Origin: Promethearchaeota archaeon
GTDB lineage: Archaea; Asgardarchaeota; Lokiarchaeia; Sigyniarchaeales; SOKP01
Assembly (NCBI GenBank): GCA_011364925.1
Contig: RDOA01000008.1
Span: 36,629 to 100,628 of the forward strand
DNA length: 64,000 bases
Direction: 5' to 3'
Positions 1 through 64,000 of this stretch are shown one piece after another. How positions within the stretch are numbered: the first letter of the stretch is position 1; every line of letters starts with the position of its first letter. Below the pieces are notes generated by a model. That model made no database searches, was not told where the DNA came from, and saw nothing but the letters and a program-made list of their open reading frames with translations. A program made the position numbers and the translations under genes.

Positions 1-190
1 ATTTACTGAAATAGTATTTATTTCCATTTATCCTTACCTTTCGATTAATAATTTTGGTTTGAATGTCCGTAAAATTTAACTTCAAAATATGAATTATGAA
101 CATTTAACTTTTGCTCTAAATATGTTAAGAAACAAGAATAAAAAAAAGTAATTTATTTGTTCAAAAGCATAAATTTCGTTCCCTCAGGGA

Positions 191-1234
191 TTAAATATAT
201 CTTTGGCTAATGTTCGTTTGAAAAAATTGTTCTCTCTGATTCATTCTCCGATTTGTTTGCGTACTACCTCCTCTTTTCGACACAATGTAAAATTGGACTA
301 ACGAGTTTCCATGTACAAGAGTGTTACCTCTCCATTTGCTATCTATAGACTCAAACTCTACAACTTCACCAAGGCCAATACCTTTTCTAGCGCTAAAGTT
401 TAACTTAAGATTTTGTAAAGTCTTAATTAATTGGACTTCGCTTAGATCTGGATTTCCATTAAAAGGTTTGTCTTTAAATCTCAAGGATTCGATCGCAAAC
501 GCTTTAAGGATGTCTTTACTCATTACACCCCAAACTTGTGCGTTTGCGTAAAATTCGATGCCAATAAACTCACCGTTAATAAAGGCTGCGATACCACACT
601 GGTTCTCTACATTTTTAAACGAAGACACGATTTTTTCTGTTTCTCTATCAATATTTTCAGTCATTTCAAGATAACTCTGCGTAGGAGCAATCTTATTATT
701 ATAATTCATCTCAGTTCTATATGCTTGGATTTCGTCCCAAACTGAACCTTGACCCGCAGATGAGATGGCGGCGTACGCAACATTAGGATGGAGTCTCGTG
801 CTCGATGCTTTAAATCCTCTCCCCTTCCGATAGTTCCATCTCGATTGTTCTACACACTTAGCAGGAATCGTGTATTTTTGCTCCATTGATCCTTTATTGG
901 AACCAGATATGTTTTGTTTTCCTCCGGCTGCCAATAGGATTGGTTCCCATATGGTTCGATCTTGTTTTCCCCCGTGAACTGTTACCCCAAATGGGATTAA
1001 AACCTGTTGATCACTATTATTTATAACTTCCAGTTGACTAACCGTATCTGTTTCATTTATACTAATTAAGCCAAGTTCTTCGGCTTCCTTAACGCTGATA
1101 AATTCCAAGGTTTTACCCTTATAAATGATCGGGATTACGGTCATATTACCTTGAGATTGAGGTTTACCAAATTCTAAAACTTCTAATGGCTTTTCAAACA
1201 ACATTTCTACAATTTGAACGCTTATATTCTTCAT
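191..1234 (-). CDS. conserved hypothetical protein (347 aa), no domain recognised
   Basis: Long uninterrupted ORF. Its ATG overlaps the stop of the upstream ArsR-like gene by 4 nt (1231-1234), implying a two-gene operon. Soluble-looking, with no TM segments or NTP-binding motifs seen. Confidence 0.55.
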   Translation of the reverse strand: MKNISVQIVEMLFEKPLEVLEFGKPQSQGNMTVIPIIYKGKTLEFISVKEAEELGLISINETDTVSQLEVINNSDQQVLIPFGVTVHGGKQDRTIWEPILLAAGGKQNISGSNKGSMEQKYTIPAKCVEQSRWNYRKGRGFKASSTRLHPNVAYAAISSAGQGSVWDEIQAYRTEMNYNNKIAPTQSYLEMTENIDRETEKIVSSFKNVENQCGIAAFINGEFIGIEFYANAQVWGVMSKDILKAFAIESLRFKDKPFNGNPDLSEVQLIKTLQNLKLNFSARKGIGLGEVVEFESIDSKWRGNTLVHGNSLVQFYIVSKRGGSTQTNRRMNQREQFFQTNISQRYI

Positions 1235-1665
1235 TTCTCACTTTCCTCCTTTTTATTAATTTTGCGTTCTTTTTTATGCACTTCATCAAAATTAGCTTCT
1301 TCATAAAGAGGGTCTATAAATTGGTTAGCAATTTCTTTTCCGTTTTTTGTTAGTTCAACCCCATAAGAGATTTTCAATTTTCCAGTGTCAGTTACCTTAT
1401 CAACAGTTGCGCCTTTTAATTTTGAAGCTTCTTCCTCTGAAACTTCCATTTTTTGAGTTCTAATGATTCCTCCTCTCTTAAGCGCCCCAATATGATAATT
1501 AATGTTTTGACGTTCTACTTCCAGTTTATTTGCCAAGTCCACAGCTCGTTGAGACCTTGTTGAAAGCTCCCTAAGTATTTCTACTCTCATAGGATTTCGA
1601 AACACAAGACCTACCTTTTCAAAGATTGGCTTTTTTTTTTCTTTTTTTTCATTTTTTTCTGGCAT
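1231..1665 (-). CDS. ArsR/SmtB-type winged helix-turn-helix transcriptional regulator
   Basis: RNPMRVEILRELSTRSQRAVDLANKLEVERQNINYHIGALKRGGII is a typical ArsR-family wHTH. The protein has K/E-rich termini. Confidence 0.7.
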   Translation of the reverse strand: MPEKNEKKEKKKPIFEKVGLVFRNPMRVEILRELSTRSQRAVDLANKLEVERQNINYHIGALKRGGIIRTQKMEVSEEEASKLKGATVDKVTDTGKLKISYGVELTKNGKEIANQFIDPLYEEANFDEVHKKERKINKKEESEK

Positions 1666-1835
1666 AAAAAATCACAATCGTTTTTTACTGTAAAAATCTT
1701 TTTTACTATAAAAACAATTATTACTTTTCCTATTTAAATATTTGTATCCCCTACAAATTTTTTGTGGAAAAATAAGATTAAACAAAAAGCAGATATAATG
1801 AAGGATTGGTGATCCCTAAAAATTAAAATTTTTAT

Positions 1836-2057
1836 TTAAATGTCAATAGTGACCTTTTCTTGAGCGAAAGCATTTGAAGTTCTAACACCATTCCTAAAGG
1901 AAATCAATTTCCCTCGTTTCATATCCTTTAACTTCTCTAAATCATTAAAAATGTTCCTTTTTAAAAATAAATTAAGATATTTACCCTCATATAATGTCAT
2001 ATCTAACGATTGAAGAAACTCAGGATGACGAAAAATTTTCCAATTGATGTTTTGCAT
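1836..2057 (-). CDS. small hypothetical protein (73 aa)
   Basis: Only an isolated ORF in an otherwise empty 600-bp gap. No motif recognised. Confidence 0.3.
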   Translation of the reverse strand: MQNINWKIFRHPEFLQSLDMTLYEGKYLNLFLKRNIFNDLEKLKDMKRGKLISFRNGVRTSNAFAQEKVTIDI

Positions 2058-2261
2058 AGTATTACTGGAATAAAAGTTCGGGATTATAAAGAAGATGACA
2101 CTGAGAGTTTTCTATTATTTCGAGTTCTTATAACAAACAAGTTCTAATTCGAATAATTTAACTTAGTTGATACTTTTTCTAACCAAATTAGGATATTTTT
2201 ATTTATGGACCCAGCTAAAATTGGGATGTTTACGTTCATCAATAAATAATTATACGGAAGC

Positions 2262-3737
2262 ATGGTAATGGAAAATTCAGATATAATTCACACGTTTTTG
2301 CACCCAAAATCTGTTGCTGTTATTGGAGCCTCAAAGAAATTAGCAAAGGGAGGGTTTCGAATAACAACCAATCTCATTACTAACAATTTTAAAGGAAAAG
2401 TTTACCTTGTCAATCCTAATGCAAAAGGTAATCTATACAATCTAGAATTCAAAAAGTCTATTTTGGACATCGAGGATGATATAGATATTGCGATATTTTA
2501 CGTTCCAAATCGATTTATTCCTCATCTTCTGGAAGAATGTATAGAAAAGGGGGTTAAAGGTGCTATAATTGAGGCATCAGGGTTCGAAGAAGTCGGTAGT
2601 AAAGGATTGGAGTTAAAAAAAAAACTTATAGAAATTACAGATAATTTCACAAAAATACGAATCTTAGGTCCTAATTGCATGGGATTAAGCACTTTTATTG
2701 GCGATAGTGACAGCGAACAAAAAGAAGCCTTTTTTTCTGGATTTGGGCCTTTTTCAACTTTTAAAAGGGGGAACATAGGATTAATTAGTCAATCAGGAAT
2801 GTTGAATGGGGGTTACTTAATGCACATAATGACGCAGTATCCTCATTTAGGATTCAGATATTCGTGTTCAATCGGAAATAAGACTGACATTAGCGAATTA
2901 GAGTTTTTAGAATACATGTTATCTGATGACACGGTAAATGTCATTGCGATATACCTAGAATCCTTTAAAGATCCGAGGAAATTTATAGAACTGTGTAAAA
3001 AAGCTAAATCCATGCCAAACAAAACGATTATTTTACTTAGAGGCGGAGTAACTAGCCAGGGTCAAAAAGCTACGCGTAGTCATACCGGTTCAATGGCTGA
3101 AAACGCGCGATTAATCCAAGGAATTATTAAGCAATCGGGCGTGATTTATGTAAATAATTTTTACGAATTATTTCAGTTTGCTCGGTCGTTTTCGATCATG
3201 TATAAAACGGGACAAGCATTTCCTAAAAAGGGGAATGTTTCGTTTTTAGCGGGTTCTGGAGGTGCTGGGACATTAATCGCCGATCTTACTATGATACACG
3301 GTTTAAAGCTCCCAATTTTACACGATAAAACGTATAGTGTTCTCGTAGAAGTTTTCCCAGAGTGGATGCCTCCAAATAGGTTTGCGTTTGTAGACATTTG
3401 GCCGGCAATGGAAAAAGCCATGATGCGTAGGGAAAAACCAGAAGTTGTTTTAAGCAGAGTTTATAAAGCTTTAATAGAGGATCCTAATGTAGAGGGAATA
3501 TTTAACATGTTATTTTGTTCAAAACAATTCAATGCGCTAAATGATATCGACGAACTCATCAAGGTAGCAGAAAAATCTCCAAAACCCTTTTATTTCTGGT
3601 TAGTTGGCGAAGCAAAGGAGGTGCAAAGAATTTCTGATCAGTTAGGAAAACACAATATCCTTGATTTCCCCAGTTTAGAAGATATGGTTAAAAACTTTAA
3701 GACCTTGGTTCAAAACTCGAATAACTTTATAAATTAA
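2262..3737 (+). CDS. CoA-binding protein, ADP-forming acetyl-CoA synthetase (ACD) alpha-subunit-like
   Basis: N-terminal CoA-binding signature LHPKSVAVIGASKK. Succinyl-CoA-ligase-like phosphohistidine segment ATRSHTGSMAEN. No adjacent ATP-grasp beta subunit. Confidence 0.8.
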   Translation: MVMENSDIIHTFLHPKSVAVIGASKKLAKGGFRITTNLITNNFKGKVYLVNPNAKGNLYNLEFKKSILDIEDDIDIAIFYVPNRFIPHLLEECIEKGVKGAIIEASGFEEVGSKGLELKKKLIEITDNFTKIRILGPNCMGLSTFIGDSDSEQKEAFFSGFGPFSTFKRGNIGLISQSGMLNGGYLMHIMTQYPHLGFRYSCSIGNKTDISELEFLEYMLSDDTVNVIAIYLESFKDPRKFIELCKKAKSMPNKTIILLRGGVTSQGQKATRSHTGSMAENARLIQGIIKQSGVIYVNNFYELFQFARSFSIMYKTGQAFPKKGNVSFLAGSGGAGTLIADLTMIHGLKLPILHDKTYSVLVEVFPEWMPPNRFAFVDIWPAMEKAMMRREKPEVVLSRVYKALIEDPNVEGIFNMLFCSKQFNALNDIDELIKVAEKSPKPFYFWLVGEAKEVQRISDQLGKHNILDFPSLEDMVKNFKTLVQNSNNFIN

Positions 3738-3783
3738 CTCTCTAATCTTCCGATTACCCTAAATAAAAAAAAAAAAATAATCT

Positions 3784-4494
3784 CTATAAAATCTCCTTAT
3801 TTTTCTGTAACTTCCAAACTCCAAATCCTTGAACTAAAAAACAGAGTAAGAAGGAATATTGAGAGATTTTTTGCATAGATGCTTGTAATATTAATCCGTC
3901 CAGAGTTATGGATTTTGGTATACTGATCAATACTATTGTATAGATCGCTGCGACAGCTAACAGCGCGACATAAACAAAACCATACAAGTTAGGATAGTCA
4001 TTATTGTAGAAAACTGCGATTGTAAAAAACAATATACCCACTATGCCAGTAATATTGAACAAATTCGCAAACATTAAATGCGTTCTATTAAAAAGATCCC
4101 AGGGAGTAAAAATAGTTACGATCAAGAATACAACTGAAGTTAGGCTAATTAAAGATCCAATTCTGGCTATTAAATACTGTTTTTTATCTTTTTTAAAATA
4201 CGATGAGAATATTAGAGCGAAGGGTATAAAGGAAAAGCTTAGAATTAATGCTGTAATTGTAAAAATTGTAAATGATACGAAATTTGGAGCCCCAGATAGT
4301 GCAAATACGCGCCCTAAATCGCTAAAGAAGTTTCCCCAGAAATAATATCCTGGACTTAAAGGATTTACCAAAGTGCCTCCCGCGTAAAAAAACATCGCTA
4401 TCGCCGTAAAAACTATATATTGTGTGGGTCCAAAAATTATAGATACCGACGCAAATAGTTTCCAATTTTTAATCATCTTCAATAAAACCACCAT
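3784..4494 (-). CDS. polytopic membrane protein, unknown function
   Basis: 236 aa with about 6 hydrophobic helices. Confidence 0.6.
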   Translation of the reverse strand: MVVLLKMIKNWKLFASVSIIFGPTQYIVFTAIAMFFYAGGTLVNPLSPGYYFWGNFFSDLGRVFALSGAPNFVSFTIFTITALILSFSFIPFALIFSSYFKKDKKQYLIARIGSLISLTSVVFLIVTIFTPWDLFNRTHLMFANLFNITGIVGILFFTIAVFYNNDYPNLYGFVYVALLAVAAIYTIVLISIPKSITLDGLILQASMQKISQYSFLLCFLVQGFGVWKLQKNKEIL

Positions 4495-4632
4495 AAAGTT
4501 ATTTGCATAATAATTTTAAATTAATATTTTTAAAGCTCGAAAATAATACATCGTGCTATAACTATCCTTAGAATTAAAAAAATCAAAAAAAAGGTTAAAA
4601 TCAACTCTAACTCATGTCGTTAAATCCGTATC

Positions 4633-5451
4633 CTACGCGTATTTAGGTTTTGAAATGAAACCTATAAATATGAGTAAATTGACGCCAATATCGATTAATT
4701 CAGCAATAATTCCAAAAGATAGGTTTGCGTTAATTAAGATCGTTCGGACTAAATTTGAGATCAGAAAACATATAAACGCTAATCCAATAATTAATCCATG
4801 TGCTTGGGTAAGCCGTTTGTTTTTATACATAAACAAAAACATGAACGCAATCGCAATATAGCTTAAAATCGTGATGAATGGAAACACGAGGTTAAGAAAG
4901 TTTAATGTGGGCGCTAATACGATAATCAAAGCTGTTACTATAACAAACCCAAGCATAATCCTCAATCTTAGCTTGCTAAACTGCTTCTTATTCATCTCTT
5001 TATCCTTATTCATGTTAATGTAGACAAGAACTGCTTCTAAACCGATATATAATATCGGAATTAAGTTTACGATGATTACGAAAAACCTGATTTTTGTTAA
5101 AAGCAAAACAAATTCAGTACTAAAGGTTCCAGATATAATTACTAAATTGTAAAAGATATCATAGACTTTTGCGCAAGTAAGTATTCCAAAAAAGGCTCCG
5201 AATAAAAAATAAGCATCTGATAGATATATTGCTTCTTGCTTAAACCATTTTCGAAAAAGAACGAACGACAATACTCCTAATATCAAGATTCTCACGAGTA
5301 TTGCCACTAAGCCTATCCACAGACCTTCAATGCCAAAAAACGCTGCAACTAAGCTAGACCAATACAAAGAGAACAATACGCTAAAGAAAATCATTAAAAC
5401 AAGAATTAAGGCAAAAATGCTGCAAATAAATTTTTTTCGTTTACTCTCCAT
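4633..5451 (-). CDS. polytopic membrane protein, unknown function
   Basis: 272 aa with about 8 hydrophobic helices. Confidence 0.6.
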   Translation of the reverse strand: MESKRKKFICSIFALILVLMIFFSVLFSLYWSSLVAAFFGIEGLWIGLVAILVRILILGVLSFVLFRKWFKQEAIYLSDAYFLFGAFFGILTCAKVYDIFYNLVIISGTFSTEFVLLLTKIRFFVIIVNLIPILYIGLEAVLVYINMNKDKEMNKKQFSKLRLRIMLGFVIVTALIIVLAPTLNFLNLVFPFITILSYIAIAFMFLFMYKNKRLTQAHGLIIGLAFICFLISNLVRTILINANLSFGIIAELIDIGVNLLIFIGFISKPKYA

Positions 5452-5661
5452 TATTAAAAACCTTTTAACAACGATTATGTGTCTATTTTTTTTTCTAAAA
5501 TATTTTAACTATTCTAAACATAATTTTGTAAATAGCTTTTAAAAACCCGAATTTTTTTCCATTGGCTTAATTTTAAGAAGATGAATTTCTATTATTTAAG
5601 AAAGAGTTTAGCTAAACATAAGATTATTTAGGGAAATATCTGCGTAGAATAAGGGTTGGGT

Positions 5662-7035
5662 ATGGTTTATTTTAAAATTAATGGATTAGGATATAACTGC
5701 GGTTATATCGAAAGTAAATGCCCAAAAGAAAAGACTTCTTGTATTGAATGCATTAAAGATCGTTTAAGAGATCTTGGATTTGAATTTGATTCGACAATAG
5801 AAATCTTTAAACTCGATTCTATCGAAAAACAGTTAGAGTTAGAAAGAGATACCATTTGGCAAAAATTTTTGGATGTATTAAACATTAAGCACATTCTAAT
5901 AATGGACAAGGAATCAGGATTAACCGTGATAAACTACACAGTATCAGGAGTAGATGTTGATGTAGAGCTTCTGAGTGGGTTTATACAAGCTAATATAACA
6001 TTTTCTGAATCAGGAGAAGCGTCTAAGCAAAACCTCGTATCCTCTTACGAAAATCTTTTTTACGAATTCCAATATAAAAGTTTTAATATTCTGCTTAAAG
6101 ATGGGAATCATGTTCGAATTTGCTTAATACTCGACCATAAGGCGTCTAATAAACTTCGAAATCACACATTTCGATTTGTAGAGGAATTTGAAGAGAAATT
6201 TGAAGAGGAACTTATTACTTTACGAAACACTGGTTCTATTAATTTCAATAACATGATAGATGATATTGTGGATAGTTTTAACATAAATCTTACATTTCCA
6301 ATGACTTTAGTACACTCAATTCCGCCATATGAGTTAGAAAAAGTAAAAAGAAGCATACTGCAGAAAGCGATATTTAATTTAGCAAAAGAAATGCTTGCGG
6401 TAAAACCGTTCTTCTTTATATACAACATGCTACAGCGTATTAAGAAAATTGTAAATATCGATGATGAAGTTATCCTCTTTGAGATTCACCAACTCTTAGA
6501 AAGACAAATCATTACTCCAACACCTATAGAAGCGATTGCAGATACCATAGAATCTGGTCAGTTGGCTGATAAGAAGAAAGAAACTAAAACTAGTTCAATA
6601 TCATCTATTATTATAAGTAAAACGGATACTGATGAACTAAAAAGCAAATTAGACACAATGGACAAATTTTCAGCACAGAAGTTAATTAAGGAATTGATGC
6701 GAAAAGCTAAAGCAGCAGAAAAAGAATCAACTTATCAAGTAACTCTTAACGAATACAATAAAGCTTTATTTATAGCTAAGGACTTTAAACTCAAAGATGA
6801 GATTAGCAAGATTAACCAAAAAATCTTTAATTTAGAGCACAAATCTAAAAATATAGAATTAGACTTTAATATTGAAAAAGCAGAAAATGCTGAAAAATAT
6901 GGCGATTTTATCAACAGCATCAATTATTATCAAAAAGCTTTAGAAATCCTTGACGAATTCATAGTTTATAATATTATCGACCCTAGAATAAAGAAGTTTA
7001 AGAAAAAAATCGCACAACTTCGAGAAGAGATCTGA
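5662..7035 (+). CDS. longin/roadblock-like domain protein with N-terminal 4-Cys cluster and C-terminal helical (TPR/MIT-like) region
   Basis: The ORF track starts at TTG 5656; the first ATG is at 5662 (MVYFKING). Cys cluster C-x6-C-x6-C-x2-C. The segment ILIMDKESGLTVINYTVSG..LLSGFIQANITFSE..HVRICLILD resembles longin/roadblock folds. K/E-rich helical C-terminus. Confidence 0.6.
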   Translation: MVYFKINGLGYNCGYIESKCPKEKTSCIECIKDRLRDLGFEFDSTIEIFKLDSIEKQLELERDTIWQKFLDVLNIKHILIMDKESGLTVINYTVSGVDVDVELLSGFIQANITFSESGEASKQNLVSSYENLFYEFQYKSFNILLKDGNHVRICLILDHKASNKLRNHTFRFVEEFEEKFEEELITLRNTGSINFNNMIDDIVDSFNINLTFPMTLVHSIPPYELEKVKRSILQKAIFNLAKEMLAVKPFFFIYNMLQRIKKIVNIDDEVILFEIHQLLERQIITPTPIEAIADTIESGQLADKKKETKTSSISSIIISKTDTDELKSKLDTMDKFSAQKLIKELMRKAKAAEKESTYQVTLNEYNKALFIAKDFKLKDEISKINQKIFNLEHKSKNIELDFNIEKAENAEKYGDFINSINYYQKALEILDEFIVYNIIDPRIKKFKKKIAQLREEI

Positions 7036-7167
7036 TCTTCATTTATAGATACTGCTGTAGAATCAAACATGCTTTTATTAACCTAAAACCTTTTTTACGT
7101 GTTAATATTACACAATTTAACTGAAACAGAACTGTTTGAATTTTAATATAAATAATTTGCACTCATT

Positions 7168-7674
7168 ATGGAAACAGTAAAAATCATCGTTTCTGGAGAT
7201 GGCGGAGTAGGAAAAACGTCATTTTTGAATCGTTTAGTCAATAATAGTTTTGACGATTTTAGTGAATTAACAAAAGGCGTCGATTTTTACTCAAAAAGGA
7301 TATTTGTTAATGGAACCGAATTTAATTTCATAATGTGGGATTTTGCTGGCCAAGATCGATTTAAAACATTGTTAAACGACTTTGTTGAAGGTTCACTTGC
7401 TGCTTTTATTCTTTTTGACTTATCAAGAATTAATACCATAGAAAATGTATATGAGTGGATAATTAATTTAGAATCATTCGGACAAATTCCTATAATATTA
7501 ATAGGAACAAAGGTGGACTTGATAACCCCATATCAATCCCAAACAATTGATACTTACATCTCAGAAATTAAGAAAGAGTATGAGAATGTAATCTCTTATA
7601 TAAAAATATCATCGAAGACTGGGGAAAATATAAAAAATGCTTTTGAAATTTTAATAGGAAATTTGTTTCGATAA
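7168..7674 (+). CDS. small GTPase, Rab/Ras-like (minimal 168 aa)
   Basis: G1 GDGGVGKTS, G3 WDFAGQDRF, G4 GTKVDL, G5 SSKTG. No C-terminal Cys or prenylation motif. Confidence 0.85.
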   Translation: METVKIIVSGDGGVGKTSFLNRLVNNSFDDFSELTKGVDFYSKRIFVNGTEFNFIMWDFAGQDRFKTLLNDFVEGSLAAFILFDLSRINTIENVYEWIINLESFGQIPIILIGTKVDLITPYQSQTIDTYISEIKKEYENVISYIKISSKTGENIKNAFEILIGNLFR

Positions 7675-7699
7675 ATAATTCTCCATATAGATGGAATAG

Positions 7700-8725
7700 T
7701 TACACTTTTTCAACCCATCCAAATTCATCCTTTATGTCTAAACGTTGAATTCCCACGAGAAGCTCATATAATTTACGCGTAAATTCCCCCGGTTCCCCTT
7801 CACTAAAAATCCTTTTTTTATCGTCTACCGCAACAGATTTAATCGGAGTGATAACAGCCGCTGTACCTGAGCAGAAAGTTTCGGTACAAGAATCTTCAAA
7901 TAATTCTTTATATGAAATGTCCCTTTCTTCAGTGTTCATACCAATTTTCTTTGAAGCTAGCTCTAGTATTGATTTTCGAGTAATACCAGGTAAAATCGTT
8001 CCTGCAGCTTTGGGTGTAGTAAGAACCCCATTAATCACAGCAAAAAAATTGGCAGTTCCTACCTCGTCGATGAACTCCATATGGACGGCGTCTAGGAATA
8101 TTACTTGGGCAAACCCCTTTTCCTTCGTTTCTTTTGCGGGTAACATTGACCCCGCGTAATTACAACACGTTTTAGATGCTCCTGTTCCCCCAGGAGCGGC
8201 TCTGGTGTATTTTTTAGTGATTTCTAAATCTATACCCTTAAAGCCTTCTGGAAAATAAGGTCCTACAGGAACTGTAAAAATTATTAATTTATATTCTTTA
8301 GCGGGTTTAACTCCAACTATAGGTCCCGTTCCTATCATCAGAGGGCGAATATAGAGTGCTCCACCACTATCGTAAGGAGGTATAAAATCCGTGTTTGCTT
8401 TTACTACTTCTTTTACAGCAGAAACAAAATCGTCCGTATTATAATTCGGCATTAATAATCGGTCAGCACTGTCGTTAAACCTTTTTGCGTTTTCAATAGG
8501 TCTAAAAAGCACTATCTCACCATTTTTCGTCTTTAAAGCCTTCATCCCTTCAAAAATTCCCTGTCCATAGTTCAAAATGCAAGCAGCGGGAGATATTTCA
8601 AAATTTCCGAAAGGAACTAATCTTCCTTTATCCCATTTACCATCCTTATAATCTGAAACAAACATTTCTTTGGTTTTAATAAAGTCGAACCCTAAAGAAT
8701 AATAGTCAATATCATTAGCATCCAT
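7700..8725 (-). CDS. ilvE: branched-chain amino acid aminotransferase (class IV PLP enzyme)
   Basis: FEGMKA, YIRP and GTGASKTCCNYAGS motifs typical of BCAT. The ORF track begins at TTG 8734; the first ATG is at 8725 (MDANDIDYY). Confidence 0.85.
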   Translation of the reverse strand: MDANDIDYYSLGFDFIKTKEMFVSDYKDGKWDKGRLVPFGNFEISPAACILNYGQGIFEGMKALKTKNGEIVLFRPIENAKRFNDSADRLLMPNYNTDDFVSAVKEVVKANTDFIPPYDSGGALYIRPLMIGTGPIVGVKPAKEYKLIIFTVPVGPYFPEGFKGIDLEITKKYTRAAPGGTGASKTCCNYAGSMLPAKETKEKGFAQVIFLDAVHMEFIDEVGTANFFAVINGVLTTPKAAGTILPGITRKSILELASKKIGMNTEERDISYKELFEDSCTETFCSGTAAVITPIKSVAVDDKKRIFSEGEPGEFTRKLYELLVGIQRLDIKDEFGWVEKV

Positions 8726-8924
8726 AAATATCAAATCAATGTTTTATTTATCAGATTTATTTAATGAAGAGTTCACTAAAAAACCTTATTGATAATACTA
8801 AGGGTATTTTCAAACGAATATTAATTATAGGTTATCAGAAAAATCAATAAAGATAAATAAAAAAAATTTGATTTATAAATTAATTTTAAATTTGCCTTTT
8901 AAACGAAATTAACGCCTAAGAATT

Positions 8925-9869
8925 ATGGCTGTAATACCCCGCAAATCTAACGAGTTTAAACTGGTTATTGCAGGATTGGATAACGCTGGTAAAACGAGCG
9001 CTCTAATAGCGTTAAGACAAAAATATAATTTTTACGAGCGAGTCAAGAATTTAAAACCAACGATAAAAATTGATTATAGCTCCTTTAAATTTCTTAATAA
9101 ATACCGAATTAATCTCTGGGATATGGGAGGACAAAAAAAATTCAGAAAGATCTATATTAATAATCCGATTTATTTTGAAGACACAGATTACATTTATTAT
9201 CTTATAGACATTCAAGATGAAGTCAAATTTGAGGAAGCTATTGAATATCTCCACGAATTACTTAAAATCTTTAGGAATCTGGCTTATCCTAACGAAGTAA
9301 TAGTCTGTTTTAACAAGTACGATCCCCAATTCAGAAATAACGAGGAATTTAGAGATCGAACAGATATGATTAAAAATTTGGTCAAATCACAAAACAAAGA
9401 TATTAAATTTGAATTTTATAACACATCATATTACGACATTTCATCGATTTCGAAAGCATTGTCTCGCTCGTTAAATAGTTTGTTAAATTTAAATGAAATA
9501 GATAACGGTTTAAATAATTTAGTAAGTAACTTTAATTGTAGATATGCAATATTATACACAGATTCAGGAATCATTATTTCTGATCATTATTTAGACACTA
9601 TGGACATAAGAGAGTTTGAAGATAAAATAAGCCATAAAATTAGCGGGGATCTTGAATTCTTTCAGATGTTAAAGGATGAAAATGTTAATATCGACGATAG
9701 AATCACATTTTCCCATGATAAAACTGACTATGTTAAAAAATTTTCAATCCTATCAGAGAATATGGACAATACTCTGTATATTGGGGTAAGTACGACAGTT
9801 AATAGTATTAATGAGGTTAAAATCGAATTAGAAAAACTAAGTAATGTCTTACAAACAAGTTTTGTATAA
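8925..9869 (+). CDS. Arf-motif GTPase with C-terminal roadblock-like domain (Rag/Gtr-like architecture)
   Basis: G1 GLDNAGKTS, G3 WDMGGQKKF, G4 NKYD in the first ~180 aa. The C-terminal ~130 aa (CRYAILYTDSGIIISDHY..ITFSHDKTDYVKKFSIL..TLYIGVSTT) has an alternating beta/alpha roadblock-like pattern. At 314 aa, its length and layout mirror eukaryotic RagA/Gtr1. Confidence 0.7.
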   Translation: MAVIPRKSNEFKLVIAGLDNAGKTSALIALRQKYNFYERVKNLKPTIKIDYSSFKFLNKYRINLWDMGGQKKFRKIYINNPIYFEDTDYIYYLIDIQDEVKFEEAIEYLHELLKIFRNLAYPNEVIVCFNKYDPQFRNNEEFRDRTDMIKNLVKSQNKDIKFEFYNTSYYDISSISKALSRSLNSLLNLNEIDNGLNNLVSNFNCRYAILYTDSGIIISDHYLDTMDIREFEDKISHKISGDLEFFQMLKDENVNIDDRITFSHDKTDYVKKFSILSENMDNTLYIGVSTTVNSINEVKIELEKLSNVLQTSFV

Positions 9870-9986
9870 ACATAATGGAAACCAGATGTACTATTATTTA
9901 ATTCGATTTTGACCCATTTGACCTTTTTTCTATTAAGTCTCACACTCAATCAAAAGCTTTTTCTTGAGTATAGGTTTTCTTCATTT

Positions 9987-10868
9987 ATGGCTCTTCAAAA
10001 AATGACTGCCAAAAAAATCATCGAGAAAAAGAGAAAAGGAGAAAAAATCGTAACCATTACTTCTTATGACTATTCGTTTGCTAAAATTGTCGACGATTGT
10101 GGGATTGACTTAATTCTCGTAGGTGACTCCCTTTCCATGGTTGTTCTTGGATACAAAAATACATTAGCAGTGACCATGGACGAAATGATTCACCACACTA
10201 AAGCAGTGACAAGAGGCGTTTCAAATGCGATGGTAGTTGGAGATATGCCCTTTTTGTCCTATAAAATTGGAGTCAAAAAAGCAGTCCAAAACGCGGGAAG
10301 ATTTATTCAAGAAGGAGGAGCAGAAGCGGTAAAAGTTGAGGGTGGAGCTAAAATCTGTCCGACTATAAAAGCAATGATAGATGCAGATATACAAGTAATG
10401 GGCCATATTGGTCTAACTCCTCAAGCAATATATGAATTTGGAGGTTTCTTAGTACAAGGAAAGACCATCGAAGGAGCGAAAACTTTAATTATTGATGCTA
10501 AGAAGTTGGAAAAAACGGGAGTGTTTTCAATAGTACTTGAGAGTATACCGTGGCAAATTGCAAAATTAATAACTCAATCGGTAGATATTCCTACCATTGG
10601 TATAGGGGCTGGTTCGTATTGTGATGGACAAATATTAGTTATTAACGATATGTTGGGGCTTTTTACAGACTTCAAACCAAAATTTCTAAAATATTTTGGA
10701 GATATTGGTAATTCCGTCAAAATGGCCGTTAACGACTACCAAAACGAGGTAAAAAGTGGTCTCTATCCTGATATAGAACACTCCTATGAATTCCCAAAAG
10801 AAGATTTGAATGAGATCGAAGAATGGTTTGAAAACACTGATCTCGAAAATGAAGTAGGCGAAAAGTAG
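9987..10868 (+). CDS. panB: 3-methyl-2-oxobutanoate hydroxymethyltransferase (ketopantoate hydroxymethyltransferase)
   Basis: [66 protein letters not shown] match PanB. The ORF-track start at 9909 adds a non-homologous leader, so ATG 9987 is preferred. Confidence 0.85.
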
Positions 10869-11092
10869 GGTAAATTAATCGTAAGAATCTAACAATATAG
10901 GAGTATAGTAAATAGTAAATTATTTCAATTTTGTTTGTTATCACCAAACGCATGAGATGTATCTAGAGAATAAGATTTTAATTATCCAAAAGTATAATTA
11001 AATAAATTTTTATTAATAATTATAACATAAGAACTTTGTTTGAAGATTTATTTAGCAAATTAAAGATCGAATAAATTAACGGAAGATTTAAA

Positions 11093-12835
11093 ATGGCCGA
11101 AGAATACGATTTTTTGTTTAAATCGATTGTGGTAGGTGATGGCGGAGTTGGTAAAACAGCACTTACGCTCCGTTTCTCAAAAGGTTTTTTCACTGAAGAT
11201 TACAAAATGACAATCGGTGTTGATTTCCACGTAAAGACAATTTCAATTGATACATCTGAAGGGCCTATCAAGTGTAAGCTCCAACTCTGGGATACTGGGG
11301 GTCAAGAACGATTTAGCTCGATAAGACCAATGTACTATAGAGGATCGTTAGGAACTGTACTCGTTTTTGATCTCACAAATTCAGAAAGTTTTGGACATTT
11401 ACCACAATGGATACAAGAAGTCAGAGCTAACATAAAAGCTGATATTCCGGTGCTTCTTGTCGGAAATAAAAGCGATCTAGTTGACCAGAGAGCCGTCTCG
11501 GCGGAGGATGTAAGTAAATTTACAAGAGACTTTAACCTATATTATATGGAAACTTCGGCTAAAACGGGTGATGGAGTTGGAGATTGTTTTTACATTCTTG
11601 CATGCTTAATGATAGGACAGGGTGTTCCTGAACAATTAATTGCAAACTCAATCGTTTTTGCTCCAGGACAATTTGCTACACCAGCCGTTCAAATTTCTTC
11701 GCAACCAATAGTTACTAAGGAACCTCAAAGCAATTATATCGCACCATCTGTTCCAGGACATATCCAAAACTTGAAAGAGGAGCCTGAAATAGAGTTTGAG
11801 GCACCACCAGTTCCTGAACCGAAGTTATCAAAAGTTCGAGGTCCAACGTCTCCTTTCATTTCCGATTCAGAGATTGAATTTGAGGCTCCACCTGTTCCTG
11901 AACCACCACTAAAAGCGAAACCGCAACCTACTCCCGAAATCTCTCTACCTGAACCAACTGAAATAGAGTTTAAAACTCCTGATGAAATTATGATCAAAGA
12001 AGCTATAAAATCCGAACTTGATACATTAACAAGCGGTGACAATGTCTATAAACCTAAGACTGCACCTTTTACACCCAATGCTCCAGAACCTACAGCACCT
12101 CCTAAAGAATTTCAGAGTTCTTATTCAGAAGAACCAATCGAGAGATCTCCTATCCACACACCATTTCGCGTTATTAAAAGAGAAGAGTCTCCTAAACCTC
12201 AACCAGCTTCAATGACGTTTGAACCTAGCCCTTCACCTCAACCAGAATCAACTGAATCTTTAGAATCAACCTCTGATTCGTTGATCGACTATATGCCTCA
12301 AACAATTTTAACGAAAAAAGAGAAGAAAAAGCAAGCAAAGGAAAAGAAAAAACAAGAAAAAGAGAAAGCAAAAATAGAAAAAGAGAAGAAAATGCTCGAA
12401 GAAAGGGAGAAACAAGAAGAATTGATCAAAGAAATGAAAAAATCTAAAAAATCTAAAAAGGAAAAACCCATCGTAACCCAAACATCAGAACCAACGCAAG
12501 CACCTACTATAAGTCGACCAGAAACTGGTATGAATTCCTTATTCCAAACCCTCACCCAAAAATCTGAAGTCTCCCCACCAGATCAGAGTGTCCCATTTAT
12601 ACCTTTTTCGGGAACAAGCAAAACTAAAGAAGAAGGGACATCTAAATTAAGAATCATCCCAAATGTAGCAGACATTGATGCAAACTCTAACGGTTTCACA
12701 GCTTTTACTTCGTCTCAATCCAATCCAGATGAAGAACCAAAAGCTAAAACTAAAGATCTCTTAATTTGCGAGCAGTGTGGTTCAATCTTATCTGCTGATT
12801 ATGCATATTGTAACAAATGTGGTAATAAGTTATAG
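11093..12835 (+). CDS. Rab-like small GTPase with ~400-aa disordered/repeat extension and C-terminal zinc ribbon
   Basis: G domain: GDGGVGKTAL, YKMTIGVDF, WDTGGQERF, GNKSDL, ETSAKTG. It is followed by P/E-rich repeats (EIEFEAPPVPEP twice, then EIEFKTPDE), a K/E block, and the terminal CEQCGSILSADYAYCNKCGNKL. Confidence 0.85.
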   Translation: MAEEYDFLFKSIVVGDGGVGKTALTLRFSKGFFTEDYKMTIGVDFHVKTISIDTSEGPIKCKLQLWDTGGQERFSSIRPMYYRGSLGTVLVFDLTNSESFGHLPQWIQEVRANIKADIPVLLVGNKSDLVDQRAVSAEDVSKFTRDFNLYYMETSAKTGDGVGDCFYILACLMIGQGVPEQLIANSIVFAPGQFATPAVQISSQPIVTKEPQSNYIAPSVPGHIQNLKEEPEIEFEAPPVPEPKLSKVRGPTSPFISDSEIEFEAPPVPEPPLKAKPQPTPEISLPEPTEIEFKTPDEIMIKEAIKSELDTLTSGDNVYKPKTAPFTPNAPEPTAPPKEFQSSYSEEPIERSPIHTPFRVIKREESPKPQPASMTFEPSPSPQPESTESLESTSDSLIDYMPQTILTKKEKKKQAKEKKKQEKEKAKIEKEKKMLEEREKQEELIKEMKKSKKSKKEKPIVTQTSEPTQAPTISRPETGMNSLFQTLTQKSEVSPPDQSVPFIPFSGTSKTKEEGTSKLRIIPNVADIDANSNGFTAFTSSQSNPDEEPKAKTKDLLICEQCGSILSADYAYCNKCGNKL

Positions 12836-12871
12836 TTTATACGAATCCTTTATTCCTTTTTTATTATCTTC

Positions 12872-13654
12872 CTAAAGATTTTTACCACAAATGGGACAAG
12901 TACTCCATATTTTCTTAATCTTTGAATTACAATAAGGACAAGTTTTTAAATCTGGGTCTATTTGAGTTTGAAGTTTTCCAAAAATGGTTACATTATCTTC
13001 AGCACTATAACTTTTTGGCTGATGCGGTGGCTGAATCTCTCTACTATTTGTGTAAATTTGAGAAGATGTATCTATGGGTTCTTGCAGTTTTTCTTGAATT
13101 CTAAGATTTCGTTCTTGGTCTATAGTATCAGGTAGCTCTAACATTTCGTTGTATTCGCTTGAAACAGCAGCTCCTTGAGGAATTTGTTGGTTAACCTCAG
13201 ATTCTTCGATAGGAATACCGACTTCGTAATGAAAATATTTGCCCTCGTTATTTTCAATCACTGTTTCGCCATGAGCCAAAAGAACTTCAATATAATAGAT
13301 AATTATAGAACCCATTGGGACATCATTTATTTCGGCAATAAAATAATCCAATTCTTGTTCCATTCGCAAGCGATACCATGACTTTCCATGATCAGCACTA
13401 AAAATTAGAAGGACTCTTTCTAATGTGGTACTGAAATCTTCCTCTGTGATTTTAACAACAATTTTAATCGTTTTTTTTAAAATTTCTGTTTGTCCAACAG
13501 ATTCCGCTGCCTTTGTAGAATCCCATGCAGCGCCACATTTAGGGCAGTTAGTAAACCAATTTGGGTATACAAATTGACAATTGGTGCAATTTTTCGTAAA
13601 ATATCTAGTAGTTTTTATTCCAAGTGTTTTTTTTTTATCTTTTCCCATTATCAA
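12872..13654 (-). CDS. double zinc-ribbon protein, unknown function
   Basis: N-terminal CTNCQFVYPNWFTNCPKCG and C-terminal CPYCNSKIKKIWSTCPICG flank a beta-rich ~90-aa core and an acidic linker. Confidence 0.6.
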   Translation of the reverse strand: MIMGKDKKKTLGIKTTRYFTKNCTNCQFVYPNWFTNCPKCGAAWDSTKAAESVGQTEILKKTIKIVVKITEEDFSTTLERVLLIFSADHGKSWYRLRMEQELDYFIAEINDVPMGSIIIYYIEVLLAHGETVIENNEGKYFHYEVGIPIEESEVNQQIPQGAAVSSEYNEMLELPDTIDQERNLRIQEKLQEPIDTSSQIYTNSREIQPPHQPKSYSAEDNVTIFGKLQTQIDPDLKTCPYCNSKIKKIWSTCPICGKNL

Positions 13655-13765
13655 TTCATATCTAAAGAGGAATTTTACCCTAATGAATTAGGTTAAATTA
13701 TTAAATTACGATTCAATTAATAAATATATTTCTGATAGCTATATTAAAAGTCTAACTTCTTCTTA

Positions 13766-14941
13766 TTATAATTTTAGTTTTTTTACAATTTTTTCTAAAT
13801 CATCAGCAAAACGAGATAAGTGTTGTCTTTTTACATGAGGCATTACAACAATTCTAATTAAATTTAAGTCATTGAATTTCCCTAACATCCACAAATTTTT
13901 GCGTAGCGCTTGTTCGAGCTCACACACACTATCTCCGTTTTCAGTGGTGATGCCTACAATATTCAATACGGGATTAGTAGCGATTTTTACCCCTTGAATT
14001 TCAGATATTCTTTGCACTAAGTATTCAGTGTTTTCCATACACTTTTTAACGATTTCTTTGAATCCATTAATGCCTAAATACTTTAAAATCACCCAAAACG
14101 CAATAATTGGACCTCCAGGTCTAGTGCCGACGATATGAAAATGCTTAAATGATCCACCAGCTAAATACGGGATTTCAAAACCTGTCCTCTGTAATATTGA
14201 AGCATCTTTGATAAAATAACCACCTGAAGGAATTACTCCTAGTCCCATTTTATGAGGATCAGCTGTAATTGAATCTACTGTATTTACGGAAAAATCCCAT
14301 GAAGGAACCTTATAACCCAGCCTTTTAAGAAAGGGCAAAACAAATCCTCCGAATGCGGCATCTATGTGAAAGAAAATGTCTTTCCCTTCAATCAATTTCC
14401 CTATTTTTTCAATAGGGTCAACTAATCCTAAGGAGGTAGTACCCGCAACTCCAACAATCGCGCATGTATTTTTGTTAATTAATGATTCAAAGTGATCTAA
14501 ATCTACTTGATAATTTTCTAAGAGTTTAGCTTTTCTCAATTTAAGGTTCAAGAAGTCTGCAGCTTTATCAAAAGAAAGATGAGCAGAAGCTGGAACCACA
14601 ATTTCGGGCTTTTTTATGTCAGGTCGTAAATTTCTAGCTATTCTCATCGCTATCAGATTAGCTTCAGACCCTCCTGTAGTGAATGCCCCAATAATATTAT
14701 TGTTTCCGAATAAATCACCAATTTCTAAAACTAGTTCCTCCTCAAGTTCTGCTGTGCCTAAAAATAACCCTGGGTCACCTAAATTCTTAGAAATATACTT
14801 TAGATAGATTTCCTTAGCAAGATCTAAAGGTTCTGTGCACATAGATCCTAAGATTGACCCTGAATCGTAAGAAAAATCTTTCTCTAACTTCTTGTCAAGC
14901 AATTCGAGTATCTCTCGTTTCTCTAAGCCTTCTTCTTGCAT
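13766..14941 (-). CDS. mfnA: PLP-dependent group II decarboxylase, MfnA-type (tyrosine/aspartate decarboxylase)
   Basis: GGSEANL, HIDAAFGG and DPHKMG (PLP lysine) motifs. In non-methanogens this family supplies beta-alanine for CoA synthesis, and panB lies nearby. Confidence 0.8.
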   Translation of the reverse strand: MQEEGLEKREILELLDKKLEKDFSYDSGSILGSMCTEPLDLAKEIYLKYISKNLGDPGLFLGTAELEEELVLEIGDLFGNNNIIGAFTTGGSEANLIAMRIARNLRPDIKKPEIVVPASAHLSFDKAADFLNLKLRKAKLLENYQVDLDHFESLINKNTCAIVGVAGTTSLGLVDPIEKIGKLIEGKDIFFHIDAAFGGFVLPFLKRLGYKVPSWDFSVNTVDSITADPHKMGLGVIPSGGYFIKDASILQRTGFEIPYLAGGSFKHFHIVGTRPGGPIIAFWVILKYLGINGFKEIVKKCMENTEYLVQRISEIQGVKIATNPVLNIVGITTENGDSVCELEQALRKNLWMLGKFNDLNLIRIVVMPHVKRQHLSRFADDLEKIVKKLKL

Positions 14942-15065
14942 TTTTTATGGGGGTGATACGACTAAGTTACTTCAATTCTAAAAAGTAAAAAGCTTAAAAG
15001 AATTAAAATTTTACAATTAGAGATTTAAATTTAGAAAAAATTTTCAAAGCTGTAAAATTATGTGG

Positions 15066-15383
15066 CTAAACAAATCGTTTTGAGTCCCTTTTAGTAAACT
15101 TATCTATAACGAGAGATAATTCTCTATTTAAATCTATTTTATAGTAATTAGCCACACAACTTATAGAAAAAATAACATCAGCTAATTCTTCTCCTAGATT
15201 TTTTTCCGCTTCGTCTGTTTTTTTAGGTTTATGACCTTCGAGATGGTTTATTTCTTTTGCTAATTCACCTACTTCTTCCACTATTGCACTTAACATAGAG
15301 AGAGGAGGCCAATATCCACCATGAGCCACTATCCACTTGTCAATTAATTTTTGATGTTCTAAAAGAGAAATATTTTTGTTCAT
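15066..15383 (-). CDS. MazG-like nucleotide pyrophosphohydrolase
   Basis: EEVGELAKEI and EELADVIFSISCVANYY form the EExxE/ExxD helix pair of the MazG family. ATG 15383 is preferred over TTG 15401. Confidence 0.75.
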   Translation of the reverse strand: MNKNISLLEHQKLIDKWIVAHGGYWPPLSMLSAIVEEVGELAKEINHLEGHKPKKTDEAEKNLGEELADVIFSISCVANYYKIDLNRELSLVIDKFTKRDSKRFV

Positions 15384-15421
15384 ATATATTTTAATAAACA
15401 AAGCTATTTATTGTCAGATAT

Positions 15422-17560
15422 TTACGAATGTAAAGTATACCGTTTTCTCGATTCCCATTCAGCTTTCTTACCTAAATTATATCTATTTACTTCGCTATAG
15501 TACCCCGTAATTCTCGAATACACCTTAACGTCTCCAGATTGACAAATTGGACAATTAAAAGTTCCACCCCGGAACATTTTTCTGCAATGAGGGCAAAAAG
15601 TAAAATCAGTTGTGTAAGCGAAATACGCTGTGTTTGTATTGAGACAAATGTTTTTAGTCAACTCCCATAAGCCATGAATATCTGGATTCTGCTCACCGAG
15701 CCAAATATGAGTAATTACACCTCCTTCTACAATGGGGTGCAAATCTCCTTGCTTTTTAATCCTTTCAGGTAAACTTATATCAGCATCATATCTGAAATGG
15801 CTAGAATTTGTATAGTATGCTGACTCACCTGAAGATTGCGGGATTGCTTGTTTAGGGAAATGCTTCAAATCTAATCTTGCAAATCTTCCGGAACTAGATT
15901 CAGCAGGTTGTTCCCATAAAGAAAAGCTAATTCTTTCCCTCTCTGTCATGAAATTGCACTTAGCTACCATATATTCTAAAACTTTTTTTCCTAATTTATA
16001 TGCAGTCTCATTTTCATGTAATTCGTATCCAGTCAATCCCTTCATGGCTTCGTTCAAACCAGTAAAGCCGATCGAAAGGTTTTGATCTTTTAAATTAAAA
16101 ATTGATTTTCCATTAATTTCGCCACTACATAAGGGTAGATGCCCCGATCTTAAACGCTTTTCCATTAAGCTCCATTTTTTTAGTAAAATCCTCGCAGAAA
16201 GCTCTATTTTTTCATCTAAAATCCTAAAATAATCATCTTCATTATTAGCCATATATGCATATCTTGGTAAATTAAGACTAACGCTTTGAAGTGAGCCAAT
16301 TGAGACATAATTCTCCCATACATTAGCATTCTTTCTTTCTTCGGAATCTAATATACATTTACTAATAATCTGATTTCCACTTAAAAATTTTCGACAACAT
16401 TGGCTATGAATTTCGTCTGGCATCCATTCAGGACACATATTAAGAAAATAGGGAGTCCCCATTTTCGCAACTTCTTCCATTAACTTAATGTAGGATGGTT
16501 CGAACTCTTTTAACCATTCCTTTTTAATTTTTATTTCGTGTTTCGGAAACGCAAACAGCTTTCCATCGTAATCTCCTTGGATATAAACGTCGGTAAGAGC
16601 ATCAAAAAGTTTTAAACACTCCTCTTTATAATCCTCATACTTTCCAATGACTTTACCATGGGGACCAATAGCGGGGATGTTTAGCAACCCGTCAGGTATT
16701 GTGGGAGTACATGATATTGATGTAAAGGGTACTTGACCTCCTCGAGCTGCAAAAATTTGATTTGTTTCAAATATTAAGCATTGCATAGATTGTTCGATTT
16801 CTCCCGCGGAAAGACCATGTGCATAAGGAGCGAGGAATGTAGTAATATAGTCGTACCCCTGACCGCCTGAAAATTCGCCCTGAATAGTGCCTAACCATTT
16901 AGCTAAGTGTGTTACTGCTACCCTTAAACTTCCTGCAGGACCCGATCGATTACAATGAGCCCAACTATTTACAGGTGGTAATCCGTGTTCAAGAATCATA
17001 CGTGGATCCCATTCCTGACAAAAAGGTCGAAGGTCGAAATATCTAAGCATATGTACGTGAATATCTCCACATAAATGGGCTTGTGCTTCTTCAGAGTCTA
17101 AAATTCTTAGGAGAGCGTATTCATCAGAAATTCTATTTGCAGCCCAATGATGAATACTCTCTGGGTTCATATCTTGATTAGCGTTTTCATTAATACCCTT
17201 CTCAAGTATTGCTTCATAATCCATTAAAGGCATACCGATTCGAGTATATAGCTTACGTTCATCCTCGTAGTGTTCTTCTGATAAAATTGAGCACACAATT
17301 TCTCGTATGTGTGGGCCTGATAAAAATGATATATTAGAGGAAATAATTCTCCTCACAACTAATTGCGTAATTCTGTCAGCAGATTCTAAATCGAGCCCTG
17401 TTTCGCGCATAATGCTTTCTTTTATTTTTAAAGGGTTAAAAGGTACTACATCGCCTTCTGTTCGTGAAACTCTCGGTAATAAATTCTTTAAAAATCCACT
17501 TTCTAACAGCTTTTTTTCGTTAGTAGTTTCAGATTCTGGAGTTAAAACCATAACAATCAT
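15422..17560 (-). CDS. nrdD: anaerobic ribonucleoside-triphosphate reductase (class III RNR)
   Basis: N-terminal ATP-cone. C-terminal Zn site CPHC..CPIC followed by the glycyl-radical motif SRITGYY. Confidence 0.9.
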   Translation of the reverse strand: MIVMVLTPESETTNEKKLLESGFLKNLLPRVSRTEGDVVPFNPLKIKESIMRETGLDLESADRITQLVVRRIISSNISFLSGPHIREIVCSILSEEHYEDERKLYTRIGMPLMDYEAILEKGINENANQDMNPESIHHWAANRISDEYALLRILDSEEAQAHLCGDIHVHMLRYFDLRPFCQEWDPRMILEHGLPPVNSWAHCNRSGPAGSLRVAVTHLAKWLGTIQGEFSGGQGYDYITTFLAPYAHGLSAGEIEQSMQCLIFETNQIFAARGGQVPFTSISCTPTIPDGLLNIPAIGPHGKVIGKYEDYKEECLKLFDALTDVYIQGDYDGKLFAFPKHEIKIKKEWLKEFEPSYIKLMEEVAKMGTPYFLNMCPEWMPDEIHSQCCRKFLSGNQIISKCILDSEERKNANVWENYVSIGSLQSVSLNLPRYAYMANNEDDYFRILDEKIELSARILLKKWSLMEKRLRSGHLPLCSGEINGKSIFNLKDQNLSIGFTGLNEAMKGLTGYELHENETAYKLGKKVLEYMVAKCNFMTERERISFSLWEQPAESSSGRFARLDLKHFPKQAIPQSSGESAYYTNSSHFRYDADISLPERIKKQGDLHPIVEGGVITHIWLGEQNPDIHGLWELTKNICLNTNTAYFAYTTDFTFCPHCRKMFRGGTFNCPICQSGDVKVYSRITGYYSEVNRYNLGKKAEWESRKRYTLHS

Positions 17561-17975
17561 CTTTTTTTTTAATTTATTATTTCCACTTATATGATAACGG
17601 AAAATTACCGTTAAGAAAAACTAAAATTTTCGTCGGTTTGATTAAGCGAAATAATAGCTTAAATGAATATATATTCTCGTTAATACATTGCCTCTTTTGA
17701 TATAAAAATCTATTTCTTTTTCCAATTTAAACTTAATCTATTAAATAATTGTTCACAACCTAAAAACTCTGTCAGGAAAATCACAGAAAAATCCATATTG
17801 TCACCGTTAAATTTGGGTACGTTATCACAAATCTCGATATTTTACTCGCAAACTTAAAATTGTCGTCTTAACTGGTTTTGTAATTTTCAATTTATGGGTG
17901 AAAAATTTAAAAAATATTGATTACGAGTATATTTAAAGAAAAATTAGATGAGATTAAGTTAAAAAACCAGTTAAA

Positions 17976-18305
17976 ATGAAGAAAAATCCCGTAAACAAAA
18001 GTTCTATCAATGGTATAGAGGCATTGACTGGAATCTATCGAAAAACCTTAATCTATAACGATAATCTGATGTTATGTCATTTTTTCTTAGAAAAGAATTC
18101 AGAAGTTCCCCTTCATTCGCACAAGGAACACCAAATTGGGTATGTAATTAAAGGAAAATTAAATTTTTTCACTGAAGATGGAGAATTTATGGCTGAAGAA
18201 GGAGACAGTTATGTTTTTGAATCAAATGAAAAACATGGGGCTAAAATCTTGGAAGATTCGGAAGTAATAGATGTTTTTAGCCCATCAAGGGAAGATTACA
18301 AATAA
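17976..18305 (+). CDS. cupin domain protein
   Basis: The HSHKEHQIGYVIKGK..GDSYVFESNEKHG two-motif cupin signature. Confidence 0.7.
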   Translation: MKKNPVNKSSINGIEALTGIYRKTLIYNDNLMLCHFFLEKNSEVPLHSHKEHQIGYVIKGKLNFFTEDGEFMAEEGDSYVFESNEKHGAKILEDSEVIDVFSPSREDYK

Positions 18306-18338
18306 CACTGAATAGATGTAGATAAACTTAATAAAGAT

Positions 18339-18710
18339 TTACCACTGATACGCAGCGACAACAAAAACGGCAATCATACAGAAAATAAATTGTGCTAATA
18401 GCCAGTCGATGAACAGTTTTCTTTTTTGATCTCTATTTTCCTTAACTTTCGCTGCTAATGCAAAACTAATTGCTGAATTGGTTCCAGTGAAGATTATCAG
18501 TGCAAATGTGGATGCGTTTAATCTTAATGTAATCATATCTAGGATATAATCAAAAATAAAAAAAACACTTAACAAGGCTAACATCGCTATTAAAAATATC
18601 CATCCCGAAAATTGAATGACTTTCTCAAATACGATTTCCTCTTCAGATAATCCTCCTGGTAACCTTGTCGTTTTTTTCTTTACTTTTGACATGTCTTTAA
18701 TACCATACAA
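18339..18710 (-). CDS. small membrane protein (3-4 TM)
   Basis: Hydrophobic helices after a basic N-terminus. Confidence 0.5.
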   Translation of the reverse strand: MYGIKDMSKVKKKTTRLPGGLSEEEIVFEKVIQFSGWIFLIAMLALLSVFFIFDYILDMITLRLNASTFALIIFTGTNSAISFALAAKVKENRDQKRKLFIDWLLAQFIFCMIAVFVVAAYQW

Positions 18711-18776
18711 ATTATAAACAATTGAATGCTTAATGATTCTTAACTCTTTTTTTTTCTATAAACTCATTTCAAAATA

Positions 18777-19256
18777 TTAAGGTTTATTTTTTAGAAATAA
18801 AATCGCCTTTGCTATATCTCCCTCGCTATCAATTAATGCAGCATTAGCCTCTTCCTTACTTACTTTTGCTTGAGTAGCTACTAACATTATATCATTTTCA
18901 GTAATAATCGTTTTTGTTTCAGATTCTTCGATTATTCCCTCTTCTTCCTCTTCTTCCCTTTCCCCAAACTGAACCTCGCCTACGGGATATTCCTCTGCTT
19001 CTCCTATCACTTGATAAATTTCTTGACCCATTTGCTTCATTAATACGACTTCGGGTTGATCTATTACGAGTGTTTTATCGTAACTTTCGATTATTACGCG
19101 TGTGGCGTTAACTTGTTCCATATCTATTCCTTGTTGCTGCATTCGACGACGCATCTGTCGTGATGCAAATTGTTGACCTTCTCTTTTTTTTGTTGCTTGT
19201 GGACGTGTAGGTTTACTTTTTTCCTTTTTTTGCATCTCTTTAGGCAATTTTACCAT
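18777..19256 (-). CDS. nac: nascent polypeptide-associated complex protein (NAC alpha domain + UBA)
   Basis: NAC domain RVIIESYDKTLVIDQPEVVLMKQMGQEIYQVIGE. C-terminal UBA-like DIMLVATQAKVSKEEANAALIDSEGDIAKAILFL. Confidence 0.8.
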   Translation of the reverse strand: MVKLPKEMQKKEKSKPTRPQATKKREGQQFASRQMRRRMQQQGIDMEQVNATRVIIESYDKTLVIDQPEVVLMKQMGQEIYQVIGEAEEYPVGEVQFGEREEEEEEGIIEESETKTIITENDIMLVATQAKVSKEEANAALIDSEGDIAKAILFLKNKP

Positions 19257-19304
19257 TTTTTCAACAACTCCAAACGATATTATATTATAATTATCTATTT
19301 ATTT

Positions 19305-19796
19305 TTATAATTTTGATTTATTGTTTCCTTTCCTAACTTTTATAGCAACTCCAGTTTTAAAACTTTGAACATATGGAACTGGGATCATTAGCTTTCCAAT
19401 CGCTAAAGTTTCATTTTCCTGATTCACAACAATAACTTCATCTAAAGGTCTTAAATTTTCATCAATCTCAATAATGTGTTTACAGAAGACATTTCGACCT
19501 ATTCTAATGAAATCAGATACTTCACTCATAACCACAGCTCTGAGTTTTGGTGAAGGGATATTCTTAGCTATTTTATCAGCTGAAAATAAACTTAGTGTAA
19601 AAAAACCATTTGTAGGTCTTAAATTTAATATAAGGTTGTTTTTATAATATACATGCTTTATTTTGCCTGTATTTTTAGAAAATTCAAAATGAATCTCATT
19701 TTCATCTTCAAACAGAATATCTGTGATCGGTTGACCAAATTGGTAATCAGAAATCGCTTTTGCTTTTCTTAAAGCAAATAGCATTTTGGTTTCCAT
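19305..19796 (-). CDS. archaeal PUA-domain protein
   Basis: LRKAKAISDYQFG N-domain and a C-terminal PUA-like LAIGKLMIPVPYVQSFKTGVAIKVRKG. Confidence 0.65.
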   Translation of the reverse strand: METKMLFALRKAKAISDYQFGQPITDILFEDENEIHFEFSKNTGKIKHVYYKNNLILNLRPTNGFFTLSLFSADKIAKNIPSPKLRAVVMSEVSDFIRIGRNVFCKHIIEIDENLRPLDEVIVVNQENETLAIGKLMIPVPYVQSFKTGVAIKVRKGNNKSKL

Positions 19797-19856
19797 ATTG
19801 ACATATTGTTGTATAACTTTACATTAAAATAAAATGGATTAATACAGATAAGAAGG

Positions 19857-21068
19857 TTAAGTATACATTCTTGATTGAACAGACTGATCTTTCATTTTAT
19901 TCATTACTTTATTTACAGCTTCAACAAAATCTTCTTTGACGATTTGCTCTGCATCTTTCCTGATTGCAAACATTCCAGCTTCAGTGCATATGGCTTTGAT
20001 ATCCGCTCCAGTAGCCCCCTCGGTTAATTCAACTAACCTATTAAAGTTAACTTCACCTTCAATATTTAAAGCTCTAGTGTGAATTTTGAATATTGATTTT
20101 CTTGATTCTTCGTCTGGTATGGGAAAATCAATCATTCGATCAAATCTACCTGGTCTTAATAAAGCAGGATCTAAGATATCGATTCGATTTGTTGCTCCAA
20201 TTATTTTTACATCACCTCTTTGCTCAAATCCGTCTAATTCGCTTAACAATTGCATTAAGGTCCTCTGAACTTCCCTATCTCCAGAAGTGGCAATTTTTAA
20301 TCTTTGTGAACCAATTGCGTCTAATTCGTCAATAAATAAAATTGTGGGCGCTTTTTGTTTTGCTAAATTGAAAATTTCTCTTACTAAGCGAGCACCTTCA
20401 CCAATAAATTTCTGAACTAATTCAGAACCAATTATTCTGATAAAAGTCGCTTCAGTTTCGTGAGCAACTGCTTTTGCTACGAGAGTCTTACCTGTACCCG
20501 GGGGTCCATAAAGCAAAACTCCTTTAGGAGGATCGATTCCTACTTTTTTAAATAAATCCGGTTTTAAAAGAGGTAATTCGACAGTTTCTCTTACTTCTTG
20601 TATTTGATCACTTAATCCACCTACGTCTTCGTAAGAGATGTCTGGAATTTCGTCTATTACTTCCATTCCTTTCACAAATGGATCCAATTTAGTCGGTAGA
20701 ATCTCCATAATTGCGAAAGTTCTCTGATTTAAGGCGACTCGCATACCAGGAGTTAAATTCTCATTTTTCACTTTTCTACTGGGGTTAACAACAAAACTAG
20801 GTCCTGTGGAGCTCTTAACAATGACTTTTCCCGTGTCTTCTAACATATCAATTACAGTAGCTGACACTAATGGAGGCTCTCTTAATCTGTCAATCTCATT
20901 TCTTAGACTATTTAATTCCTGCTCTAATCTTAAACGCTCTGCATCTAAAAGTTGCTTCTCCGTTTCAAGATTTCTTAATCTTTTTTCTAAATGCCTCGTA
21001 TAGGTGATTAGATATTCTTCATCTTTCGAAGTTTCTTCCTTTTTTCTCCTGTCCTTAGTCGTTGTCAA
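19857..21068 (-). CDS. pan: proteasome-activating nucleotidase (Rpt-like AAA+ ATPase)
   Basis: N-terminal coiled coil, OB segment, Walker A GPPGTGKT, pore loop KFIGEG, Walker B FIDELD, SRH PGRFDR, C-terminal HbYX (MYT). The only in-frame start upstream of the coiled coil is TTG 21066-21068. Confidence 0.9.
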
Positions 21069-21310
21069 ATATTATCTTCCCCATCTTTTACTTATTTCAA
21101 TTCTAAGATAAAAATCTAAATTAATAATAACAATTTATTCATTTAAACTTAAGGTAATACGCTAATATCAGAAAGCAGTTGAGTAATAAAAAATTTTTGG
21201 ATTATATTTTATAACGAGTTCTATTTAGAAACCATAAATTATAAGAGTTCTATATCCCAATCTTATTTGTGAAGTTTTTCCTTTAAAATTACCAAGAGCA
21301 GTGTTATTCT

Positions 21311-21847
21311 ATGTCGAAAAAGAAGGGAAACGAATATGAGAAGGAATGTCCAATTTGTGGTGGAATAATATGGGGACAAGGAGAAAAGGTTCTCATTGAA
21401 GGAGCAAAAATTACCGTGTGTCAAAGTTGTGCTCAATTTGGCGTAAAAATTAAACCTAAACCTAAAATTGCGGATAATATGCAAAAAATTTATCCTAAAC
21501 CTAAACCATCCTCGAAACGAATAGTTCATTCCAGAGATTTGGACGAGAGTGTAGAGATTGTTAACGATTATGTCAGGAGAATTAAAAAAGCTCGGAATGC
21601 TCGCGGACTGAATCAAGATCAGTTTGCTCAAAAACTAAACGAGAAACCTTCTTTATTGAGAAGAATTGAAGCTGGGAAAGTCGAGCCTACAATACAGTTG
21701 GCAAAAAAGATAGAACAAGTTTATAGCATTGTACTTCTTAAGCAGGTAGATGAAATCGAACCTTCAAATAAGCAAAGCCAGTATATGAAGAAATCTAGTG
21801 GCTCTTCTTTAGGTGATATCGCTTATGTTAAAAAGAAGAAGAAATAG
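21311..21847 (+). CDS. mbf1: multiprotein bridging factor 1 (archaeal MBF1: Zn ribbon + XRE HTH)
   Basis: CPICGG..VCQSCAQFG zinc ribbon. HTH ARGLNQDQFAQKLNEKPSLLRRIEAG. Confidence 0.85.
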   Translation: MSKKKGNEYEKECPICGGIIWGQGEKVLIEGAKITVCQSCAQFGVKIKPKPKIADNMQKIYPKPKPSSKRIVHSRDLDESVEIVNDYVRRIKKARNARGLNQDQFAQKLNEKPSLLRRIEAGKVEPTIQLAKKIEQVYSIVLLKQVDEIEPSNKQSQYMKKSSGSSLGDIAYVKKKKK

Positions 21848-21979
21848 CATCTAATTGAAAAAAGAAAGTCAAGATCTATCTCGTTGGATTGAAGGTCTTT
21901 AGATAAATAGTACCTTTACTAATCCTTAAGTTTATTTTGTATATATAATATTCTCTAGAGGATAACTCAAGGAATTAGG

Positions 21980-22552
21980 TTATAAATCAAGATTTTCAAT
22001 AAGAACAATTTTTTCTTTTAGAAATTGGATTAGTTCTTGATTGTCTTGTGCTTCTAGCGGACCCCCACAGTCGGGACATCTAAAATTCAATTCAAAAGCC
22101 TGATCAAAATTAAATTTGTTACTAGAACTCGAGCATTCTTTACAGACAAAAAAATAGTTGCTTTCTTCAAATTTTAATCTCTCTCTTAATTTTGTCTCCA
22201 TTAATTTCCTTTTCTCCATTAATATTTCTTCAAACAAGTCAAATTCATGCCACCAATAATAAATAAACCATCCCGTAGATTTATCTCTAATTCTTCTAAA
22301 TTGAGCGAGCTTGCTACTATATAGTTTGTAAAGCGTTTTTCGTACAGTATTAAGTTTCAAAAATTCCCCATCATTATCTTCAAAGATTATATCAGGTTTT
22401 AAATTTTTAAGGCGATCTTTAATGTTTTCAGTGATACCCTCATCAGTTATATCCTCCTCTTCTGAATTTAATAATTCAATTCCAACTTCAATAGCTATTT
22501 CGCCACCTATTATAAACAAAAAAGATCTTAATAGAGGGTTCATTTCTTTCAT
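21980..22552 (-). CDS. tfe: transcription factor E (TFIIE-alpha homolog)
   Basis: Winged helix VRKTLYKLYSSKLAQFRRIRDKSTGWFIYYW followed by zinc ribbon CKEC..CPDCGG. Confidence 0.75.
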   Translation of the reverse strand: MKEMNPLLRSFLFIIGGEIAIEVGIELLNSEEEDITDEGITENIKDRLKNLKPDIIFEDNDGEFLKLNTVRKTLYKLYSSKLAQFRRIRDKSTGWFIYYWWHEFDLFEEILMEKRKLMETKLRERLKFEESNYFFVCKECSSSSNKFNFDQAFELNFRCPDCGGPLEAQDNQELIQFLKEKIVLIENLDL

Positions 22553-22655
22553 AATTCTTTATCTTCCCATTCTTATCTATTCTTCTTACTATTAAAACTT
22601 ACATTAAAATTAAATTTTTTTAAATTTAAAATACTAAAATTAATTTTCCTGACTC

Positions 22656-23438
22656 TTAAACTATAATTGAGTACTGTTTTTCTATCACTTCACCATCAAC
22701 ATCAAGAGAACGAAACATTTTTCCTTTTCGCACAGCCATGATTCTTAATAAGGAAGAATTTTTGATGTTCTTAGGGATCTCAATCTCATTTATTTTATAA
22801 TTATTAAATATTATAAGGGATTTCCAATTTTTAGGAATCTCAGAAATAAAATCAGGAACCGCTGAATCTAACACCATCTTTAGGTTAGTAGCAGTGGTGC
22901 TTAATGTACCACTGCAAAATTGAATTCTTTTGCTCAAATCATCATCTTCAACTTTTTTTTTCGATGGTTGGGGGATGCTCTTTTTCGTAGTTACCTTACA
23001 ATTTGGATTAATACCAAAAGATAAGAGTAAGTAGCTGTTTTTTCTAAAAATATCTATCGCTTGTAATAATTGATTCTTTTTTACCTTGTCAATAATGTCA
23101 GCTTTATAATTTTTCGTTTGACCTGTAGATTTTTTCAATTCCCATGTTAACCCAAGATGTGATATTGTTTCTTTTAAATCCTCACCTGATATCAACTTTC
23201 CTTTAATCTCAAATTCAAGTTCGGAACTAGAGATCGATTTACCTACTAGTTCTAAAATCAAATCTTCATATTCATGAGTTCCTTTAAGCGTGATTTTTCC
23301 ACTGGTTTTAGAGATCTTTAGCGCGGGACCAATAAAATCTCCTTTTGAGTATCTATAGAAATGTCTATGAATACTCATATAGTTTTTCGGTGGATTCTCT
23401 AAAATGGGGTTCTTGATTAACTCACTTAAAAAATGCAT
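22656..23438 (-). CDS. hypothetical protein (260 aa)
   Basis: Clean ORF with no recognisable motif. Confidence 0.5.
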   Translation of the reverse strand: MHFLSELIKNPILENPPKNYMSIHRHFYRYSKGDFIGPALKISKTSGKITLKGTHEYEDLILELVGKSISSSELEFEIKGKLISGEDLKETISHLGLTWELKKSTGQTKNYKADIIDKVKKNQLLQAIDIFRKNSYLLLSFGINPNCKVTTKKSIPQPSKKKVEDDDLSKRIQFCSGTLSTTATNLKMVLDSAVPDFISEIPKNWKSLIIFNNYKINEIEIPKNIKNSSLLRIMAVRKGKMFRSLDVDGEVIEKQYSIIV

Positions 23439-23532
23439 CTTAACTCGTTAAATTATTTCTCTAATAATATATATCTAAACAATGATATTATAAATAGAAC
23501 ATAACTTTAAATTTTAATTTATGCATTAAGTA

Positions 23533-24429
23533 GTGAGCAAAATTAAAACAGAAGATTCTATTGTTTCGAGCATCGTCAGCTATTTAGAGGATAATTTTAA
23601 AAATAATCTCGTTAGTGTGTTCGGTATTGGAAGCTATTTTGATAAATCACTTCCATTTGATTGGAAAATCACTGATATTGATGTAATTGTCATAGTAAAC
23701 TCCCTCGATACAATCCCGAAGCCTGAATGGACTGAAGTTCGATATGAAACTAAATTTATTAATAATTTCAAAGTCTGGTTGGGATACAATACACTTGAAG
23801 GGTTAAAAAATAAGGAAATTTTCAACAAAGAATCGTTTGCTAACTACGAATGGAGCCTTATAGACTTAAAGTGTCCAAAAAATTCTCAAATCTTATATGG
23901 TAAGGATATAAGAAGCCAGCTCCCAAAGGTCTCTGAATTAAAGTATAATTTTGATGATATTTTTGCGAGGAGCCTTTATCATCTAGATAAGAGTCTTAAG
24001 GAATTTAGTGGTTTAAGAGTATCGAATAAGGACATTTTAGCGTCTAAGAGAGAATTTACTAAGGCTGTGTTCAAATTCGGATTCTATCTATGTAAATATT
24101 TCGATAACGAGTACTACTTAACCTCAATTCTTGATATATCAAAACATATAGAAAATTTGCCTTTAGACAAGATGGTGCGAAAAAAAATGCTATATTTTAC
24201 GAAAGAGTCGGTTCTTTTTAGGAGAACAAATAAATTCTCTACAGATTTTAAAAATATTCAAAAAAACTATACATTTTTTATTATTTCTCTTCTTCGAAAC
24301 GGAATCCTCCATCGACAATTAGAATATCAAGAACTAATTAGCTATCTTAAGGAATTACTCAATGGGTTGCCATATCTCACAAGCTACATAAAAATTGCTA
24401 AAAAGATCTATAATTCCTCTAAAAATTAA
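23533..24429 (+). CDS. nucleotidyltransferase (Pol-beta superfamily)-like protein
   Basis: VFGIGSYF..TDIDVIVIV is a GS...DxD NTase signature. GTG start at 23533. Confidence 0.5.
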   Translation: MSKIKTEDSIVSSIVSYLEDNFKNNLVSVFGIGSYFDKSLPFDWKITDIDVIVIVNSLDTIPKPEWTEVRYETKFINNFKVWLGYNTLEGLKNKEIFNKESFANYEWSLIDLKCPKNSQILYGKDIRSQLPKVSELKYNFDDIFARSLYHLDKSLKEFSGLRVSNKDILASKREFTKAVFKFGFYLCKYFDNEYYLTSILDISKHIENLPLDKMVRKKMLYFTKESVLFRRTNKFSTDFKNIQKNYTFFIISLLRNGILHRQLEYQELISYLKELLNGLPYLTSYIKIAKKIYNSSKN

Positions 24430-24545
24430 AAAAGATAAATAACTATTTTCACTTATCCCAACAGATATAAAATCAGATTAATAAACTTAAAAAAAAATAA
24501 AATATAAGATATTATTTAAACCACTAAAATAAGAAACGATGTTTA

Positions 24546-24773
24546 ATGTTATTTTTAAACTTCCAAATCGATGGTTTTCAAGTTCCTTCAATGACTATTT
24601 GGGTCTTAGCATGGGTTTTTCTTGTTATTGGATTCTTTTCATTAGCAATATTAATCATTTATACAAAATATGGAAGAGAATTATCAATTAGGCTCTCAAT
24701 TATCTCTATTATCATTTCAGCTATTTTATTAGGATTTGCGTTCCATTTCTTCCTCATCACATTTGGAATATAA
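24546..24773 (+). CDS. small membrane protein (2 TM)
   Basis: 75 aa with two long hydrophobic helices. Confidence 0.4.
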   Translation: MLFLNFQIDGFQVPSMTIWVLAWVFLVIGFFSLAILIIYTKYGRELSIRLSIISIIISAILLGFAFHFFLITFGI

Positions 24774-24959
24774 TTTTGAGTTTTTATCTGCTAAAATATA
24801 GTACCTATCTTCTCCAGTTCCGTGCGTGCTACTCTGTCGCTGGAGCTTTTCTTCACAAAAATTAATTAAAATGATGATAAAAATTTATAAAAGAAGGATG
24901 AATTTTTCTCTTAATTTAATAATTTAATAAAATTCTATTCAATAAGAAGGAGAAGATAA

Positions 24960-25409
24960 ATGTTATTTCAGATAATTAATATTGGTGATCCTTTATTTTT
25001 CGTTTTGTGGTTAATCTTAGCAACGGTGATAGTATTTCTCATTATGTACATTGCTGTTCTTGTGGTAGTTTCAAAAACTAAAGCGCGAGACAAGTGGTTT
25101 TTAATTCTGCTATTGGCCTTTATAGCTGTTTTAGTGCTTCCCATTATCGTAGGAGCAATTATGTGGGTCTTAAATTTATTAGGCGAAGGATTAGCAGCTT
25201 TGAGAAATGCCATTGAGCCAGGTGCAGGACATAACTATTTACAGCTTTTTGCACCGATTATATTCTTTCTTTTGCTATTAGCTTTAACTAAATTCTTGCT
25301 GGGCATTTCTTGGGAGCACGCATTGTGGGTATCGCTATTAACATTATTCATTTTGTATATTATTTACTCTCTAATTCCAGAATTGTATGGTTTTATCCAA
25401 TTCGGATAA
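24960..25409 (+). CDS. membrane protein (4 TM)
   Basis: GGAG-type SD (aaggagaagataaaATG). Four hydrophobic helices. Confidence 0.55.
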   Translation: MLFQIINIGDPLFFVLWLILATVIVFLIMYIAVLVVVSKTKARDKWFLILLLAFIAVLVLPIIVGAIMWVLNLLGEGLAALRNAIEPGAGHNYLQLFAPIIFFLLLLALTKFLLGISWEHALWVSLLTLFILYIIYSLIPELYGFIQFG

Positions 25410-25495
25410 TATAGAGATTAAATTATACTTTTTTTTCTTTTTTTGAAAAAATGGTGTCTTGTAGTAAAATAAAAATTAAAATTTTAAAAAGAATA

Positions 25496-28400
25496 CTATA
25501 TTTTTTCTTTCAATTTAAGTCTAGGAGCTAATCCAAGAGACATCATTTCTTGAAGTAAAAGCTTAAAGGCATAAGAACATACAACCTTCGATATCACGGT
25601 CCCTTCTCCACATACTGGGCAATATCTCTTGTCTCTATTTCGATCGTACACTGCTAAAAGCCCACATTTTTCACATACTAAAATAACCGTTCGATCTGAC
25701 TCATCAAGTAGTCTTTCCTTTAATAACAGAGCCGACCCATGACCTACTAAACAATCTCTTTCCATTTCACCGAATCGTAAGCCCCCTTCTCTTGCTCTAC
25801 CTTCTGTCGGTTGCCTTGTCAAAATCTGAACTGGTCCTCTCGCTCTTGCGTGCAGTTTATCCGCTACAAGATGGTATAATTTCTGATAATAGATTGGAGC
25901 GCAATAAATTCCTGCTTCGTATTTTTTTCCAGTAATCCCGTTATACATTACTTCTCTGCCGTTAAATTCAAAACCTGCTTCCACCAATTGGTCTTGAAGT
26001 TTTGTGATATCTTTCCACTCGAACGCAGTGGCATCGCCTAATTTACCAGTTGTACATGCTATTTTGCCACTGATCCCTTCAAATAATTGACCCAAAGTCA
26101 TTCTTGATGGCATGGCGTGGGGATTTACTATAATATCCGGAATTACTCCATTTGAAGTGAACGGCATGTCTTCTGCTGGTTGAACGAGACCAAGTACTCC
26201 CTTTTGGCCGTGTCGAGAAGAAAATTTGTCTCCTAACTCTGGAATTCTCAAATCTCTAACTTTAATTTTAACTAATTTGTTCCCATCAACAGTTTCTGAA
26301 ATGATCACAGTATCTACTATTCCTTTTTCGTTATGTCGCATATTCTTTGAAGTTTCGCGTCTATTCGGTTGCATCAATTCAAATTCTTCGTAAGATTTAA
26401 TGAACCGAGGCGGAGATGTTCGACCAATAAGTACATCACCTCCATTAACAGCGGTTTCAGGTTCAATAATACCGTCTTCTTCAGATAATAACCTATACGA
26501 TTCAGCAGATTTGAATCCTCTCACACCTCTCTCAGGAATCTCGAATTTATCCAATTCTCCTCCGGGATACTTTCTTTCTTCAGCATCATAAGTTCTAAAG
26601 AAGTGACTACGCGCTAATCCGCGTTCTATAGAAGCTTTGTTTATTATAATTGCATCTTCAATGTTATATCCTTCGTAACTCATCATTCCAATTACAAAAT
26701 TTTGACCCGCTGGTCGCCGATTGATTCCAATTATCTCCATTGGACTTGTTTTCACTAAAGGCTGTTGAGGATAATGGAGTGTGTGGCCACGAGTATCAAG
26801 CCTTAAATGCATATTTGCAGCAAACAGACCTAGTGCTTGCTTAACCATCCCTGCTTCATAAGTATTTCGGGGAGACTGATTGTGTTCTGGAAATGGAATA
26901 ATCGAAGCACATATTCCAAGAATTGCTGCTGGAGATATTTCAAGATGAGTGTGTTCTGCAGTAATTTCCTCTTCAAACATAGCAATGAACGCGTTTTCTT
27001 CTTCTTCAGCATCCAGATATTCTATAACACCTTTTTGGATTAAATCTGACCAGTTATATTTACCTTGTTTAAGTTTCTCAATATCTTCATTTGTGATAAG
27101 GAGTTGTTGGTTTTTGATGATAAATAATGGTCTGGTCGCTCTTCCAGCATCACAATTTATTTGAATTTCTCTTGAATCGTGATAATAACCAATATTAACG
27201 TGTTGACCAATTTCACCTTTACGTCTCTTCTCTCGTAGCTGATTAGTGAAGGGATTGTATTTTTGATGAATTCCGACTAATTTACCATTAAGGAAGACAT
27301 TTACTTTTTCTCCTCTTACGTTTTTCACTTCGTTAATAGGTATTACGCCCAGATCGATTAATATATTCTCGATAACCCTTTCGTCAGCACCAACAGAGAT
27401 AATAGACGCTAATCCTAAGTTTTTAACTAACCCACAATTAGGTCCTTCTGGAGTTTCTGCTGGGCAAATCTTGCCCCATTGAGTAGGATGTAAATCTCTT
27501 GCTTCAAAATGAGGTTGACTTCGGCTTAATGGAGATATTACTCTTCTTAAATGGCTTAATGTTCCGACGTGATTTGTTCTATTTAACAATTGACTAACGC
27601 CCGCTTTACCACCGACCCAATTTCCTGTTGCTAACGCGTGTCTTATTCTTTCTGTTATTACATCTGCTCTCACAGCGGTTTTTATATTTGGAGCTCTACC
27701 TCGAACAGCGGTACGTTCTAGCTGGTATTTTATGTCTTTTACAAGATTCAAAAACGCAACTCTGAAAAGAGATGTAAATAATTCACCAGCTAATTTCAAC
27801 CTTTTATTAGCGTAATGATCTTTATCATCCGGCTCTCGAAAACCTAGCGCAAGTTCCATAACCTTCTGAGCCATTTGGCCTAGATAATAAGCTTTTTTAA
27901 TTCGGTCCTCCTCAGCGTTTCCAACGTGAGGTAATAAGTATCGATCTAAGACTTGAAGTGCTCTTCTAATACGATAATCTTTTGTCTGTCCTATTGCCAC
28001 CCTTTTACCGATGTAATCTAAAGAGTTCTGTTGAGATTTTTCTGGATCTTTTAAAACTTGAATTTCTGAAGCGACATCTATAACTGGAATTAATTCTTTT
28101 TGAATATCTTCGTTTTCAGAGATTGCTTCAAAAATTTCCTTATCAGAGTGCAATCCAAGAGCTCGCATCAAGATAGCTAAGGGAATTTTACCGGGAACTG
28201 ACGGAAACGATACTCTTAGATTTCCATCTTTCTTTCTTTCAATTGTAACTGGTGCACGAAAACCACTTCTAGTAGAAAACACCTTAGCTTGATGAGTTGC
28301 ACTGGAACTTCGACTAGCTTCTTCTGCAAGAATTCTATTAGGAGCTAAATCCTCTTGTGTTACTAACACTCTTTCTGTTCCATTGATGATAAAATATCCA

Positions 28401-28867
28401 CCAGGATCAAGCGGATCTTCTCCTCGATTAATTAGTTCTTGTTCAGATAAGCTTTCCAGAGGGCAACGACAGCTTTTCAGCATGATTGGGATTTTACCAA
28501 TATATATATCAAGAGTCTCTTCTGCTTCCTCCCTCTGAGTTCTTTCATCAATGGTAATAGGAGTCATTTCTAAAGTTATATCAGCAGCATAACTTAATTC
28601 GCGAATTCTAGCTTCAATGGGCGTAATTTCCATTGTAGCACCGTCAGCTTCTCTAACTTTTGGAACTCCTACTTTAATCTTACCAAAATTAATTTTAAAT
28701 CCGGGAATATCAGGTATGACTTCACCAGACTCATCAACTATGCTTTGCATCTCCTCTTCAATAAAATTATTATAAGAGTCGAGGTGTTGGCGTACTAAAC
28801 CTTTTTCATCAAATAAGCTTTTTAAAACAACCCACTTATCGCTGTTAGATAATTTGTCAGAACTCAA
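25496..28867 (-). CDS. rpoB: DNA-directed RNA polymerase subunit B (unsplit, 1123 aa)
   Basis: HLDSYNNF at the N-terminus, GKFSSRHGQKG, GEMERD, and the C-terminal Zn site CEKCG..CPVCG. A single ORF, not split into B'/B''. The only possible start is TTG 28865-28867, because a stop lies 2 codons upstream. Confidence 0.95.
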   Translation of the reverse strand: MSSDKLSNSDKWVVLKSLFDEKGLVRQHLDSYNNFIEEEMQSIVDESGEVIPDIPGFKINFGKIKVGVPKVREADGATMEITPIEARIRELSYAADITLEMTPITIDERTQREEAEETLDIYIGKIPIMLKSCRCPLESLSEQELINRGEDPLDPGGYFIINGTERVLVTQEDLAPNRILAEEASRSSSATHQAKVFSTRSGFRAPVTIERKKDGNLRVSFPSVPGKIPLAILMRALGLHSDKEIFEAISENEDIQKELIPVIDVASEIQVLKDPEKSQQNSLDYIGKRVAIGQTKDYRIRRALQVLDRYLLPHVGNAEEDRIKKAYYLGQMAQKVMELALGFREPDDKDHYANKRLKLAGELFTSLFRVAFLNLVKDIKYQLERTAVRGRAPNIKTAVRADVITERIRHALATGNWVGGKAGVSQLLNRTNHVGTLSHLRRVISPLSRSQPHFEARDLHPTQWGKICPAETPEGPNCGLVKNLGLASIISVGADERVIENILIDLGVIPINEVKNVRGEKVNVFLNGKLVGIHQKYNPFTNQLREKRRKGEIGQHVNIGYYHDSREIQINCDAGRATRPLFIIKNQQLLITNEDIEKLKQGKYNWSDLIQKGVIEYLDAEEEENAFIAMFEEEITAEHTHLEISPAAILGICASIIPFPEHNQSPRNTYEAGMVKQALGLFAANMHLRLDTRGHTLHYPQQPLVKTSPMEIIGINRRPAGQNFVIGMMSYEGYNIEDAIIINKASIERGLARSHFFRTYDAEERKYPGGELDKFEIPERGVRGFKSAESYRLLSEEDGIIEPETAVNGGDVLIGRTSPPRFIKSYEEFELMQPNRRETSKNMRHNEKGIVDTVIISETVDGNKLVKIKVRDLRIPELGDKFSSRHGQKGVLGLVQPAEDMPFTSNGVIPDIIVNPHAMPSRMTLGQLFEGISGKIACTTGKLGDATAFEWKDITKLQDQLVEAGFEFNGREVMYNGITGKKYEAGIYCAPIYYQKLYHLVADKLHARARGPVQILTRQPTEGRAREGGLRFGEMERDCLVGHGSALLLKERLLDESDRTVILVCEKCGLLAVYDRNRDKRYCPVCGEGTVISKVVCSYAFKLLLQEMMSLGLAPRLKLKEKI

Positions 28868-28913
28868 TTTTAATTAACCTATTGTTATATTAGTTTTAGA
28901 TAAAAAACACTCA

Positions 28914-29171
28914 CTATACTTTTTCTTTTTTGACATAACGATAGTAATCTATAAATTTTACAGTGGTATGAGATTCCCGAACAATTCTTACAATATCTCC
29001 CTCTTTTGCACCAATCGCTATAGAAACTGGGTCCTTCTCAAAAATCTGAGGCAAATCGGAAATATTTATCTGATATTTTTCTAATAAATTTTGAGATTGT
29101 TCTTTAGTTAGAAGATAATGTTTAGGGACTAGTTCATGGAGTAGAACATCAATTTTCCTTTTTTTAGTCAA
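28914..29171 (-). CDS. rpoH: DNA-directed RNA polymerase subunit H (Rpb5 C-domain homolog)
   Basis: HELVPKHYLLTKEQSQNLLEKYQINISDLPQIFEKDPVSIAIGAKEGDIVRIVRES matches the RpoH consensus. TTG start. Confidence 0.85.
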   Translation of the reverse strand: MTKKRKIDVLLHELVPKHYLLTKEQSQNLLEKYQINISDLPQIFEKDPVSIAIGAKEGDIVRIVRESHTTVKFIDYYRYVKKEKV

Positions 29172-29284
29172 AAAAAATCCTCTTTCCTCGCTAGTTATTT
29201 CAAAAAATATTCTATTTCTAAAAAATTTTACTATTTAAAAAATAGCTAATCACCTTTATTTTAGATACCTACACCTAAAAATCT

Positions 29285-29980
29285 TTATTTTGTCGTCAAA
29301 CAAAAAATCCAGTACCCTGACCTTTTAAAAGTCACTTCAATTGTTTCGTATAAATCTGAAAAATGTGTTGTTAAATAGTTTTGAATGTACTCAGCTCCCA
29401 TCTTCCTTTTTATGACGAATTGGAACTGCCCCTTCGATTTTAAATGTCGAGGAACATCTTCACATAATTTGAGAAATTCTTGTCTCCCTTTACGTAAGGG
29501 AGGATTCATATATACCCCGTCAAATTTAATACTTTTATTCTCAAACGGTTTAAAATAGCTTCCTTGTAAAAGTATGGTTTTGCCAATTCTCTCTGATAAA
29601 TTAAACCTAATATTCTCCTTTGCACACCAAAGAGCTCTTTTATTAATATCGGTGAAATACACTGTGCTTTTAGGCTTTAAGTATGCTAATACAATCCCAA
29701 TCGCACCATATCCACAACCCAAGTCAAGTAGAATAGATCCTTGTTCTGGAATTTTCATGTGTTCTATGAAGACTTTAGTTCCTAAATCCAGTTGTTTGAA
29801 TGAAAATATTCCTGTAACTGTTTTAAAGAAAAATAGGTGATGCTTTAAACTTTCAGAGACAGAGTATACTCTTACTCTGACATCTGGAAATTGAGTTGAG
29901 TAATGTTGATTCTTCTTCTCCATATCATTTAGTTTTTCCTTAATTTTTTTTGATTTCATCCCATCTAGGATATGTTCCAC
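29285..29980 (-). CDS. class I SAM-dependent methyltransferase (RsmC/small-domain N-methyltransferase-like)
   Basis: Motif I LLDLGCGYGAIG and catalytic NPPLRKG. The longest ORF overlaps cbf5 by 41 nt; an internal ATG at 29920 would remove the overlap. Confidence 0.7.
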   Translation of the reverse strand: MEHILDGMKSKKIKEKLNDMEKKNQHYSTQFPDVRVRVYSVSESLKHHLFFFKTVTGIFSFKQLDLGTKVFIEHMKIPEQGSILLDLGCGYGAIGIVLAYLKPKSTVYFTDINKRALWCAKENIRFNLSERIGKTILLQGSYFKPFENKSIKFDGVYMNPPLRKGRQEFLKLCEDVPRHLKSKGQFQFVIKRKMGAEYIQNYLTTHFSDLYETIEVTFKRSGYWIFCLTTK

Positions 29981-30950
29981 GTTCCATAAAGACTTTATTG
30001 GTTTTAGCTACAATCCCTGACTTTGCTTTATAAATCTTCATGGCATTCATTTTTGAGATCCCAAAACCTATTAATTCTTTTTTAAGAGTCATATAGACAA
30101 CTTGTAAATCTGGTTTAATCCTTGCATCAATATAGCATACTCCTGCAGAAGCTAAATCTGCACCATGGCATAATGCATCAACTGCTGTATCTCTTACATA
30201 GATTTTAGGCAAATGAGAAACCATTTTTTCCATAGGTGAAATGATCTTTCTCAAATAATACTCCTCTCCCTCAAATCTATATAAAGAATAAGAATCCTTT
30301 AAATTTTGAAGGGTAATTAAACTGTTATCTTCTTTAAAATGTCCAACTCTAGTTCTCCTAAGTTCTAACATGTGAGCGCCTGAGCATAGCGCTTCACCAA
30401 TGTCAAAACATAACTTTCGAATGTAGGTCCCCGCTTCACATCCAACTTTAAATAAGATGTGATTATTATTCACTTCAAGGACGCTCGCATAGTAAATTTC
30501 CCTAATTCTTAATTTTCTTACTACTGATGATTTAATAGGAGGCGTTTGATAAATTTTCCCCGTAAATAATTTAAATGCTTTTTCTATCTTTTTTAATGTC
30601 ATGGGAGCGTGCAAATACATAACTCCAACATACTCTTTACCTGCATCTAGTAAAGCAGATAAAACTCGAGTAGCTTTACCTAGTGCGCAAGGGAGAATTC
30701 CCGTTACCTTTGGATCCAACGTACCTCCATGCCCTACATTATCAATTTCTAATATTTTACGTGCCCAAGATACTACTTCATGACTTGTTGGTCCCCTAGG
30801 TTTATCTAAATTTATAACGCCGTACTTTAAGAGATCTTCAATATCCCTGTTATTAGGGTCACACCCATAATCTTTATTTGTCGTATCTTGTGATTTTACT
30901 ATTAGTTGTTCTGGTTCATCAGAGGGTAGTTTATATTCTGATTTGGACAT
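29940..30950 (-). CDS. cbf5: H/ACA RNP pseudouridine synthase Cbf5 (TruB family + PUA)
   Basis: INLDKPRGPTSHEV, GHGGTLDPKVTG (catalytic Asp) and a C-terminal PUA domain. Confidence 0.9.
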   Translation of the reverse strand: MSKSEYKLPSDEPEQLIVKSQDTTNKDYGCDPNNRDIEDLLKYGVINLDKPRGPTSHEVVSWARKILEIDNVGHGGTLDPKVTGILPCALGKATRVLSALLDAGKEYVGVMYLHAPMTLKKIEKAFKLFTGKIYQTPPIKSSVVRKLRIREIYYASVLEVNNNHILFKVGCEAGTYIRKLCFDIGEALCSGAHMLELRRTRVGHFKEDNSLITLQNLKDSYSLYRFEGEEYYLRKIISPMEKMVSHLPKIYVRDTAVDALCHGADLASAGVCYIDARIKPDLQVVYMTLKKELIGFGISKMNAMKIYKAKSGIVAKTNKVFMERGTYPRWDEIKKN

Positions 30951-31096
30951 TTGGCTTAATTTGAAAAGAATTTTATTATAGGTTGTTAATTTTTTGCAAA
31001 ATTAATTTCTATCGTTCTAATGATCAAAATTTTTAAAATTGAAAATCTTCAATCATAAAAAATGATCGCAAGTAATATCCCGAGAATAGATAAATG

Positions 31097-31200
31097 CGGG
31101 CCATGTGGGAATTTCGCATTGCTTCATAACGAAAAAATGTATCGAACCCACGACCTTCAGGTTAAAAGCCTGCTGCGCTACCTGCCTGCGCTAATGGCCC
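31097..31200 (-). tRNA. tRNA-Lys(UUU) with 30-nt non-canonical intron in the T-loop
   Basis: The minus strand reads GGGCCAT-TA-GCGC-AGGCAGGTA-GCGC-A-GCAGG-CTTTTAA-CCTGA-AGGTC-GTGGG-TTCGA[..30 nt..]TT-CCCAC-ATGGCCC-G. It has a 7-bp acceptor stem and anticodon TTT. The insert is framed by a bulge-helix-bulge: T stem, 3-nt bulge ATT, 4-bp helix TTCG/CGAA, 3-nt bulge ATA, inner helix CATT/AATG. Confidence 0.75.
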
Positions 31201-31354
31201 GGAAAATCACCCTTGAGAGCGTTTATTAATCAAGGGAGATTGAATTTATAAATATATTTTTTGATAATCGTCAATTTAACTTAAATTTTATCTTTTCTTG
31301 TGATCTTCTATAAATCTATAATAGATTCGAAGATAGAATCTTCAACTCAAGTTG

Positions 31355-31918
31355 CTACTTCACTATTAAATTGGAAAACTTAACAGCAAAATCTTTAATT
31401 TGTGTCCAGTCTCGAAAATCGTGTAATCTGCCTTCAGGATCCATCACTCCATATTCATTTTTCATAATTCCGATTACTATTTTCCTTGTTATGCCAGTAA
31501 TTGCCGATTCATTAGTTAAATCGTAAACTCCTCCAAACGCATCAATTAGGGCAGGCATCAATCCAATATCTTCTAACTTTAATGTAATATATTTATTTAT
31601 CGCGGTCTTTATTTTGGTTTGCTCTGAAGCTTCTCCACAGCATACGTAGAATCCTAAATTATCCTGTATTTTATTTAATTCAGATTTTCTTTTATTAACA
31701 AAATTCTTCATAGATTTTGTCCATCGTCCCATCATAATTCCTGTACCCAGAAGAACACCATCATAATCTTTTAACGGAGGAATTTTCTTTGAAGGATATT
31801 CTTTTAAATCATAACTTTCAGTTACTATACCCTTCGCTTTAATAATCTTTTCAATTTCATCCGAAATCCCTCTAGTCGTTCCATATCTCGTTCCGTATAA
31901 AACTAATGCTTTACTCAT
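31355..31918 (-). CDS. flavodoxin-domain protein
   Basis: N-terminal MSKALVLYGTRYGTTRGISDEI FMN-phosphate loop. Confidence 0.7.
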   Translation of the reverse strand: MSKALVLYGTRYGTTRGISDEIEKIIKAKGIVTESYDLKEYPSKKIPPLKDYDGVLLGTGIMMGRWTKSMKNFVNKRKSELNKIQDNLGFYVCCGEASEQTKIKTAINKYITLKLEDIGLMPALIDAFGGVYDLTNESAITGITRKIVIGIMKNEYGVMDPEGRLHDFRDWTQIKDFAVKFSNLIVK

Positions 31919-32029
31919 TAAATTCCTTCTCTCAATTATAAGATTTTAAATTTATTCCTTAAATTCTAATATTCTTAGTAATATTTAACTAATTTGAGTA
32001 ACCTACTGGTTCAAAATAAAATTTAGAAA

Positions 32030-33046
32030 TTATTCAAAATGTTGATAACCATGAATTTTTAATTCTTCTCTTTTGTCTTCCTTGCAAAGATACACCTTTT
32101 CTTCAGATATTGCTTTTCCAACCCTTATTAATGTCCCACCATGAGAATTTACCAGAACTTTAGCTTCTTCGTAATCTTCGGGATGAACTGTAAACAAATG
32201 AATAAACTCCTCACCTCCATTTACAATTAGCTTTTCTAAAGATATATTAAATTCAAGTGAATACTTGAACGCCTCCGAATCTATTAAATTTTCATCAAAT
32301 TCAATTTCAAAACCTATGCCCTTATTTGATAACATTAAATCTCGCAAAGATTTGACTAAACCATCTGATGAGTCAATACTAGCGCTAGCTAAACATCTAT
32401 CTGATAAAAGATAAGATTCTAATTCTGATATCTTTGGCTCTAAAACGCTCATTATTGCCCGATTATATTTAGAATATTCTTCAACCCTTCCCTTTCTCTC
32501 AAGAAGGATATCGAATCCTACACTTGTTAAGCCGAATTTTTTATTTATTATCAGAATATCCCCTTTATTAATCCCCTTTCGATAAATAATCTTTTCTGGA
32601 TTCTTAAACCCAAAAACAGTAGGATTAATAATTACTTCTTTTGATTTATTAAGATCTCCTCCAAGATACTGCAAATTCCATTTATTAGAATATTCAATAA
32701 TGCCTCTAATTAATTCTTTAAATTCCGATACTAGTAGTTTAGGAGGTAAACCTAATGATATAATAATTCCTATTGGTTTTACACCCTTTACCACTAAATC
32801 ACTAATATTCATGAGAACAGATTTTCGTCCCATCTGATAAAAATTCATTTGTTTGGGAGCGTCAGTTGTCGCATTAAACATATCTGAGTTTAGGACGAGT
32901 ACATCTTTATCTTTTCCGTCATCAAGGTGAAAAAAGAAGGAATCATCTCTAATTAATTGTTTACCTGTTATTTCAATAATTTTTTCTTCTATGAGGTGGA
33001 TTAACTTTACTTCTCCTAATGAATTAATGGGAATATTTTCATTCAT
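32030..33046 (-). CDS. thiL: AIR-synthase-related (PurM superfamily) protein, thiamine-monophosphate kinase-like
   Basis: RDDSFFF, LNSDMF..ATTD, MNISDLVVKGVKP and GGDLN resemble ThiL motifs. The family assignment within the PurM superfamily is tentative. Confidence 0.6.
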   Translation of the reverse strand: MNENIPINSLGEVKLIHLIEEKIIEITGKQLIRDDSFFFHLDDGKDKDVLVLNSDMFNATTDAPKQMNFYQMGRKSVLMNISDLVVKGVKPIGIIISLGLPPKLLVSEFKELIRGIIEYSNKWNLQYLGGDLNKSKEVIINPTVFGFKNPEKIIYRKGINKGDILIINKKFGLTSVGFDILLERKGRVEEYSKYNRAIMSVLEPKISELESYLLSDRCLASASIDSSDGLVKSLRDLMLSNKGIGFEIEFDENLIDSEAFKYSLEFNISLEKLIVNGGEEFIHLFTVHPEDYEEAKVLVNSHGGTLIRVGKAISEEKVYLCKEDKREELKIHGYQHFE

Positions 33047-33097
33047 GAGAAAATTTTATAATTTTTTGAGATTTATCTTTATTATATTCAATTATAA

Positions 33098-33169
33098 GCC
33101 TCTGTGGCTTAGCGGTAGAGCAACAGATTCGTAATCTGTAGATCGGGGGTTCAAATCCCCCCAGAGGCT
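33098..33169 (+). tRNA. tRNA-Thr(CGU)
   Basis: GCCTCTG-TG-GCTT-AGCGGTA-GAGC-A-ACAGA-TTCGTAA-TCTGT-AGATC-GGGGG-TTCAAAT-CCCCC-CAGAGGC-T. A perfect 72-nt cloverleaf with no encoded CCA. Confidence 0.9.
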
Positions 33170-33173
33170 CTAT

Positions 33174-34190
33174 TTAAACCTCTTGTGTTTCTATATATTT
33201 TTTTATAATTTGAAGAGCGAGCATTCTAAAAGCGTCATTTATGTTCTCTCCTGTCTTTGCGGATGTTTCAAGATAAGTTAATTTTAATTTCTGCGATAAG
33301 GCTTCTCCTTCTTCCGTTGAAACAACTCGTTCTTCTTTTAAATCTATCTTATTTCCTACTAAAATAAGGACAATGTTAGGAGAAGCCTTCATAATCTCAC
33401 TATACCAATTTATGTCTATGTTTTCAAAACTTTCTCGATTAGTTACATCGTAGACTAAAATTCCCGCTTCAGCATTTGCTAAGTATGACATTCTAACCCG
33501 TTTAAATTGAGCTTGCCCCGCTAAGTCCCATATCACAAACCTAACAGTGCTTTCAAGCTCTTTGAAAGAACATTCCTTTTTCATGATCGATGTTCCAATC
33601 GTAGATTTATAATCTTTTGCAAAAACATTTTCTACATATCGATGTACCATACTCGTTTTTCCCACCGCTCCATCTCCACCGAGAATCAATTTAAAAGCGT
33701 ATTCTTTAGATTTGACTTTAACTTGTTGAACTCTATCTACTTTTCGTTGGATTTGAGAACCTCCAGAATTTATTACTAATTTTGGGATGACGGGACTCAC
33801 AGTTCTTCCGTCAAAGATTCGTGATATTTTTTCAGCTGCTAAATAGGCATAAGGGAAAACCTCATCTACTCCAGATAAAGAATCTAAAACCGTAACAAGA
33901 ACAGCTTCGGGTCCTGACTCGCAGAATATGAACCTATAATCTTCGGTATCAAAAGTACCCGTTCCAAATGAGCCGGAACTAAATTCTTCGGTAATCCTAG
34001 ATAAAACTGGCTCAACCAAAGCACTTACCCCTCCAATAATCTCTTCATTTAATGAATTCTCTGAAGAGCCAATTAAAGAGTCCATAATTAAACCATCCCG
34101 GTTTACGACGAGGACTGCGATTAAATCCTCACCTAAACTCTGTTTATACCATTGGAGTAAGGCTTTTAACTTTTTTGTGTCAATCGACAT
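33174..34190 (-). CDS. roadblock/LC7 domain - Rab/Ras-like GTPase fusion protein
   Basis: N-terminus: LIAVLVVNRDGLIMDSL..GGVSALVEPVL..AVLVTVLD (roadblock-like). C-terminus: GDGAVGKTS, DYKSTIG, WDLAGQAQF, GNKIDL, ETSAKTG. ATG 34190 is preferred over TTG 34199. Confidence 0.85.
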   Translation of the reverse strand: MSIDTKKLKALLQWYKQSLGEDLIAVLVVNRDGLIMDSLIGSSENSLNEEIIGGVSALVEPVLSRITEEFSSGSFGTGTFDTEDYRFIFCESGPEAVLVTVLDSLSGVDEVFPYAYLAAEKISRIFDGRTVSPVIPKLVINSGGSQIQRKVDRVQQVKVKSKEYAFKLILGGDGAVGKTSMVHRYVENVFAKDYKSTIGTSIMKKECSFKELESTVRFVIWDLAGQAQFKRVRMSYLANAEAGILVYDVTNRESFENIDINWYSEIMKASPNIVLILVGNKIDLKEERVVSTEEGEALSQKLKLTYLETSAKTGENINDAFRMLALQIIKKYIETQEV

Positions 34191-34459
34191 CTTTTTCAAG
34201 TTCTTTTTTCTAAGGTCATCATATTCTAATCATACCAATTATATTAATATTTAAAACTTATGAATAAAAATTTTGTTAAATATTTACAACCAAAGCAAGT
34301 GTTATTTTCATCTCTTAATTTCAGTATCTAACTTACTTCACTATTTTCTAGTCAAAAAACCAAAGCTATAAAAAAAAAAATTTTTAACGATTTTATTCTT
34401 TAATGCTATTAAGTTCGAGAAGATAATTAAATTATCATCTGCTTTTCCTTAGATTAGTT

Positions 34460-34544
34460 GCAGGAGTCGCCAAGCCTGGTCAAAGGTGCTAGACCGAGGC
34501 TCTAGTCTCATAGGAGTTCGAGGGTTCAAATCCCTCCTCCTGCA
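34460..34544 (+). tRNA. tRNA-Leu(GAG), class II (long variable arm)
   Basis: GCAGGAG-TC-GCC-AAGCCTGGTCAAA-GGT-G-CTAGA-CCGAGGC-TCTAG-TCTCATAGGAGTTC-GAGGG-TTCAAAT-CCCTC-CTCCTGC-A, with discriminator A. The anticodon loop has C at position 33. Confidence 0.85.
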
Positions 34545-34699
34545 CTTTTCCGAATATACGATCTTCTTGGAAAGGTAATTATGAAAGAAAATTAAAATTT
34601 AACGCATATATAAAAAGCTGATGTGTATTAAGAAATTTTTAAGCACATCTTTAAGCTTAGAATTAAACCCTTTAAATATCACGATCAATTATGTAAGAT

Positions 34700-37600
34700 T
34701 CAAAAGAAACTAGACAATTTTTGTTGCTTTATTCTAGGATTATTTGTGAGACTTTCTACATATTCTTCAATTAGTTCCATTCTTTGAAGCGTATAATTAT
34801 CTAACTTAAAGTCTTTACATAGTTTTAAAGCTCTAGGAATGTATTTTTCTATACCTCCTCGATTAACAGTCAATATAATTTTATTTCCACATTTCGGACA
34901 CTTTCCTGCGTTTGAAATTGGTGGACGAGTGAATTTTTCATTACATTTTATACACCGAAAATTCTGCACAGCAAATTTTCTTAAATTTCCTAGGATATCC
35001 GGATTAAAGTGAGTAGCTAAAATTTTTTCAGCGACTTTCTTCTCGTTCACAGCTTTGATAATTTTCGCAAGGTACAATTGAGCTTCGATTTTTTCTTCCA
35101 TAGTGGTATAAGTTTTATACGCCGTAGTTATCGGACCCTCGTTGATATTTCTGGTCGGCATATTAAAGCCAAGATTTATATATTGCTCTGGAGTTCCTAA
35201 GCGCTTTTTTACAAGCTTCATGTAATCTTCAATTTCAACGGGCATAACATATTTCTGAGTCGCTCGATAAAATTCTAAGGGGTATTTATAGAGGGTGTCA
35301 ATGTTATGTGCTTCGCTATCTATTTCATTTGGATCTAGTACGGAAGAAATTACGAGTGTTGCGTCCATTCTACCTCCTATTTTACTCGGTAGATAGTATC
35401 TAGAAAAATTTAATAGCGGATCTAACAGAAGCATTATCCCATCCTCATCCCCATCGCAGTTTCTTCGCTTAGCAGCGTGCCAAAATGGGTGAGCGTATAT
35501 TGATCGAGCGGGTGTAAAACCAATGATCCTTCCCACAATACCAGCACTTGTATGTGGTGCTAATCCAACGACCAAATGACCTATCAATCCGTTCCTTTCT
35601 GTGATATGGTAAAATCTATCCATTTTATAGAAGAATTCTAACTCATCATCTATGAACTTAGCAATCTTCACGAAATAATCTGCACAATCATCAGATAAAA
35701 TGACATCTTGCACTTGTAGTTCTATTATTTGATCTTGATTGGTTAAATCATTATTCTTATAATCCTTTTTGTATCCTAGTTCGTGTAATCTACTTATAGA
35801 GGTTGTGATTTCTTGTGGTTTAAAGTGAGTTAATGGGATATCGGTGGCATCGTAACGTATTTCAGCAGTTTTATAAACCATCAATCCGTTTTTAGCTCTT
35901 AACATTCCCTTGGCGATTGGTTCTGGAACTTTAAACTTATTTGTTAAACCAAGAATCCCTTTAAACTTGTTTGGTAATGTTATGTTGAGTGAACTTGAAA
36001 TTGTCTTAATATAATTTTTGATGTTGAAAGACGCTTCTTTGGAGTATTGTAATATTTCTCCGCATTGATGGCATTTTTCTTCGTTTTTAGGATAATATTT
36101 ATTGCATTTTTGACATATCTTCTGAAACTCTGTATGTGTTCCACAATTGGGGCAAGTATTAAAGGGTGTAATTGTTTTACATTTAGGACATTTTTTTCTG
36201 CAAATATCAATTTTCACCTTTCCGATTTCTGCAGCTTTCCCTACAGATCGAGTATTCCCCACTTTATCGCTAAGTGGAAATAAACTTTGAACACCTTTCA
36301 TGCTTTTTCGCTCAGATTTCTCAGGACGCCCCATGCGAGTACCCATATAATATGGAGCCTTATTCCTAATTTCTATAGGTGAAAACATTGAAAATAAAGT
36401 AAAAACATCACTGTTTTCGGGCAATTTATTAGCTTTTTCTCGTTTTAAATCAAATATGGATGTGAAGATTGTAGTTCTAGAATCATCTAATAAGATATTA
36501 TCATCACTAATTGTATGGGAAATAAACGCTTTTTCTAAAACCTCCTTCAATTCTTGAGTTACCTTTAAACCTATTTTATGACTTTCCTCACTATACGCTG
36601 AAACCATAGCTTCTCTTAACAGAATTAGTTCTTTTCCAGTGAGATTTCCCCAAAAATCAGTATATTCAGGATGGAGAGGGATACTATACTCCTTTGCGAT
36701 ACGGATTGCCTCTGTAGGTGAAGGTATGTTATTAAATGGATCCTGAATGTATTTTATCAACTCTAAATTTGTCTTTTGCTTGATATTTATAGCTTCCTCT
36801 AATTCCAAAGCCCACCATTCTTCAACATAACCTGAAGGGACTAATCTATGATTATTTTCAGAAAATTCACCGAACCCAAAAAGAATATCGCCCAAAAACA
36901 AAACTTTTTCTATGTTTTGAAAGCATTCCTTTGCCATTTTCAAGTTCGTAATTTTTGTTATAGTCCCATCTTTCAGCTTTACGATTGGGGGTTCGATTGA
37001 GCTGACTGGACAGATACTAGTGCTTTTTCCTGGTCTTTCAATTCTTAATTGAGTTCCAATTGCAATAAAATTGTCTAAAAGTGTCATTGTTGCGGGATGT
37101 AAACCGGCTGCAGCTAGTCCCGTGTTTCGGGATCTACCATATCGAATTCTATGACCTCCTATCTCAGAGGGATGGCTAAAAACTGGTCTCCCAGCGATGA
37201 TATCCGCAACATACTTAGAATTTGGTGAAATGAACGACTTTTTTGCTATACTAGAAATATCTGTATTAGTTTTCTTTTCGCCCTTCTGTGCGATGTCTTT
37301 TAGCTTTTTAAGCCAATCCCAACCTTCTAAGTTCATACTTTTAGCAATCTTCAGTAATTTTGGAGCTTTAAGGAGAATTCCATCATTTAAAACAAGGCAA
37401 GCGCCACCTCTTATCTTATTCGTTTCAATTCTTGGAAGATTTCTAAACGCAGAAACTTCTTCATCTTCTGTGGAATCTCCATTAATTTCTACAGGTAAGT
37501 GTTCTACAGCAAATCGGATCTCGTCATTTGAAGAGGGATATTGTAAATGAACTCGTCTATCATAAAGTTTAACCTCTTCGACATACCTCCCGATTTCACC

Positions 37601-38134
37601 CTCAGTTGCGTTATATTTAGGTATATTCGATTTTTTTCTTACATAATCTGCAATTAAAATGCACAAAGCTGCTGTTGTTCCTCCTGCAGCCCTAATAGGA
37701 CCTGCAAAATATAGGGATAAGTATTTATTACGGTGCTGATCCTCTCGTATTAATATTTTAGATATTCCTTCTAGCGGGGCACTAACAACACCCATTGTTT
37801 TAATAGCAAGCCCAACTCGTATTGATCTTTCAACTCTTTCTTCAATGGATTCAATATTTCCAATATTCTTGCTAAGAATTTCAGAAACAACTTTAAATAC
37901 TATCTCATCTTCAGATTTCCCTTGGCTTTTTAGTTTTCTAATTATATCAGCTACTCCTTTAGGGCCTACTAATTTTTCAACTCTCCCAGCTAAATCTTTT
38001 GCTTGAGGTGATTCAACGAAGACTTCAGGATCTAACCCTTTTTGACGAGCTTTTTCAGCAATTTCATAGCACTCATCTACATTTTCCTGTAAATTAGAAA
38101 AATATGCTGCTGTATCTTTACTCATTTCTACCAT
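34700..38134 (-). CDS. dp2: DNA polymerase II (PolD) large catalytic subunit DP2
   Basis: 1144 aa. Multiple Zn modules (CPKCK..CPNCG, CQKC..CHQCG, CIKC..CPKCG). Conserved GHLVVGLAPHTSAGIVGRIIGF and NCDGDEDG motifs. No intein-sized insertion. Confidence 0.95.
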   Translation of the reverse strand: MVEMSKDTAAYFSNLQENVDECYEIAEKARQKGLDPEVFVESPQAKDLAGRVEKLVGPKGVADIIRKLKSQGKSEDEIVFKVVSEILSKNIGNIESIEERVERSIRVGLAIKTMGVVSAPLEGISKILIREDQHRNKYLSLYFAGPIRAAGGTTAALCILIADYVRKKSNIPKYNATEGEIGRYVEEVKLYDRRVHLQYPSSNDEIRFAVEHLPVEINGDSTEDEEVSAFRNLPRIETNKIRGGACLVLNDGILLKAPKLLKIAKSMNLEGWDWLKKLKDIAQKGEKKTNTDISSIAKKSFISPNSKYVADIIAGRPVFSHPSEIGGHRIRYGRSRNTGLAAAGLHPATMTLLDNFIAIGTQLRIERPGKSTSICPVSSIEPPIVKLKDGTITKITNLKMAKECFQNIEKVLFLGDILFGFGEFSENNHRLVPSGYVEEWWALELEEAINIKQKTNLELIKYIQDPFNNIPSPTEAIRIAKEYSIPLHPEYTDFWGNLTGKELILLREAMVSAYSEESHKIGLKVTQELKEVLEKAFISHTISDDNILLDDSRTTIFTSIFDLKREKANKLPENSDVFTLFSMFSPIEIRNKAPYYMGTRMGRPEKSERKSMKGVQSLFPLSDKVGNTRSVGKAAEIGKVKIDICRKKCPKCKTITPFNTCPNCGTHTEFQKICQKCNKYYPKNEEKCHQCGEILQYSKEASFNIKNYIKTISSSLNITLPNKFKGILGLTNKFKVPEPIAKGMLRAKNGLMVYKTAEIRYDATDIPLTHFKPQEITTSISRLHELGYKKDYKNNDLTNQDQIIELQVQDVILSDDCADYFVKIAKFIDDELEFFYKMDRFYHITERNGLIGHLVVGLAPHTSAGIVGRIIGFTPARSIYAHPFWHAAKRRNCDGDEDGIMLLLDPLLNFSRYYLPSKIGGRMDATLVISSVLDPNEIDSEAHNIDTLYKYPLEFYRATQKYVMPVEIEDYMKLVKKRLGTPEQYINLGFNMPTRNINEGPITTAYKTYTTMEEKIEAQLYLAKIIKAVNEKKVAEKILATHFNPDILGNLRKFAVQNFRCIKCNEKFTRPPISNAGKCPKCGNKIILTVNRGGIEKYIPRALKLCKDFKLDNYTLQRMELIEEYVESLTNNPRIKQQKLSSFF

Positions 38135-38332
38135 ACTAAACGCACTTTAAAGCAGTTAAAAAACTTTTAATATTGAAAATTAGACACATATTTTTAAATT
38201 CTAACTTTTTAGATAAAATATTTTATTAATAGGTTAGTTGAATATTATTCCGTATAATAATTTGAGGAGATTTACAGTTTATAGTGAAAGTATGAGATTT
38301 GATACGCACTCCTATTACTTAAAAAAATTTGT

Positions 38333-40168
38333 TTGTTCTTTAATAATAAACAATTTAACTGTAATTTTCATAAAAATATTAATTCTACACTGGACAAGAT
38401 TGATTTGAAGAACGAGATATTCGAGCAGAAGCAAATCATATTAAAGAAATTAGTTAATTCTGGAATTAATATTAGTCCTAAAATGTTAGAGTGTGTGTTA
38501 AACCTCAAAAATCCAATAAAAAGTATAAACACGCTTATTAAGGAAACTAGTTTTATTCCTTCATTTAAAAGCCATTTAACAGAAACGATTGTCAACGAAT
38601 TATCAAACGAAGAATTACGAAAAACACTAAAGCGAGCTCTATCTAAATCGCTTCCTATTCATTTAAAGGAAGAAACTGAAAACGATGTCAAGAAGACTCT
38701 CAACATATTAAATGTGAAAAATATCAATAACGATATTGAACCTTTGATTAACCAGCAACTAATAGAACCTAATGAACTTGATGAAATGAGTAAAGCGACG
38801 GCTAATTTCTCAACCGTTCTAACACCAAATACGAAAAAAAATACAGAGCCATTCCATGGAACAACTAAATCAGTCTTTGCATTTAAACCTCGAGCGAAAG
38901 ATTACGATTCTCAATTTGAGATAATAAGTGACCCAACTGGGAAATTATATACCAACGGTGAATATGAAGATTTTTATCAATTGACCGTCGATAAATACAA
39001 CAAGCTTAGAAATCTCATGAAAAAAAGACCAGAAGCGAGAGCTGCTACGAATATTAATAATATCTATAGATTATCAAATAATGTGGAAATCTCTACAATC
39101 GGGTTAGTAGAAAATATACATCATACGAAAAAAGGGAATGTTATATTCACTATAGAGGATTTAACGGGTAAGATTAGTGTCCTCATACAAAATAATTCCA
39201 ATAACTTAGAAATTCTTAATATAATGGAGAGAACTTTTCGCGACCAGATGATTTTTGTCAGAGGCTCGTACAATCCTGGAGAAGGTGGAAGAAAAGGAAT
39301 AATATTTGCAAATTACATTTCTAAAATTGACATACCAACAGACTTTAAACCAAATGTTTCTCCTGATCCCTTATCTATTGCATTAATCTCTGACACTCAC
39401 ATAGGTAGTAAAGAATTTGAGGAAGATTTGTTTAAGAAATTCCTTAATTTTTTGAATGGAAAAAGCAATAATAAGGTTTTAAGGGAACACGCAGCTAGAA
39501 TTAAATACATCGTTATAAATGGTGATTTAATTGATGGTATAGGTATCTATCCAAGACAGAATGAAGATTTAATTCTATCTAATATTTTTGACCAATTTAA
39601 TAAAGCCTCAGAATTATTGTCAGAAATTCCAGAATACATTAAAGTTTTTTATATATCGGGTAATCATGAACCTGTTAGAAATGCTATCCCTCGGCCTGCT
39701 GTACCTAGTAAATATTGTGAAGAATTAATTAATCTTGGGATAGTTTGCTTGGGTAATCCTTCTCTTATTAAAACTCATAATGTTAATACACTGATATACC
39801 ATGGAGAGAGCATGCACGATTTAAATAGATTAATACACGATTTAGATATTAATAAACCCACTGAAACTATGAAAGAATTCCTCATATGTAGGCATCTAGC
39901 TCCTGTGTTTGGCGAGAAAACACAATTAGCACCTATCAATAATGATCTACTTGTATTGAATAAAATTCCAGATATTTTTCACACAGGACATATTCACATT
40001 AATGGAATTGGAAAATATAGAAACGTAACGCTTATTAATTCTGGGTGTTTTCAAGCGCAAACAGATTTTATGAGGAGTTTTGGAATAATTCCAACACCAG
40101 GTATTGTACCTATAGTTGAACTTGACACATTAAACTATTTCCAATTAGACTTTAATAAGTTTAATTAA
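38333..40168 (+). CDS. dp1: DNA polymerase II (PolD) small exonuclease subunit DP1
   Basis: N-terminal ILKKLVNSGINISPKMLECVL domain, OB region, and calcineurin-like phosphoesterase motifs (SDTHIGS, INGDLIDG, GNHE, GHIH). There is no ATG upstream of the conserved N-terminal helix, so the start must be TTG 38333 or TTG 38405. Confidence 0.9.
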   Translation: MFFNNKQFNCNFHKNINSTLDKIDLKNEIFEQKQIILKKLVNSGINISPKMLECVLNLKNPIKSINTLIKETSFIPSFKSHLTETIVNELSNEELRKTLKRALSKSLPIHLKEETENDVKKTLNILNVKNINNDIEPLINQQLIEPNELDEMSKATANFSTVLTPNTKKNTEPFHGTTKSVFAFKPRAKDYDSQFEIISDPTGKLYTNGEYEDFYQLTVDKYNKLRNLMKKRPEARAATNINNIYRLSNNVEISTIGLVENIHHTKKGNVIFTIEDLTGKISVLIQNNSNNLEILNIMERTFRDQMIFVRGSYNPGEGGRKGIIFANYISKIDIPTDFKPNVSPDPLSIALISDTHIGSKEFEEDLFKKFLNFLNGKSNNKVLREHAARIKYIVINGDLIDGIGIYPRQNEDLILSNIFDQFNKASELLSEIPEYIKVFYISGNHEPVRNAIPRPAVPSKYCEELINLGIVCLGNPSLIKTHNVNTLIYHGESMHDLNRLIHDLDINKPTETMKEFLICRHLAPVFGEKTQLAPINNDLLVLNKIPDIFHTGHIHINGIGKYRNVTLINSGCFQAQTDFMRSFGIIPTPGIVPIVELDTLNYFQLDFNKFN

Positions 40169-40238
40169 GGTTAGTGACCAAAAGCACAATAGGTGTATTA
40201 AAATAAGTTTTACAGTACCTCGTAATAATCTTTCAGAA

Positions 40239-40886
40239 ATGATTTTATACATCTGGAAAATTATTGATTTACCATACATATCTACAGATGACTTAATATA
40301 TAGACTTTCCTTCGAAATGTTTCTCTTTTCACCTCATGAAGCTCAATTGTTTGTTAAAAAAGCAATCCAAAAAGGTACATTGACTGTAGATGATAATCAC
40401 AGGCTAAGTTTGTCAGACGCTTTAGTTCTTGAATTAGAAAATTGGCATAGAAAAAGGGAGGAAGAAATTTTAAAAAATATCAAATCTACTGCGAGTATAA
40501 ACAACAAAATCGAAAGCTTTAAGAAAGATAGTCTGAAAAAGTTTAACATTCTATTAAAAGCGTTTTTGGACACAGGTACAATTAATAGAGCAGTATTAGT
40601 ATCTGACAGTTCTATTCTTCTCACTAAATTCGATCCTCAAAATGGATTGCTTAAAGCTGAGATTAAAGGTTCTCGGGACACTCCTTACATTATTGAAATT
40701 TCTACTACTGAAAAGATTGTTAAACACGATTGTCATGATTTTCAAACTAAAAGAGCTCAAGATAAAAAATTTTGTAAACACTTAACTAAATTATTTCTTC
40801 TACTAAAAGAAAAAGACGAAAAGGAAGCAACAACAATCCTTGAAAAAATGTCCAAGGAAATTAATAAATGGTCTTTTGAGAGTTAA
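40239..40886 (+). CDS. hypothetical protein of the replication cluster (possible DUF2240-like N-domain; C-terminal H-x-C...C-x-H metal site)
   Basis: MFLFSPHEAQLFVKKAIQKGTLTVDD is reminiscent of archaeal DUF2240 proteins. The C-terminal HDCHDF..x13..CKH is SWIM-like but not canonical. The 3' ends overlap convergently with orc1/cdc6 by 4 nt. Confidence 0.45.
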   Translation: MILYIWKIIDLPYISTDDLIYRLSFEMFLFSPHEAQLFVKKAIQKGTLTVDDNHRLSLSDALVLELENWHRKREEEILKNIKSTASINNKIESFKKDSLKKFNILLKAFLDTGTINRAVLVSDSSILLTKFDPQNGLLKAEIKGSRDTPYIIEISTTEKIVKHDCHDFQTKRAQDKKFCKHLTKLFLLLKEKDEKEATTILEKMSKEINKWSFES

Positions 40887-42205
40887 ATTAATCTTCTAAA
40901 GACTATATTCTTTAATTTAACTTTATCAGTTTGGAGTACAATAGGTTTATAATCTAACAACTTGTAATTATGAATTTTTTTAATTTGAGATAATACTCGT
41001 TGTACTAATCCAACTTCAATATCAAGTTTTATGATTTTTGTGCGCCCATAATGTCCTAATGATCTCGTATTTGCAGAAATTAATCCTGATAAGGTTAATT
41101 CGTTGATATAATCGCTAATCCTTCTACGCGTTAATTGTTTCAAACCTGGAATTTTATTTGAGAATTCTGAGTGGACTTCATAAATATCTCCTGAAGTAAT
41201 TACATGTTCTTTTGCGAATTTTGATAATAAATATATTGCAGTTAAAGTTAATTGGGCTTGTAAAGGCATTGAAAGTATGTATTCTACAATGTGATCTTTG
41301 TCTATGTCCTTTTGGGCTTTTATTACATGGCTTTCCATGATTTTTTTGTTTTGATTTTTCTCAGCTAATTCTCCTGCTTTTCTAAGTAATTGAAGTGCCT
41401 TTCGTGCATCACCATGTTCCTTAGCAGCGAGACCAGCGCATAATTTAACTACACCATTATCAATTACACCTTCATTAAATGCAATTTCTGATCTCTGTTT
41501 TAGAATGTCCGCTAACTGATTCGCATCATATGGGTGAAATACTATTGGTTCTTCTTCTTCTAGATTAGAAGTAACTCTGGCGTCTAAGTATTCCATAAAT
41601 TTTAGTTTATTAGATATACCAATCACACTTGTTCTACAGAAATCTAAATTTTCATTTAGCCTTGTTAGATTGTATAAAATTTCATTTCCTCCATTTTTTT
41701 CTATTAAAATATCAATTTCATCTAACACAAGAAAACAAACGCTATTCTTTATTAATTGATCCAACAATCCAAGTAATTTTTTCAAGATTATGTCTTTCGG
41801 CAAACCAGTTGCTGGTATTTTCTCTTTTCCAATAATAGTGTTATAGATATGAGCTAAAATTCGATACGGGGTCGATACTACAGTACAATTGATATATACC
41901 CACCAAGGAGGATTATTAGAGCAATGTTGAGCTAGTTTCTGTGAAATATACCGGACAGTTGCAGTTTTACCTGTACCTGTCATTCCATAGCATAAGAAAT
42001 TGGGAGGAACATCTCCTTTTAACGCACACGCAGTTATACCAGCTATTTTTTCAATCTCAGAATCTCGGTGAGGTAATTCATCAGGAATAAATGTTGGCTC
42101 AAGAGCCTCTCTTTTTTTAAAAAGCTTTGGACCTGTCAAATAATTTTGATAAAATTTATCAATGTTAAAAGAGTACATATCTTTATTATCTTTGTTCGTC
42201 AACAC
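40883..42205 (-). CDS. cdc6: Orc1/Cdc6 replication initiator (AAA+ + winged helix)
   Basis: HRDSEI, Walker A GMTGTGKT, Walker B VLDEID and a C-terminal wH domain. The longest ORF starts at GTG 42205; an alternative ATG is at 42178 (MYSFNIDKF). Confidence 0.9.
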   Translation of the reverse strand: MLTNKDNKDMYSFNIDKFYQNYLTGPKLFKKREALEPTFIPDELPHRDSEIEKIAGITACALKGDVPPNFLCYGMTGTGKTATVRYISQKLAQHCSNNPPWWVYINCTVVSTPYRILAHIYNTIIGKEKIPATGLPKDIILKKLLGLLDQLIKNSVCFLVLDEIDILIEKNGGNEILYNLTRLNENLDFCRTSVIGISNKLKFMEYLDARVTSNLEEEEPIVFHPYDANQLADILKQRSEIAFNEGVIDNGVVKLCAGLAAKEHGDARKALQLLRKAGELAEKNQNKKIMESHVIKAQKDIDKDHIVEYILSMPLQAQLTLTAIYLLSKFAKEHVITSGDIYEVHSEFSNKIPGLKQLTRRRISDYINELTLSGLISANTRSLGHYGRTKIIKLDIEVGLVQRVLSQIKKIHNYKLLDYKPIVLQTDKVKLKNIVFRRLI

Positions 42206-42512
42206 TTAATCCCACCGTGTGTAATGTTTCCACTCGAAATGAGTTCTAAACTAATATTTCGATTCCACAATATTTAAACTTATTTATTAATCGAAAAACT
42301 AATGATTCATGTTAAAGGTTTAATATAGAACTCTCATGTTTTGTAATTTGCTGCGATTAGATCGATAATTTATAATATTATTGTCGGAACTTTAAAAGAT
42401 AATTATTTAGGAAGCAATATTATTAAGGGTTTAGTAGAACAAAATATATTTGCCAAAATTTAATTTCAATTAAAAATTATCCCATCTAATCTCAATAGTT
42501 ATAGAAACTATT
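42206..42512. other. candidate replication origin region (AT-rich, ORB-like TTCCAC elements)
   Basis: A 307-bp AT-rich gap immediately upstream of orc1/cdc6 and next to the PolD genes. It contains TTTCCAC-TCGAAAT (42227-42240) and ATTTCGA-TTCCAC (42256-42268). Synteny resembles the Pyrococcus oriC-cdc6-polD arrangement. Confidence 0.3.
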
Positions 42513-43286
42513 ATGACTTCACTTAATAATAAGGGAGATATTAAAAGAAAGGATATTAAACTCGCGATATTTTTAACGATTTTCTTTATATGTCTACTCT
42601 TTTTTAATTTTCTAATTATTTCAATTTTATTTACTTGGGCAGATTGGCTAGCGACTCTTATTTTTAGCGTCCTTTTTATAGTTCCTGCATATTTTTCAAA
42701 CGCAGGAATGGTTATTGTAGGTGGGGGAAAACCTTTAGATAATGGGAAAATTTGGAGAGACGGGCGTAGAATATTTGGAGATCATAAAACAATCTCTGGA
42801 CTCATTAAAGGTCCGCTATACATAGGTATTCCTTTGAGTTGTGCGTTATATTTATTATTTTTATTGTTATGGCCTGTAATACAACAGATACCAATAGATG
42901 GAGTTTCACATGGATTCTATCGACTATATTCTGATATATTTTATTATAAATACTATTTTATTGGTGGAACATTTCCAATCGGAATCTTAATGATTGTCTT
43001 TAGAATAGTATTTAGCTCATATGGAGCTGCATTAGGCGATTTAGGGGGTTCATTTTTAAAAAGAAGATTTAACATTCAAAGTGGAGCCCCTTTTTGGGTC
43101 ATAGATCAATTAGATTTTGCTATAGGTGCTATTATATTTGCTTTAATCCCTGCAATTTTTTTTCCAGGATACTACATGGTTCCTGATATCAATATTATCG
43201 TATTTCTTCTAATATTAACTCCTTCTGTAAGTCTTATAGCTAACACAATCGCGTATCTCATCGGCTTAAAAGAAGTTCCTTGGTAA
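42513..43286 (+). CDS. carS: CDP-archaeol synthase (CDP-2,3-bis-O-geranylgeranyl-sn-glycerol synthase, DUF46)
   Basis: GGGKPLDNGKIWRDGRRIFGDHKTISG and GDLGGSFLKRR..DQLDF motifs. Polytopic membrane protein. Confidence 0.8.
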   Translation: MTSLNNKGDIKRKDIKLAIFLTIFFICLLFFNFLIISILFTWADWLATLIFSVLFIVPAYFSNAGMVIVGGGKPLDNGKIWRDGRRIFGDHKTISGLIKGPLYIGIPLSCALYLLFLLLWPVIQQIPIDGVSHGFYRLYSDIFYYKYYFIGGTFPIGILMIVFRIVFSSYGAALGDLGGSFLKRRFNIQSGAPFWVIDQLDFAIGAIIFALIPAIFFPGYYMVPDINIIVFLLILTPSVSLIANTIAYLIGLKEVPW

Positions 43287-43292
43287 GTTTTT

Positions 43293-43808
43293 TCATAAAC
43301 TTACAACTTCACACTTTATTTTTACTTGAAATCCATGGTAATCTGAAAATTTTATGTAATCATCGAAAATAGTATTAATAGCTTTTATATAATCACCATT
43401 GCAACCTATGGCAATTCCTCGTTCTTCGTAGGAGAGAAACCCGACCACAATCATTATCTGTCCTAAACTATTATTTCTTTCTATCCTTATTGTATGAATA
43501 TAGGGATCTGGGAAAAAACCAAACACTAAATTTAGTAAAACATTTTCTTCTCGAACAATTACAATTCTTAGATTCTGGAATTTTTTTCGTAAATACGACA
43601 GTTTTGAATACGCTTCGAAATAGTGTTCATTATCCAAGAAGAAAAATACGATATCTTTGATAATAATAACATTTTTAGGAAAAACTTTCGTTGAATCGTA
43701 AAAAAAGTGAAAGAGCAAAAGTTCTCTATTAGAGAATTTCTTTTTTACTGTTAGTTTTTGATAAAACAACAAATTATCAATGAATGAGTTTTGAATTGTA
43801 CTCAACAT
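43293..43808 (-). CDS. hypothetical protein (171 aa), possible KH-like GxxG segment
   Basis: ERGIAIGCNGDYIKAINTIF loosely resembles a KH/NusA-type GxxG loop. Otherwise unrecognised. Confidence 0.45.
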   Translation of the reverse strand: MLSTIQNSFIDNLLFYQKLTVKKKFSNRELLLFHFFYDSTKVFPKNVIIIKDIVFFFLDNEHYFEAYSKLSYLRKKFQNLRIVIVREENVLLNLVFGFFPDPYIHTIRIERNNSLGQIMIVVGFLSYEERGIAIGCNGDYIKAINTIFDDYIKFSDYHGFQVKIKCEVVSL

Positions 43809-43927
43809 ATAATTAAAATTACAATACTGCTTTTATAAACTCCTAAGAAATTTTAAATAAACAACAAAAGATTTAATTTCAAACGCGATTATTTATAATA
43901 ATTTTTAACTGAAAACAGAGGATTTAA

Positions 43928-44365
43928 ATGAAAAGAGCTGGATTTGAGTTTCGAGAACATACGGCGGATGTTCAAGTGAGAAGTTGGGGTCCAACCTTAG
44001 AAGAAGCATTTTCCCAAACCGCTTATAGTTTAATGGAAACTATTACTCCCAATTTAAGAAAAATAACTCCTAAAATTGAAAAAAGAATTACTATCGAAGC
44101 CGAAGATAAAGAGGCTTTATTATTTGATTTTCTCTCTGAATTTTTGTACATCTTTGATGTAGAAGAGCTTGTTTTTAGTTATATTCTTGTTGAAAAAATC
44201 GAAAGATCAAAAGATTTTTATAAACTCCAAGCGATTCTTAAAGGGGAAAAATTCGATTCAAAGAAGCATGAGATTGGAATTGAGGTTAAAGCTATAACTT
44301 ATTCTTTCTTAAATATAGAAGAAAGACACGATTGTATAATTATTGATATAGTATATGATATTTGA
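43928..44365 (+). CDS. archease (RtcB activator)
   Basis: FEFREHTADVQVRSWGPTLEEAF..AYSLME..VKAITYSFLNIE match the archease family. Confidence 0.85.
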   Translation: MKRAGFEFREHTADVQVRSWGPTLEEAFSQTAYSLMETITPNLRKITPKIEKRITIEAEDKEALLFDFLSEFLYIFDVEELVFSYILVEKIERSKDFYKLQAILKGEKFDSKKHEIGIEVKAITYSFLNIEERHDCIIIDIVYDI

Positions 44366-44644
44366 CCATAAAAATAACTATGAACATTTTTATTGGGGAA
44401 GATAATAATAATCTTTAATTTGGTTGAGTTTAAATAAGCTTTTTGAAAATAATATCTTAGCAAAGTTGAGTTGTGAATGCTTTTACCATCAATTAAATTT
44501 GAAATAATATAATTAAAGACAAAGGGGATTAAAAATACCGGGAAATAGTGGTATAACACCTTAAGCATAAAACTACTTAATGTAGTTATAATTTTATTTT
44601 CATTTTTTATAAATTTGCAAAAGAAAAATACCTATATTAAAGCT

Positions 44645-46117
44645 CTAACCTTTTACAACCCCTATTGGTACTAGTCTTACAATTTTTTCTACTATTCCAA
44701 GGTCATGACTCACTTGTACTACCTGGTCTATATCTTTATACGCCCCTGGAGCTTCCTCAGCAATCACTTGAGGAGATGCAGCTTTTACGATTATCCCTTT
44801 TTCTTTCAAGTCTTCCTGAATTTTTGAACCCCAATAACTTTTTGTAGCTTTAGACCTCGACATAACTCTACCAGATCCATGAGCAGTAGATCCAAAGGAT
44901 AGATCCATCGCTTTCGATTTTCCAACGCATAAATAGGAAGCTGATCCCATCGTTCCTGGAATTAGGGCGGGTTGTCCAATACTTTTATAATCAGAAGGCA
45001 AATCTGGATGCTCTGGTGGAAAGGCCCTCGTTGCACCTTTTCTATGAACATTTAATTTTATCTTTTTTCCATCTATTTTGTGATCTTCAATCTTTAAAAT
45101 ATTGTGACAAACTCCGTAGATCAGATTGAAATCTAAATCATCAATCCCTTTTTTAAAGTGTTCATGAAAAGATTCTCTAAGCCAGTGTGTGATTAACTGG
45201 CGATTACTAAAGCCAAAATTCGCTGCACATGCCATATTTTTTAAATATTTGACTGCTTCTGGAGTGTCAGCTGGAACGCAAGCTAGTTCTCTATCTGGTA
45301 CCTTAATATTGTATTTTTTCATTGCTTGTTCTATATTTCGCAGAGAATCAGTGCACACTTGATGCCCTAGTGCTCTTGAACCAGTATGGATCATAACTGT
45401 AATTTGGTTTTTTTCAGTAATTCCTAGCTTTTTTGCAATGGGTTCGTTATAAATAGTATCAACCTTCTGGATTTCAAGGAAATGATTTCCACTACCTAAC
45501 GATCCTAGTTGTTTTATGGCTCTTTGTTTTGCTTTGTGAGAAATCAAGGACGAATCAGCATTATTTAAAAAACCATTTTCTTCACAGTGTTTGATATCCT
45601 CTTTAATAGCATAGCCGTTATCAAACGCCCAATTCAATCCATTATCCAACACCTGATCTAAATCCGGATAACTAATGTTTAATTTACCTTTACTTCCTAA
45701 ACCAGAGGGAATTTTCCTAAAAATTGTATCTAATAATTCTGGAATTGATTTCTCAACCTCAGTTAACTGTAGATTTGTTCTTAATAATCTTACACCACAG
45801 TTTATGTCATAACCCACTCCTCCGGGTGAAATCATGCCTGTTTCAGCATCCGTTCCCGCAACCCCTCCTATACAAAACCCATAACCTTGATGAGCATCAG
45901 AAAGAGCAATTGCGTGTTTTTGTATTCCTGGAAGGCACGCAACATTACTAATCTGGTCTAAAGTTCTGTCATTTTTGATTTTTTCTAAGATATATTCGTT
46001 AGCATATATATGGACTGGAACTTCCATTTGGAATTTTTCAATTTTTCCTTCTATTCTAGCCATCAATGCTTTTTTTGGAATTTCATAGATATTATCGGCA
46101 ATTTTGTTCACATTCAT
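44645..46117 (-). CDS. rtcB: RNA-splicing ligase RtcB
   Basis: LPGIQKHAIALSDAHQGYGFCIGG, GGVGYDINCG, GSGNHFLE, HTGSRALGH, HGSGR. No intein. Confidence 0.95.
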   Translation of the reverse strand: MNVNKIADNIYEIPKKALMARIEGKIEKFQMEVPVHIYANEYILEKIKNDRTLDQISNVACLPGIQKHAIALSDAHQGYGFCIGGVAGTDAETGMISPGGVGYDINCGVRLLRTNLQLTEVEKSIPELLDTIFRKIPSGLGSKGKLNISYPDLDQVLDNGLNWAFDNGYAIKEDIKHCEENGFLNNADSSLISHKAKQRAIKQLGSLGSGNHFLEIQKVDTIYNEPIAKKLGITEKNQITVMIHTGSRALGHQVCTDSLRNIEQAMKKYNIKVPDRELACVPADTPEAVKYLKNMACAANFGFSNRQLITHWLRESFHEHFKKGIDDLDFNLIYGVCHNILKIEDHKIDGKKIKLNVHRKGATRAFPPEHPDLPSDYKSIGQPALIPGTMGSASYLCVGKSKAMDLSFGSTAHGSGRVMSRSKATKSYWGSKIQEDLKEKGIIVKAASPQVIAEEAPGAYKDIDQVVQVSHDLGIVEKIVRLVPIGVVKG

Positions 46118-46219
46118 ATTATCTGTGATAGTGATGTTATTTTCATAAATTTTATGATTAATCGTCTAAACGCGATTATTATTATTAAAAACCAATCTTT
46201 TAAAAAAATATAAGGATGA

Positions 46220-46954
46220 TTATCTTACATCGATAAACTTTAAAAGACCTAAATCATCTAAATCATCGATAATAACATCAATCTCTGCTTCGGGTACGCC
46301 CGCTTCTTCTGCTATATCAGCAATAGTGTGAAATCCGTCCGCTAAATGCGCTATTTTATACTGCTCCTCATTTAAAAAACCTTGAATAATCACCTGTGAA
46401 GGAAGACGTTTCGATGTCCAAGCTGGCTTTTGGTCCCGAACATTTCTTAAATCTGCCTCTGAGAGAACTAGACCCTTTTTTTCAATCTGCTTTTGGGATT
46501 TTAGAAAATCTTTCTCAAAAATCTTCAAAATAGGTATCCTTAATGGAACTTCTGCCACATGACCGTCTTTTAACATGACATCCATAACATTTTCAAATCC
46601 TTTGAATACTCTAATGTCTCCTGACCAACTCTCCATTAGATTTCCATATCTTTCAATGAATTTGTCAATAATTCCACTAAGTACCTTATGGGTGATTTTT
46701 GCGTCGTCATTTTTATCCGCGGCAGCTGTACATAAGATCCCTTCCTTAAAGACTAGAAGAAGATAAAATACCTGCATATCAATGATTTTCAATTCACCCG
46801 ATCCTTTCGAAAATTCTACTGAAAAGTCTTTTAGTGCCGTTAAAAAACCAGATACTAAATCTTGGTTAAACTCTATTGTTCCATATCTTCTATGAACCAA
46901 ACAAATGCCCGTATAATTTGAAATTAAGTAAACATTGTGAAGGATAACAATCAA
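46220..46954 (-). CDS. longin/roadblock-like domain protein with C-terminal winged-helix-like tail
   Basis: VYLISNYTGICLVHRRYG..LVSGFLTALKDFSVEFS..FYLLLVFKEGILCTAAAD shares the LxSGFxxAxxxFS signature with the 5662-7035 protein. C-terminal FHTIADIAEEAGVPEAEIDVIIDDLDDLGLL. Confidence 0.6.
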   Translation of the reverse strand: MIVILHNVYLISNYTGICLVHRRYGTIEFNQDLVSGFLTALKDFSVEFSKGSGELKIIDMQVFYLLLVFKEGILCTAAADKNDDAKITHKVLSGIIDKFIERYGNLMESWSGDIRVFKGFENVMDVMLKDGHVAEVPLRIPILKIFEKDFLKSQKQIEKKGLVLSEADLRNVRDQKPAWTSKRLPSQVIIQGFLNEEQYKIAHLADGFHTIADIAEEAGVPEAEIDVIIDDLDDLGLLKFIDVR

Positions 46955-47169
46955 CTCCTTAAAGCAAAATGAACTTGTTTTCTATTATTTATATAAATTT
47001 TAATAATTTATATCTTCTTTTTTTGTTATTGTCGTTTTAAAATGAAGAAGTGAACGTAGAAGAATATCATTAATATTAATTTGAACCAAAAGATTTACCT
47101 CCTATCCCTAAAAAAATTGAAATTTAAGGATACATAATTATTAAATATTGAATACAACAAGGGAATTAA

Positions 47170-47484
47170 ATGGACTATTATATATTTTTTGTTACAGTTC
47201 CAAATATAGAAGAGGGTAAAAAAATAGCAAACATATTGGTTGAAAGCAGGCTGGCCGCTTGTGCAAACATAATACAAGATGTTTTTTCAATTTATAGATG
47301 GAAAGGAAATATAGAAAGAGAAAATGAATTATTGCTAATTCTTAAGACAACTGAAGAAAATTGTAATCATCTGATACAAAAAGTTAGAGAAGTTCATAGT
47401 TACTCAAATCCGGAATGCGTAGCTTTCAAAATTGAAAAGGGTTCGACGGACTATTTAGACTGGATTAAAGAAAATGTGTGTTAA
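47170..47484 (+). CDS. cutA: divalent-cation tolerance protein CutA
   Basis: ESRLAACANI..SIYRWKGNIE..E..LILKT..YSNPECVAF are typical of CutA1. Confidence 0.85.
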   Translation: MDYYIFFVTVPNIEEGKKIANILVESRLAACANIIQDVFSIYRWKGNIERENELLLILKTTEENCNHLIQKVREVHSYSNPECVAFKIEKGSTDYLDWIKENVC

Positions 47485-47499
47485 AATATACCACTAACT

Positions 47500-48321
47500 A
47501 TGTTAACAATGATATCTGACATCTTTCAATTGGATTGGATTACAATTGATATCTATATAATTATTTTACTAATTGTATTGTTAATCGGGGCAAAAATACT
47601 GAAAGAAGTATATCGATGGAGATTCTTTTTTTCCATAACTTCCACCTATCGAAGAGTTGATTACTTTGTGGACATTAATCCTAAAAGTTCTTCTGTTCCT
47701 ATAAAAAAGTGCTCTTTAACTATGTCTAGCAAAATTAAGCAAGAAAAGTTAACTAAACCAACAATTTTTTTAATAACAAGAAATCGAAAACCCATGTTGC
47801 TAAAAGCTCTTACAGAAGCGCTTTGTACATTTGGATATGTTGTAATAACTATTACAATAAGGGCTTTTACTGACATCAGAAAATACCAAATTACTCCAGA
47901 AAACGAACAAGAGCTAATTGACGCAATACCCTCAATTTTAAAGTTTTATAGCATTGATGTTGATATTGGAAGTAATAGATGCACCATTATTAATATTAGT
48001 AAAAATATTTTACCCTATTTTTTACTTTTAAAGAATTTAGACTGTATAAGTCTAATTTTAATTAATCCTCAAATAAATTCCTTTGACTTGGATAGTTTAA
48101 AGATATTACTAAGCAATTTTAACAGACATATTCAACTGATTACGGTATTCAGTGAAAAATTACATTTAATGGTAAAAAATAAGAATATCAAAAAGATTTT
48201 ATCTATTAATGTCTCATTAAATAACACCACCTATTCTATAATTCAAAAAGCCAAAAGCACATTTAAAAATCACGAAACAGTGCTCTTAAGTACAATAATA
48301 AGATATATTGAAAAGCAATAA
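47500..48321 (+). CDS. hypothetical protein with N-terminal TM anchor
   Basis: One N-terminal hydrophobic helix; the rest is unrecognised. Confidence 0.5.
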   Translation: MLTMISDIFQLDWITIDIYIIILLIVLLIGAKILKEVYRWRFFFSITSTYRRVDYFVDINPKSSSVPIKKCSLTMSSKIKQEKLTKPTIFLITRNRKPMLLKALTEALCTFGYVVITITIRAFTDIRKYQITPENEQELIDAIPSILKFYSIDVDIGSNRCTIINISKNILPYFLLLKNLDCISLILINPQINSFDLDSLKILLSNFNRHIQLITVFSEKLHLMVKNKNIKKILSINVSLNNTTYSIIQKAKSTFKNHETVLLSTIIRYIEKQ

Positions 48322-48346
48322 ACAAACTAAATATTCTAAATTTCTG

Positions 48347-49054
48347 ATGAATAGAAATAGAATTCTAAGGGATCATTATAATACGGTTATATATTCTAAA
48401 CAGCATATGGATTTACTCTGGGAAAAAAGATACCGCACTAAAATTCTACTTTCCATGTTCGTTAAGGAGGGTTTGAATCCATTTACTTATGGTAGTATTG
48501 CTCGTGGTGATATCCATAGGGATAGTGATATTGATATTGTACTTACCCAATCAATTCCACCATTTCAAATAGAAATAATCCTCGATAAGAACGGTATTAA
48601 TAATTATCACAGAGAGATAATAATGGCAACTCCTACTGACACATTGAAGCTCTACATCTACTTAAACGAGTTAGAGAGCATTACAATTCCACTATCTAAG
48701 TTTGATAAACGATCGCTAGAGTTCTACGATTTTGGAGGGAAGACCAATTTAAGCCAAATAGAAAATGATATAAGAGTACCTGGAATCGATAAGAGATTAG
48801 TTTTCATTCAACCCCTTCATAATGGACATGAAGAATATTCGATAATTGGAAATGAACATATCGCAGCAAAGCAATTACACGTGAGTATTGATTTGATTAA
48901 TGAAAGAAAGAATGTATTATTAAAGAGAGAGAGATTTGGAAAAACTGGTGTATTTTTAAAGAAACCAATTAATATAAATGAAAGTATAGAAGATGCCTTG
49001 AAGAGTTTAGCTTCCAAGAAATCAATAGTAAGAAAAAAGTTGAGACAGAGATGA
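48347..49054 (+). CDS. nucleotidyltransferase (Pol-beta superfamily) domain protein
   Basis: YGSIARGDIHRDSDIDIVL is a GS..DxD signature. ATG 48347 avoids overlap with the upstream gene. Its stop overlaps the next ATG (ATGA at 49051). Confidence 0.65.
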   Translation: MNRNRILRDHYNTVIYSKQHMDLLWEKRYRTKILLSMFVKEGLNPFTYGSIARGDIHRDSDIDIVLTQSIPPFQIEIILDKNGINNYHREIIMATPTDTLKLYIYLNELESITIPLSKFDKRSLEFYDFGGKTNLSQIENDIRVPGIDKRLVFIQPLHNGHEEYSIIGNEHIAAKQLHVSIDLINERKNVLLKRERFGKTGVFLKKPININESIEDALKSLASKKSIVRKKLRQR

Positions 49055-50202
49055 GAGAACCCACAGTTATAGAATCAAACGCAAACACATTTTACTTGAA
49101 GAAAAGGAGTATTCCTAAAGGATGCCAACAATGCTTACAAGGTGCTAAAGCAGTACTATTTCTTAACGGAATCTGTCAAAATCCAAATCATTGTTCGTGG
49201 TATTGCCCAATCTCTGAAAATAGAAAAGGAAAAAAAGACACCTACATAAATGAGACTCAGATCTCTTCTAAGGAGCAAATACTAAAAGAACTTGAACTTA
49301 TTAATGCGAAAGGTTTGAGCATTACGGGTGGAGATCCTTTATTTGAACCAAACTTAATAAACACATTGGATTATATAAAATTTATCAAAAATAGTAAAGG
49401 AAATAATTTTCACATCCACCTTTATACTAATGGTCTTAATTTTGACGAAGAAATCGCCAAAAAACTCGCTCAGGCAGGATTAGACGAAATCAGGTTCAAT
49501 CCCCCTAAAGAGCACTGGAAAGTAATTAAATACGCCCTAAACAAAGGTATGGTTGTAGGCGCTGAAGTTCCTGTTATTCCAAATGTGAAGAAATTAGAAG
49601 ATTTGAAGGAATTTATCTTTTATTTAGATAATCTAGGTGCAGATTTTATTAATTTAAACGAATTTGAATATTGCTTTCCTAATAGTCAAAACCTTAAAAA
49701 TCAAGGATATTTTCTAGAAGAAGGCACAATAGCATCTGTTAAGAACAGTAAAAAAAGTGCGATTTCCCTTTTAAAAGAAATCGCTCCAAAAGTTTCACTA
49801 CAAATTCATTTTTGTACTATTCGAGCAAAAGATTATTGGCAATTGAAAGAAAGGTATCTAAGACGAGCAAAATCGATTAAACTACCTTACGAGCAAATTA
49901 CAAGTGAAGGTTTACTATTATATGCTCAAATAGAAGGAAAACGAGGAGAAATTAAGGATTTTTCTACAGTGTTATTAAATGAATTAAAATTTCCTCGAAA
50001 ATTTATATCTTATGACGAAGATTATGTTAGATTACCAATCTGGATGGCGATCAGGGAATCTTTCATCGATTTAATAGATAAGTATAATTTAAAAGGATAT
50101 ATCGTAGAAATTACTCCGTTTAGAGATGATCGATACCGACAAATAACAGAAAAAACACCTATAAGGCTATTCAAAAAAGAGATGGGTTTAAATGAAGATT
50201 GA
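49051..50202 (+). CDS. radical-SAM-like Fe-S protein (non-canonical Cys spacing)
   Basis: Cys cluster CQNPNHCSWYC (C-x5-C-x3-C), plus ITGGDPL, HLYTNG and EIRFN strands typical of the radical SAM TIM barrel. Confidence 0.6.
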   Translation: MREPTVIESNANTFYLKKRSIPKGCQQCLQGAKAVLFLNGICQNPNHCSWYCPISENRKGKKDTYINETQISSKEQILKELELINAKGLSITGGDPLFEPNLINTLDYIKFIKNSKGNNFHIHLYTNGLNFDEEIAKKLAQAGLDEIRFNPPKEHWKVIKYALNKGMVVGAEVPVIPNVKKLEDLKEFIFYLDNLGADFINLNEFEYCFPNSQNLKNQGYFLEEGTIASVKNSKKSAISLLKEIAPKVSLQIHFCTIRAKDYWQLKERYLRRAKSIKLPYEQITSEGLLLYAQIEGKRGEIKDFSTVLLNELKFPRKFISYDEDYVRLPIWMAIRESFIDLIDKYNLKGYIVEITPFRDDRYRQITEKTPIRLFKKEMGLNED

Positions 50203-50638
50203 TAATGTAGATCTTAAAGATTTAGACGAGATATACGATCTAGAAAGAAGAACTTTTAAAAAGGATGCTTTTTCTAAAAAGCTGATTCTGAATTTAATCG
50301 TGAAAAATACTTTTTTTTTCAAGCTTGTTGATGGCGAAAGTCAGAATAATATTGTTGGATTCATCATAATTATACAAGATCGAGAAGATAGAGTGAATTT
50401 GGTTAACTTTCTAATCGAGAAAAAACATCAAAAAAAAGGTTGTGCCACTTATTTACTAAACTTTACAATATCAAAAATAAAACAATTGGATAAAATTAAA
50501 TCAATCGTATTAAATGTGAACTCTAAAAATGAAGTTGCCATAAATTTGTATCAGAAATTGAACTTTCGAATCGTTCAGAAAATAGAAAACTACTATCGGC
50601 AAAAAGAGAGTGCATACTTGATGGTATTGAACATTTAA
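50192..50638 (+). CDS. rimI: GNAT N-acetyltransferase, RimI/Ard1-like
   Basis: HQKKGCATYLL acetyl-CoA loop (Q/R-x-x-G-x-A). About 148 aa. Overlaps the upstream gene by 11 nt. Confidence 0.8.
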   Translation: MKIDNVDLKDLDEIYDLERRTFKKDAFSKKLILNLIVKNTFFFKLVDGESQNNIVGFIIIIQDREDRVNLVNFLIEKKHQKKGCATYLLNFTISKIKQLDKIKSIVLNVNSKNEVAINLYQKLNFRIVQKIENYYRQKESAYLMVLNI

Positions 50639-50746
50639 TCTTTTTCTAAAAACCAAGACTTATAAATAAATTCTATTATAAATTTTGTATAGAACCTATT
50701 GAAAATTTGCTCAAAAAAGGAAATTAAATAAGAGTGTTGAGGTAAA

Positions 50747-50902
50747 ATGACCCCATTAGGTGAGGAATTAAAAGAAGAAATCAAAAGAGGCGTTACGCTC
50801 CAAAAGGTTGACGAAGAAGACATGAGAAAACGCGAAGAAGAGAAAAAGCGACGAATGGAAGAATTAGAAAAAGTCAAAGAAGCCTTAGGAGCAAAAGATT
50901 AA
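50747..50902 (+). CDS. 51-aa K/E-rich microprotein with WH2-like N-terminal motif (absent from the ORF track because it is under 60 aa)
   Basis: My own translation: MTPLGEELKEEIKRGVTLQKVDEEDMRKREEEKKRRMEELEKVKEALGAKD. GAGGT Shine-Dalgarno 3 nt before the ATG, an in-frame stop 3 codons upstream, and oligo-T tracts just downstream. The competing minus-strand ORF (50635-50877) is Ser/Phe-rich antisense junk. Confidence 0.45.
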   Translation: MTPLGEELKEEIKRGVTLQKVDEEDMRKREEEKKRRMEELEKVKEALGAKD

Positions 50903-50906
50903 AGTA

Positions 50907-50944
50907 TTTGTGTTTTTCGTATTTTTATTTTTTTTCTTTATTTT
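50907..50944 (+). terminator. oligo-T transcription termination tracts
   Basis: tttgtgtttttcgtatttttattttttttctttatttt lies directly after the microprotein stop. Archaeal RNAP terminates on T runs. Confidence 0.4.
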
Positions 50945-51049
50945 AATGAAAAGACAGACTTAGGTGCAATTTAACTTCTTATTAACATTATAACATTTAT
51001 AGATAAGCAATAGTTGTGCAAAATTGAATTTAGGAGTTGGATTTCGTAC

Positions 51050-52123
51050 TTGAGAATTCTGGAGATTGATGAAAAAAACGAGATTATTTCAGTAAGAGCT
51101 GAAGATTTAAATGACTTATGGACATTGTATAATGTCATTGATAAGAACGATGAAGTGTCAGCTAGAACTCAAAGAAGAATTGTACTAAAAGAAGGTTCAA
51201 AAGGAGAAAGAAAGCAAATGCACTTGAAACTTAATGTTGAATCTGTCTCTTTCCATGAATTTACAAACAGGTTAAGGGTAAAAGGGACTATTTTAGAGGG
51301 TCCAGAAGATTTCGTTACGTTCGGAACCTATCATACATTCAATATAGAACCTGGACAGAAGTTGTCAATTAAAAAGGAGAAATGGCTAAAGAGCGAAATT
51401 AAACGCCTTAAAAAGGCATCCATTTTCGAAAGTGATTTTAATATGGTAATAGTAGCAATTGAAACGGGATTAGCAACTATAGCTCTTATTACAAACTTCA
51501 GTCATAACAGGATTGCGACAATAAAGAAAAATATACCAGGAAAGAGATACGAACAATCGTTCAGAAATAAAGCTATAGAAGAATTTTTTTTAGACATCAG
51601 CAAAGTTCTTAATGAAAATCTTAAGCGTGTTAATACTAAAGCACTAGTAATATGTGGTCCAGGAAATACGAAGGAGCGTTTTGGTCAATTCTTTAAAGAG
51701 AAAAGTTTAATTCCAAATTTACCAAAAACCTATTTCGTCCAAGCTAGTTCTGGAACGGAGAGCGCTATTTTAGAAACTATGAAGTCAAAAGAATTAAAGA
51801 ATCTGAAGGAACATGTAAAAGTTATACTGGAAACCGAGAAAATTGAAGACATTATGCAATTATTTTCAACAAATTCAGATCTTATTGCGATTGGCTTTAA
51901 CGAAATATCCAACGCAATTGAAAAAGGTGCTATTAAGGAATTGTTTTGCGTTGATGTTTTAATTAGAGGAGTATCGAAAGAAGAAAAATTACAAATCGAG
52001 CAAATCCTAAATGGAGTTGAAAAAATCGGTGGAGAAATTCATATTTTAAGTAGTGAACACCCTACGGGACAACAAATAATTGATTTAGGATCTCTCGTAG
52101 CTATTTTAAGGTATAAAATTTAG
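51050..52123 (+). CDS. pelA: Pelota (Dom34 homolog, mRNA surveillance)
   Basis: RILEIDEKNEIISVRAEDLNDLWTLYNVI matches the canonical Pelota N-terminus. eRF1-like middle and C domains. Start inferred at TTG 51050 with GGAG 13 nt upstream; the ORF track uses TTG 51014. Confidence 0.9.
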   Translation: MRILEIDEKNEIISVRAEDLNDLWTLYNVIDKNDEVSARTQRRIVLKEGSKGERKQMHLKLNVESVSFHEFTNRLRVKGTILEGPEDFVTFGTYHTFNIEPGQKLSIKKEKWLKSEIKRLKKASIFESDFNMVIVAIETGLATIALITNFSHNRIATIKKNIPGKRYEQSFRNKAIEEFFLDISKVLNENLKRVNTKALVICGPGNTKERFGQFFKEKSLIPNLPKTYFVQASSGTESAILETMKSKELKNLKEHVKVILETEKIEDIMQLFSTNSDLIAIGFNEISNAIEKGAIKELFCVDVLIRGVSKEEKLQIEQILNGVEKIGGEIHILSSEHPTGQQIIDLGSLVAILRYKI

Positions 52124-52141
52124 AAATCAAATCTTATTATT

Positions 52142-53191
52142 TTGGTCACGATTGTGAGTGAAGAAATTAAATACTTAGATAAAAATTCAGAGATACCCTT
52201 AATGGGTGTAGATTTTCTTGGAGTTATTGATAGAGGGACAAATATCATCGAACTTAAACCCCTAACACTCTGCAATTTACGATGTAAATATTGTTTTGTT
52301 AGTTCAGGCGATTATTCTACTAACTTTATCGTTAATTCACAATTTCTAGTCGAAAAAGTTAAAGAAACTGCTAAAATAAAGGGAAACTATGATCTTGAAA
52401 TACATATCGCTCCTTACGGTGAAATGCTACTTTATAGAGAATTATATGATCTATTAGGTAGCTTGTCAGAAATAAAAGGTATATCAATAATATCAATGCA
52501 AACTAATGGATTGTTATTGACTAAAAAAGCTATTGAAAGATTAAAAGAAAGCAAACTTACGAGAATTAACATCAGTTTAAATAGCTTAAAAGAAGAATAT
52601 GCCTCTTATTTATGCAATTGTGCTCATTATGATGTTGAAAAACTAATCAAGAATATTTATTCTCTCCTGAATAGCAATATCCAAGTATTAGTAGCACCAA
52701 TTTGGTTTCCAGGAGAGAACGAAAAAGATATAGAAGAAATCATAGAGTTAGTCCTCAAATTAAGAAGTGAAGGTTTTTCAAAACAACAAGTTCAAATCGG
52801 AATTCAGAAGTATTTGATTTATAAAACAGGTAGAACTCTAAAGAAAATACAACCAAAATCGTGGGACTATTTTTACCGACAATTATCACGATTAGAAAAG
52901 AAGTATGACATAAAATTGAAACTTGGACCAAGAGATTTTGGCATACATAAAAGAACGCAAGTTCCCAGTTTGAATCTTAAAAAAAACGACCTGCTAAATG
53001 TAAAAATCGTCTCAAGGGGTCGATGGTTAAACGAGTGTATTGGAAAAATCAACGATAACCAAGGAATTAAAATCCTTTTGAAAAAACCAGTTGTTTTTTC
53101 CGAAGAATTAGTAGGTAAAGTCATTGTAGCAAAAGTTATTAAAGCAAACTATAGAGATAATATACTTACAGCTTTATTTCCATACAAATAA
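52142..53191 (+). CDS. radical SAM protein with C-terminal TRAM-like domain
   Basis: Canonical CNLRCKYC (Cx3Cx2C). The C-terminal LLNVKIVSRGRW..GKVIVAKVIKANYRDNILTA is a TRAM-like beta barrel. TTG 52142 or GTG 52154 start. Confidence 0.75.
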   Translation: MVTIVSEEIKYLDKNSEIPLMGVDFLGVIDRGTNIIELKPLTLCNLRCKYCFVSSGDYSTNFIVNSQFLVEKVKETAKIKGNYDLEIHIAPYGEMLLYRELYDLLGSLSEIKGISIISMQTNGLLLTKKAIERLKESKLTRINISLNSLKEEYASYLCNCAHYDVEKLIKNIYSLLNSNIQVLVAPIWFPGENEKDIEEIIELVLKLRSEGFSKQQVQIGIQKYLIYKTGRTLKKIQPKSWDYFYRQLSRLEKKYDIKLKLGPRDFGIHKRTQVPSLNLKKNDLLNVKIVSRGRWLNECIGKINDNQGIKILLKKPVVFSEELVGKVIVAKVIKANYRDNILTALFPYK

Positions 53192-53286
53192 TTGGTAAGT
53201 AAAAAGACTAAATATTATAATTATGAATTTACATATGAATTATATCTTATATCATTTTTAATTAGAATTAAGTTGGATTGATTAAA

Positions 53287-53910
53287 ATGAGCCCAATTAT
53301 TACACATGAAGACGAACTTGAATTAGCCGACATGGAAAAAGAATTAGCAAATCAAATAAAAAAATTAGCCAAAGCCCAGAGCGCTTTAATCGATTCTCAA
53401 AAAAAATACGCCGATAATTTGAGAAAAGCAAATTTAGCTAGAGATATGTTAAATAGGTCTTTTCGAGATGTACTGAAACAAATGCAAACACTGGTAAGAG
53501 AGAGAAAGTCTAATATCAAAGATGAAGAAGTCAATTACTTTCAAGACATTATCCATAAAAATGACGAATACATTACTGTTAATAATAAATATATCGACGC
53601 AATAAAAGATCTTGCAACCAAAAAGGATTACTTGGTGGAAAAAAAATACGAGTTTGCTGACGCTTTAAGCGAAGTGGCTAGTACGCGAGGTGTAGTTATT
53701 AAAAAAGCGTTGTCTGTAGAAAAAAAGAAGAATGATTTAATTGAGGGAGAAAAAATGAAAATTTTAGAATCTGAATTGAACGATCTTCAAAGAGAGTTTG
53801 ATCGCGCACGAGATGTGCTGCTTAAAAAGATTAGTCAATTTCTTCAGGTCAAAGACGAAGTAGATGAACTCTGGGTCAATTTAAAAAAATCAGTTGATAA
53901 ATCTAGCTAA
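53287..53910 (+). CDS. all-helical coiled-coil protein (~208 aa), unknown function
   Basis: Heptad-rich K/E/D sequence throughout. ATG 53287 lies 3 codons inside the TTG-started track ORF. Confidence 0.6.
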   Translation: MSPIITHEDELELADMEKELANQIKKLAKAQSALIDSQKKYADNLRKANLARDMLNRSFRDVLKQMQTLVRERKSNIKDEEVNYFQDIIHKNDEYITVNNKYIDAIKDLATKKDYLVEKKYEFADALSEVASTRGVVIKKALSVEKKKNDLIEGEKMKILESELNDLQREFDRARDVLLKKISQFLQVKDEVDELWVNLKKSVDKSS

Positions 53911-54049
53911 CAGTAGTTTTACTTTTTTTTAACTTTTATTTTTTGATTAAAATGTTTTGTATGAGCTTAAATTTATTAAACAGTGCAAATATATAATATT
54001 TAGAAAATTTACTAGGATATATCGTCAAAATTAAAATGGAGAAAGTAAA

Positions 54050-54493
54050 ATGGCAGAAGAATTCGCAAATTTCATGCAAGAAACAAAAAAAGCTCCACTT
54101 GAAGAAAAATTAAACGCTTTTGGAGATATCGTTGAAAGAATGATGTCTGTTATTCTGAGGATTCCAGATTTAGTAGATCAGTCTCTAGCAAGTGTTGGAC
54201 AAAGAATTTCAACTTTAGAGTCACGATTAACCACAATTAATAGTGAAGTGTCAGCTCTTAGAACAAGAGGTTCTGGAACAGCTCCAGTTATCGCTGCACC
54301 TTCTGCTCCTACGAGTGCTCCTCCGCCCACATCGGGTCCACCTGGAGGTCCCCCCGGTGGCCCACCTGGAGGCCCACCACCTCCGCCAGGAGGTCCTGGT
54401 GCAGCACGCCCAGCGAGTCCTGTAAGCTTAAGAGGTGCTATAATGGGCGAGCTAAAACAATTATTTTCAAAAAGAGCTCAATCAGGACAATAA
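54050..54493 (+). CDS. coiled-coil / polyproline (GPPGG repeat) / basic C-terminal helix protein
   Basis: GGAG SD (tggagaaagtaaaATG). aa 1-72 are helical. aa 79-124: APVIAAPSAPTSAPPPTSGPPGGPPGGPPGGPPPPPGGPGAARPASP. The C-terminus is SLRGAIMGELKQLFSKRAQ. The Pro tract forms a GC-rich island in AT-rich DNA. Confidence 0.7.
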   Translation: MAEEFANFMQETKKAPLEEKLNAFGDIVERMMSVILRIPDLVDQSLASVGQRISTLESRLTTINSEVSALRTRGSGTAPVIAAPSAPTSAPPPTSGPPGGPPGGPPGGPPPPPGGPGAARPASPVSLRGAIMGELKQLFSKRAQSGQ

Positions 54494-54618
54494 TCCTAAA
54501 TTGTTTTTATTTTATGAATTAAGGATAATTTCCCAATTTATTTCTAAAGAAATTACAAATATATTAAGATTAAAATTAACTAACAAATATATCAATATAA
54601 AGAATTATAAGTGCAATA

Positions 54619-56361
54619 TTGGTTAATTCGGTGCCGAACGCATTAAATCGTGAAGTTGAATTCTCTAAAGTTAGAATTGCTCACGATTTTCAGAAGCAAA
54701 TATTAGAAATCCCTTCTTTTATAAGAGTTCTCAATAATTATTATTATAATAAAACTGTTGTCCAATCAAAATTAAAACCTTTAGCATTAAGGAAATTCAA
54801 AGGAGGGAGGAAACCTTTAGAGACTAATAAAAATTGGCTTTATCTTCTTCCTACGCCTTTAAATGTCTTAAGTAGGGATTTACTTCATAAAAAAGATGCT
54901 TTTCAATTCCCAGATAGCATTTTGTTATTTGAAGCTTGGATGAACTTAGGATTGGGTGCGTTATACCCTAGATTAGCGCTACACTATAAATTCCCAGGAA
55001 TATTAAAGAATGAAAAAATAAGGCATGTTTTTCAATTCACATTTTCTACCTCAAGAGGATTTGGATTTCCAATCTATTTTGGACCACAATTTTATGAGTA
55101 TTTTTTGACGATTGGTAAAATTCTTGAACCCTTATTTAAGTGGAGTCATACCATTTGTCATAGAGCTAATCAGGCCATATTTCTGGTCGGTAAGAGATAT
55201 GGGATTAAAAGGCATCATCCTGGGGAATTTGAATCAGTTATTATTTCAGAATATGAAAATAATATGTTTAAAGGGATTGACACTCTCCTTCATGGATATT
55301 TCACTCAAGACCCAAAAAAACTGGGAACATACTCAAATTTAGACGAGATTCTTGATAATACGATGTTTTCTTACTCTATTGGTGATCACGCTATGAGTAT
55401 AGAAAGAAAAGTTAAGAATCAGACAATTACTATTCCTCTGATTACTCACGATTATATTGTTAACAAGTATAGTGTCAATTTTTATGAGTATCTAAAAGGT
55501 TTAATTTCCATCAAGAATCTTCTTATTAAAAAGATTTTGCTCTATAAAACGCAGAGAAAAGCATACATTAACAAATTAAAAAGAATCGATAAAATTAAAT
55601 TTAGATTAAGCCAATCTAAAAAAAAATCCATTCCCAATTTAAGATTGTTTAAACGATTTTCTAAAATTCAAGAATCTTCGCTTCACATTAAGCTTATGGA
55701 ACAATTATTGGAAATATTATGGACTTCACCGTTGTACACTCACGCAATTCACCACAGTATAAATGAAGAAATCACTTCTCAAAAATCTACAGACAACGAA
55801 ACCCTTACCAATTTTGAAAAAGATTCAATGGATTCAATATTTTTATTATATATAAAATTTTTCGAACAAAATAACGATTTTACATTTAAGGAAGTTGAAG
55901 TTTTTGACGAATTAAGGAAGGCTAGGGATCTAATAGGAACTATGTGGTTATCCTTTAAAGAAAAGCATTTTAAATTCGGTATTAAAAAAATAAATGAACT
56001 TTCACTTTTATCCATTACCAGGCAAGATTATAATAAATTTGTAAACGATATGATAAATAACCTCATACCTATATTTTCAATTTACGAAATCTTTAATAGA
56101 TCGCTTTCAGAATCCGTTTATCCAGAATCTATCCCTCAAACCAAACGAATAGGAGCTTATATCGCAAGTTTTTTAACATCAAGGTTCAATCCTTTTGGTG
56201 TAAATTTAATGAACCTCTTCAACAGGCTTGCCTTTTATAATTGGAGCTACTTCATTATAAAAAAGAAGCTTAATCGAACCAACTTTTTCAAATCAATTTT
56301 TAAGCTCCCTATATGGAAGTATATCCCTCCCAACATTGAAAAGAAAATTCTATCTTGTTAA
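54619..56361 (+). CDS. hypothetical protein (580 aa), orphan
   Basis: Long clean ORF with a TTG start and an aromatic-rich N half. No motif recognised. Confidence 0.55.
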   Translation: MVNSVPNALNREVEFSKVRIAHDFQKQILEIPSFIRVLNNYYYNKTVVQSKLKPLALRKFKGGRKPLETNKNWLYLLPTPLNVLSRDLLHKKDAFQFPDSILLFEAWMNLGLGALYPRLALHYKFPGILKNEKIRHVFQFTFSTSRGFGFPIYFGPQFYEYFLTIGKILEPLFKWSHTICHRANQAIFLVGKRYGIKRHHPGEFESVIISEYENNMFKGIDTLLHGYFTQDPKKLGTYSNLDEILDNTMFSYSIGDHAMSIERKVKNQTITIPLITHDYIVNKYSVNFYEYLKGLISIKNLLIKKILLYKTQRKAYINKLKRIDKIKFRLSQSKKKSIPNLRLFKRFSKIQESSLHIKLMEQLLEILWTSPLYTHAIHHSINEEITSQKSTDNETLTNFEKDSMDSIFLLYIKFFEQNNDFTFKEVEVFDELRKARDLIGTMWLSFKEKHFKFGIKKINELSLLSITRQDYNKFVNDMINNLIPIFSIYEIFNRSLSESVYPESIPQTKRIGAYIASFLTSRFNPFGVNLMNLFNRLAFYNWSYFIIKKKLNRTNFFKSIFKLPIWKYIPPNIEKKILSC

Positions 56362-56391
56362 TAAGATTGATAAAATAAGGAATTAAATATT

Positions 56392-56973
56392 CTAAAATTC
56401 CAGAAATCCAGGATCATCAAAAATGTCGTCAATTTTCTTTTCTTTCTTCATATCGCTATCATCGTGTTCTGTAAACAATGACTCGTCATCGGTTTTTATC
56501 CCCTTCTCCAATTCTAATGTATCTAATTGAAGTAATGCGTTCTTTTCTTTTCTTTTATATTCTTCAGCTTTTGTTTTCCATCTATTTACTTCCTCGAGAT
56601 CGACATTGTTCTCGTCCTCTAAGGCTTCAGCAGCTTTAGCTTTACAAAGATCAGTTAAAATAGAGTAACATAAAACTAATTCCCCCCACTCGTTCTTCTG
56701 TTTTAACTTTGCTATTCTTTTCTCTAGTCGCTGAAGTTCTTGATCAGCATAAAAGATGTCTATAAAATCTCCAAATGCATCAACAGGTTCCGAAATAGAA
56801 TTAACAAGCACTTCCTTAGTTAGCCCACAATGGCCACACTTCACCGTAGCTATTGCACTTTTCCTAATATTTTCCACTTTTACGGATTTCTCTCCGCAGT
56901 TAGGGCATGTGAATATCTTCGGAACTTTTTTCACTCTTTTATAGGTTTGCTGCTTTCTTTTTCGTCTTCCCAT
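56392..56973 (-). CDS. elf1: transcription elongation factor Elf1 homolog with long C-terminal coiled-coil/acidic extension
   Basis: MGRRKRKQQTYKRVKKVPKIFTCPNCGEKSVKV..VKCGHCG..SEPVDAFGDFIDIF aligns with eukaryotic Elf1 (basic N-tail, CxxC..CxxC, SEPVDVYSDWID). It is followed by ~115 extra residues. Confidence 0.8.
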   Translation of the reverse strand: MGRRKRKQQTYKRVKKVPKIFTCPNCGEKSVKVENIRKSAIATVKCGHCGLTKEVLVNSISEPVDAFGDFIDIFYADQELQRLEKRIAKLKQKNEWGELVLCYSILTDLCKAKAAEALEDENNVDLEEVNRWKTKAEEYKRKEKNALLQLDTLELEKGIKTDDESLFTEHDDSDMKKEKKIDDIFDDPGFLEF

Positions 56974-57162
56974 CGAAATTCATACTCTAGTCTTTTTTAT
57001 TTTATTTGTAAATAATTCAATCAACCAAAACTAAAAAATTTTCGCTTTTCTGAAAGTAGAACAGAGGAAACCAAAAGATTTTTTAGGAATGCTTAATTTA
57101 TACACTTACTCTTTTTAGCTGAACTAGAAAATTGTATTTTTAATTGTAAGTTGATTTTAGGT

Positions 57163-58263
57163 ATGGAACATACGAATATATCAATCGAAAACGATAAAAA
57201 CTTAATAGAGAAGGTTCTTGATGATATAGATATGAGGTACATTGTTTTATTTCTCTATGTCATAAGAAATGACTTATTTAAAGATCTGGTTGATTCAGAA
57301 CTGATTGAATCATATGAGAAAGTCTTAATTCTAGACGAAATTTTTAAAAACAATATTTTAAACTTCTGGAATGATGAATTTATTGATGTAGCTATTGATT
57401 TAGGTTTATTCAAAAACATACGAAGTATGAGAGAATTTCAGCAAAAAGAAGGAGACTTTATAATTCGCCTGGGTGAAGAAACTATAACAATTGAAAACAA
57501 CACTATTTCAGTCCCAGATCATACATTATTCTTAATAATAAATAAGAAGTTCAAGTTCTTAACAAGAAGGAATTTTAACTCAGCTTTGATAAAATTGAAA
57601 GGAGTGCGGTGTGAGATAAATAATGTTATCCATCCGTTTATCTCTGAAATAGGAGAACATGATTATACAATTCCAAATGATATTTATTACATTTTAGACC
57701 AATATGGTAATGTTTATCAAGCGATTAAAATAGAAATTACAATCGAAGGTATGTATCAAAGGTATTTGGAAATCCAAGAAAAAATTGACAAATTTATTGA
57801 AATCTTCGAGCCAAAATTAACGACTAAACCTTTTTTAAAGAAAATACATGAAGCCATAAAAGGAAAAAGAGACATTATCACGGCCTTAAAGGATGATAAG
57901 CTAGAATTGTCCGAGAAATTTGACTGTAGTAAAATTGATATAGAAAATCCAATTTTTAAAGACTGGAATTCCAAATTAATGCAATTGCTGAATTATTCAT
58001 TTCAAATGAAGGAAATAGAAAATCAAATACTAGATATTAAGAAATATTATTCCGGAAAGGGTAAAAAGTATAACTACCTTGAATTTATTGAGAAAATATC
58101 TTTTAATGAAAATAACATTGTAAGCAATATTCAAGATGCTTTGATTAAACTTAGAGAAGAGTTAAAAGATATCAACAATCAAATTGAAATCTTAACAAAG
58201 AAAAAACTAAAACTAATCAATTTGGATTATGAAAGATATTTAATAATGAGTAGTGATGAATAA
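57163..58263 (+). CDS. orphan protein P1 of AAA+-anchored cluster (366 aa; C-terminal coiled coil)
   Basis: First gene after a 189-bp divergent gap shared with elf1. ATG 57163 (the track uses TTG 57151). No motif recognised. Confidence 0.6.
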   Translation: MEHTNISIENDKNLIEKVLDDIDMRYIVLFLYVIRNDLFKDLVDSELIESYEKVLILDEIFKNNILNFWNDEFIDVAIDLGLFKNIRSMREFQQKEGDFIIRLGEETITIENNTISVPDHTLFLIINKKFKFLTRRNFNSALIKLKGVRCEINNVIHPFISEIGEHDYTIPNDIYYILDQYGNVYQAIKIEITIEGMYQRYLEIQEKIDKFIEIFEPKLTTKPFLKKIHEAIKGKRDIITALKDDKLELSEKFDCSKIDIENPIFKDWNSKLMQLLNYSFQMKEIENQILDIKKYYSGKGKKYNYLEFIEKISFNENNIVSNIQDALIKLREELKDINNQIEILTKKKLKLINLDYERYLIMSSDE

Positions 58264-58265
58264 TT

Positions 58266-59222
58266 TTGAAATGTTCTGCGTGTAATATCGAAATGGAATC
58301 ACTTGTTCCGGGAATATTCCAATGTCCACGTTGCAAAAAAATACAAAAACAAAAAGATGATAAAAAAGAGAAAGAAGCAGAAACACATATAGAGCAGGGG
58401 GAATTTCTGGATGGAGACTATTTCCATAAGAATGCTAGTCTTAATAAACAGTATGAAATTTGCGAAAAAGGAGTAATAATTGACAAAACAGAAACCCGCT
58501 TATTTGCTGCATTGATATGTCATAGCGCTTATTTAAAAGATGAAAAATATATAAGACTCTCATGGTGGAAAACATATCAACATGCGGGTATGTTTAAAAT
58601 ATACGACAAAGATGTATTGAATAATGTTATTACATCATTAGAAAAAATTAATGATAGTTTCGATGATGTTTGGAAATGGATTGGAAAATATGGTAAACAA
58701 GAACCTAAAACAGAAGAAATATTAGAAAAAGAAAAGTATTTAGAGTTACTCAGATCTCGGATAATTGAAAATCGTACCTGTCCAAAATGTCAAAAAAAAA
58801 TGAATAAAGAAAAATCTCACTACGAATGCCAACATTGTGGTGAGATTGTTATCCTTGAAGGCTACAACCAACCTATCTTTAACATACCTTCTAAAGAACT
58901 TGATTTATCCTTCCAAGCTAACTTTCCAATTAATTACTATATGCCTGTAAGTGGTATTACTGTAAAATGGCTTATGGGGGAATGGAAAGCAATAGTAATA
59001 ATTCATTCTAAAGATAATCCAAATAAAAAATGGCTCCGATTTTACTGGTGGATGAGAGATTTGAGTAATATTTTAAAATTTGGGCAAAGAGAGATAGGAG
59101 AGGGCACACAAATGGGCTGGAAAGCACAAAAAGGTATAGCTTCACCAAATATGTACGATAAAAAATTAGTAATCCCTTTAATTAAGGCGTTAAAGAAAAT
59201 CCAAGCAGATTTAGATTGGTAG
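58266..59222 (+). CDS. orphan protein P2: tandem duplication of [zinc ribbon + ~120-aa WW-containing domain]
   Basis: TTG start 2 nt after the P1 stop. Ribbons CSAC..CPRC and CPKC..CQHC. Each is followed by a unit with K(Y/W)(I/L)R(L/F)xWW ... YDK..V/L...L.KI. Confidence 0.65.
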   Translation: MKCSACNIEMESLVPGIFQCPRCKKIQKQKDDKKEKEAETHIEQGEFLDGDYFHKNASLNKQYEICEKGVIIDKTETRLFAALICHSAYLKDEKYIRLSWWKTYQHAGMFKIYDKDVLNNVITSLEKINDSFDDVWKWIGKYGKQEPKTEEILEKEKYLELLRSRIIENRTCPKCQKKMNKEKSHYECQHCGEIVILEGYNQPIFNIPSKELDLSFQANFPINYYMPVSGITVKWLMGEWKAIVIIHSKDNPNKKWLRFYWWMRDLSNILKFGQREIGEGTQMGWKAQKGIASPNMYDKKLVIPLIKALKKIQADLDW

Positions 59223-59256
59223 ATAATAACAATTTTTATAATAAATCGTGAAATTG

Positions 59257-60402
59257 ATGGAAAATTTTAAAGATTCTACATGGAAAGAATTACTTCAAGA
59301 CTTTCAAAAAGGTATAGATAGAGCGATTGAAGAACTGGAAAATAGAGATGTAGAAAACATCCCTGGGGCAAAAGAAGCTCTTATCCAAAGATTAAAGAAT
59401 ATGAGGCTTCATTTTCCTAAGAACAATGGTGAGATCTTTCTAAAGTCAATTAATGATAAAATTCAAAACGCCTTCTTTCCAAACACGAAAGATTTTACTG
59501 AAGCTTTTGAAAAAATAATCAAATCAAGAACACATGAACAAGATTTCATTATAAATGAGTTATTAAATGGTTTTGTAACATCAAAAGCTAAAGCCATAGC
59601 TTCAGGAACTCAGGGACCTATAATAGATAGAATGGTAGAGGCTTTTAGTAGAAGAAACGACTTCCATATTGTAGATTATCAATTTTTTGCAATGTTTGGA
59701 GATCCTAATAAGCCTCGTCATCGTGTTAAAAACCAACTTGAAGAACTTGCTAAAATGTTTGGTTTAGTCTCAAAAGAACTTATTGTTGAAAAAGATGTAA
59801 GAAGAAGTGAAGAAAAGGTATACACATTTTATACTTTTCCTGATGGGATAATTAAAATTCTTGAAGAAAAATATTTGATAATCGATGAAGAATTAGGTTA
59901 CGCTTATGTATCAGAAGCTTTTGATAGAAATGTATTTATTTGTATGTTTTTAGCTAATGTTGCAATCAATAGAGATAATATCAATAAGATTGGAGGATCT
60001 TACACTTTAAATGGTATTTCTGCAATTTTTGCTCTAATTCTATTATTGAGTTTTTTACCCAAATTGAGTATAGATGAGACTAGTCCGATCCTCAACGATC
60101 CGAATTATGATCCAGAAAGCATGAGTGTGATACCGAAATCTTGGATGATGAAACAAGTTCTAGATCCTCTCTTTGAGCCTCTAATCAAAATAATTGCTTA
60201 CAGGTTAGGAGGAGGTTTGTGGTTATCACATATAATCGATTCTGATATAAATAAGAGAATTCATAATCAAGTACGATTTTTAATTAAAGATGTTAACAAA
60301 TGGATTTTAGGACAATTAGTGAGAGTAGAAATCCCAATTTTCGTAGAGATTTCAAATATTTTCACAGAAATCGTTGTAGGGTATGAAGATGAACAATTAT
60401 AA
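59257..60402 (+). CDS. orphan protein P3 (381 aa)
   Basis: ATG 59257 (the track uses GTG 59248). Mostly helical, with one hydrophobic segment GISAIFALILLLSFL. No motif recognised. Confidence 0.6.
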   Translation: MENFKDSTWKELLQDFQKGIDRAIEELENRDVENIPGAKEALIQRLKNMRLHFPKNNGEIFLKSINDKIQNAFFPNTKDFTEAFEKIIKSRTHEQDFIINELLNGFVTSKAKAIASGTQGPIIDRMVEAFSRRNDFHIVDYQFFAMFGDPNKPRHRVKNQLEELAKMFGLVSKELIVEKDVRRSEEKVYTFYTFPDGIIKILEEKYLIIDEELGYAYVSEAFDRNVFICMFLANVAINRDNINKIGGSYTLNGISAIFALILLLSFLPKLSIDETSPILNDPNYDPESMSVIPKSWMMKQVLDPLFEPLIKIIAYRLGGGLWLSHIIDSDINKRIHNQVRFLIKDVNKWILGQLVRVEIPIFVEISNIFTEIVVGYEDEQL

Positions 60403-60422
60403 TTATACGAGTTGTAAAACTA

Positions 60423-61730
60423 ATGAGTTACAAAAAGAAATCCACGAGAATTGAGAAACCTGGTAGAAAAAGAGAAAAGTGGACGGATATTCTTCCTCGA
60501 TATCTTACATTTTTGACACACATGCGCCCGATTTTAAGAGAAACCAGGAGAATTATAATTGATTTAGATGCAGATCTATTATTAGACCCTGAAATCCTAG
60601 ATAAAATTAGAGAAGAAGAAGAAAAAAGAAACATCAGAAAAGTAAGAGCTTTATCCGAATTTTCTGCAATGTATAGATCAAATATCTACGAAATCATAAA
60701 AGATTTTTTAGTAAAATATAGGGATCGAATTCCAGTAATTGATATTAAAGATTACATTATAGAATTTTTGTTCGAATCCATAGATGCGTTAAATGTATTA
60801 CGACACATAACTAACCCTGATGAACAGAATTTAGAAAAAACTTACTTATATGCTCTAGTTAAATTTATCGAAGAAAAGCTGCTTCCTCGAGGTAGAAATA
60901 TAAACGTAATTTACAAAAAACTATTAGATGCTTCCCAAAACGTATATGAATGTCAAAGGCATATACTTCAACCACATACATACTATCGCGAAAAACTAGA
61001 GGATTCAGATTCATTTGAAATTCCAGGAATTTCCCCAAAAGTATATCAAATTATTAATAATATCACATCACTCCTTAATCTAGATCCTAATTTTGGAAAC
61101 TTTCCTGAAAGAGAGAACCATGAAATCCCAATGATTTTAAAGGCTGATATTTTTAACCCATATATAGATTCAATAGCAAATGCAGAAGAAAACGCAGTTG
61201 GTCAAATTTCTGAACGCATTGGACTTCGTATTATTGATGAGATTTTTCTCGCACCAAGAGAAAACTTAGTAGAAATCATGTTAGAAAATAATTTCGTACG
61301 TACCACTACACAATCTGATGGAACTATAAGATTATTACCCCAATTGAGCAATGAAACATTAATATTATACTATTTATCATTTGCTTCCCAAAGAAGAGGT
61401 TTCTTGACTAAAGAATTAATAAATTGGATATCAATGAACTTCGCTTTTTTAATGTATATGGGGATTTTAAAATGGAAATTATCTGATCAAAACATTTTCT
61501 ATCCAATTTTTAAAGATTTACAAACCAATGAGAAAATTCTTCCTTACTTAATGAAACTTATCTGTTTTCCTAACTACTTAGGCATAGATAAAATGAAGAT
61601 AAGGGATTCACCTCAGTATAGAAAAGAAATTTTCAACTTTATTGGTTCTCAAATAGATAATCTTAAAGATTTTATCAATGAAATAGCAATGTTTTGTGAA
61701 AAGTTTGATAAAGAAAGGAAAAATAACTAA
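60423..61730 (+). CDS. orphan protein P4 (435 aa, helical)
   Basis: ATG 20 nt after the P3 stop. Basic N-terminus, helical-repeat-like. No motif recognised. Confidence 0.6.
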   Translation: MSYKKKSTRIEKPGRKREKWTDILPRYLTFLTHMRPILRETRRIIIDLDADLLLDPEILDKIREEEEKRNIRKVRALSEFSAMYRSNIYEIIKDFLVKYRDRIPVIDIKDYIIEFLFESIDALNVLRHITNPDEQNLEKTYLYALVKFIEEKLLPRGRNINVIYKKLLDASQNVYECQRHILQPHTYYREKLEDSDSFEIPGISPKVYQIINNITSLLNLDPNFGNFPERENHEIPMILKADIFNPYIDSIANAEENAVGQISERIGLRIIDEIFLAPRENLVEIMLENNFVRTTTQSDGTIRLLPQLSNETLILYYLSFASQRRGFLTKELINWISMNFAFLMYMGILKWKLSDQNIFYPIFKDLQTNEKILPYLMKLICFPNYLGIDKMKIRDSPQYRKEIFNFIGSQIDNLKDFINEIAMFCEKFDKERKNN

Positions 61731-62856
61731 TTTACTATTAAATGAGTTGAGAAAAATTAATAGTTCGAAAGAAACAGCGAGAGAAAATATAACATTTACT
61801 GATGATGTTATAAAAAATAGGATAGGAAAATATGGTGCAGTCTATTTTCCTTCCGACATTCAAGAGTCTATTGAGGATATCTTAGGCAATGAAACAAAGA
61901 AAGAAATTTTACATGATTTTTTTAAAGCCTTGAAGAAATACCATGAATTTATTAAACAATTAAAAGGTTCGAAACTTAATCCTAGTTTAACTGTTCTCTT
62001 ATATGGGCCTCCTGGGACCGGAAAAACTTCCCTTACAAGAGGATTTGCAAAGGAATACAATATACCGATTTGTGTTGTAGAAACTGATAGACTTGTATCT
62101 CCCCTGCTTGGAGATACTATAAAACAAATTAGAAATGTTGTAGAATTAGCAGCTGAAATTGCAAAAGAGAGAGGAGCTTTTATTTTATTTTTTGATGAGA
62201 TTGATGCTATTGGATCTGAACGATCTAATATCCACGAAGTCGGAGAGATAAAACGAGCTGTAATCTCTTTTTTACAAGTTGTTGATCGAGTTAATTATGA
62301 AGGAGTGCCATTAGCTATTTTTGGAGCCACTAATCATCAAAATCAGTTAGATTCTGCCATTTGGAGGCGATTCACCTTCCATTTTAGCTTTGAATTTCCT
62401 GATTATCAATTAAGAAATCAAATCATTAAATCATTTCTTGATAAAGTTGGAAAAGCAAAAATTGGGGTTGATGATTCAATATATACTAGTTTGAGAGATG
62501 AATTTAAAAGAATTCAAGAGTTGATTAACGATTTAGAACGCAAATTAGGTCATACTGTCTCTGAATTCGAAGGGGATATCTTCTGGGACGAATTTCATAA
62601 AAAATATAAGGAGAAGGGTTTAATTGAACTATCTAAAGGGTATTCGGGTTCAGATATAGAGAGAGGTACGAGAGTAGCATTATTAAAAGCGATTAATACC
62701 GAACGCCTAACCTATGACCTTTTTTATAACTCATTAAAATTGGTTGGAGGTACGGCAATTCATGTAGAAAGACAAGATATTTTAAGTAATACGAAGCAAA
62801 AGATTTTTAGTACGAGTAGAGCAAAAGATGACCGAAAAAAACCACCAGAAATATAA
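61696..62856 (+). CDS. classical-clade AAA+ ATPase, Vps4/spastin/Msp1-like (P5)
   Basis: Walker [13 protein letters not shown], Walker B ILFFDEIDAIG, sensor-1/SRH FGATNHQNQLDSAIWRRF (RRF rather than PGRFD), lid GYSGSDIERG. Pore loop 1 is SPLLGD, with no aromatic residue. There is no ATG before Walker A, so the start is GTG 61696, TTG 61705 or TTG 61747. Confidence 0.85.
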   Translation: MKSLIKKGKITNLLLNELRKINSSKETARENITFTDDVIKNRIGKYGAVYFPSDIQESIEDILGNETKKEILHDFFKALKKYHEFIKQLKGSKLNPSLTVLLYGPPGTGKTSLTRGFAKEYNIPICVVETDRLVSPLLGDTIKQIRNVVELAAEIAKERGAFILFFDEIDAIGSERSNIHEVGEIKRAVISFLQVVDRVNYEGVPLAIFGATNHQNQLDSAIWRRFTFHFSFEFPDYQLRNQIIKSFLDKVGKAKIGVDDSIYTSLRDEFKRIQELINDLERKLGHTVSEFEGDIFWDEFHKKYKEKGLIELSKGYSGSDIERGTRVALLKAINTERLTYDLFYNSLKLVGGTAIHVERQDILSNTKQKIFSTSRAKDDRKKPPEI

Positions 62857-62904
62857 AAATCTTATTAAAAAAATAGATTAAAAGGTTTTATTCAAATAAA
62901 AATC

Positions 62905-63939
62905 ATGGAAAATCAATTATTTAACCTCAAGAAAATTAGAGAATTATTATCTCCAATTGAGCAACTTCAAAGTAACATTAACCAGTTAGAAAATTCAATT
63001 AATCAATTTAATACACAAAAGAATTATATTTCTACATCTACCAAAAATGAAACCTTTCTCACTCAAATTAACGATATATCAAATCTCATCGAAAATATCA
63101 ATGTAAACTTCAAAATTGTCTTAACTAATAACATAAACTCACTTCTTTATATTAAAAATAAACTGACGAATAAATACAAGAAAAATTTAAAAGATAATTT
63201 AAAAAAAGTCGATTTAAAAAGTATTCACACAAAATCTATTGGTCAATCTTTAATAGAGAAGAAAAGTATCAGTAAAATTAAAAATGAGATATCTTATACT
63301 CCCTCTGTAAGCACAAAACAATGGTTAGAATTAATTGATGCTTTAAATAGAAACATACTTTTTGCAAATTCTGCAAAAAAACTTCAAGATAATTATCTAA
63401 AAAATATAAAAAATAAATTAACCAATGAATTAGAAAAAATTCCAAATAAAACCCCTCCTTCAATTATTGAAGAATTTAAAGCCCAATTCAATAAAAATCA
63501 CGATTTGACTTATGAAGATTTTCTCAAAATATTTGATGGAAAATTTACAGAAAAGGAATTGCAAATTAAAGAAGAACTAGTATCTAAAAGAAAACAGAAA
63601 CAAGAAATCGAAGAATTAAAAAAAAAGCAAGAAGAACAAACAGAGACTTATGAAAGTTATTTGAAGTTATCAGAAGAAGAATTTGAAAGAAAATTGCGTA
63701 AAAGAAAAAGAGAAAAATTAACAGATGTTAAAGAACCAGGAAAACAAAGAAAGCTTGAACTCTCTGATGAAGTCACAGAAAAAATTCAAAAATTCAAAAT
63801 GAAATTTGATAAGGATTCGAACGATAACTTTTTAACAAAAGAGGAAAATGGAATAGATCCTATCAAGATTATCAGAGAAAGAAAAAGGAAAAATAAGAAA
63901 GAGTATCAAAAATATAAAAATCATTTTGAATCTGACTAA
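62905..63939 (+). CDS. orphan coiled-coil protein P6 (344 aa, N/K-rich, highly charged C-terminus)
   Basis: ATG 48 nt after the P5 stop. Heptad-like N-terminus and a K/E/R-rich tail. Confidence 0.6.
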   Translation: MENQLFNLKKIRELLSPIEQLQSNINQLENSINQFNTQKNYISTSTKNETFLTQINDISNLIENINVNFKIVLTNNINSLLYIKNKLTNKYKKNLKDNLKKVDLKSIHTKSIGQSLIEKKSISKIKNEISYTPSVSTKQWLELIDALNRNILFANSAKKLQDNYLKNIKNKLTNELEKIPNKTPPSIIEEFKAQFNKNHDLTYEDFLKIFDGKFTEKELQIKEELVSKRKQKQEIEELKKKQEEQTETYESYLKLSEEEFERKLRKRKREKLTDVKEPGKQRKLELSDEVTEKIQKFKMKFDKDSNDNFLTKEENGIDPIKIIRERKRKNKKEYQKYKNHFESD

Positions 63940-63961
63940 TAAAAGTGAAGTGAATCCAAAA

Positions 63962-64000
63962 ATGAGTCAAAAAAAATCCGAACTCGACATTGGATCAAAA
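63962..64000 (+). CDS. 5' end of a further co-directional gene (P7, truncated by window edge)
   Basis: ATG 22 nt after the P6 stop, reading MSQKKSELDIGSK... to the window end. Only 13 codons are visible. Confidence 0.3.
   Translation, partial: MSQKKSELDIGSK

Follow-up and report, generated by a model that had tools for sequence, protein, structure and literature searches.

A probable Asgard-archaeal RagGtr family GTPase paired with ilvE, without demonstrated coupling to branched-chain amino-acid metabolism

In the window, by which we mean the whole 64-kb stretch of DNA analysed, a gene for a two-domain small GTPase, here called RagL, lies between ilvE, from which it diverges, and panB. The features of this locus are as follows, with codon positions given for the parts of the protein.

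7700..8734, minus strand: ilvE, branched-chain amino-acid aminotransferase (class IV), assigned by NCBIfam, TIGR01123 and Pfam Aminotran_4; divergent from RagL
8735..8924, no strand: divergent intergenic region between ilvE and RagL, 190 bp, studied in a MAFFT alignment of 34 orthologous regions
8925..9869, plus strand: RagL, small GTPase assigned to the RagGtr family, 314 aa (open reading frame with ATG start; Pfam; AlphaFold2 model; Foldseek)
8952-9485, plus strand: G domain of RagL, residues ~10-187
8973..8999, plus strand: G1/P-loop GLDNAGKTS, residues 17-25, from the translation; Arf/Arl type by sequence
9117..9134, plus strand: G3 and start of switch II, WDMGGQ, residues 65-70, from the translation; Q70 is at the catalytic-glutamine position
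9312..9323, plus strand: G4 motif NKYD, residues 130-133, from the translation; the wider orthogroup has the consensus HKYD, the Rag/Gtr-type variant
9492-9866, plus strand: C-terminal domain of RagL, predicted roadblock fold, residues ~190-314
9987..10868, plus strand: panB, 3-methyl-2-oxobutanoate hydroxymethyltransferase (TIGR00222 326 bits; Pfam Pantoate_transf 368.6 bits)

The reading frame at 8925-9869 on the plus strand, on which a preliminary description of this DNA was based, is present with an ATG start, and its product is 100% identical to the deposited protein NHJ20241.1 (locus tag EAX91_04795) of a Candidatus Lokiarchaeota MAG. Every motif previously read from it occurs in the translation, namely GLDNAGKTS, WDMGGQ, NKYD and, at residues 167-181, TSYYDISSISKALSR. 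RagL is not a chance open reading frame, because it has at least 481 homologs that form a tight orthologous group of ~314 aa. Among 40 homologs with 29-92% identity, G1 (unchanged at G17, L18, D19, A21, G22, K23 and S25), P45-T46 of switch I, G3 (W65-Q70) and K131/D133 are invariant. The G4 motif of RagL and its close orthologs is NKYD, NKFD or NKHD, not the Rag-typical HKxD; in the wider orthogroup and in the paralogs the consensus is HKYD ('CFHKYDP'), which aligns to 'vHKMD' of RagA. The replacement of NKxD by HKxD at G4 is characteristic of Rag proteins but does not strictly define them. According to the alignments, the switch-II segment following WDMGGQ is 3 residues longer than that of Arl3 and 2 residues shorter than that of RagA. 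Because the P-loop, T46 of switch I, DMGGQ with Q70 and NKYD are all kept, the G domain should, as judged from its motifs, bind and hydrolyse GTP, and the protein would serve as a two-domain molecular switch. The N-terminus, MAVIPRKSNEF, has Ala at position 2 and carries neither Gly2 nor an Arf-type amphipathic helix, and no C-terminal cysteine motif was found in RagL; any recruitment to a membrane or a partner must therefore be indirect.

The protein had been described as having the architecture of Rag/Gtr proteins and nearly the length of RagA/Gtr1, and the length indeed agrees (314 aa versus ~310 aa). When the Pfam families Gtr1_RagA and Arf were compared, Gtr1_RagA was the best match of RagL with 89.1 bits (cutoff 22) over model positions 1-225 of 232, and Arf reached 77.5 bits, which is above its cutoff, over model positions 10-142 of 174 only. 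Gtr1_RagA also exceeds Arf in seven of ten further family members (P0047, P0116, P0139, P0125, P0121, P0177 and the L076 protein); the other three favour Arf, namely the paralogs P0141 and P0180, where its lead is clear, and the L072 protein, where it amounts to 0.5 bits.

These Arf scores, which pass the cutoff in RagL and clearly lead in two members of the paralog group, are part of what speaks for another reading, in which RagL is an Arf/Arl-type GTPase with an incidental C-terminal extension and acts as a membrane-associating switch like Asgard ArfR. The G1 sequence GLDNAGKT is of the Arf/Arl type, the Rag-type G1 being GxSGSGKS, and the G3 sequence WDxGGQ is likewise Arf/Arl-like. Several RagL orthologs have been annotated by NCBI as 'ADP-ribosylation factor-like protein', and the best eukaryotic match in a PDB search with the single sequence was Arl3 (55 bits, residues 9-132), slightly above RagA (49.5 bits, residues 5-238). 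We regard the G domain as intermediate because of its Arf/Arl-type G1, its NKYD instead of HKxD and this slight lead of Arl3. The RagL family profile, however, ranked the PDB entries in the order LokiRagO (159.7 bits, full length), LokiRagM (114.8 bits), human RagA (72.8 bits, residues 10-241) and Schizosaccharomyces pombe Gtr1 (65.1 bits), with Arl3 below the last (63.5 bits, residues 8-115 only). The Arf/Arl alignments from PDB end at residues 115-148 of RagL, whereas the Rag alignments continue to residues 238-241.

The AlphaFold2 model of RagL (pLDDT 86.8, pTM 0.80) consists of a G domain and a C-terminal domain with alpha-beta-beta-alpha-beta-beta-beta-alpha order, whose elements are, with H for helix and E for strand, H190-203, E207-212, E217-222 and H228-251 in the first half and E258-262, E267-277, E280-290 and H292-313 in the second. 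The chain is coil up to residue 9, its first five residues having pLDDT below 50, and beta-1 begins at residue 10. When the model was compared with PDB by Foldseek, ranks 1-40 were all two-domain Rag/Gtr chains, led by LokiRagO and LokiRagM, and Arf-type matches started at rank 41 with ~185 columns; the Rag/Gtr alignments span 301-337 columns, and therefore both domains of RagL align. On this model, the C-terminal ~125 residues are a roadblock/LC7 domain, so that the domain of ~130 aa with beta/alpha alternation described earlier stands and its suspected roadblock fold is what the confident prediction gave.

A tandem of G domain and roadblock domain in 314 aa contrasts with the single-domain Arf of ~180 aa, and we know of no Arf that has a roadblock domain. 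The N-terminus without Gly2 and without an amphipathic helix also argues against the Arf/Arl reading, as do all the Arf-type Foldseek matches, which rank under the 40 Rag/Gtr chains. Similarities to labelled Asgard sequences point the same way. For the labels RagGtr, ArfL, ArfR, RasL and MglA1 we used the accessible portion of Table S3 of Vargova et al. (bioRxiv 10.1101/2024.02.28.582541), within which phmmer gave RagL 65-158 bits for the six best RagGtr-labelled proteins and 38 and 20 bits for two remote ones, at most 24 bits for ArfL-labelled and at most 22.5 bits for RasL-labelled sequences, and no match to the sole ArfR-labelled sequence, which is divergent, or to those labelled MglA1. In an NJ tree without eukaryotic Rags, RagL was placed among RagGtr-labelled sequences and apart from ArfL. 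In the phylogeny published by the same authors (bioRxiv 10.1101/2024.02.28.582541), RagGtr is separate from both ArfR and ArfL, and the eukaryotic Rag/Gtr proteins are nested among Asgard RagGtr. An Arf/Arl identity of RagL is thus largely refuted by the N-terminus, the reach of the alignments, the roadblock domain, the Foldseek ranking and the scores against labelled sequences, and we hold it to be highly improbable.

The Rag/Gtr reading is backed by the Pfam and PDB-profile rankings, the AlphaFold2 model, Foldseek and the similarity to RagGtr-labelled proteins, and the G domain clearly has Rag affinity. RagL is accordingly, with good probability, a member of the Asgard-archaeal RagGtr family that is paired with ilvE without demonstrated coupling to branched-chain amino-acid metabolism. 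The alignment blocks that the preliminary description had given for yeast Gtr1 hold at the profile level against human RagA, the paired blocks being LNLWDCGGQ/inlWDmGGq, HKMD/hkyD and TSIWDETLYKAWS/tsiydisslskais. This could not be extended to the C-terminal half alone, since residues 108-314 searched as a single sequence matched LokiRagO alone (E 0.0011), with none of the eukaryotic Rags among the hits.

Two Lokiarchaeota Rag-like proteins have crystal structures released in 2025-26 (8YL2, 8ZLA and 9M28), and both are close in type to RagL. LokiRagO (8YL2, GTP-bound, released 2025-09-10), which is the best match by both sequence and fold, gave 95.8 bits (E 2.9e-26) with the single sequence, 159.7 bits with the family profile over residues 5-311 versus 37-340, the C-terminal domain included, and E 1e-18 with TM 0.62-0.69 by Foldseek. 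It has in common with RagL the two-domain layout, GLDNxGKTS, WDxGGQ and the length class of switch II, and differs in HKFD (NKYD in RagL) and in ~30 additional N-terminal residues; with a structure-based identity of ~22% it is a paralog, not an ortholog. Its PDB title, 'homo tetrameric RagA-like small GTPase from Asgard Lokiarchaeota', is our source for the homotetramer, a state that is not transferable to RagL, and no paper describing LokiRagO was found in our literature search. LokiRagM (8ZLA with GDP and 9M28 with GTP; PDB title 'monomeric Rag-like small GTPase from Asgard Lokiarchaeota') ranks second by sequence, with 83 bits for the single sequence and 114.8 bits for the profile. The G-domain motifs agree and the alignment extends into the start of the C-terminal domain, but LokiRagM is longer (385 aa) and superposes poorly over the full length (TM 0.44, rmsd ~16 A), and therefore its domain arrangement or C-terminal region differs from that of RagL.

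The eukaryotic RagA/RagC and yeast Gtr1/Gtr2 proteins (PF04670; 6S6A, 6CES, 4ARZ and 3R7W) consist, like RagL, of a G domain and a roadblock domain in ~310 aa and are without a lipid anchor. They align with RagL by Foldseek over the full length (301-337 columns, E 1e-16 to 1e-9, TM 0.5-0.64), and the profile alignment with RagA runs from G1-G5 through the first roadblock strands; their HKxD resembles the consensus HKYD of the RagL orthogroup, RagL itself having NKYD. The sequence identity is, however, just 14-22%, the P-loop is GKSGSGKS as against the Arf-like GLDNAGKT of RagL, the switch II of RagA is longer as noted above, and RagL has no adjacent gene for an A-type/C-type partner. A more distant likeness is to bacterial MglA/MglB, where a small GTPase with a Ras-superfamily G domain likewise works with a roadblock regulatory platform, provided by its separate GAP; the fold resemblance is suggested by the predicted C-terminal topology of RagL only, and MglA and MglB are separate proteins, whereas RagL, as Rag, has both domains in one chain.

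Roadblock-fused Rag-like GTPases of Lokiarchaeota were reported in 2016, according to PMC4917890, which cites Klinger et al., and the architecture of GTPase and roadblock domains was modelled with AlphaFold2 in 2024 (Tran et al., PMC10933270). The type of protein represented by RagL is therefore already known for Lokiarchaeota, and no new protein type is added here. The 'Rag-like GTPase-RB' of Tran et al. (PMC10933270) has in common with RagL the order of GTPase and roadblock domains and the switch-II insert. In the accessible portion of the table of Vargova et al., the RagGtr group includes RagL with 157.5 bits against OLS13927.1 (36% identity, residues 12-288) and with 65-112 bits against five further entries; direct orthologs of RagL were not found in that portion, the peptide KYNFYE having 0 occurrences. 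The same portion holds at least 21 RagGtr entries for strain CR_4, which suggests that a Lokiarchaeal genome has ~20 or more RagGtr paralogs. An ilvE/panB context is reported by neither Vargova et al. nor Tran et al., and none was found in the literature searched.

The neighbour of RagL is a bona fide branched-chain aminotransferase gene, as had been claimed (NCBIfam NF009897 421 bits, cutoff 307; TIGR01123 ilvE_II 349 bits, cutoff 250). The divergent intergenic region of 190 bp at 8735-8924 is likewise as described; the true start of ilvE is probably the ATG at 8725, giving 341 aa as called on contig L083, and the intergenic region would therefore be 199 bp. On the other side, the mechanical open reading frame of panB begins at TTG 9909, and translation more likely starts, as called on L083, with the ATG at 9987, so that 117 bp separate panB from RagL. 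The enzymes encoded by ilvE and panB both use 2-oxoisovalerate.

In the MAFFT alignment of the 34 intergenic regions, two AT-rich blocks are conserved, one beside ilvE (~8745-8795) with TTATTTAATGA and CTAAAAAAYCTTATTGATAA and the other beside RagL (~8850-8895) with AAATAAATAAAAAAAA and GATTTATAAATTAATTTTA; TTATTGATAA is a conserved imperfect palindrome on the ilvE side. Between the two blocks the sequence varies and has many indels, and no common central element was found in the 34 aligned regions. Judging from their sequences, the two blocks may be TATA/BRE-like archaeal promoter elements, and RagL, having a conserved promoter-like block of its own, is probably transcribed alone.

The preliminary description had also suggested, and flagged as speculative, that RagL might be linked to amino-acid sensing. 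In a fuller form, RagL would be coupled to branched-chain amino-acid/2-oxoacid metabolism, either co-regulated with IlvE and PanB by way of a bidirectional promoter region, or regulating or sensing the flux through them, and in a related lineage to acyl-CoA catabolic enzymes. Conservation of a divergent gene pair is known to point to co-regulation, and eukaryotic Rags signal amino-acid sufficiency. The pair ilvE/RagL is intact in 36 of 37 informative genomes, taken one per species from one Lokiarchaeial lineage, with RagL identities of 49-100%, and the lone break is an insertion of a DDE transposase in L006, where RagL is intact; the adjacency is thus not unique to one genome. The junction on the left of ilvE (Ras168/ilvE) is kept in 15 and broken in 19 of 34 genomes, and therefore the pair survives local rearrangement. 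The pair is also somewhat more stable than RagL/panB, for which panB occupies the downstream slot in 28 of 33 informative genomes, so that two enzymes sharing 2-oxoisovalerate flank RagL in these; the slot is empty of panB in the other 5, and L016 and L087 carry an OMPdecase/RraA-like gene there. A regulatory role for Loki Rags has been proposed in PMC4917890.

Against this coupling, the pair lies within a collinear block of ~13 genes (window genes w2262 to w15422), and, while it is kept better than 7 of 11 other junctions, it is equalled by three unrelated ones (Rab580/ZnR260, 31/31; w3784/TM272, 14/14; w13766/w15066, 25/27), the counts coming from related genomes and not being independent. 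The genomes with the ilvE context, too, cannot be counted as independent, since they come from a single lineage. The ilvE pairing, with panB frequently downstream, is an arrangement of genes that one Lokiarchaeial lineage has stably kept, within a longer collinear block. The two separate intergenic blocks with a variable centre also weigh against the coupling, and, with so many RagGtr paralogs in each Lokiarchaeal genome (~20 or more, from the table portion mentioned above), chance alone should place one of them beside an amino-acid gene.

The RagL orthogroup, which is single-copy among the many RagGtr paralogs of Lokiarchaeia, also allowed us to survey neighbours in other branches. On five contigs of another branch (L038, L041, L042, L081 and L086), the ortholog lies among acyl-CoA-metabolism genes, between those for enoyl-CoA hydratase (ECH) and 3-hydroxyacyl-CoA dehydrogenase (HADH), with a thiolase gene near in two, and this favours the coupling. 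This ECH/HADH context, however, is not monophyletic in the NJ tree (0/100 bootstraps), orthogroup members of 45-54% identity are found among unrelated genes, and the orthologs of L039/L085, L084, L035/L040 and L036 adjoin unrelated or unannotated genes. No ilvE adjacency was found among orthogroup members of 42-55% identity outside the ilvE-context lineage. In the rough NJ tree, L033 falls outside the main ilvE clade and yet shares the ilvE context, so the pairing may go back to an early stage of the orthogroup. In the survey of neighbours, then, ilvE/RagL is kept in one lineage, and the other branches have different contexts. On present evidence, the ilvE pairing does not show that RagL acts on or senses branched-chain amino-acid metabolism; given the collinear block, the separate promoter-like blocks and the differing contexts, the suggested amino-acid-sensing link is not established, and a functional link of RagL to amino-acid metabolism, including the coupling set out above, is speculative and in our estimate unlikely.

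In eukaryotic TORC1 signalling, Rag GTPases make up the amino-acid arm and relay amino-acid sufficiency to TORC1 via Ragulator/EGO and GATOR-type partners. We know of no TOR pathway in Asgard archaea, and of no Ragulator/EGO, GATOR or TORC1 partners in the present organism. Cultured Lokiarchaeia live by amino-acid degradation, as in the physiology of MK-D1, and this lifestyle together with the ilvE pairing makes the RagL orthogroup a reasonable first candidate for an amino-acid response of archaeal Rags. Asgard Rag relatives have been cited as evidence that parts of the TORC1 machinery are older than eukaryotes; the role of archaeal Rags is unknown according to Tran et al. (PMC10933270), and Dey et al. 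listed nutrient sensing by archaeal Rag homologs as an open question. The present analysis singles out one single-copy RagGtr orthogroup, with a very stable ilvE pairing and with an acyl-CoA-enzyme context in another branch. The orthogroup might be a prokaryotic nutrient switch for amino-acid/acyl-CoA catabolism, standing with IlvE and PanB at the 2-oxoisovalerate branch point in one lineage and among ECH/HADH/thiolase genes in another; we give this idea a rather small chance, and, if it were true, Rag proteins would have been linked to amino-acid status before eukaryotes and TOR arose. A real ilvE link would be important; failing that, RagL is one more ordinary representative of a known family, located in a syntenic block that has been conserved.

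The roadblock domain of Rag/Gtr proteins is a platform for dimerisation and docking, and by analogy that of RagL is probably such a platform as well. Eukaryotic Rags are obligate heterodimers, in which an A/B-type subunit joins a C/D-type subunit via the roadblock domains. No second RagGtr gene was found within the 64-kb window or adjoining the RagL orthologs, and RagL differs in this from the MK-D1 Rag pair, which is in tandem (Tran et al., PMC10933270). Tandem RagGtr pairs, in contrast to RagL, are also borne by L062 and L076.

RagL, the 314-aa GTPase encoded in the window, derives from a Candidatus Lokiarchaeota metagenome-assembled genome, where it is deposited with the same sequence as NHJ20241.1 (EAX91_04795). 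We consider it probable that RagL is a switch of the Asgard RagGtr family whose catalytic motifs are intact, which has a roadblock domain as putative platform, lacks a membrane anchor of its own and is transcribed probably from its own promoter, and that the pairing with ilvE is a very stable feature of gene order in one lineage. RagL and the genes on its two sides are as follows.

7700-8734, minus strand: ilvE, branched-chain aminotransferase (NCBIfam NF009897 421 bits, ilvE_II 349 bits)
8925-9869, plus strand: RagL, 314 aa
9987-10868 (likely), plus strand: panB, 3-methyl-2-oxobutanoate hydroxymethyltransferase (TIGR00222 326 bits), downstream of RagL

Both NCBIfam scores of the divergent neighbour are far over the cutoffs, in agreement with the preliminary description, which had named it a branched-chain aminotransferase. 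On the basis of gene calls on a contig holding a RagL homologue (L083) and of the point where conservation begins, the likely start of ilvE is ATG 8725 (341 aa) rather than the mechanical ORF start TTG 8734, and that of panB is ATG 9987 rather than TTG 9909, leaving a gap of 117 bp between RagL and panB. Every motif quoted in the preliminary description is present in the RagL translation, and 40 homologues with 29-92% identity show no variation at G1, at P45-T46 of switch I, at G3 or at the K and D positions of G4.

The choice between a Rag/Gtr and an Arf assignment was examined with profile and single-sequence searches. In Pfam, Gtr1_RagA ranks top with 89.1 bits over nearly the whole model (positions 1-225 of 232), ahead of Arf with 77.5 bits over just positions 10-142 of 174. 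When RagL was searched against the PDB as a single sequence, the top matches were 8yl2 and 8zla/9m28, named merely 'GTP-binding protein', followed by Arl3 (55 bits, residues 9-132) and RagA (49.5 bits, residues 5-238). The family profile built from 40 sequences gave 159.7 bits for 8yl2 over the full length, 114.8 for 8zla, 72.8 for human RagA (residues 10-241) and 65.1 for S. pombe Gtr1, after which came Arl3 with 63.5 bits at residues 8-115 only; its alignment to RagA covers G1 to G5 and extends as far as the strands with which the C-terminal domain begins. The Gtr1 blocks quoted in the preliminary description (LNLWDCGGQ, HKMD and TSIWDETLYKAWS) were recovered against RagA at this profile level, but the G5-region block had no support in the single-sequence search. 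Because the C-terminal half alone (residues 108-314) matched only LokiRagO/8yl2 (E 0.0011) as a single sequence, a profile is needed to detect the likeness to eukaryotic Rags; matches of this half to TEF-3 and a GFP fusion were dismissed as noise (E > 0.2).

That RagL is an Arf-type GTPase is largely refuted, and we regard it as very improbable: two features lean toward Arf, namely GLDNAGKT as the P-loop and a G4 that reads NKYD where Rags typically have HKxD, but the Arf hallmarks Gly2 and an N-terminal amphipathic helix are both missing from RagL. The G4 consensus across the wider orthogroup is HKYD, and switch II, with its insert, is three residues longer than in Arl3 and two shorter than in RagA. 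RagL is a RagGtr-family member whose G domain is somewhat intermediate.

An initial AlphaFold2 model from a shallow alignment (26 orthologues, 64-92% identity) had a pLDDT of 64 with a badly modelled G domain, and was replaced by a confident model (pLDDT 86.8, pTM 0.80) from an alignment of 40 sequences that included homologues with as little as 29% identity. In this model the G domain occupies approximately residues 10-187, and residues 190-314 form a helix, two strands, a long helix, three strands and a helix; this predicted order of elements is that of the roadblock/LC7 fold, as the preliminary description had proposed for the C-terminal domain. In a Foldseek search against the PDB, ranks 1-40 were two-domain Rag/Gtr chains throughout, with 301-337 columns aligned, and Arf-type proteins appeared from rank 41 on, aligned at the G domain only. 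The proposed layout of a G domain followed by a roadblock is therefore borne out by Pfam, the PDB profile, the model and Foldseek alike.

RagL's kind of protein is already known. Roadblock-fused Rag-like GTPases of Lokiarchaeum were on record by 2016 (PMC4917890), and Tran et al. 2024 (PMC10933270) used AF2 modelling to describe the GTPase-roadblock architecture and an insert in switch II, which RagL also has, giving the role of these proteins as unknown. PDB entry 8YL2 is titled 'homo tetrameric RagA-like small GTPase from Asgard Lokiarchaeota (LokiRagO)', and 8ZLA and 9M28 'monomeric Rag-like small GTPase from Asgard Lokiarchaeota (LokiRagM)', all released in 2025-26; literature searches for these entries or names, and for Asgard Rag with branched-chain or gene-neighbourhood subjects, found no relevant paper. 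Vargova et al. (bioRxiv 10.1101/2024.02.28.582541) distinguished three separate Asgard groups: RagGtr, within which eukaryotic Rags are nested; ArfL, which is Asgard-only and has no direct relation to Arf; and ArfR, which holds the true Arf relatives. Because no direct RagL orthologue was found among the listed entries of their Table S3, RagL was classified via its likeness to labelled paralogues there. Full-length homologues in our alignment that are labelled RagGtr in the listed entries are OLS14041.1 and OLS14042.1 (proteins of locus L076), NVM01625.1 (near-identical to a protein of locus L072) and OLS13927.1. Against the panel taken from those entries, the six best RagGtr members scored 65-158 bits, ArfL at most 24 and RasL at most 22.5.

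Lokiarchaeal genomes have many RagGtr-type paralogues each; strain CR_4 has at least 21 RagGtr entries in the listed part of Table S3. Several paralogues occur as tandem same-strand pairs (L062, 5004-5933 and 6402-7325; L076, 6737-7918 and 8021-8935; also L073 and L074), resembling both the pairing of A-type with C-type subunits in heterodimers and the two MK-D1 Rags modelled by Tran et al.; RagL, unlike these, has no tandem RagGtr partner.

The pairing with ilvE was examined in 80 loci kept by a scan taking one genome per species, among which no orthologue from the cultured MK-D1 or L. ossiferum was found. For nearly all full-length orthologues with 49-83% identity, the gene immediately upstream is a divergent ilvE, so the adjacency is not confined to the source genome. 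As one control, collinearity was found to span the entire retrievable flank of approximately 13 genes, from w2262 to w15422 (window genes); as another, we counted the retention of each junction.

Retention of gene junctions, as intact / informative genomes (genes named by window position, or by type and length)
ilvE/RagL: 36/37
Rab580/ZnR260: 31/31
w3784/TM272: 14/14
w13766/w15066: 25/27
RagL/panB: 28/33
panB/Rab580: 28/32
Ras168/ilvE: 15/34
unk459/Ras168: 7/24

The sole ilvE/RagL break is in Promethearchaeota Loki_b31 (L006), where a 571-aa DDE transposase (2324-4039, minus strand; PF01609 29.5 bits) has been inserted in ilvE's position and RagL is intact. With this single break, and Ras168/ilvE kept in only 15/34, ilvE/RagL is among the most stable junctions and has outlasted the many rearrangements immediately left of it. 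Three junctions of unrelated genes match its stability (31/31, 14/14 and 25/27), and the counts are not independent because all genomes come from one lineage. Given these equally stable unrelated junctions and the long collinearity, conservation of adjacency alone was dropped as proof of coupling.

Coupling of RagL, as a nutrient switch, to branched-chain amino-acid or acyl-CoA metabolism nevertheless has points in its favour, namely the stability of the ilvE junction, a second metabolic context with acyl-CoA enzymes, and the metabolite common to the flanking IlvE and PanB, 2-oxoisovalerate, a link overlooked in the preliminary description. We judge it unlikely, however, because synteny extends across the whole block, contexts differ across the orthogroup, the promoters appear separate, and paralogues are so many that some adjacency of the ilvE type is likely by chance. 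Insertion of the GTPase into a metabolic cluster of ilvE and panB was also considered.

Regarding contexts, a rough NJ tree (numpy distances), not to be over-read, gave one orthogroup in 79/100 bootstraps, and the loci retained by the scan show a single copy of it in each genome. Besides ilvE, its members lie in an ECH/HADH context or beside unrelated or unannotated genes (L039/L085, L084, L035/L040, L036). The ECH/HADH regions, whose GTPases have 42-55% identity, are as follows.

L038, 5921-10139
L041, 2716-8508
L042, 1843-9146
L081, 976-5843
L086, 637-4378

In these five, an enoyl-CoA hydratase gene lies upstream, usually divergent, and a 3-hydroxyacyl-CoA dehydrogenase gene, or two of them, lies convergent downstream; L041 and L086 also have a thiolase gene close by. 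In the same rough tree this group is not monophyletic (0/100), and monophyly of the ilvE clade reaches just 27/100 because L033, which has the ilvE context, branches outside the main clade. With several context types within one orthogroup, metabolic neighbours recur, yet they differ between branches and some branches have none; in terms of the survey of neighbours proposed in the preliminary description, ilvE is adjacent in one lineage but not in the other branches.

Regarding promoters, the ilvE-RagL intergenic regions of 34 orthologous loci, once aligned, revealed two separately conserved AT-rich blocks, one beside each gene at distances fitting archaeal TATA/BRE elements, and a variable, indel-rich middle. 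From its sequence, the region reads as two putative back-to-back promoters, not one shared operator. The imperfect palindrome TTATTGATAA, which lies within the conserved block CTAAAAAAYCTTATTGATAA on the ilvE side (window 8775-8795), is a candidate site that could bind a regulator; the core TAAAAAAT is present in 28/34 regions. A scan for sigma-70 promoters and intrinsic terminators (19 sites, 16.5 expected) was uninformative and is inapplicable to archaea.

Some observations concern the wider block. In four or five genomes (L016/L087, L021, L028, L030) panB is absent between RagL and the Rab-like gene; L016/L087 has an OMPdecase/RraA-like gene in its slot, which in L087 (7161-8507, minus strand) is a 448-aa fusion on the opposite strand. 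The syntenic block of approximately 9 kb also occurs in MAGs titled Thorarchaeota, Hodarchaeota and Hermodarchaeota (L022, L025, L027, L029, L043, L056, L080), labels that look doubtful because of close collinearity with Promethearchaeota (Loki) MAGs. The window has three further small GTPases, all of RasL type, listed here with two adjacent genes.

5656-7035, plus strand: 459-aa protein (unk459)
7168-7674, plus strand: 168-aa RasL GTPase (Ras168)
11093-12835, plus strand: RasL/Rab-like GTPase (Rab580), with a Pro/Glu/Lys-rich low-complexity linker of about 400 aa and a C-terminal zinc ribbon
12872-13654, minus strand: 260-aa protein (ZnR260), zinc ribbon at each end, convergent with Rab580
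about 33183-33716, minus strand: RasL GTPase

Rab580 and ZnR260 are adjacent in all informative genomes, as stable a pair as RagL and ilvE. The 459-aa protein has a Cys-rich N-terminal stretch, a middle segment that is roadblock- or longin-like by eye, and at its C-terminal end a weak MIT-like match (E 0.016), the only one in Pfam; because its gene lies just upstream of Ras168, it may be a regulator of that GTPase.

Follow-up and report, generated by a model that had tools for sequence, protein, structure and literature searches.

A Rab-like GTPase family of Asgard archaea with a long, motif-bearing tail and a putative C-terminal zinc ribbon

It has yet to be explained how the small GTPases of Asgard archaea, which are without prenylation motifs or machinery, reach the sites at which they work. 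A gene in the 64,000-nucleotide stretch of DNA analysed here (the window) bears on this question; its product consists of a Rab-type G domain, a Pro/Glu/Lys/Ser-rich tail of approximately 370 amino acids, and a putative CxxC-x10-CxxC zinc ribbon formed by the very last residues (Table 1). The working names RabZn, for the GTPase family, and dZnR, for the neighbouring gene, were coined in this analysis. The open reading frame and every sequence element quoted in the original prediction for this locus are present in the sequence. Two further GTPases are encoded by the window (7168-7674 and 8925-9869).

Table 1 Features of the RabZn locus (nucleotide positions are those of the window, residue numbers those of the respective protein)
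Feature	Residues	Position	Strand	Evidence or remarks
Whole RabZn gene	580 aa	11093..12835	+	Single ORF; NCBI NHJ20243.1, 'GTP-binding protein', Candidatus Lokiarchaeota MAG
Rab-like G domain	1-185	11093..11647	+	Pfam Ras, PDB matches
Degenerate proline core APSVPGH	217-223	11741..11761	+	Conservation; APPVPEP in most orthologues
Motif copy 1, EIEFEAPPVPEP	232-243	11786..11821	+	Conserved as E-I-E-[YF]-E-A-P-P-V-P-E-P
Motif copy 2, EIEFEAPPVPEP	260-271	11870..11905	+	A265, P266, P267, V268, P269 invariant (77 sequences)
Related motif EIEFKTPDEIM	290-300	11960..11992	+	Most widely conserved island of the zone; opens predicted short helix 296-313
Island YKPKTxPFT ... PxPAPxPKEF	319-340	12047..12112	+	Y319, P321, P325, F326, P333, P337, F340 invariant
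Island TPFRVxKREExPKPQPASMTFEP	356-378	12158..12226	+	Conservation
Island SLxDYMPQTI	396-405	12278..12307	+	L397, D399 invariant
Net-basic K/E block, predicted single long alpha-helix	408-458	12314..12466	+	AF2 helix, dN/dS
Island SLFQTLTQK	482-490	12536..12562	+	L483, F484, Q485, L487 invariant
Island SVPFxPF	499-505	12587..12607	+	Conservation
Island SKLRIIPNVADI	517-528	12641..12676	+	L519, I522, P523 invariant
Zinc ribbon LICEQCGSILSADYAYCNKCGNKL + stop, CxxC-x10-CxxC	556-580	12758..12835	+	Invariant columns, dN/dS 0.087
dZnR, EAX91_04810, 'hypothetical'	258 aa	12872..13654	-	Pfam DZR (PF12773); convergent with the GTPase gene

The G domain and the distribution of RabZn

The Pfam Ras family spans residues 10-170 of the protein (E=1.2e-52, 178 bits against a cut-off of 21.6), and the small_GTP model TIGR00231 matches with 90 bits (cut-off 42.5). 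The nucleotide-binding motifs comprise the P-loop GDGGVGKT, the switch II sequence WDTGGQERF with the catalytic Gln71, GNKSD, and ETSAK. With the G1-G5 motifs and the family profile match, RabZn is a small GTPase of the Ras superfamily. The top PDB matches of the G domain are all Rabs (Rab30, Rab8A, and Rab1, with E values of about 1e-45), which together with the Pfam match bears out the Rab-type G domain that had been predicted; the Thorarchaeota Rab 7EZB was matched with E=4e-39. The motifs RabF1-F5, as described by Pereira-Leal and Seabra in 2000, reportedly read IGVDF, KLQIW, RFRSIT, YYRGA, and LVYDIT, and we take IGVDF, KLQLW, RFSSIR, YYRGS, and LVFDLT to be their counterparts in RabZn. 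The G domain is among the most Rab-like in Asgard genomes. In a published analysis, no Asgard sequence was specifically sister to the Rabs, and the Asgard Ras-like proteins were placed outside the Rab clade proper (10.1101/2024.02.28.582541). The G domain is 78-92% identical across 78 loci, with a dN/dS of 0.048.

The protein ends in ...CNKCGNKL and carries no C-terminal prenylatable cysteine motif of the CC, CXC, CCXX, or CAAX type, as had been noted before. The last of its four cysteines is 5 residues away from the C-terminus, and each of them is part of a CxxC pair of the ribbon.

A search with the tail alone yielded 303 protein clusters, nearly all of 540-600 amino acids and made up of a Ras domain and the same tail, with 41-97% identity over 100% of the tail. 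Among species-representative genomes, 104 relatives were found, and 78 loci, all from Asgard MAGs, were kept; neither Promethearchaeum syntrophicum MK-D1 nor Lokiarchaeum ossiferum is named among the 78 loci listed. The RabZn design is thus conserved in at least 78 Asgard species genomes, the orthologues ranging in length from 528 to 660 amino acids. The tails of two more distant lineages are barely alignable beyond the terminal ribbon; preserved in them, besides that ribbon, are a polybasic run and 2-4 cores of the form ΦPxΦP. NCBIfam holds no model for the tail or for dZnR. Searches of the literature turned up no account of a Rab-like GTPase that combines a disordered tail with a zinc ribbon, nor anything relevant on disordered regions or short linear motifs in Asgard GTPases.

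Predicted disorder, motifs, and the C-terminal ribbon of the tail

The composition of the tail is biased (P 14%, E 13%, K 12%, and S 11%), with a net charge of -8 over its whole length. An AF2 model built with 77 sequences gave pLDDT values below 50 for most of residues 196-553. Two stretches stand out: residues 408-453 are predicted to form a helix with a pLDDT of 82-89, and residues 296-313 a less certain one (about 60). The full-protein model is poor (mean pLDDT 52.8), and this includes the initial 40 residues of the G domain, probably as a consequence of an alignment that holds close relatives only, so that it serves as an indicator of disorder and helix formation only. None of the islands was docked onto the G domain or the ribbon in this model. 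A hydrophobic or clearly amphipathic segment was not present in the tail, the highest 19-residue Kyte-Doolittle mean being 0.68.

Between variable linkers lie at least nine islands of conserved sequence. For the tail as a whole the dN/dS is 0.226; it falls to 0.153 in the proline-motif zone, to 0.087 in the ribbon, and to 0.076 in the K/E helix. Predicted disorder, the pattern of islands and linkers, and purifying selection all point to the tail being a disordered region that bears short linear motifs. The original prediction of such motifs in a disordered linker is in this respect supported: the repeat is conserved in orthologues and under purifying selection rather than drifting, and AF2 predicts disorder over most of the tail. 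Its description of the extension as some 400 residues of low-complexity sequence holds for the compositional bias and is overstated otherwise, given the many position-specific conserved islands.

The tail contains a direct DNA repeat of 35 nucleotides (11786-11820 and 11870-11904; 86% identity, spacing 84 nucleotides) and a shorter third copy at 11958-11971, which over 14 nucleotides is identical to 11784-11797 and reads EIEFKTPDEIMI in frame. The first two copies encode the same 12 residues and differ at 6 of 36 bases, all in third codon positions and all synonymous. When the codons of the tail were shuffled (n=300), the best self-match of 12 residues was 9/12 with a mean of 6.4, as against the 12/12 observed. 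The proposed repeat was confirmed by the repeat search and the codon-shuffle test. Tandem Repeats Finder did not report the 84-nucleotide periodicity, as similarity is confined to the motif cores and does not extend to the linkers; its output was limited to a 9-nucleotide repeat at 12437-12459 and the K/E block (12315-12392, period 21). Cores of the form [AST]PP[VIM]PE occur two to four times in each of the orthologues inspected (69/69), with a core-to-core spacing of 28 residues in 56 of 96 intervals. The xPPVPE motif was found neither in the other proteins of the window nor in approximately 1 Mb of related loci. The acidic-aromatic character ascribed to the repeats is conserved, albeit with Tyr rather than Phe in most orthologues, and the motif is one of at least nine islands. 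SH3-like, WW, UEV, and profilin domains were considered as readers of the proline motifs. An Asgard UEV-Vps23 with a predicted PXXP ligand has been reported (10.1101/2023.07.25.550441).

The K/E block contains 25 K+R as against 13 D+E. Across 69 orthologues, the most charged 40-residue window has a net charge of +3 to +14 (median +8), and in one orthologue (P0127) the block is expanded to about 130 residues of ER/K-type sequence. A short coiled coil would be another option for the second half of the helix, given its sparse I, L, and M residues. In the core family approximately 100 residues separate the basic helix from the ribbon downstream; in the distant lineages the ribbon is immediately preceded by a run that is purely polybasic (KKKKKKKRKEKK, KSKKRKRRKKKR, or KKKERKLRGKKKQK).

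No change at C559, C562, C573, C576, G563, G577, or in the NKCG stretch of the ribbon is seen among 77 sequences. With so little variation in the ribbon at the very C-terminus, the extension must be translated to its end in the many sequenced relatives. Pfam zinc-ribbon families match residues 559-580 below their cut-offs (Zn_Ribbon_1, PF13240, with 18.4 versus 25 bits; a further zinc-ribbon profile with 16.9 versus 27.3), and PF13240 is on record for many orthologues. In the AF2 model the ribbon consists of two short hairpin strands (pLDDT 56-67). Outside the family, a profile search matched generic ribbons only. Identities of the ribbons as RanBP2/NZF, FYVE, ArfGAP, or DUF2072 were rejected, as neither the GTPase nor its neighbour has such a Pfam match at E<=0.1. 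A ribbon in the place of a prenyl anchor, binding either a membrane or a partner, would be consistent with the architecture, the conserved basic segment, and the conserved presence of a zinc-ribbon protein gene next door.

The neighbouring gene dZnR

The product of dZnR has a layout of zinc ribbon, beta-sandwich, linker, and zinc ribbon, the beta-sandwich being predicted by AF2 at residues 58-142 (pLDDT 70-84). The gene adjoins that of the GTPase in convergent orientation in 78/78 loci. In the distant lineages, dZnR homologues lie 0.3-10.5 kb from the RabZn-like genes: directly downstream in one locus (L080) and 1.7-10.5 kb away in others (L083, L079, L085, L086, and L082+L087). Since most of the 78 loci have kept panB and a decarboxylase gene as well, so that conservation extends to the whole gene order, and since a macro-synteny of their own is common to the distant loci, the linkage amounts to about three independent observations rather than 80. 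The convergent orientation implies that the two genes are not co-transcribed. We infer that the dZnR product is the best candidate partner of RabZn. A gene for an IFT52-GIFT domain protein near the distant relatives raised the possibility of a connection with IFT-type Rab-like GTPases; as neither the window nor any of the 78 core loci has this gene, it was treated as lineage-specific synteny.

Possible modes of localisation and comparison with known systems

The explanation that we tentatively favour, with somewhat less than even confidence, is that RabZn is a Rab-like switch that is not anchored by a lipid and resides on a motif-bearing disordered tether with a C-terminal docking module. The tether, of approximately 370 residues, would join the G domain to a docking module composed of the net-basic helix and the terminal ribbon. 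It would carry an ordered set of motifs, namely, two to four acidic-aromatic xPPVPE units at a fixed spacing and at least seven other islands, by which several partners may be recruited at once. The ribbon, aided by the basic segment, would fix the far end to a partner protein, for which the product of the always-linked dZnR gene is the candidate, or to an anionic surface. What is assembled at the docking site would be governed by the G domain through its GTP/GDP cycle. The domain layout, the predicted disorder, the conserved motifs with the purifying selection on them, and the gene linkage come from the data; the binding events and the identity of the docking target we infer. The distance of about 100 residues between helix and ribbon, the net acidic tail, the islands left undocked by AF2, the low model confidence for the ribbon and for the N-terminal part of the G domain, the ribbon scores below the Pfam cut-offs, the small number of independent linkage observations, and the convergent orientation of the two genes are points against this explanation. 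We attach a low but real probability to the proposal that RabZn and dZnR form a two-part, prenylation-independent localisation system, in which ribbon and helix would fix the GTPase via dZnR to a membrane or to a cytoskeletal or ESCRT-associated site, while the PxΦP motifs would recruit proline-recognition modules such as the UEV domain of an ESCRT-I-like Vps23.

The tail might also act as a direct membrane anchor, in which case the basic helix and the ribbon would themselves bind anionic archaeal lipids, substituting for the polybasic-plus-prenyl C-termini of eukaryotic Ras and Rab proteins, and dZnR would be irrelevant. The net-basic segment kept in all orthologues, the polybasic run directly before the ribbon in the distant lineages, and the absent prenylation motif speak for such an anchor, as does the report that REP and RabGGTase were not found in Asgard archaea and that the prenylation machinery is absent (PMC10933270). 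The zinc-ribbon N-terminal domain of haloarchaeal CdpC is needed for membrane binding; CdpC touches the membrane, however, by an amphipathic helix and not by the ribbon (10.64898/2026.07.16.738847), and the RabZn tail has no segment of this kind. Moreover, the basic helix of the core family lies at a distance from the ribbon and, in the manner of ER/K single alpha-helix spacers, has Glu residues interspersed, and Asgard GTPase-related proteins, RabZn not being among those tested, were cytosolic in HeLa cells (PMC10933270). On balance a direct membrane anchor is unlikely, if worth keeping in mind.

Binding of RNA or DNA by the Lys-rich helix and the ribbon, by which the switch would be coupled to translation, ribosome biogenesis, or chromatin, is considered distinctly improbable. 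Lys-rich segments beside small CxxC ribbons are a common feature of proteins of the ribosome and of transcription. Tail fragments have been given the automatic JGI names 'ribosomal protein L40E' and 'RPABC4/Spt4', but these reflect generic ribbon similarity only, just as the Pfam hits below threshold and the profile search beyond the family point to generic ribbons. The G domain is of the Rab/Ras type and not of the TRAFAC ribosome-GTPase classes, and no genomic link of the RabZn locus to translation or transcription genes was observed. Very unlikely is a role in cis, in which the tail motifs or the ribbon would fold back on the G domain depending on its nucleotide state and act as an inhibitor or in a GDI-like or GAP/GEF-like manner. 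In favour of such a role, C-terminal regions regulate a good many GTPases of eukaryotes, rabphilin and other eukaryotic effectors contact Rabs by means of zinc-finger modules, and G domain and ribbon are the two most conserved parts of RabZn. However, AF2 predicts no intramolecular docking, a tether of 370 residues is far longer than needed, and repeated motifs at a conserved spacing are more readily explained by multivalent binding in trans. It is scarcely credible that the tail is an inert spacer, a fast-evolving, low-complexity filler with repeats from recent slippage and no sequence-specific role. Its biased composition, its repeats, and the variation in length between orthologues would fit such a filler, but it is contradicted by the dN/dS values of 0.15-0.35 given for tail segments, by the dozens of tail positions invariant across 77 sequences, by the conserved number and spacing of the motifs, and by motif copies that differ at synonymous sites only.

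RabZn is a testable candidate for the localisation of a switch without lipid anchors. Asgard Rab-like proteins are stated in published work to lack a C-terminal extension, whereas RabZn has a long, selected, motif-bearing tail with a ribbon. The reagents on offer for studying how a pre-eukaryotic Rab-like switch is localised and which partners it recruits are the 12-residue peptide, the ribbon (25 residues), the helix (50 residues), and the neighbour protein of 258 amino acids. In an archaeal signalling protein, clear purifying selection thus acts on a kind of regulation usually deemed eukaryotic in style, namely, long disordered regions with arrays of short linear motifs. If the two-part system of RabZn and dZnR were true, a long, motif-coded 'hypervariable region' would predate both eukaryotes and the lipid anchoring of Rabs.

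Eukaryotic Rabs of the Rab1, Rab8, and Rab30 group share with RabZn the G domain with all of its G motifs, recognisable RabF1-F5 counterparts, and the overall logic, in which the switch domain is followed by a C-terminal linker that is disordered and, at the very end, by an element for localisation. The linker of RabZn is about 10 times longer, with many conserved motifs, and it leads to a four-Cys ribbon instead of a geranylgeranylated CC, CXC, or CAAX end. The Asgard Rab-like/RasL GTPases described so far, such as the Thorarchaeota Rab 7EZB, belong to the same G-domain class and phylum; they are described as C-terminally truncated, without extension or terminal cysteines (PMC10933270), whereas RabZn has an extension of 400 amino acids ending in a Cys4 ribbon.

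The K/E block resembles ER/K single alpha-helix spacers in its composition, in its confident, isolated long AF2 helix, and in its length of approximately 50 to 130 residues, but it is clearly net positive where ER/K helices are balanced, its single-helix behaviour being a prediction. A Lys-rich segment near the C-terminus of a small GTPase is also known from K-Ras4B, Rit, and Rin. RabZn has such a segment too, and in the distant lineages a purely polybasic run stands directly before the terminal Cys-containing element. The segment of RabZn differs in being a predicted helix of about 50 residues interleaved with Glu and without a lipidation site.

Two haloarchaeal systems combine related elements and serve as precedents for the favoured explanation. 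CdpC, the terminal zinc ribbons of which are joined by a long disordered linker and mediate both membrane association and the docking of proteins, anchors FtsZ1 to the membrane, and distant multi-ribbon relatives of it were reported in Lokiarchaeia (10.64898/2026.07.16.738847). Like RabZn it is an archaeal protein with a small terminal zinc ribbon and a long disordered linker, albeit without a GTPase domain. It shares with dZnR, compared by description only, the outline of ribbon, linker, and ribbon, to which dZnR adds a beta-sandwich. In the Arv system of haloarchaea (ArvA, ArvB, and ArvC), which controls the formation of extracellular vesicles, the small GTPase ArvA is encoded in an operon with the zinc-ribbon protein ArvC (PMC10927574). 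Here, too, an archaeal small GTPase is genetically linked to a zinc-ribbon protein. ArvC is, however, a DUF2072 protein, a family not matched by dZnR in Pfam at E<=0.1, and ArvA is not Rab-like and has no tail; the Arv genes form an operon, whereas those of RabZn and dZnR are a convergent pair.

The RabZn protein and its tail

RabZn, the working name of a family of Rab-like GTPases, is represented in the window by a single uninterrupted ORF (see table). NCBI NHJ20243.1, from a Candidatus Lokiarchaeota MAG, is the identical protein and carries no annotation beyond 'GTP-binding protein'. Residues 10-170 match the Pfam Ras model (E=1.2e-52), and the closest solved structures are all eukaryotic Rabs, with Rab30 (1.9e-45) followed by Rab8A, Rab1, and Ypt1; a Rab from Thorarchaeota (7EZB) is matched at 4e-39. 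The G motifs GDGGVGKT, WDTGGQERF (with the catalytic Gln), GNKSD, and ETSAK are intact. Close counterparts of the five Rab-family motifs are also present (IGVDF, KLQLW, RFSSIR, YYRGS, and LVFDLT). As a prenyl-Cys motif was looked for in RabZn and is absent, the protein is a Ras-superfamily Rab-like GTPase and not a Rab sensu stricto.

The repeat copies placed by the original prediction in the tail, the region following the G domain, were recovered, the first two being 86% identical over 35 nt. Both encode EIEFEAPPVPEP, and their six differences are all synonymous and at third codon positions; a shorter third copy reads EIEFKTPDEIMI in the same frame. The best 12-aa self-match was 12/12 in the observed tail and at most 9/12 in codon-shuffled tails. 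The original prediction also described the Lys/Glu (K/E) block and the terminal CEQCGSILSADYAYCNKCGNKL correctly. Two to four [AST]PP[VIM]PE cores are present in each of the 69 RabZn sequences. Of 96 core-to-core intervals, 56 are 28 residues long and a further 16 are 20 residues long. The core was not found elsewhere in the 64-kb window or in approximately 1 Mb of related loci.

When only the tail (aa 181-580) was used as query, 303 protein clusters were returned, nearly all of them 540- to 600-aa proteins with Ras domains; their alignments cover 100% of its length, with 41-97% identity. Scanning one genome per species gave 104 relatives. The 78 loci retained all belong to Asgard MAGs, mostly labeled Promethearchaeota or Promethearchaeia; the breadth of the family inside Asgard is uncertain because these labels are inconsistent. 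Run against 1.84 billion representative proteins, a tail profile picked up, at E<1e-10, 44 members or fragments; beyond these, the matches were a few full-length distant relatives with weaker scores and otherwise generic zinc ribbons only. Neither NCBIfam nor Pfam has a model for the tail.

In alignments of 100 and of 77 full-length members, the G domain is nearly invariant, and after it conserved islands alternate with variable linkers. These islands comprise three xPPVPEP cores (the first degenerate in the window protein, the second and third preceded by E-I-E-[YF]-E), followed by PEPTEIEFKTPDEIL; YKPKTxPFT...PxPAPxPKEF; TPFRVxKREExPKPQPASMTFEP; SLxDYMPQTI and SLFQTLTQK, with the K/E block between them; and SVPFxPF, with SKLRIIPNVADI between it and the ribbon. 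Invariant in the ribbon are C559, Q561, C562, G563, L566, S567, D569, Y570, C573, N574, K575, C576, G577, and L580. Being invariant at the extreme C-terminus, the ribbon shows that each of these genomes reads the frame to its end. Nei-Gojobori dN/dS values were obtained from 195 moderately diverged pairs among 68 species-level orthologues taken from the loci: 0.048 for the G domain and 0.226 for the whole tail, with 0.153 in the proline-motif zone, 0.35 in aa 301-405, 0.076 in the K/E helix, 0.33 in aa 459-553, and 0.087 in the ribbon. An unconserved, drifting repeat, a possibility raised along with the original prediction, can be dismissed because motif number, spacing, and islands are conserved and dN/dS is low; the family conserves its tail, which is under purifying selection.

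Genomic neighborhood and distant relatives

The next gene after RabZn encodes dZnR (working name), a double-zinc-ribbon protein with 344 homologous clusters. It has a conserved, Lys-rich N-terminus, zinc ribbons at both ends, and a central beta-sandwich for which Foldseek gave generic Ig/CBM-like matches only; the conserved motif TIFGKLQTQIDPxLKxC precedes the second ribbon. The gene lies directly downstream of RabZn, in convergent orientation, in 78/78 loci, a count to be discounted because the flanking genes are also retained and the whole neighborhood is syntenic. In most of these loci the pair is flanked by panB and a PLP decarboxylase; as both are plausibly pantothenate/CoA-related, the pair appears to be inserted into a metabolic gene pair. 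The window has three small-GTPase genes within a span of 6 kb; many of the 78 loci also keep the RagA-like one upstream. Upstream of this cluster are three ORFs (236-459 aa) without a Pfam match at E<=0.001.

Coordinates of features in the window and, where a locus (L) is named, in related genomes
Feature	Position	Strand	Description
ORF	3784-4494	-	upstream of GTPase cluster
ORF	4633-5451	-	upstream of GTPase cluster
ORF	5656-7035	+	upstream of GTPase cluster
Ras-type protein	7168-7674	+	single domain, 168 aa
Gtr1/RagA-like protein	8925-9869	+	314 aa, C-terminal extension ~130 aa
panB	9909-10868	+	ketopantoate hydroxymethyltransferase
RabZn	11093-12835	+	580 aa
Repeat copy 1	11786-11820		in RabZn tail
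Repeat copy 2	11870-11904		in RabZn tail
Repeat copy 3	11958		in RabZn tail
dZnR	12872-13654	-	EAX91_04810, 258-aa 'hypothetical' protein
Decarboxylase	13766-14941	-	PLP-dependent, MfnA-type
NrdD	15422-17560	-	anaerobic ribonucleotide reductase
AAA ATPase	19857-21068	-	PAN-like, proteasome-activating
dZnR homologue, L080	3396-4097	+	beside RabZn-like P0200
IFT52-GIFT gene, L079	2353-3363
IFT52-GIFT gene, L083	3073-4035
IFT52-GIFT gene, L085	6721-7656
IFT52-GIFT gene, L086	6723-7655
IFT52-GIFT gene, L087	6729-7760

Linkage in distant lineages is more telling than the 78/78 count. G domains of the distant RabZn-like proteins are only ~60% identical, and apart from the ribbon their tails can hardly be aligned. 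A dZnR homologue (26% identity) is the next gene downstream in L080, on the same strand, and the genes flanking the two differ from those of the core loci. In a second distant lineage the two genes are separated by 1.7 kb (L083), 4.3 kb (L085 and L086), 5.5 kb (L079), or 10.5 kb (L082+L087). Three lineages thus have three arrangements, in the same neighborhood each time. NrdD, located downstream in the window together with a PAN-like ATPase, is also near the Rab-like gene in L079, L085, and L086, which suggests positional orthology between the lineages.

The distant relatives retain the architecture rather than the sequence of RabZn: a Rab-like G domain, a 300- to 450-aa tail rich in P/E/K/S with two to four ΦPxΦP cores (IPPVPKK, IPEIPKS, APPVPEP, APPIPEP; ~0.04 expected by chance from composition) and a ΦTF[DE] motif, a pure polybasic run directly before the ribbon, and CxxCGxxLxxxYxFCN[KR]CG as the final element.

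Three side observations were made. The dZnR homologue of L080 carries the proline core of the GTPase tails in its own linker (EEPPVPETVP), a single case. An IFT52-GIFT/ABC_transp_aux gene lies between the Rab-like and double-ribbon genes in the distant lineage; the window and the 78 core loci contain no homologue of it. In the predicted proteins P0155 (781 aa) and P0156 (879 aa), both without a terminal ribbon, the RabZn-type G domain is preceded by coiled-coil and winged-helix-like sequence, and P0156 additionally contains a gelsolin-like stretch and another Ras-like domain. Both proteins may be genuine fusions or may result from faulty gene calling.

A possible tethered switch

AlphaFold2, run with a 77-sequence alignment, gave a model of modest quality with pLDDT <50 across most of aa 196-553, a long helix at aa 408-453 (pLDDT 82-89) corresponding to the K/E block, a weaker helix at aa 296-313, and the ribbon as two short strands (pLDDT 56-67). 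Several Pfam zinc-ribbon families match the last 22 residues with scores below the gathering cut-offs. The K/E helix holds 25 K+R versus 13 D+E, the most charged 40-residue window across orthologues has a net charge of +3 to +14 (median +8), and in orthologue P0127 the block has grown to ~130 residues of ER/K-type repeats. Charge and expansion fit a spacer made of one charged helix whose ends are basic. No hydrophobic segment was found in the tail.

The tail is long and predicted to be disordered, its motifs are evenly spaced and multivalent, the basic helix is conserved, the Cys4 ribbon is invariant, and the dZnR gene is persistently linked. RabZn could plausibly act as a tethered switch, in which the C-terminal module of ribbon and basic segment would dock on a partner or surface, the motifs of the tether would recruit effectors or regulators, and the G domain would gate assembly. 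The leading candidate for the docking partner is dZnR, the basic N-terminus and ribbons of which may provide a link to the membrane. Rival readings of the same tail are that its helix and ribbon bind lipid directly, that RabZn binds nucleic acid or the ribosome, or that the tail regulates the G domain in cis. The sole rival that the data contradict is a tail serving as an inert spacer.

Comparison with known systems

The tethered switch gains plausibility from three results in the literature. In Haloferax, CdpC ties FtsZ1 to the membrane through two terminal zinc ribbons and a long disordered linker; multi-ribbon proteins distantly related to CdpC occur in Lokiarchaeia (10.64898/2026.07.16.738847). 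In haloarchaea, ArvA, a GTPase of vesiculation, is encoded together with the zinc-ribbon protein ArvC (PMC10927574). Proline motifs might be read by an Asgard UEV-Vps23, for which a PXXP ligand is predicted (10.1101/2023.07.25.550441).

A literature search for a Rab-like GTPase with a disordered tail and a zinc ribbon yielded no description, and RabZn is a new architecture among Rab-like GTPases. Asgard Ras-like sequences fall outside the Rab clade proper in a phylogenetic study (10.1101/2024.02.28.582541). Structural work describes Asgard Rab-like proteins as lacking a C-terminal extension (PMC10933270), whereas RabZn has one.

Follow-up and report, generated by a model that had tools for sequence, protein, structure and literature searches.

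The window, the whole stretch of 64,000 nucleotides that was analysed, comes from an Asgard archaeon, as the original prediction had assumed, and carries on its plus strand a gene of 51 codons, encoding the microprotein MTPLGEELKEEIKRGVTLQKVDEEDMRKREEEKKRRMEELEKVKEALGAKD, between the genes for a RimI-like GNAT N-acetyltransferase and for Pelota (Table 1). The earlier translation of this gene is exact, and the spacing of the GAGGT, the in-frame stop just upstream (a TGA at 50738-50740), and the oligo-T tracts beyond the reading frame are all as they had been described. The acetyltransferase reaches 70.3 bits with the NCBIfam rimI model, which is below the cut-off, and Pelota, whose orthologues have 357 aa, is likely to start at the TTG at 51050, rather than at 51014.

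Table 1. Features of the microprotein locus (positions in the window).
Feature	Position	Strand	Remarks
RimI-like GNAT N-acetyltransferase	50192..50638	+	upstream neighbour; Pfam Acetyltransf_1
Antisense 80-aa ORF	50635..50877	-	shadow of the K/E-rich gene; no gene
Upstream element ACTTATAAATAAATTCTATTATAA(A)T	50658..50683	+	two TATA-like boxes; probable promoter
Shine-Dalgarno-like GAGGT	50739..50743	+	3 nt before ATG
Microprotein CDS, 51 codons	50747..50902	+	ATG 50747, TAA 50900-50902
N-terminal amphipathic helix, WH2-like	50756..50788	+	residues 4-14; L4, L8, I12; AF2 prediction
Extended GVTLQKVD	50789..50812	+	residues 15-22; LKKV-like motif L18-Q-K20-V21
Long charged C-terminal helix	50813..50884	+	residues 23-46; signature K-x-R-E-E-E-K-K-K-R-M-E-E-L-x-K
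Oligo-T tracts T5, T5, T8, T3, T4	50907..50945	+	3' of the stop codon; probable terminator
Pelota	51050..52123	+	downstream neighbour; TIGR00111, 237.9 bits

The element upstream of the gene hardly differs in any base among about 90 distinct relatives, in contrast to the variable intergenic DNA around it, and it is probably the archaeal promoter of the microprotein gene; a scan for sigma-70 promoters, a model that is not applicable to archaea, found nothing. Of 90 relatives, 62 have a Shine-Dalgarno-like GGTG or GAGG no more than 15 nt from the start. Archaeal transcription ends at oligo-T, and the tracts beyond the stop codon, which include T5, T5, and T8 at 50913-50935, probably act as the terminator. 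The microprotein is probably strongly expressed.

Conservation of the microprotein gene

Intact homologues of 48-52 aa are present in at least 87 species-level Asgard genomes. The homologues fall into 57 clusters (70-90% identity), a profile search with the family gave 481 matches, and a metagenome scan found at least 16 close relatives. All of the named family members come from Asgard or unclassified archaeal MAGs, and the gene is not hidden, as had been thought, given that public MAG annotations already carry the microprotein as a hypothetical protein. Other automatic names given to some homologues ("multidrug resistance efflux pump", "spermidine/putrescine-binding protein", and "H-NS") have no support, and a search of NCBIfam with the microprotein gave no match.

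The plus-strand frame is open in all 93 distinct relatives, at a synonymous divergence that is near saturation (mean pS 0.66 versus pN 0.11), and purifying selection, which the original prediction had proposed to test on the core of the motif, is strong, with a dN/dS of about 0.11 across the microprotein. The invariant residues R29 and L40 are encoded by six codons each among the relatives. The ORF is thus a real gene, far beyond chance, and the microprotein is tightly conserved in Asgard. Its conservation spans all 51 aa and is higher in the C-terminal helix than in the WH2-like motif, a feature that had been overlooked, as had the synteny with Pelota. The contrary view, that the plus strand holds no gene, its open frame having arisen by chance in AT-rich DNA or the 80-aa ORF of the minus strand being the real one, might appeal to the shortness of the ORF and to its K/E-rich codons, owing to which the window has an open antisense frame, but it is refuted by the selection at the codon level and the conservation of the frame, and the antisense frame, uninterrupted in only 62 of the 93 relatives and broken by stops in the other 31, is a shadow, as had been supposed.

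Resemblance to WH2 domains and beta-thymosins

The AF2 model of the microprotein (pLDDT 84, and above 90 in the C-terminal helix) consists of the two helices listed in Table 1 and, between them, the extended segment, with neither helix nor strand; this predicted layout, together with the size of the protein, agrees with the resemblance to beta-thymosin that had been noted. The N-terminal helix is predicted to have two to three amphipathic turns with a hydrophobic face, as in WH2 domains, and its hydrophobic residues are conserved, at position 4 (L4, I, or V), at L8 (at least 90%), and at I12 (invariant). In the extended segment, four residues never vary within the Loki-type clade (G15, V16, L18, and K20), and of these L18 is also invariant across the wide family, where G15 reaches a conservation of at least 90%; D22 is nearly invariant. 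In the wide family, conservation is highest in the C-terminal helix, with R36 and E39 invariant and E32, K33, K35, and L40 conserved at 90% or more, and R36 is kept in tandem units of the module. A Foldseek search of the PDB with the 51-aa model returned no match, as expected for a helix-loop-helix.

The resemblance of residues 7-23 to WH2, as originally proposed, is borne out by unbiased profile searches, which put WH2 peptides on top. The profile of the Loki-type family, run against 177,635 PDB sequences, placed the tandem WH2 of N-WASP first (3m3n_W, E = 3.9e-5), the WH2 of MIM second (2d1k_C, 14.7 bits), and N-WASP 2vcp fifth; the broad-family profile placed 3m3n first and 2vcp third, and a profile of 25 tandem-repeat units had only two matches at E <= 10, the WH2 constructs of N-WASP and Spire. 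The significant E-values stem from constructs with three near-identical repeats, and single-copy WH2 peptides are matched at an E of about 0.2, level with the unrelated ZUFSP and aEF-1beta. Kinship with aEF-1beta (1gh8) was rejected, as the match (E of about 0.1-0.3) is at noise level and falls inside a globular domain.

Calibration with known WH2 domains gave 15.3 bits for MIM against WIP and 14.8 for MIM against N-WASP, and 13.9, 16.1, and 12.8 bits for WAVE1 against WASP, Spire, and INF2, respectively, and the scores of the module equal these; in terms of sequence, the motif is as close to WH2 as different eukaryotic WH2 families are to one another. The WAVE sequence that had been used for comparison was correct (WAVE1 in 3p8c_D and 4n78_D), with 8 identities over 17 positions. 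Against a reference of eight tool-verified WH2s, HHalign gave P = 8.4e-5 (probability 60%), 2.8e-4, and 2.5e-4 in a constant register, with helix 4-14 aligned to the LLxxI helix of WASP, WAVE, and MIM. A WH2 HMM built from six PDB-derived WH2s, with shuffles as the null, gave 5 bits or more to 38% of the family representatives and to 0.9% of the shuffles; the window protein, at 6.8 bits, lies above the 99th percentile of the null (4.8 bits), and the median family member scored only 2.9 bits. At the level of profiles, the similarity to WH2 is above the compositional background.

The outcome is different with Pfam, and the proposed HMMER test against PF02205 (gathering threshold 23.1 bits) failed for the window protein, which has no WH2 or thymosin match at E <= 10; a WH2 match was obtained for a single one of 92 close homologues (E = 0.16). 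Noise families were matched more often than WH2 among these homologues, such as DUF3006 (65 of the 92, but sub-threshold, the best at 21 bits versus a gathering score of 32.3), and DUF7067, Phlebovirus_NSM, and BioW likewise gave sub-threshold noise. A distant member, P0149, passes the WH2 cut-off with 23.7 bits, and P0144 (Sigynarchaeota, E = 0.007, 16.5 bits), P0141 (14.1 bits), and P0175 (13.4 bits) have WH2 as their best Pfam match or their only one.

The motif in the window, I12-K-R-G15-V-T-L18-Q-K20-V21, is of the LKKT/V type at a fixed spacing. The spacing of I-x-x-G-x-x-L is that of the verified WH2s, and I, G, and L are invariant in both. The second Leu of the WH2 LL is replaced by K/Q9, and is L or M in the tandem-array relatives, while the first basic residue of LKKV is replaced by Q19, a position that also varies in genuine WH2s (LKSV in N-WASP and LKQS in Spire); some relatives have a full LKKV, and some members L-x-K-P or L-S-P-V. 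Amino-acid frequencies suggest, as a rough estimate, about 0.5 chance occurrences of L-x3-I-x2-G-x2-L-x-K-[VT] per proteome, and the motif alone is not significant in one genome; its significance derives from its conservation and from the results of the profiles. Other candidates that were considered were TMA7 (DEED...KKLEELK), a microprotein of eukaryotes that associates with ribosomes, the RPEL motif (RPxxxEL), and the C-helix of WASP, none of which was in register or had tool support. Predicted WH2s have also been wrong before, as in the case stated in the title of a preprint, "Rickettsia Sca2 ... lacks WH2 domains".

The module shares with the WH2 domains of WASP/N-WASP, WAVE, WIP/verprolin, MIM, and Spire a three-turn amphipathic helix followed by G-x-x-L-x-K-V, and an occurrence either singly or in tandem arrays. 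It differs from them in being archaeal, in the score of the window protein below the Pfam threshold, in the near invariance of D22, and in the conserved charged helix of 24 residues that always follows the motif of the microprotein and which WH2 domains do not have, and the microprotein is not part of a multidomain protein of the WASP type, with its poly-Pro and acidic regions.

A second likeness is that to beta-thymosin, ciboulot, and tetrathymosin (PF01290), as the microprotein is stand-alone and highly charged (51 aa versus 43) and is predicted to have the layout of their unit of about 40 aa, with an N-helix, an LKKT-like linker, and a C-helix, and its multi-repeat relatives, of about 47 aa per unit, recall the tetrathymosin repeats. 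When 1.84 billion proteins were searched exhaustively, the Asgard profile also retrieved P0164 (E = 1.9e-5), a tandem protein of the type LKKT...DKSxP that looks eukaryotic, as does its gene. Unlike thymosin beta-4, in which about 10 residues link the motif to the C-helix, the microprotein has a linker of about 2 residues and a C-helix of unrelated sequence, and Pfam PF01290 had no match at E <= 10 in the window protein, the 92 homologues, or 10 diverse members.

In Asgard, the WH2-like elements described to date comprise only the LKKT-type linker of the two-domain gelsolins (LVDV, LKDV, LRRV, or LKHV), the L-x-x-V segment of which is seen on actin in crystal structures (PMC9433394, PMC7444086, bioRxiv 10.1101/2025.11.30.690169). 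The microprotein has a similar L-x-x-V segment, but whereas the gelsolin linker has four residues and lacks the WH2 amphipathic helix, here the full helix and G-x-x-L-x-K-V form an independent protein, and no gelsolin domain was found in the family members.

Tandem arrays and profilin fusions

Relatives of the module outside the window include Asgard proteins (P0129, P0181, P0172, and P0177) in which it is repeated in tandem, in 4-9 units of about 47 aa each with a canonical LM-x-EI-x-x-G/P-x-x-L-K-K-I-D. These proteins resemble Spire, Cordon-bleu, Vibrio VopL/VopF, and Legionella RavH in their consecutive WH2-like units, and differ from these nucleators in the length of the units, which include the extra helix, and in the KIND, FYVE, and dimerisation domains, none of which was seen in their sequences.

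In a further family of about 40 clusters, found elsewhere than in the window, the module is fused to a second domain in proteins of roughly 255 aa. This partner matches the Loki and Odin profilins by phmmer (5zzb and 5yed, E of about 1e-4) and scores 21.6 bits with the Pfam profilin family PF00235, just under the gathering score of 25, and three of the fusion members carry a precomputed PF00235 call. Foldseek paired the predicted partner domain with 5zza_P (E = 5e-10, TM 0.88), and the best 50 matches listed are all profilins, profilin-like chains, or profilin-containing chains; by sequence and predicted fold, the partner is a profilin. The same profilin-like domain is, however, also fused to SIR2 and TrmB HTH domains, and because it joins such unrelated partners, the fusion counts for less than it seemed to at first. 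The module itself has other fusion partners as well, namely LRR and ribbon-helix-helix domains. In the AF2 model of the profilin fusion, the region of the module has low confidence (pLDDT 40-60), and the model is therefore uninformative on the intramolecular arrangement. No actin, profilin, or gelsolin genes were found near the genes for the profilin fusions, for the tandem arrays, or for the Sigynarchaeota-type member, and no cytoskeletal genes were seen beside the family members examined.

A candidate actin-monomer binder

From its sequence and predicted structure, the microprotein is estimated to bind actin monomers with a probability of roughly one half. It would then be a stand-alone protein of the size of a beta-thymosin, whose N-terminal half may, at about even odds, be an actin-monomer-binding module of the WH2 type. 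Helix 4-14 would dock in the cleft between subdomains 1 and 3 of actin, in which WH2 domains bind the monomer. The segment from G15 to V21 would run up the surface of actin, like the LKKT/V segment of WH2 domains, and the C-terminal helix would either continue toward the pointed face, like the C-helix of thymosin beta-4, or recruit a second partner. The single unit might act as a buffer for monomers, sequester them, or bring them to barbed ends, while the versions with 4-9 copies may line up several monomers for a nucleation similar to that of Spire, Cobl, and VopL, or for side binding, and the profilin fusions may hold a monomer, or hand it over, between two modules.

The WH2 identity on which this reading depends is partly supported by the sequence and the model, and a tentative alternative is that the microprotein is a charged helix-linker-helix adaptor or regulator of a partner other than actin, with the invariant C-terminal helix (K-x-REEEKKKR-M-EEL) as its functional core. 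The likeness to WH2 would then be convergent, or coincidental because the short pattern L-x3-I-x2-G-x2-L-x-K-V is easily matched. The prominence of this helix, which is the most conserved part in the wide family and the tandem units alike, fits such an adaptor, but three independent profiles would have to converge on WH2 peptides by coincidence. The WH2 score is weak or absent in many members, and Pfam fails to detect it in the window protein, although one member passes the cut-off and I, G, and L are invariant at an identical spacing here and in the verified WH2s. The contexts are similarly divided, as the LRR and ribbon-helix-helix attachments and the promiscuity of the profilin-like partner suit an adaptor, whereas the tandem arrays and the association with profilin mirror known WH2 biology.

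The surroundings of the gene raise a further, rather unlikely, reading, in which the microprotein is linked to translation or N-terminal acetylation and works with its conserved neighbours, as a cofactor or substrate of the RimI-like acetyltransferase, for example, or as a partner of Pelota in the rescue of ribosomes. The acetyltransferase and Pelota each adjoin the microprotein gene at practically all of the roughly 100 loci that extend far enough for a test, and the order GNAT-microprotein-Pelota-radical SAM is near-universal, being kept even at two divergent loci (L058 and L092) with different outer flanks; the one neighbour is RimI-like and the other a genuine Pelota. However, the gene has a promoter-like element and an oligo-T terminator of its own, with gaps of about 110-150 nt on each side, and unrelated genes surround the Sigynarchaeota-type member. 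Some K/E-rich ribosome-associated microproteins act in translation in eukaryotes, and the homologues have T, A, or S after the Met, or begin with MD or MN, as typical substrates of N-acetylation do. Against this, the module is fused only to profilin, LRR, or ribbon-helix-helix domains, or to itself, and never to a translation domain, and no ribosomal or translation family was matched by the microprotein in Pfam or NCBIfam, or by the 92 close homologues in Pfam. Pelota is also, to our knowledge, universal in archaea, whereas the microprotein family comes from Asgard or unclassified archaeal MAGs.

As far as we know, WH2 domains are considered to have been invented by eukaryotes and copied by pathogens. 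If the actin-binding reading is true, a conserved archaeal WH2-like module, present as a microprotein, in tandem arrays, and fused to profilin, would represent a third class of actin regulators before eukaryogenesis, and given that the microprotein is conserved across Asgard and that its module recurs in tandem and in profilin fusions, a eukaryote-style regulation of actin monomers may predate the eukaryotes. A more speculative and somewhat doubtful extension is that the WH2/beta-thymosin module itself arose in Asgard prior to eukaryogenesis, with the 51-aa protein as an archaeal thymosin that buffers monomers, the tandem relatives as nucleators independent of Arp2/3 and formins, and the fusions as a means of hand-off, which would extend the profilin and gelsolin toolkit attributed so far to the archaeal ancestor by the sequestration of monomers and by nucleation.

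A search of the literature found no description of the microprotein or of a WH2-like module of this kind, and the Asgard actin regulators described there are only profilins and gelsolin/cofilin-like proteins. The finding bears on the nucleation of filaments and the buffering of monomers in Asgard, a pressing matter given that cultured strains are reported to show dynamic actin-based protrusions and crawling. Even without an actin partner, the protein would stand as a tightly conserved and probably strongly expressed Asgard microprotein. Asgard profilins and gelsolins act on rabbit actin in vitro, and the 51-mer can be synthesised, which makes it a directly testable reagent.

The microprotein gene

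The short plus-strand reading frame is a real gene under purifying selection. Among 80 distinct coding sequences, the mean pS is 0.66 and the pN 0.11, with a dN/dS of approximately 0.11 in unsaturated pairs, and several codons are used at invariant residues (six at R29, six at L40, and five at R36). The search with the single sequence recovered 57 clusters of close homologues, of 48–51 aa and 70–90% identity, while the profile search recovered 481 homologue matches. With one genome taken per GTDB species, an intact copy was found in 87 genomes, nearly all labeled as Asgard MAGs (Promethearchaeota, Hermod-, Hod-, Thor-, and Odinarchaeota). The plus frame is uninterrupted in all 93 distinct relatives, whereas the antisense frame is uninterrupted in only 62. 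These results uphold the original prediction, which took the plus-strand ORF as the gene and the minus-strand ORF as its shadow, and its statements on the translation, the GAGGT, the in-frame stop, and the oligo-T tracts agree with the sequence. Purifying selection, which it proposed to look for in the motif, is seen over the coding sequence as a whole, and in the Loki-type clade conservation spans all 51 aa. Existing gene calls already carry the protein as hypothetical; what it lacks is a name, and the word "hidden" in the original prediction does not apply. The names found in some source records (P0005, P0008, P0074, and P0239), that is, "multidrug resistance efflux pump", "spermidine/putrescine-binding protein", and "DNA-binding protein H-NS", are automatic, and spurious for a 50-aa K/E-rich protein.

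Features of the microprotein locus (window positions)
Feature	Position	Strand	Remark
GNAT-microprotein-Pelota-radical SAM block	50192-53191		loci L001-L108
Antisense ORF	50635-50877	-	80 aa
Upstream element	50658-50683		ACTTATAAATAAATTCTATTATAAT / ACTTATAAATAAATTCTATTATAA(A)T
In-frame TGA upstream of the microprotein start	50738-50740	+
GAGGT (Shine-Dalgarno-like)	50739-50743	+
Microprotein CDS	ATG 50747 to TAA 50902	+	MTPLGEELKEEIKRGVTLQKVDEEDMRKREEEKKRRMEELEKVKEALGAKD
T5, T5, and T8 tracts after the microprotein stop	50913-50935	+
Pelota ORF as listed	TTG 51014 to 52123		369 aa

The upstream element is kept almost base for base in approximately 90 distinct relatives, and the intergenic DNA that flanks it varies. 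It contains two TTATAA/TATA-like boxes, 10 nt apart, and probably acts as a strong promoter or as a site for a regulator. Of 90 relatives, 62 have a Shine-Dalgarno-like motif ahead of the start. Together with the oligo-T tracts, these signals suggest an independent transcription unit, which may be strongly expressed.

Similarity to WH2 domains

The AF2 model obtained with the family alignment (pLDDT 84) consists of a helix (4–14), an extended segment (15–22, GVTLQKVD), and a second helix (23–46), a predicted helix-linker-helix layout that is also that of the beta-thymosin/WH2 proteins. Residues I12, G15, V16, L18, K20, R29, R36, E39, K42, A46, and G48 are invariant in the Loki-type clade. Conservation is higher in the C-terminal helix than in the WH2-like motif.

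The WAVE WH2 sequence with which the original prediction compared the microprotein is exact (WAVE1 in 3p8c_D and 4n78_D), and shares 8 of 17 residues with the microprotein. The proposed HMMER comparison went the other way, with no match of the window protein to PF02205 or thymosin at E ≤ 10, and the Pfam WH2 family matched only one of 92 close homologues (E = 0.16), less often than noise families. As it fails this threshold test, the window protein is not filed as a Pfam WH2 member.

Three Asgard profiles (the Loki-type family, the broad family, and 25 tandem-repeat units) were searched against all 177,635 distinct PDB sequences. The Loki-type profile placed WH2 peptides crystallized with actin at ranks 1 (N-WASP tandem WH2 3m3n_W, E = 3.9e-5), 2 (MIM 2d1k_C, 14.7 bits, E = 0.21), and 5 (N-WASP 2vcp_D, 14.2 bits), the broad-family profile gave the same WH2 result, and the independent profile of tandem units had only two matches at E ≤ 10, the N-WASP and Spire WH2 constructs. 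The E-values for 3m3n are low because this construct has three near-identical repeats, and those of the single-copy matches are at noise level, E-values being intrinsically weak for a 17-residue motif. What is non-random is the identity of the matches. Genuine WH2s match one another at 15.3 (MIM–WIP), 14.8 (MIM–N-WASP), 13.9 (WAVE1–WASP), 16.1 (WAVE1–Spire), and 12.8 bits (WAVE1–INF2), and on this scale the Asgard profiles score WH2 peptides as genuine WH2s score each other.

An alignment of eight WH2 sequences, taken from the PDB search and calibration results, has an invariant I, G, and L at the I-x-x-G-x-x-L spacing of I12, G15, and L18 in the microprotein, and HHalign placed all three Asgard profiles in this register (P = 8.4e-5, 2.8e-4, and 2.5e-4; probabilities of 60%, 41%, and 43%). 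Of 45 family representatives scored with an HMM of six PDB-derived WH2s, 38% had at least 5 bits and 16% at least 10 bits, versus 0.9% and 0.09% of composition-matched shuffles. The score of the window protein, 6.8 bits, lies above the 99th percentile of the null (4.8), but the median family member has only 2.9.

Some relatives are closer to the Pfam family. The protein P0149, which has a full LKKV (ELMNEIQQGVKLKKVD), as do several other members, matches the Asgard profile over positions 5–45 (E = 2e-7) and exceeds the Pfam WH2 curated cut-off (23.7 versus 23.1 bits), while in the Pfam searches with P0144 (Sigynarchaeota, E = 0.007), P0141, and P0175, WH2 came first or was the sole match. Pending biochemistry, the window protein is classed as a distinct, composite type of WH2/beta-thymosin-like module. 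The C-terminal 40 positions of DUF3006 give sub-threshold matches in 65 of the 92 homologues (best score 21 bits, in P0143, versus a gathering score of 32.3), reflecting either composition or a remote relationship.

Wider family, tandem arrays, and profilin fusions

When 1.84 billion representatives were searched exhaustively with an HMM, 56 proteins were recovered at E ≤ 1e-3, most of them of 47–77 aa with the pattern [DE]ELKxxIxxGxxLxKVDxxELKxREEEKKKRxEELxK. The wide family keeps L18, R36, and E39 without exception, and conservation reaches 90% or more at G15, E32, K33, K35, and L40. Named sources extend it to the Sigynarchaeota and further Promethearchaeota MAGs; P0147 and P0149 lie on tiny contigs, that of P0147 (737 bp) having 54% GC, as the Sigynarchaeota locus has. 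The same search retrieved P0164 (E = 1.9e-5, via profile positions 2–22), with three LKKT...DKSxP units. Because its DNA (a fragment, locus L113, 1–774) has GTAAGT donor-like sites, along with pyrimidine-AG acceptor-like sites, the gene is probably eukaryotic, of the multi-repeat WH2/thymosin kind, with a called ORF that runs through introns.

The module also occurs in larger proteins. Four tandem arrays (P0129, P0181, P0172, and P0177) have 4–9 units of approximately 47 aa, each with an [LM][LM]xEIxxG/PxxL+K[IV][DS] segment and then a helix with a conserved Arg. It is joined to an LRR in P0171 and P0178, the latter with an additional zinc-ribbon or FYVE-like tail, and follows a ribbon-helix-helix (NikA/DUF6290-like) domain in P0168. 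In a fusion family of approximately 40 clusters (~255 aa), the module (LIDFFKKGGKLEKPD...RREKERKQRMEELEKVL) lies between an N-terminal domain and an uncharacterized C-terminal domain. The latter (~50 aa; columns ~270–322 of the fusion alignment A4, residues ~205–258 of its member P0188; ITIKAEFxTDYIYDDFxLLRVKHKIExLLKxEFQ) is highly conserved and matched no Pfam family.

By both sequence and model, the N-terminal domain is a profilin. It matches LokiProfilin2, LokiProfilin1, and OdinProfilin by phmmer (E ~1e-4), and in Pfam its sole or best match is Profilin, just under threshold. The AF2 model of the fusion superposes on the OdinProfilin of the actin complex 5zza_P (E = 5e-10, TM 0.88, rmsd 1.7 Å), and each of the top 50 structural matches listed is a profilin, a profilin-like chain, or a chain that contains a profilin. 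The actin binding of Asgard profilins is established experimentally. The link to actin is real, yet weaker than it first appears, because the profilin-like domain has further fusion partners, namely a SIR2 deacetylase (P0230) and TrmB-type HTH transcription regulators (P0231, P0232, and P0234). These proteins could be actin-state sensors, or else the profilin fold could be a general regulatory module. No cytoskeletal genes were found in the neighborhoods of the profilin fusions and tandem arrays.

Proposed mechanism and gene neighborhood

Given the gene, the selection on it, the similarity in sequence and layout, and the domain architectures established here, we propose, with a probability of about 0.5, that the microprotein binds actin monomers. 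The stretch from G15 to V21 would run along the actin surface, as the LKKT/V segment does, and helix 23–46 would either extend to the pointed face, in the manner of the thymosin beta-4 C-helix, or bind another partner. A single unit might buffer or deliver monomers, tandem arrays might align several, and profilin fusions might clamp a monomer or hand it over; an exchange between thymosin and profilin has been documented (Xue et al. 2014, as cited in PMC7444086). The Asgard literature covered mentions only profilins, gelsolin/cofilin-like proteins, and a WH2-like linker of just four residues (LVDV, LKDV, or LRRV) inside gelsolins; it describes neither a free-standing protein of the WH2/thymosin type nor a tandem array or profilin fusion.

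RimI-like GNAT, microprotein gene, Pelota, and radical SAM follow one another in this order at essentially every testable locus, approximately 100 (one without a GNAT match). The order persists in the divergent locus L058 and in L092, whose outer flanks differ; only the two Sigynarchaeota-type loci depart from it. Such rigid synteny favors a microprotein linked to translation or acetylation, a reading that is nevertheless improbable, given that the gene is equipped with a promoter-like element and a terminator of its own, that fusions to a translation domain are absent from the family, and that all named members come from MAGs of Asgard or unclassified archaea, whereas Pelota is considered universal in the archaea. 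The microprotein begins with Met followed by T, A, or S, or with MD/MN, which are typical substrates of N-acetylation, and it might be modified by the neighboring acetyltransferase, which is speculation. The locus L018 (DATKTW010000134.1), labeled "Candidatus Nanopelagicaceae bacterium", has an 88% identical microprotein and the GNAT-Pelota-radical SAM synteny, and in all likelihood belongs to an Asgard archaeon and was mis-binned. The orthologues of Pelota have 357 aa, the NCBIfam match starts at residue 15 of the listed ORF, and an in-frame TTG at 51050, with AGGAG ahead of it, is probably the true start.
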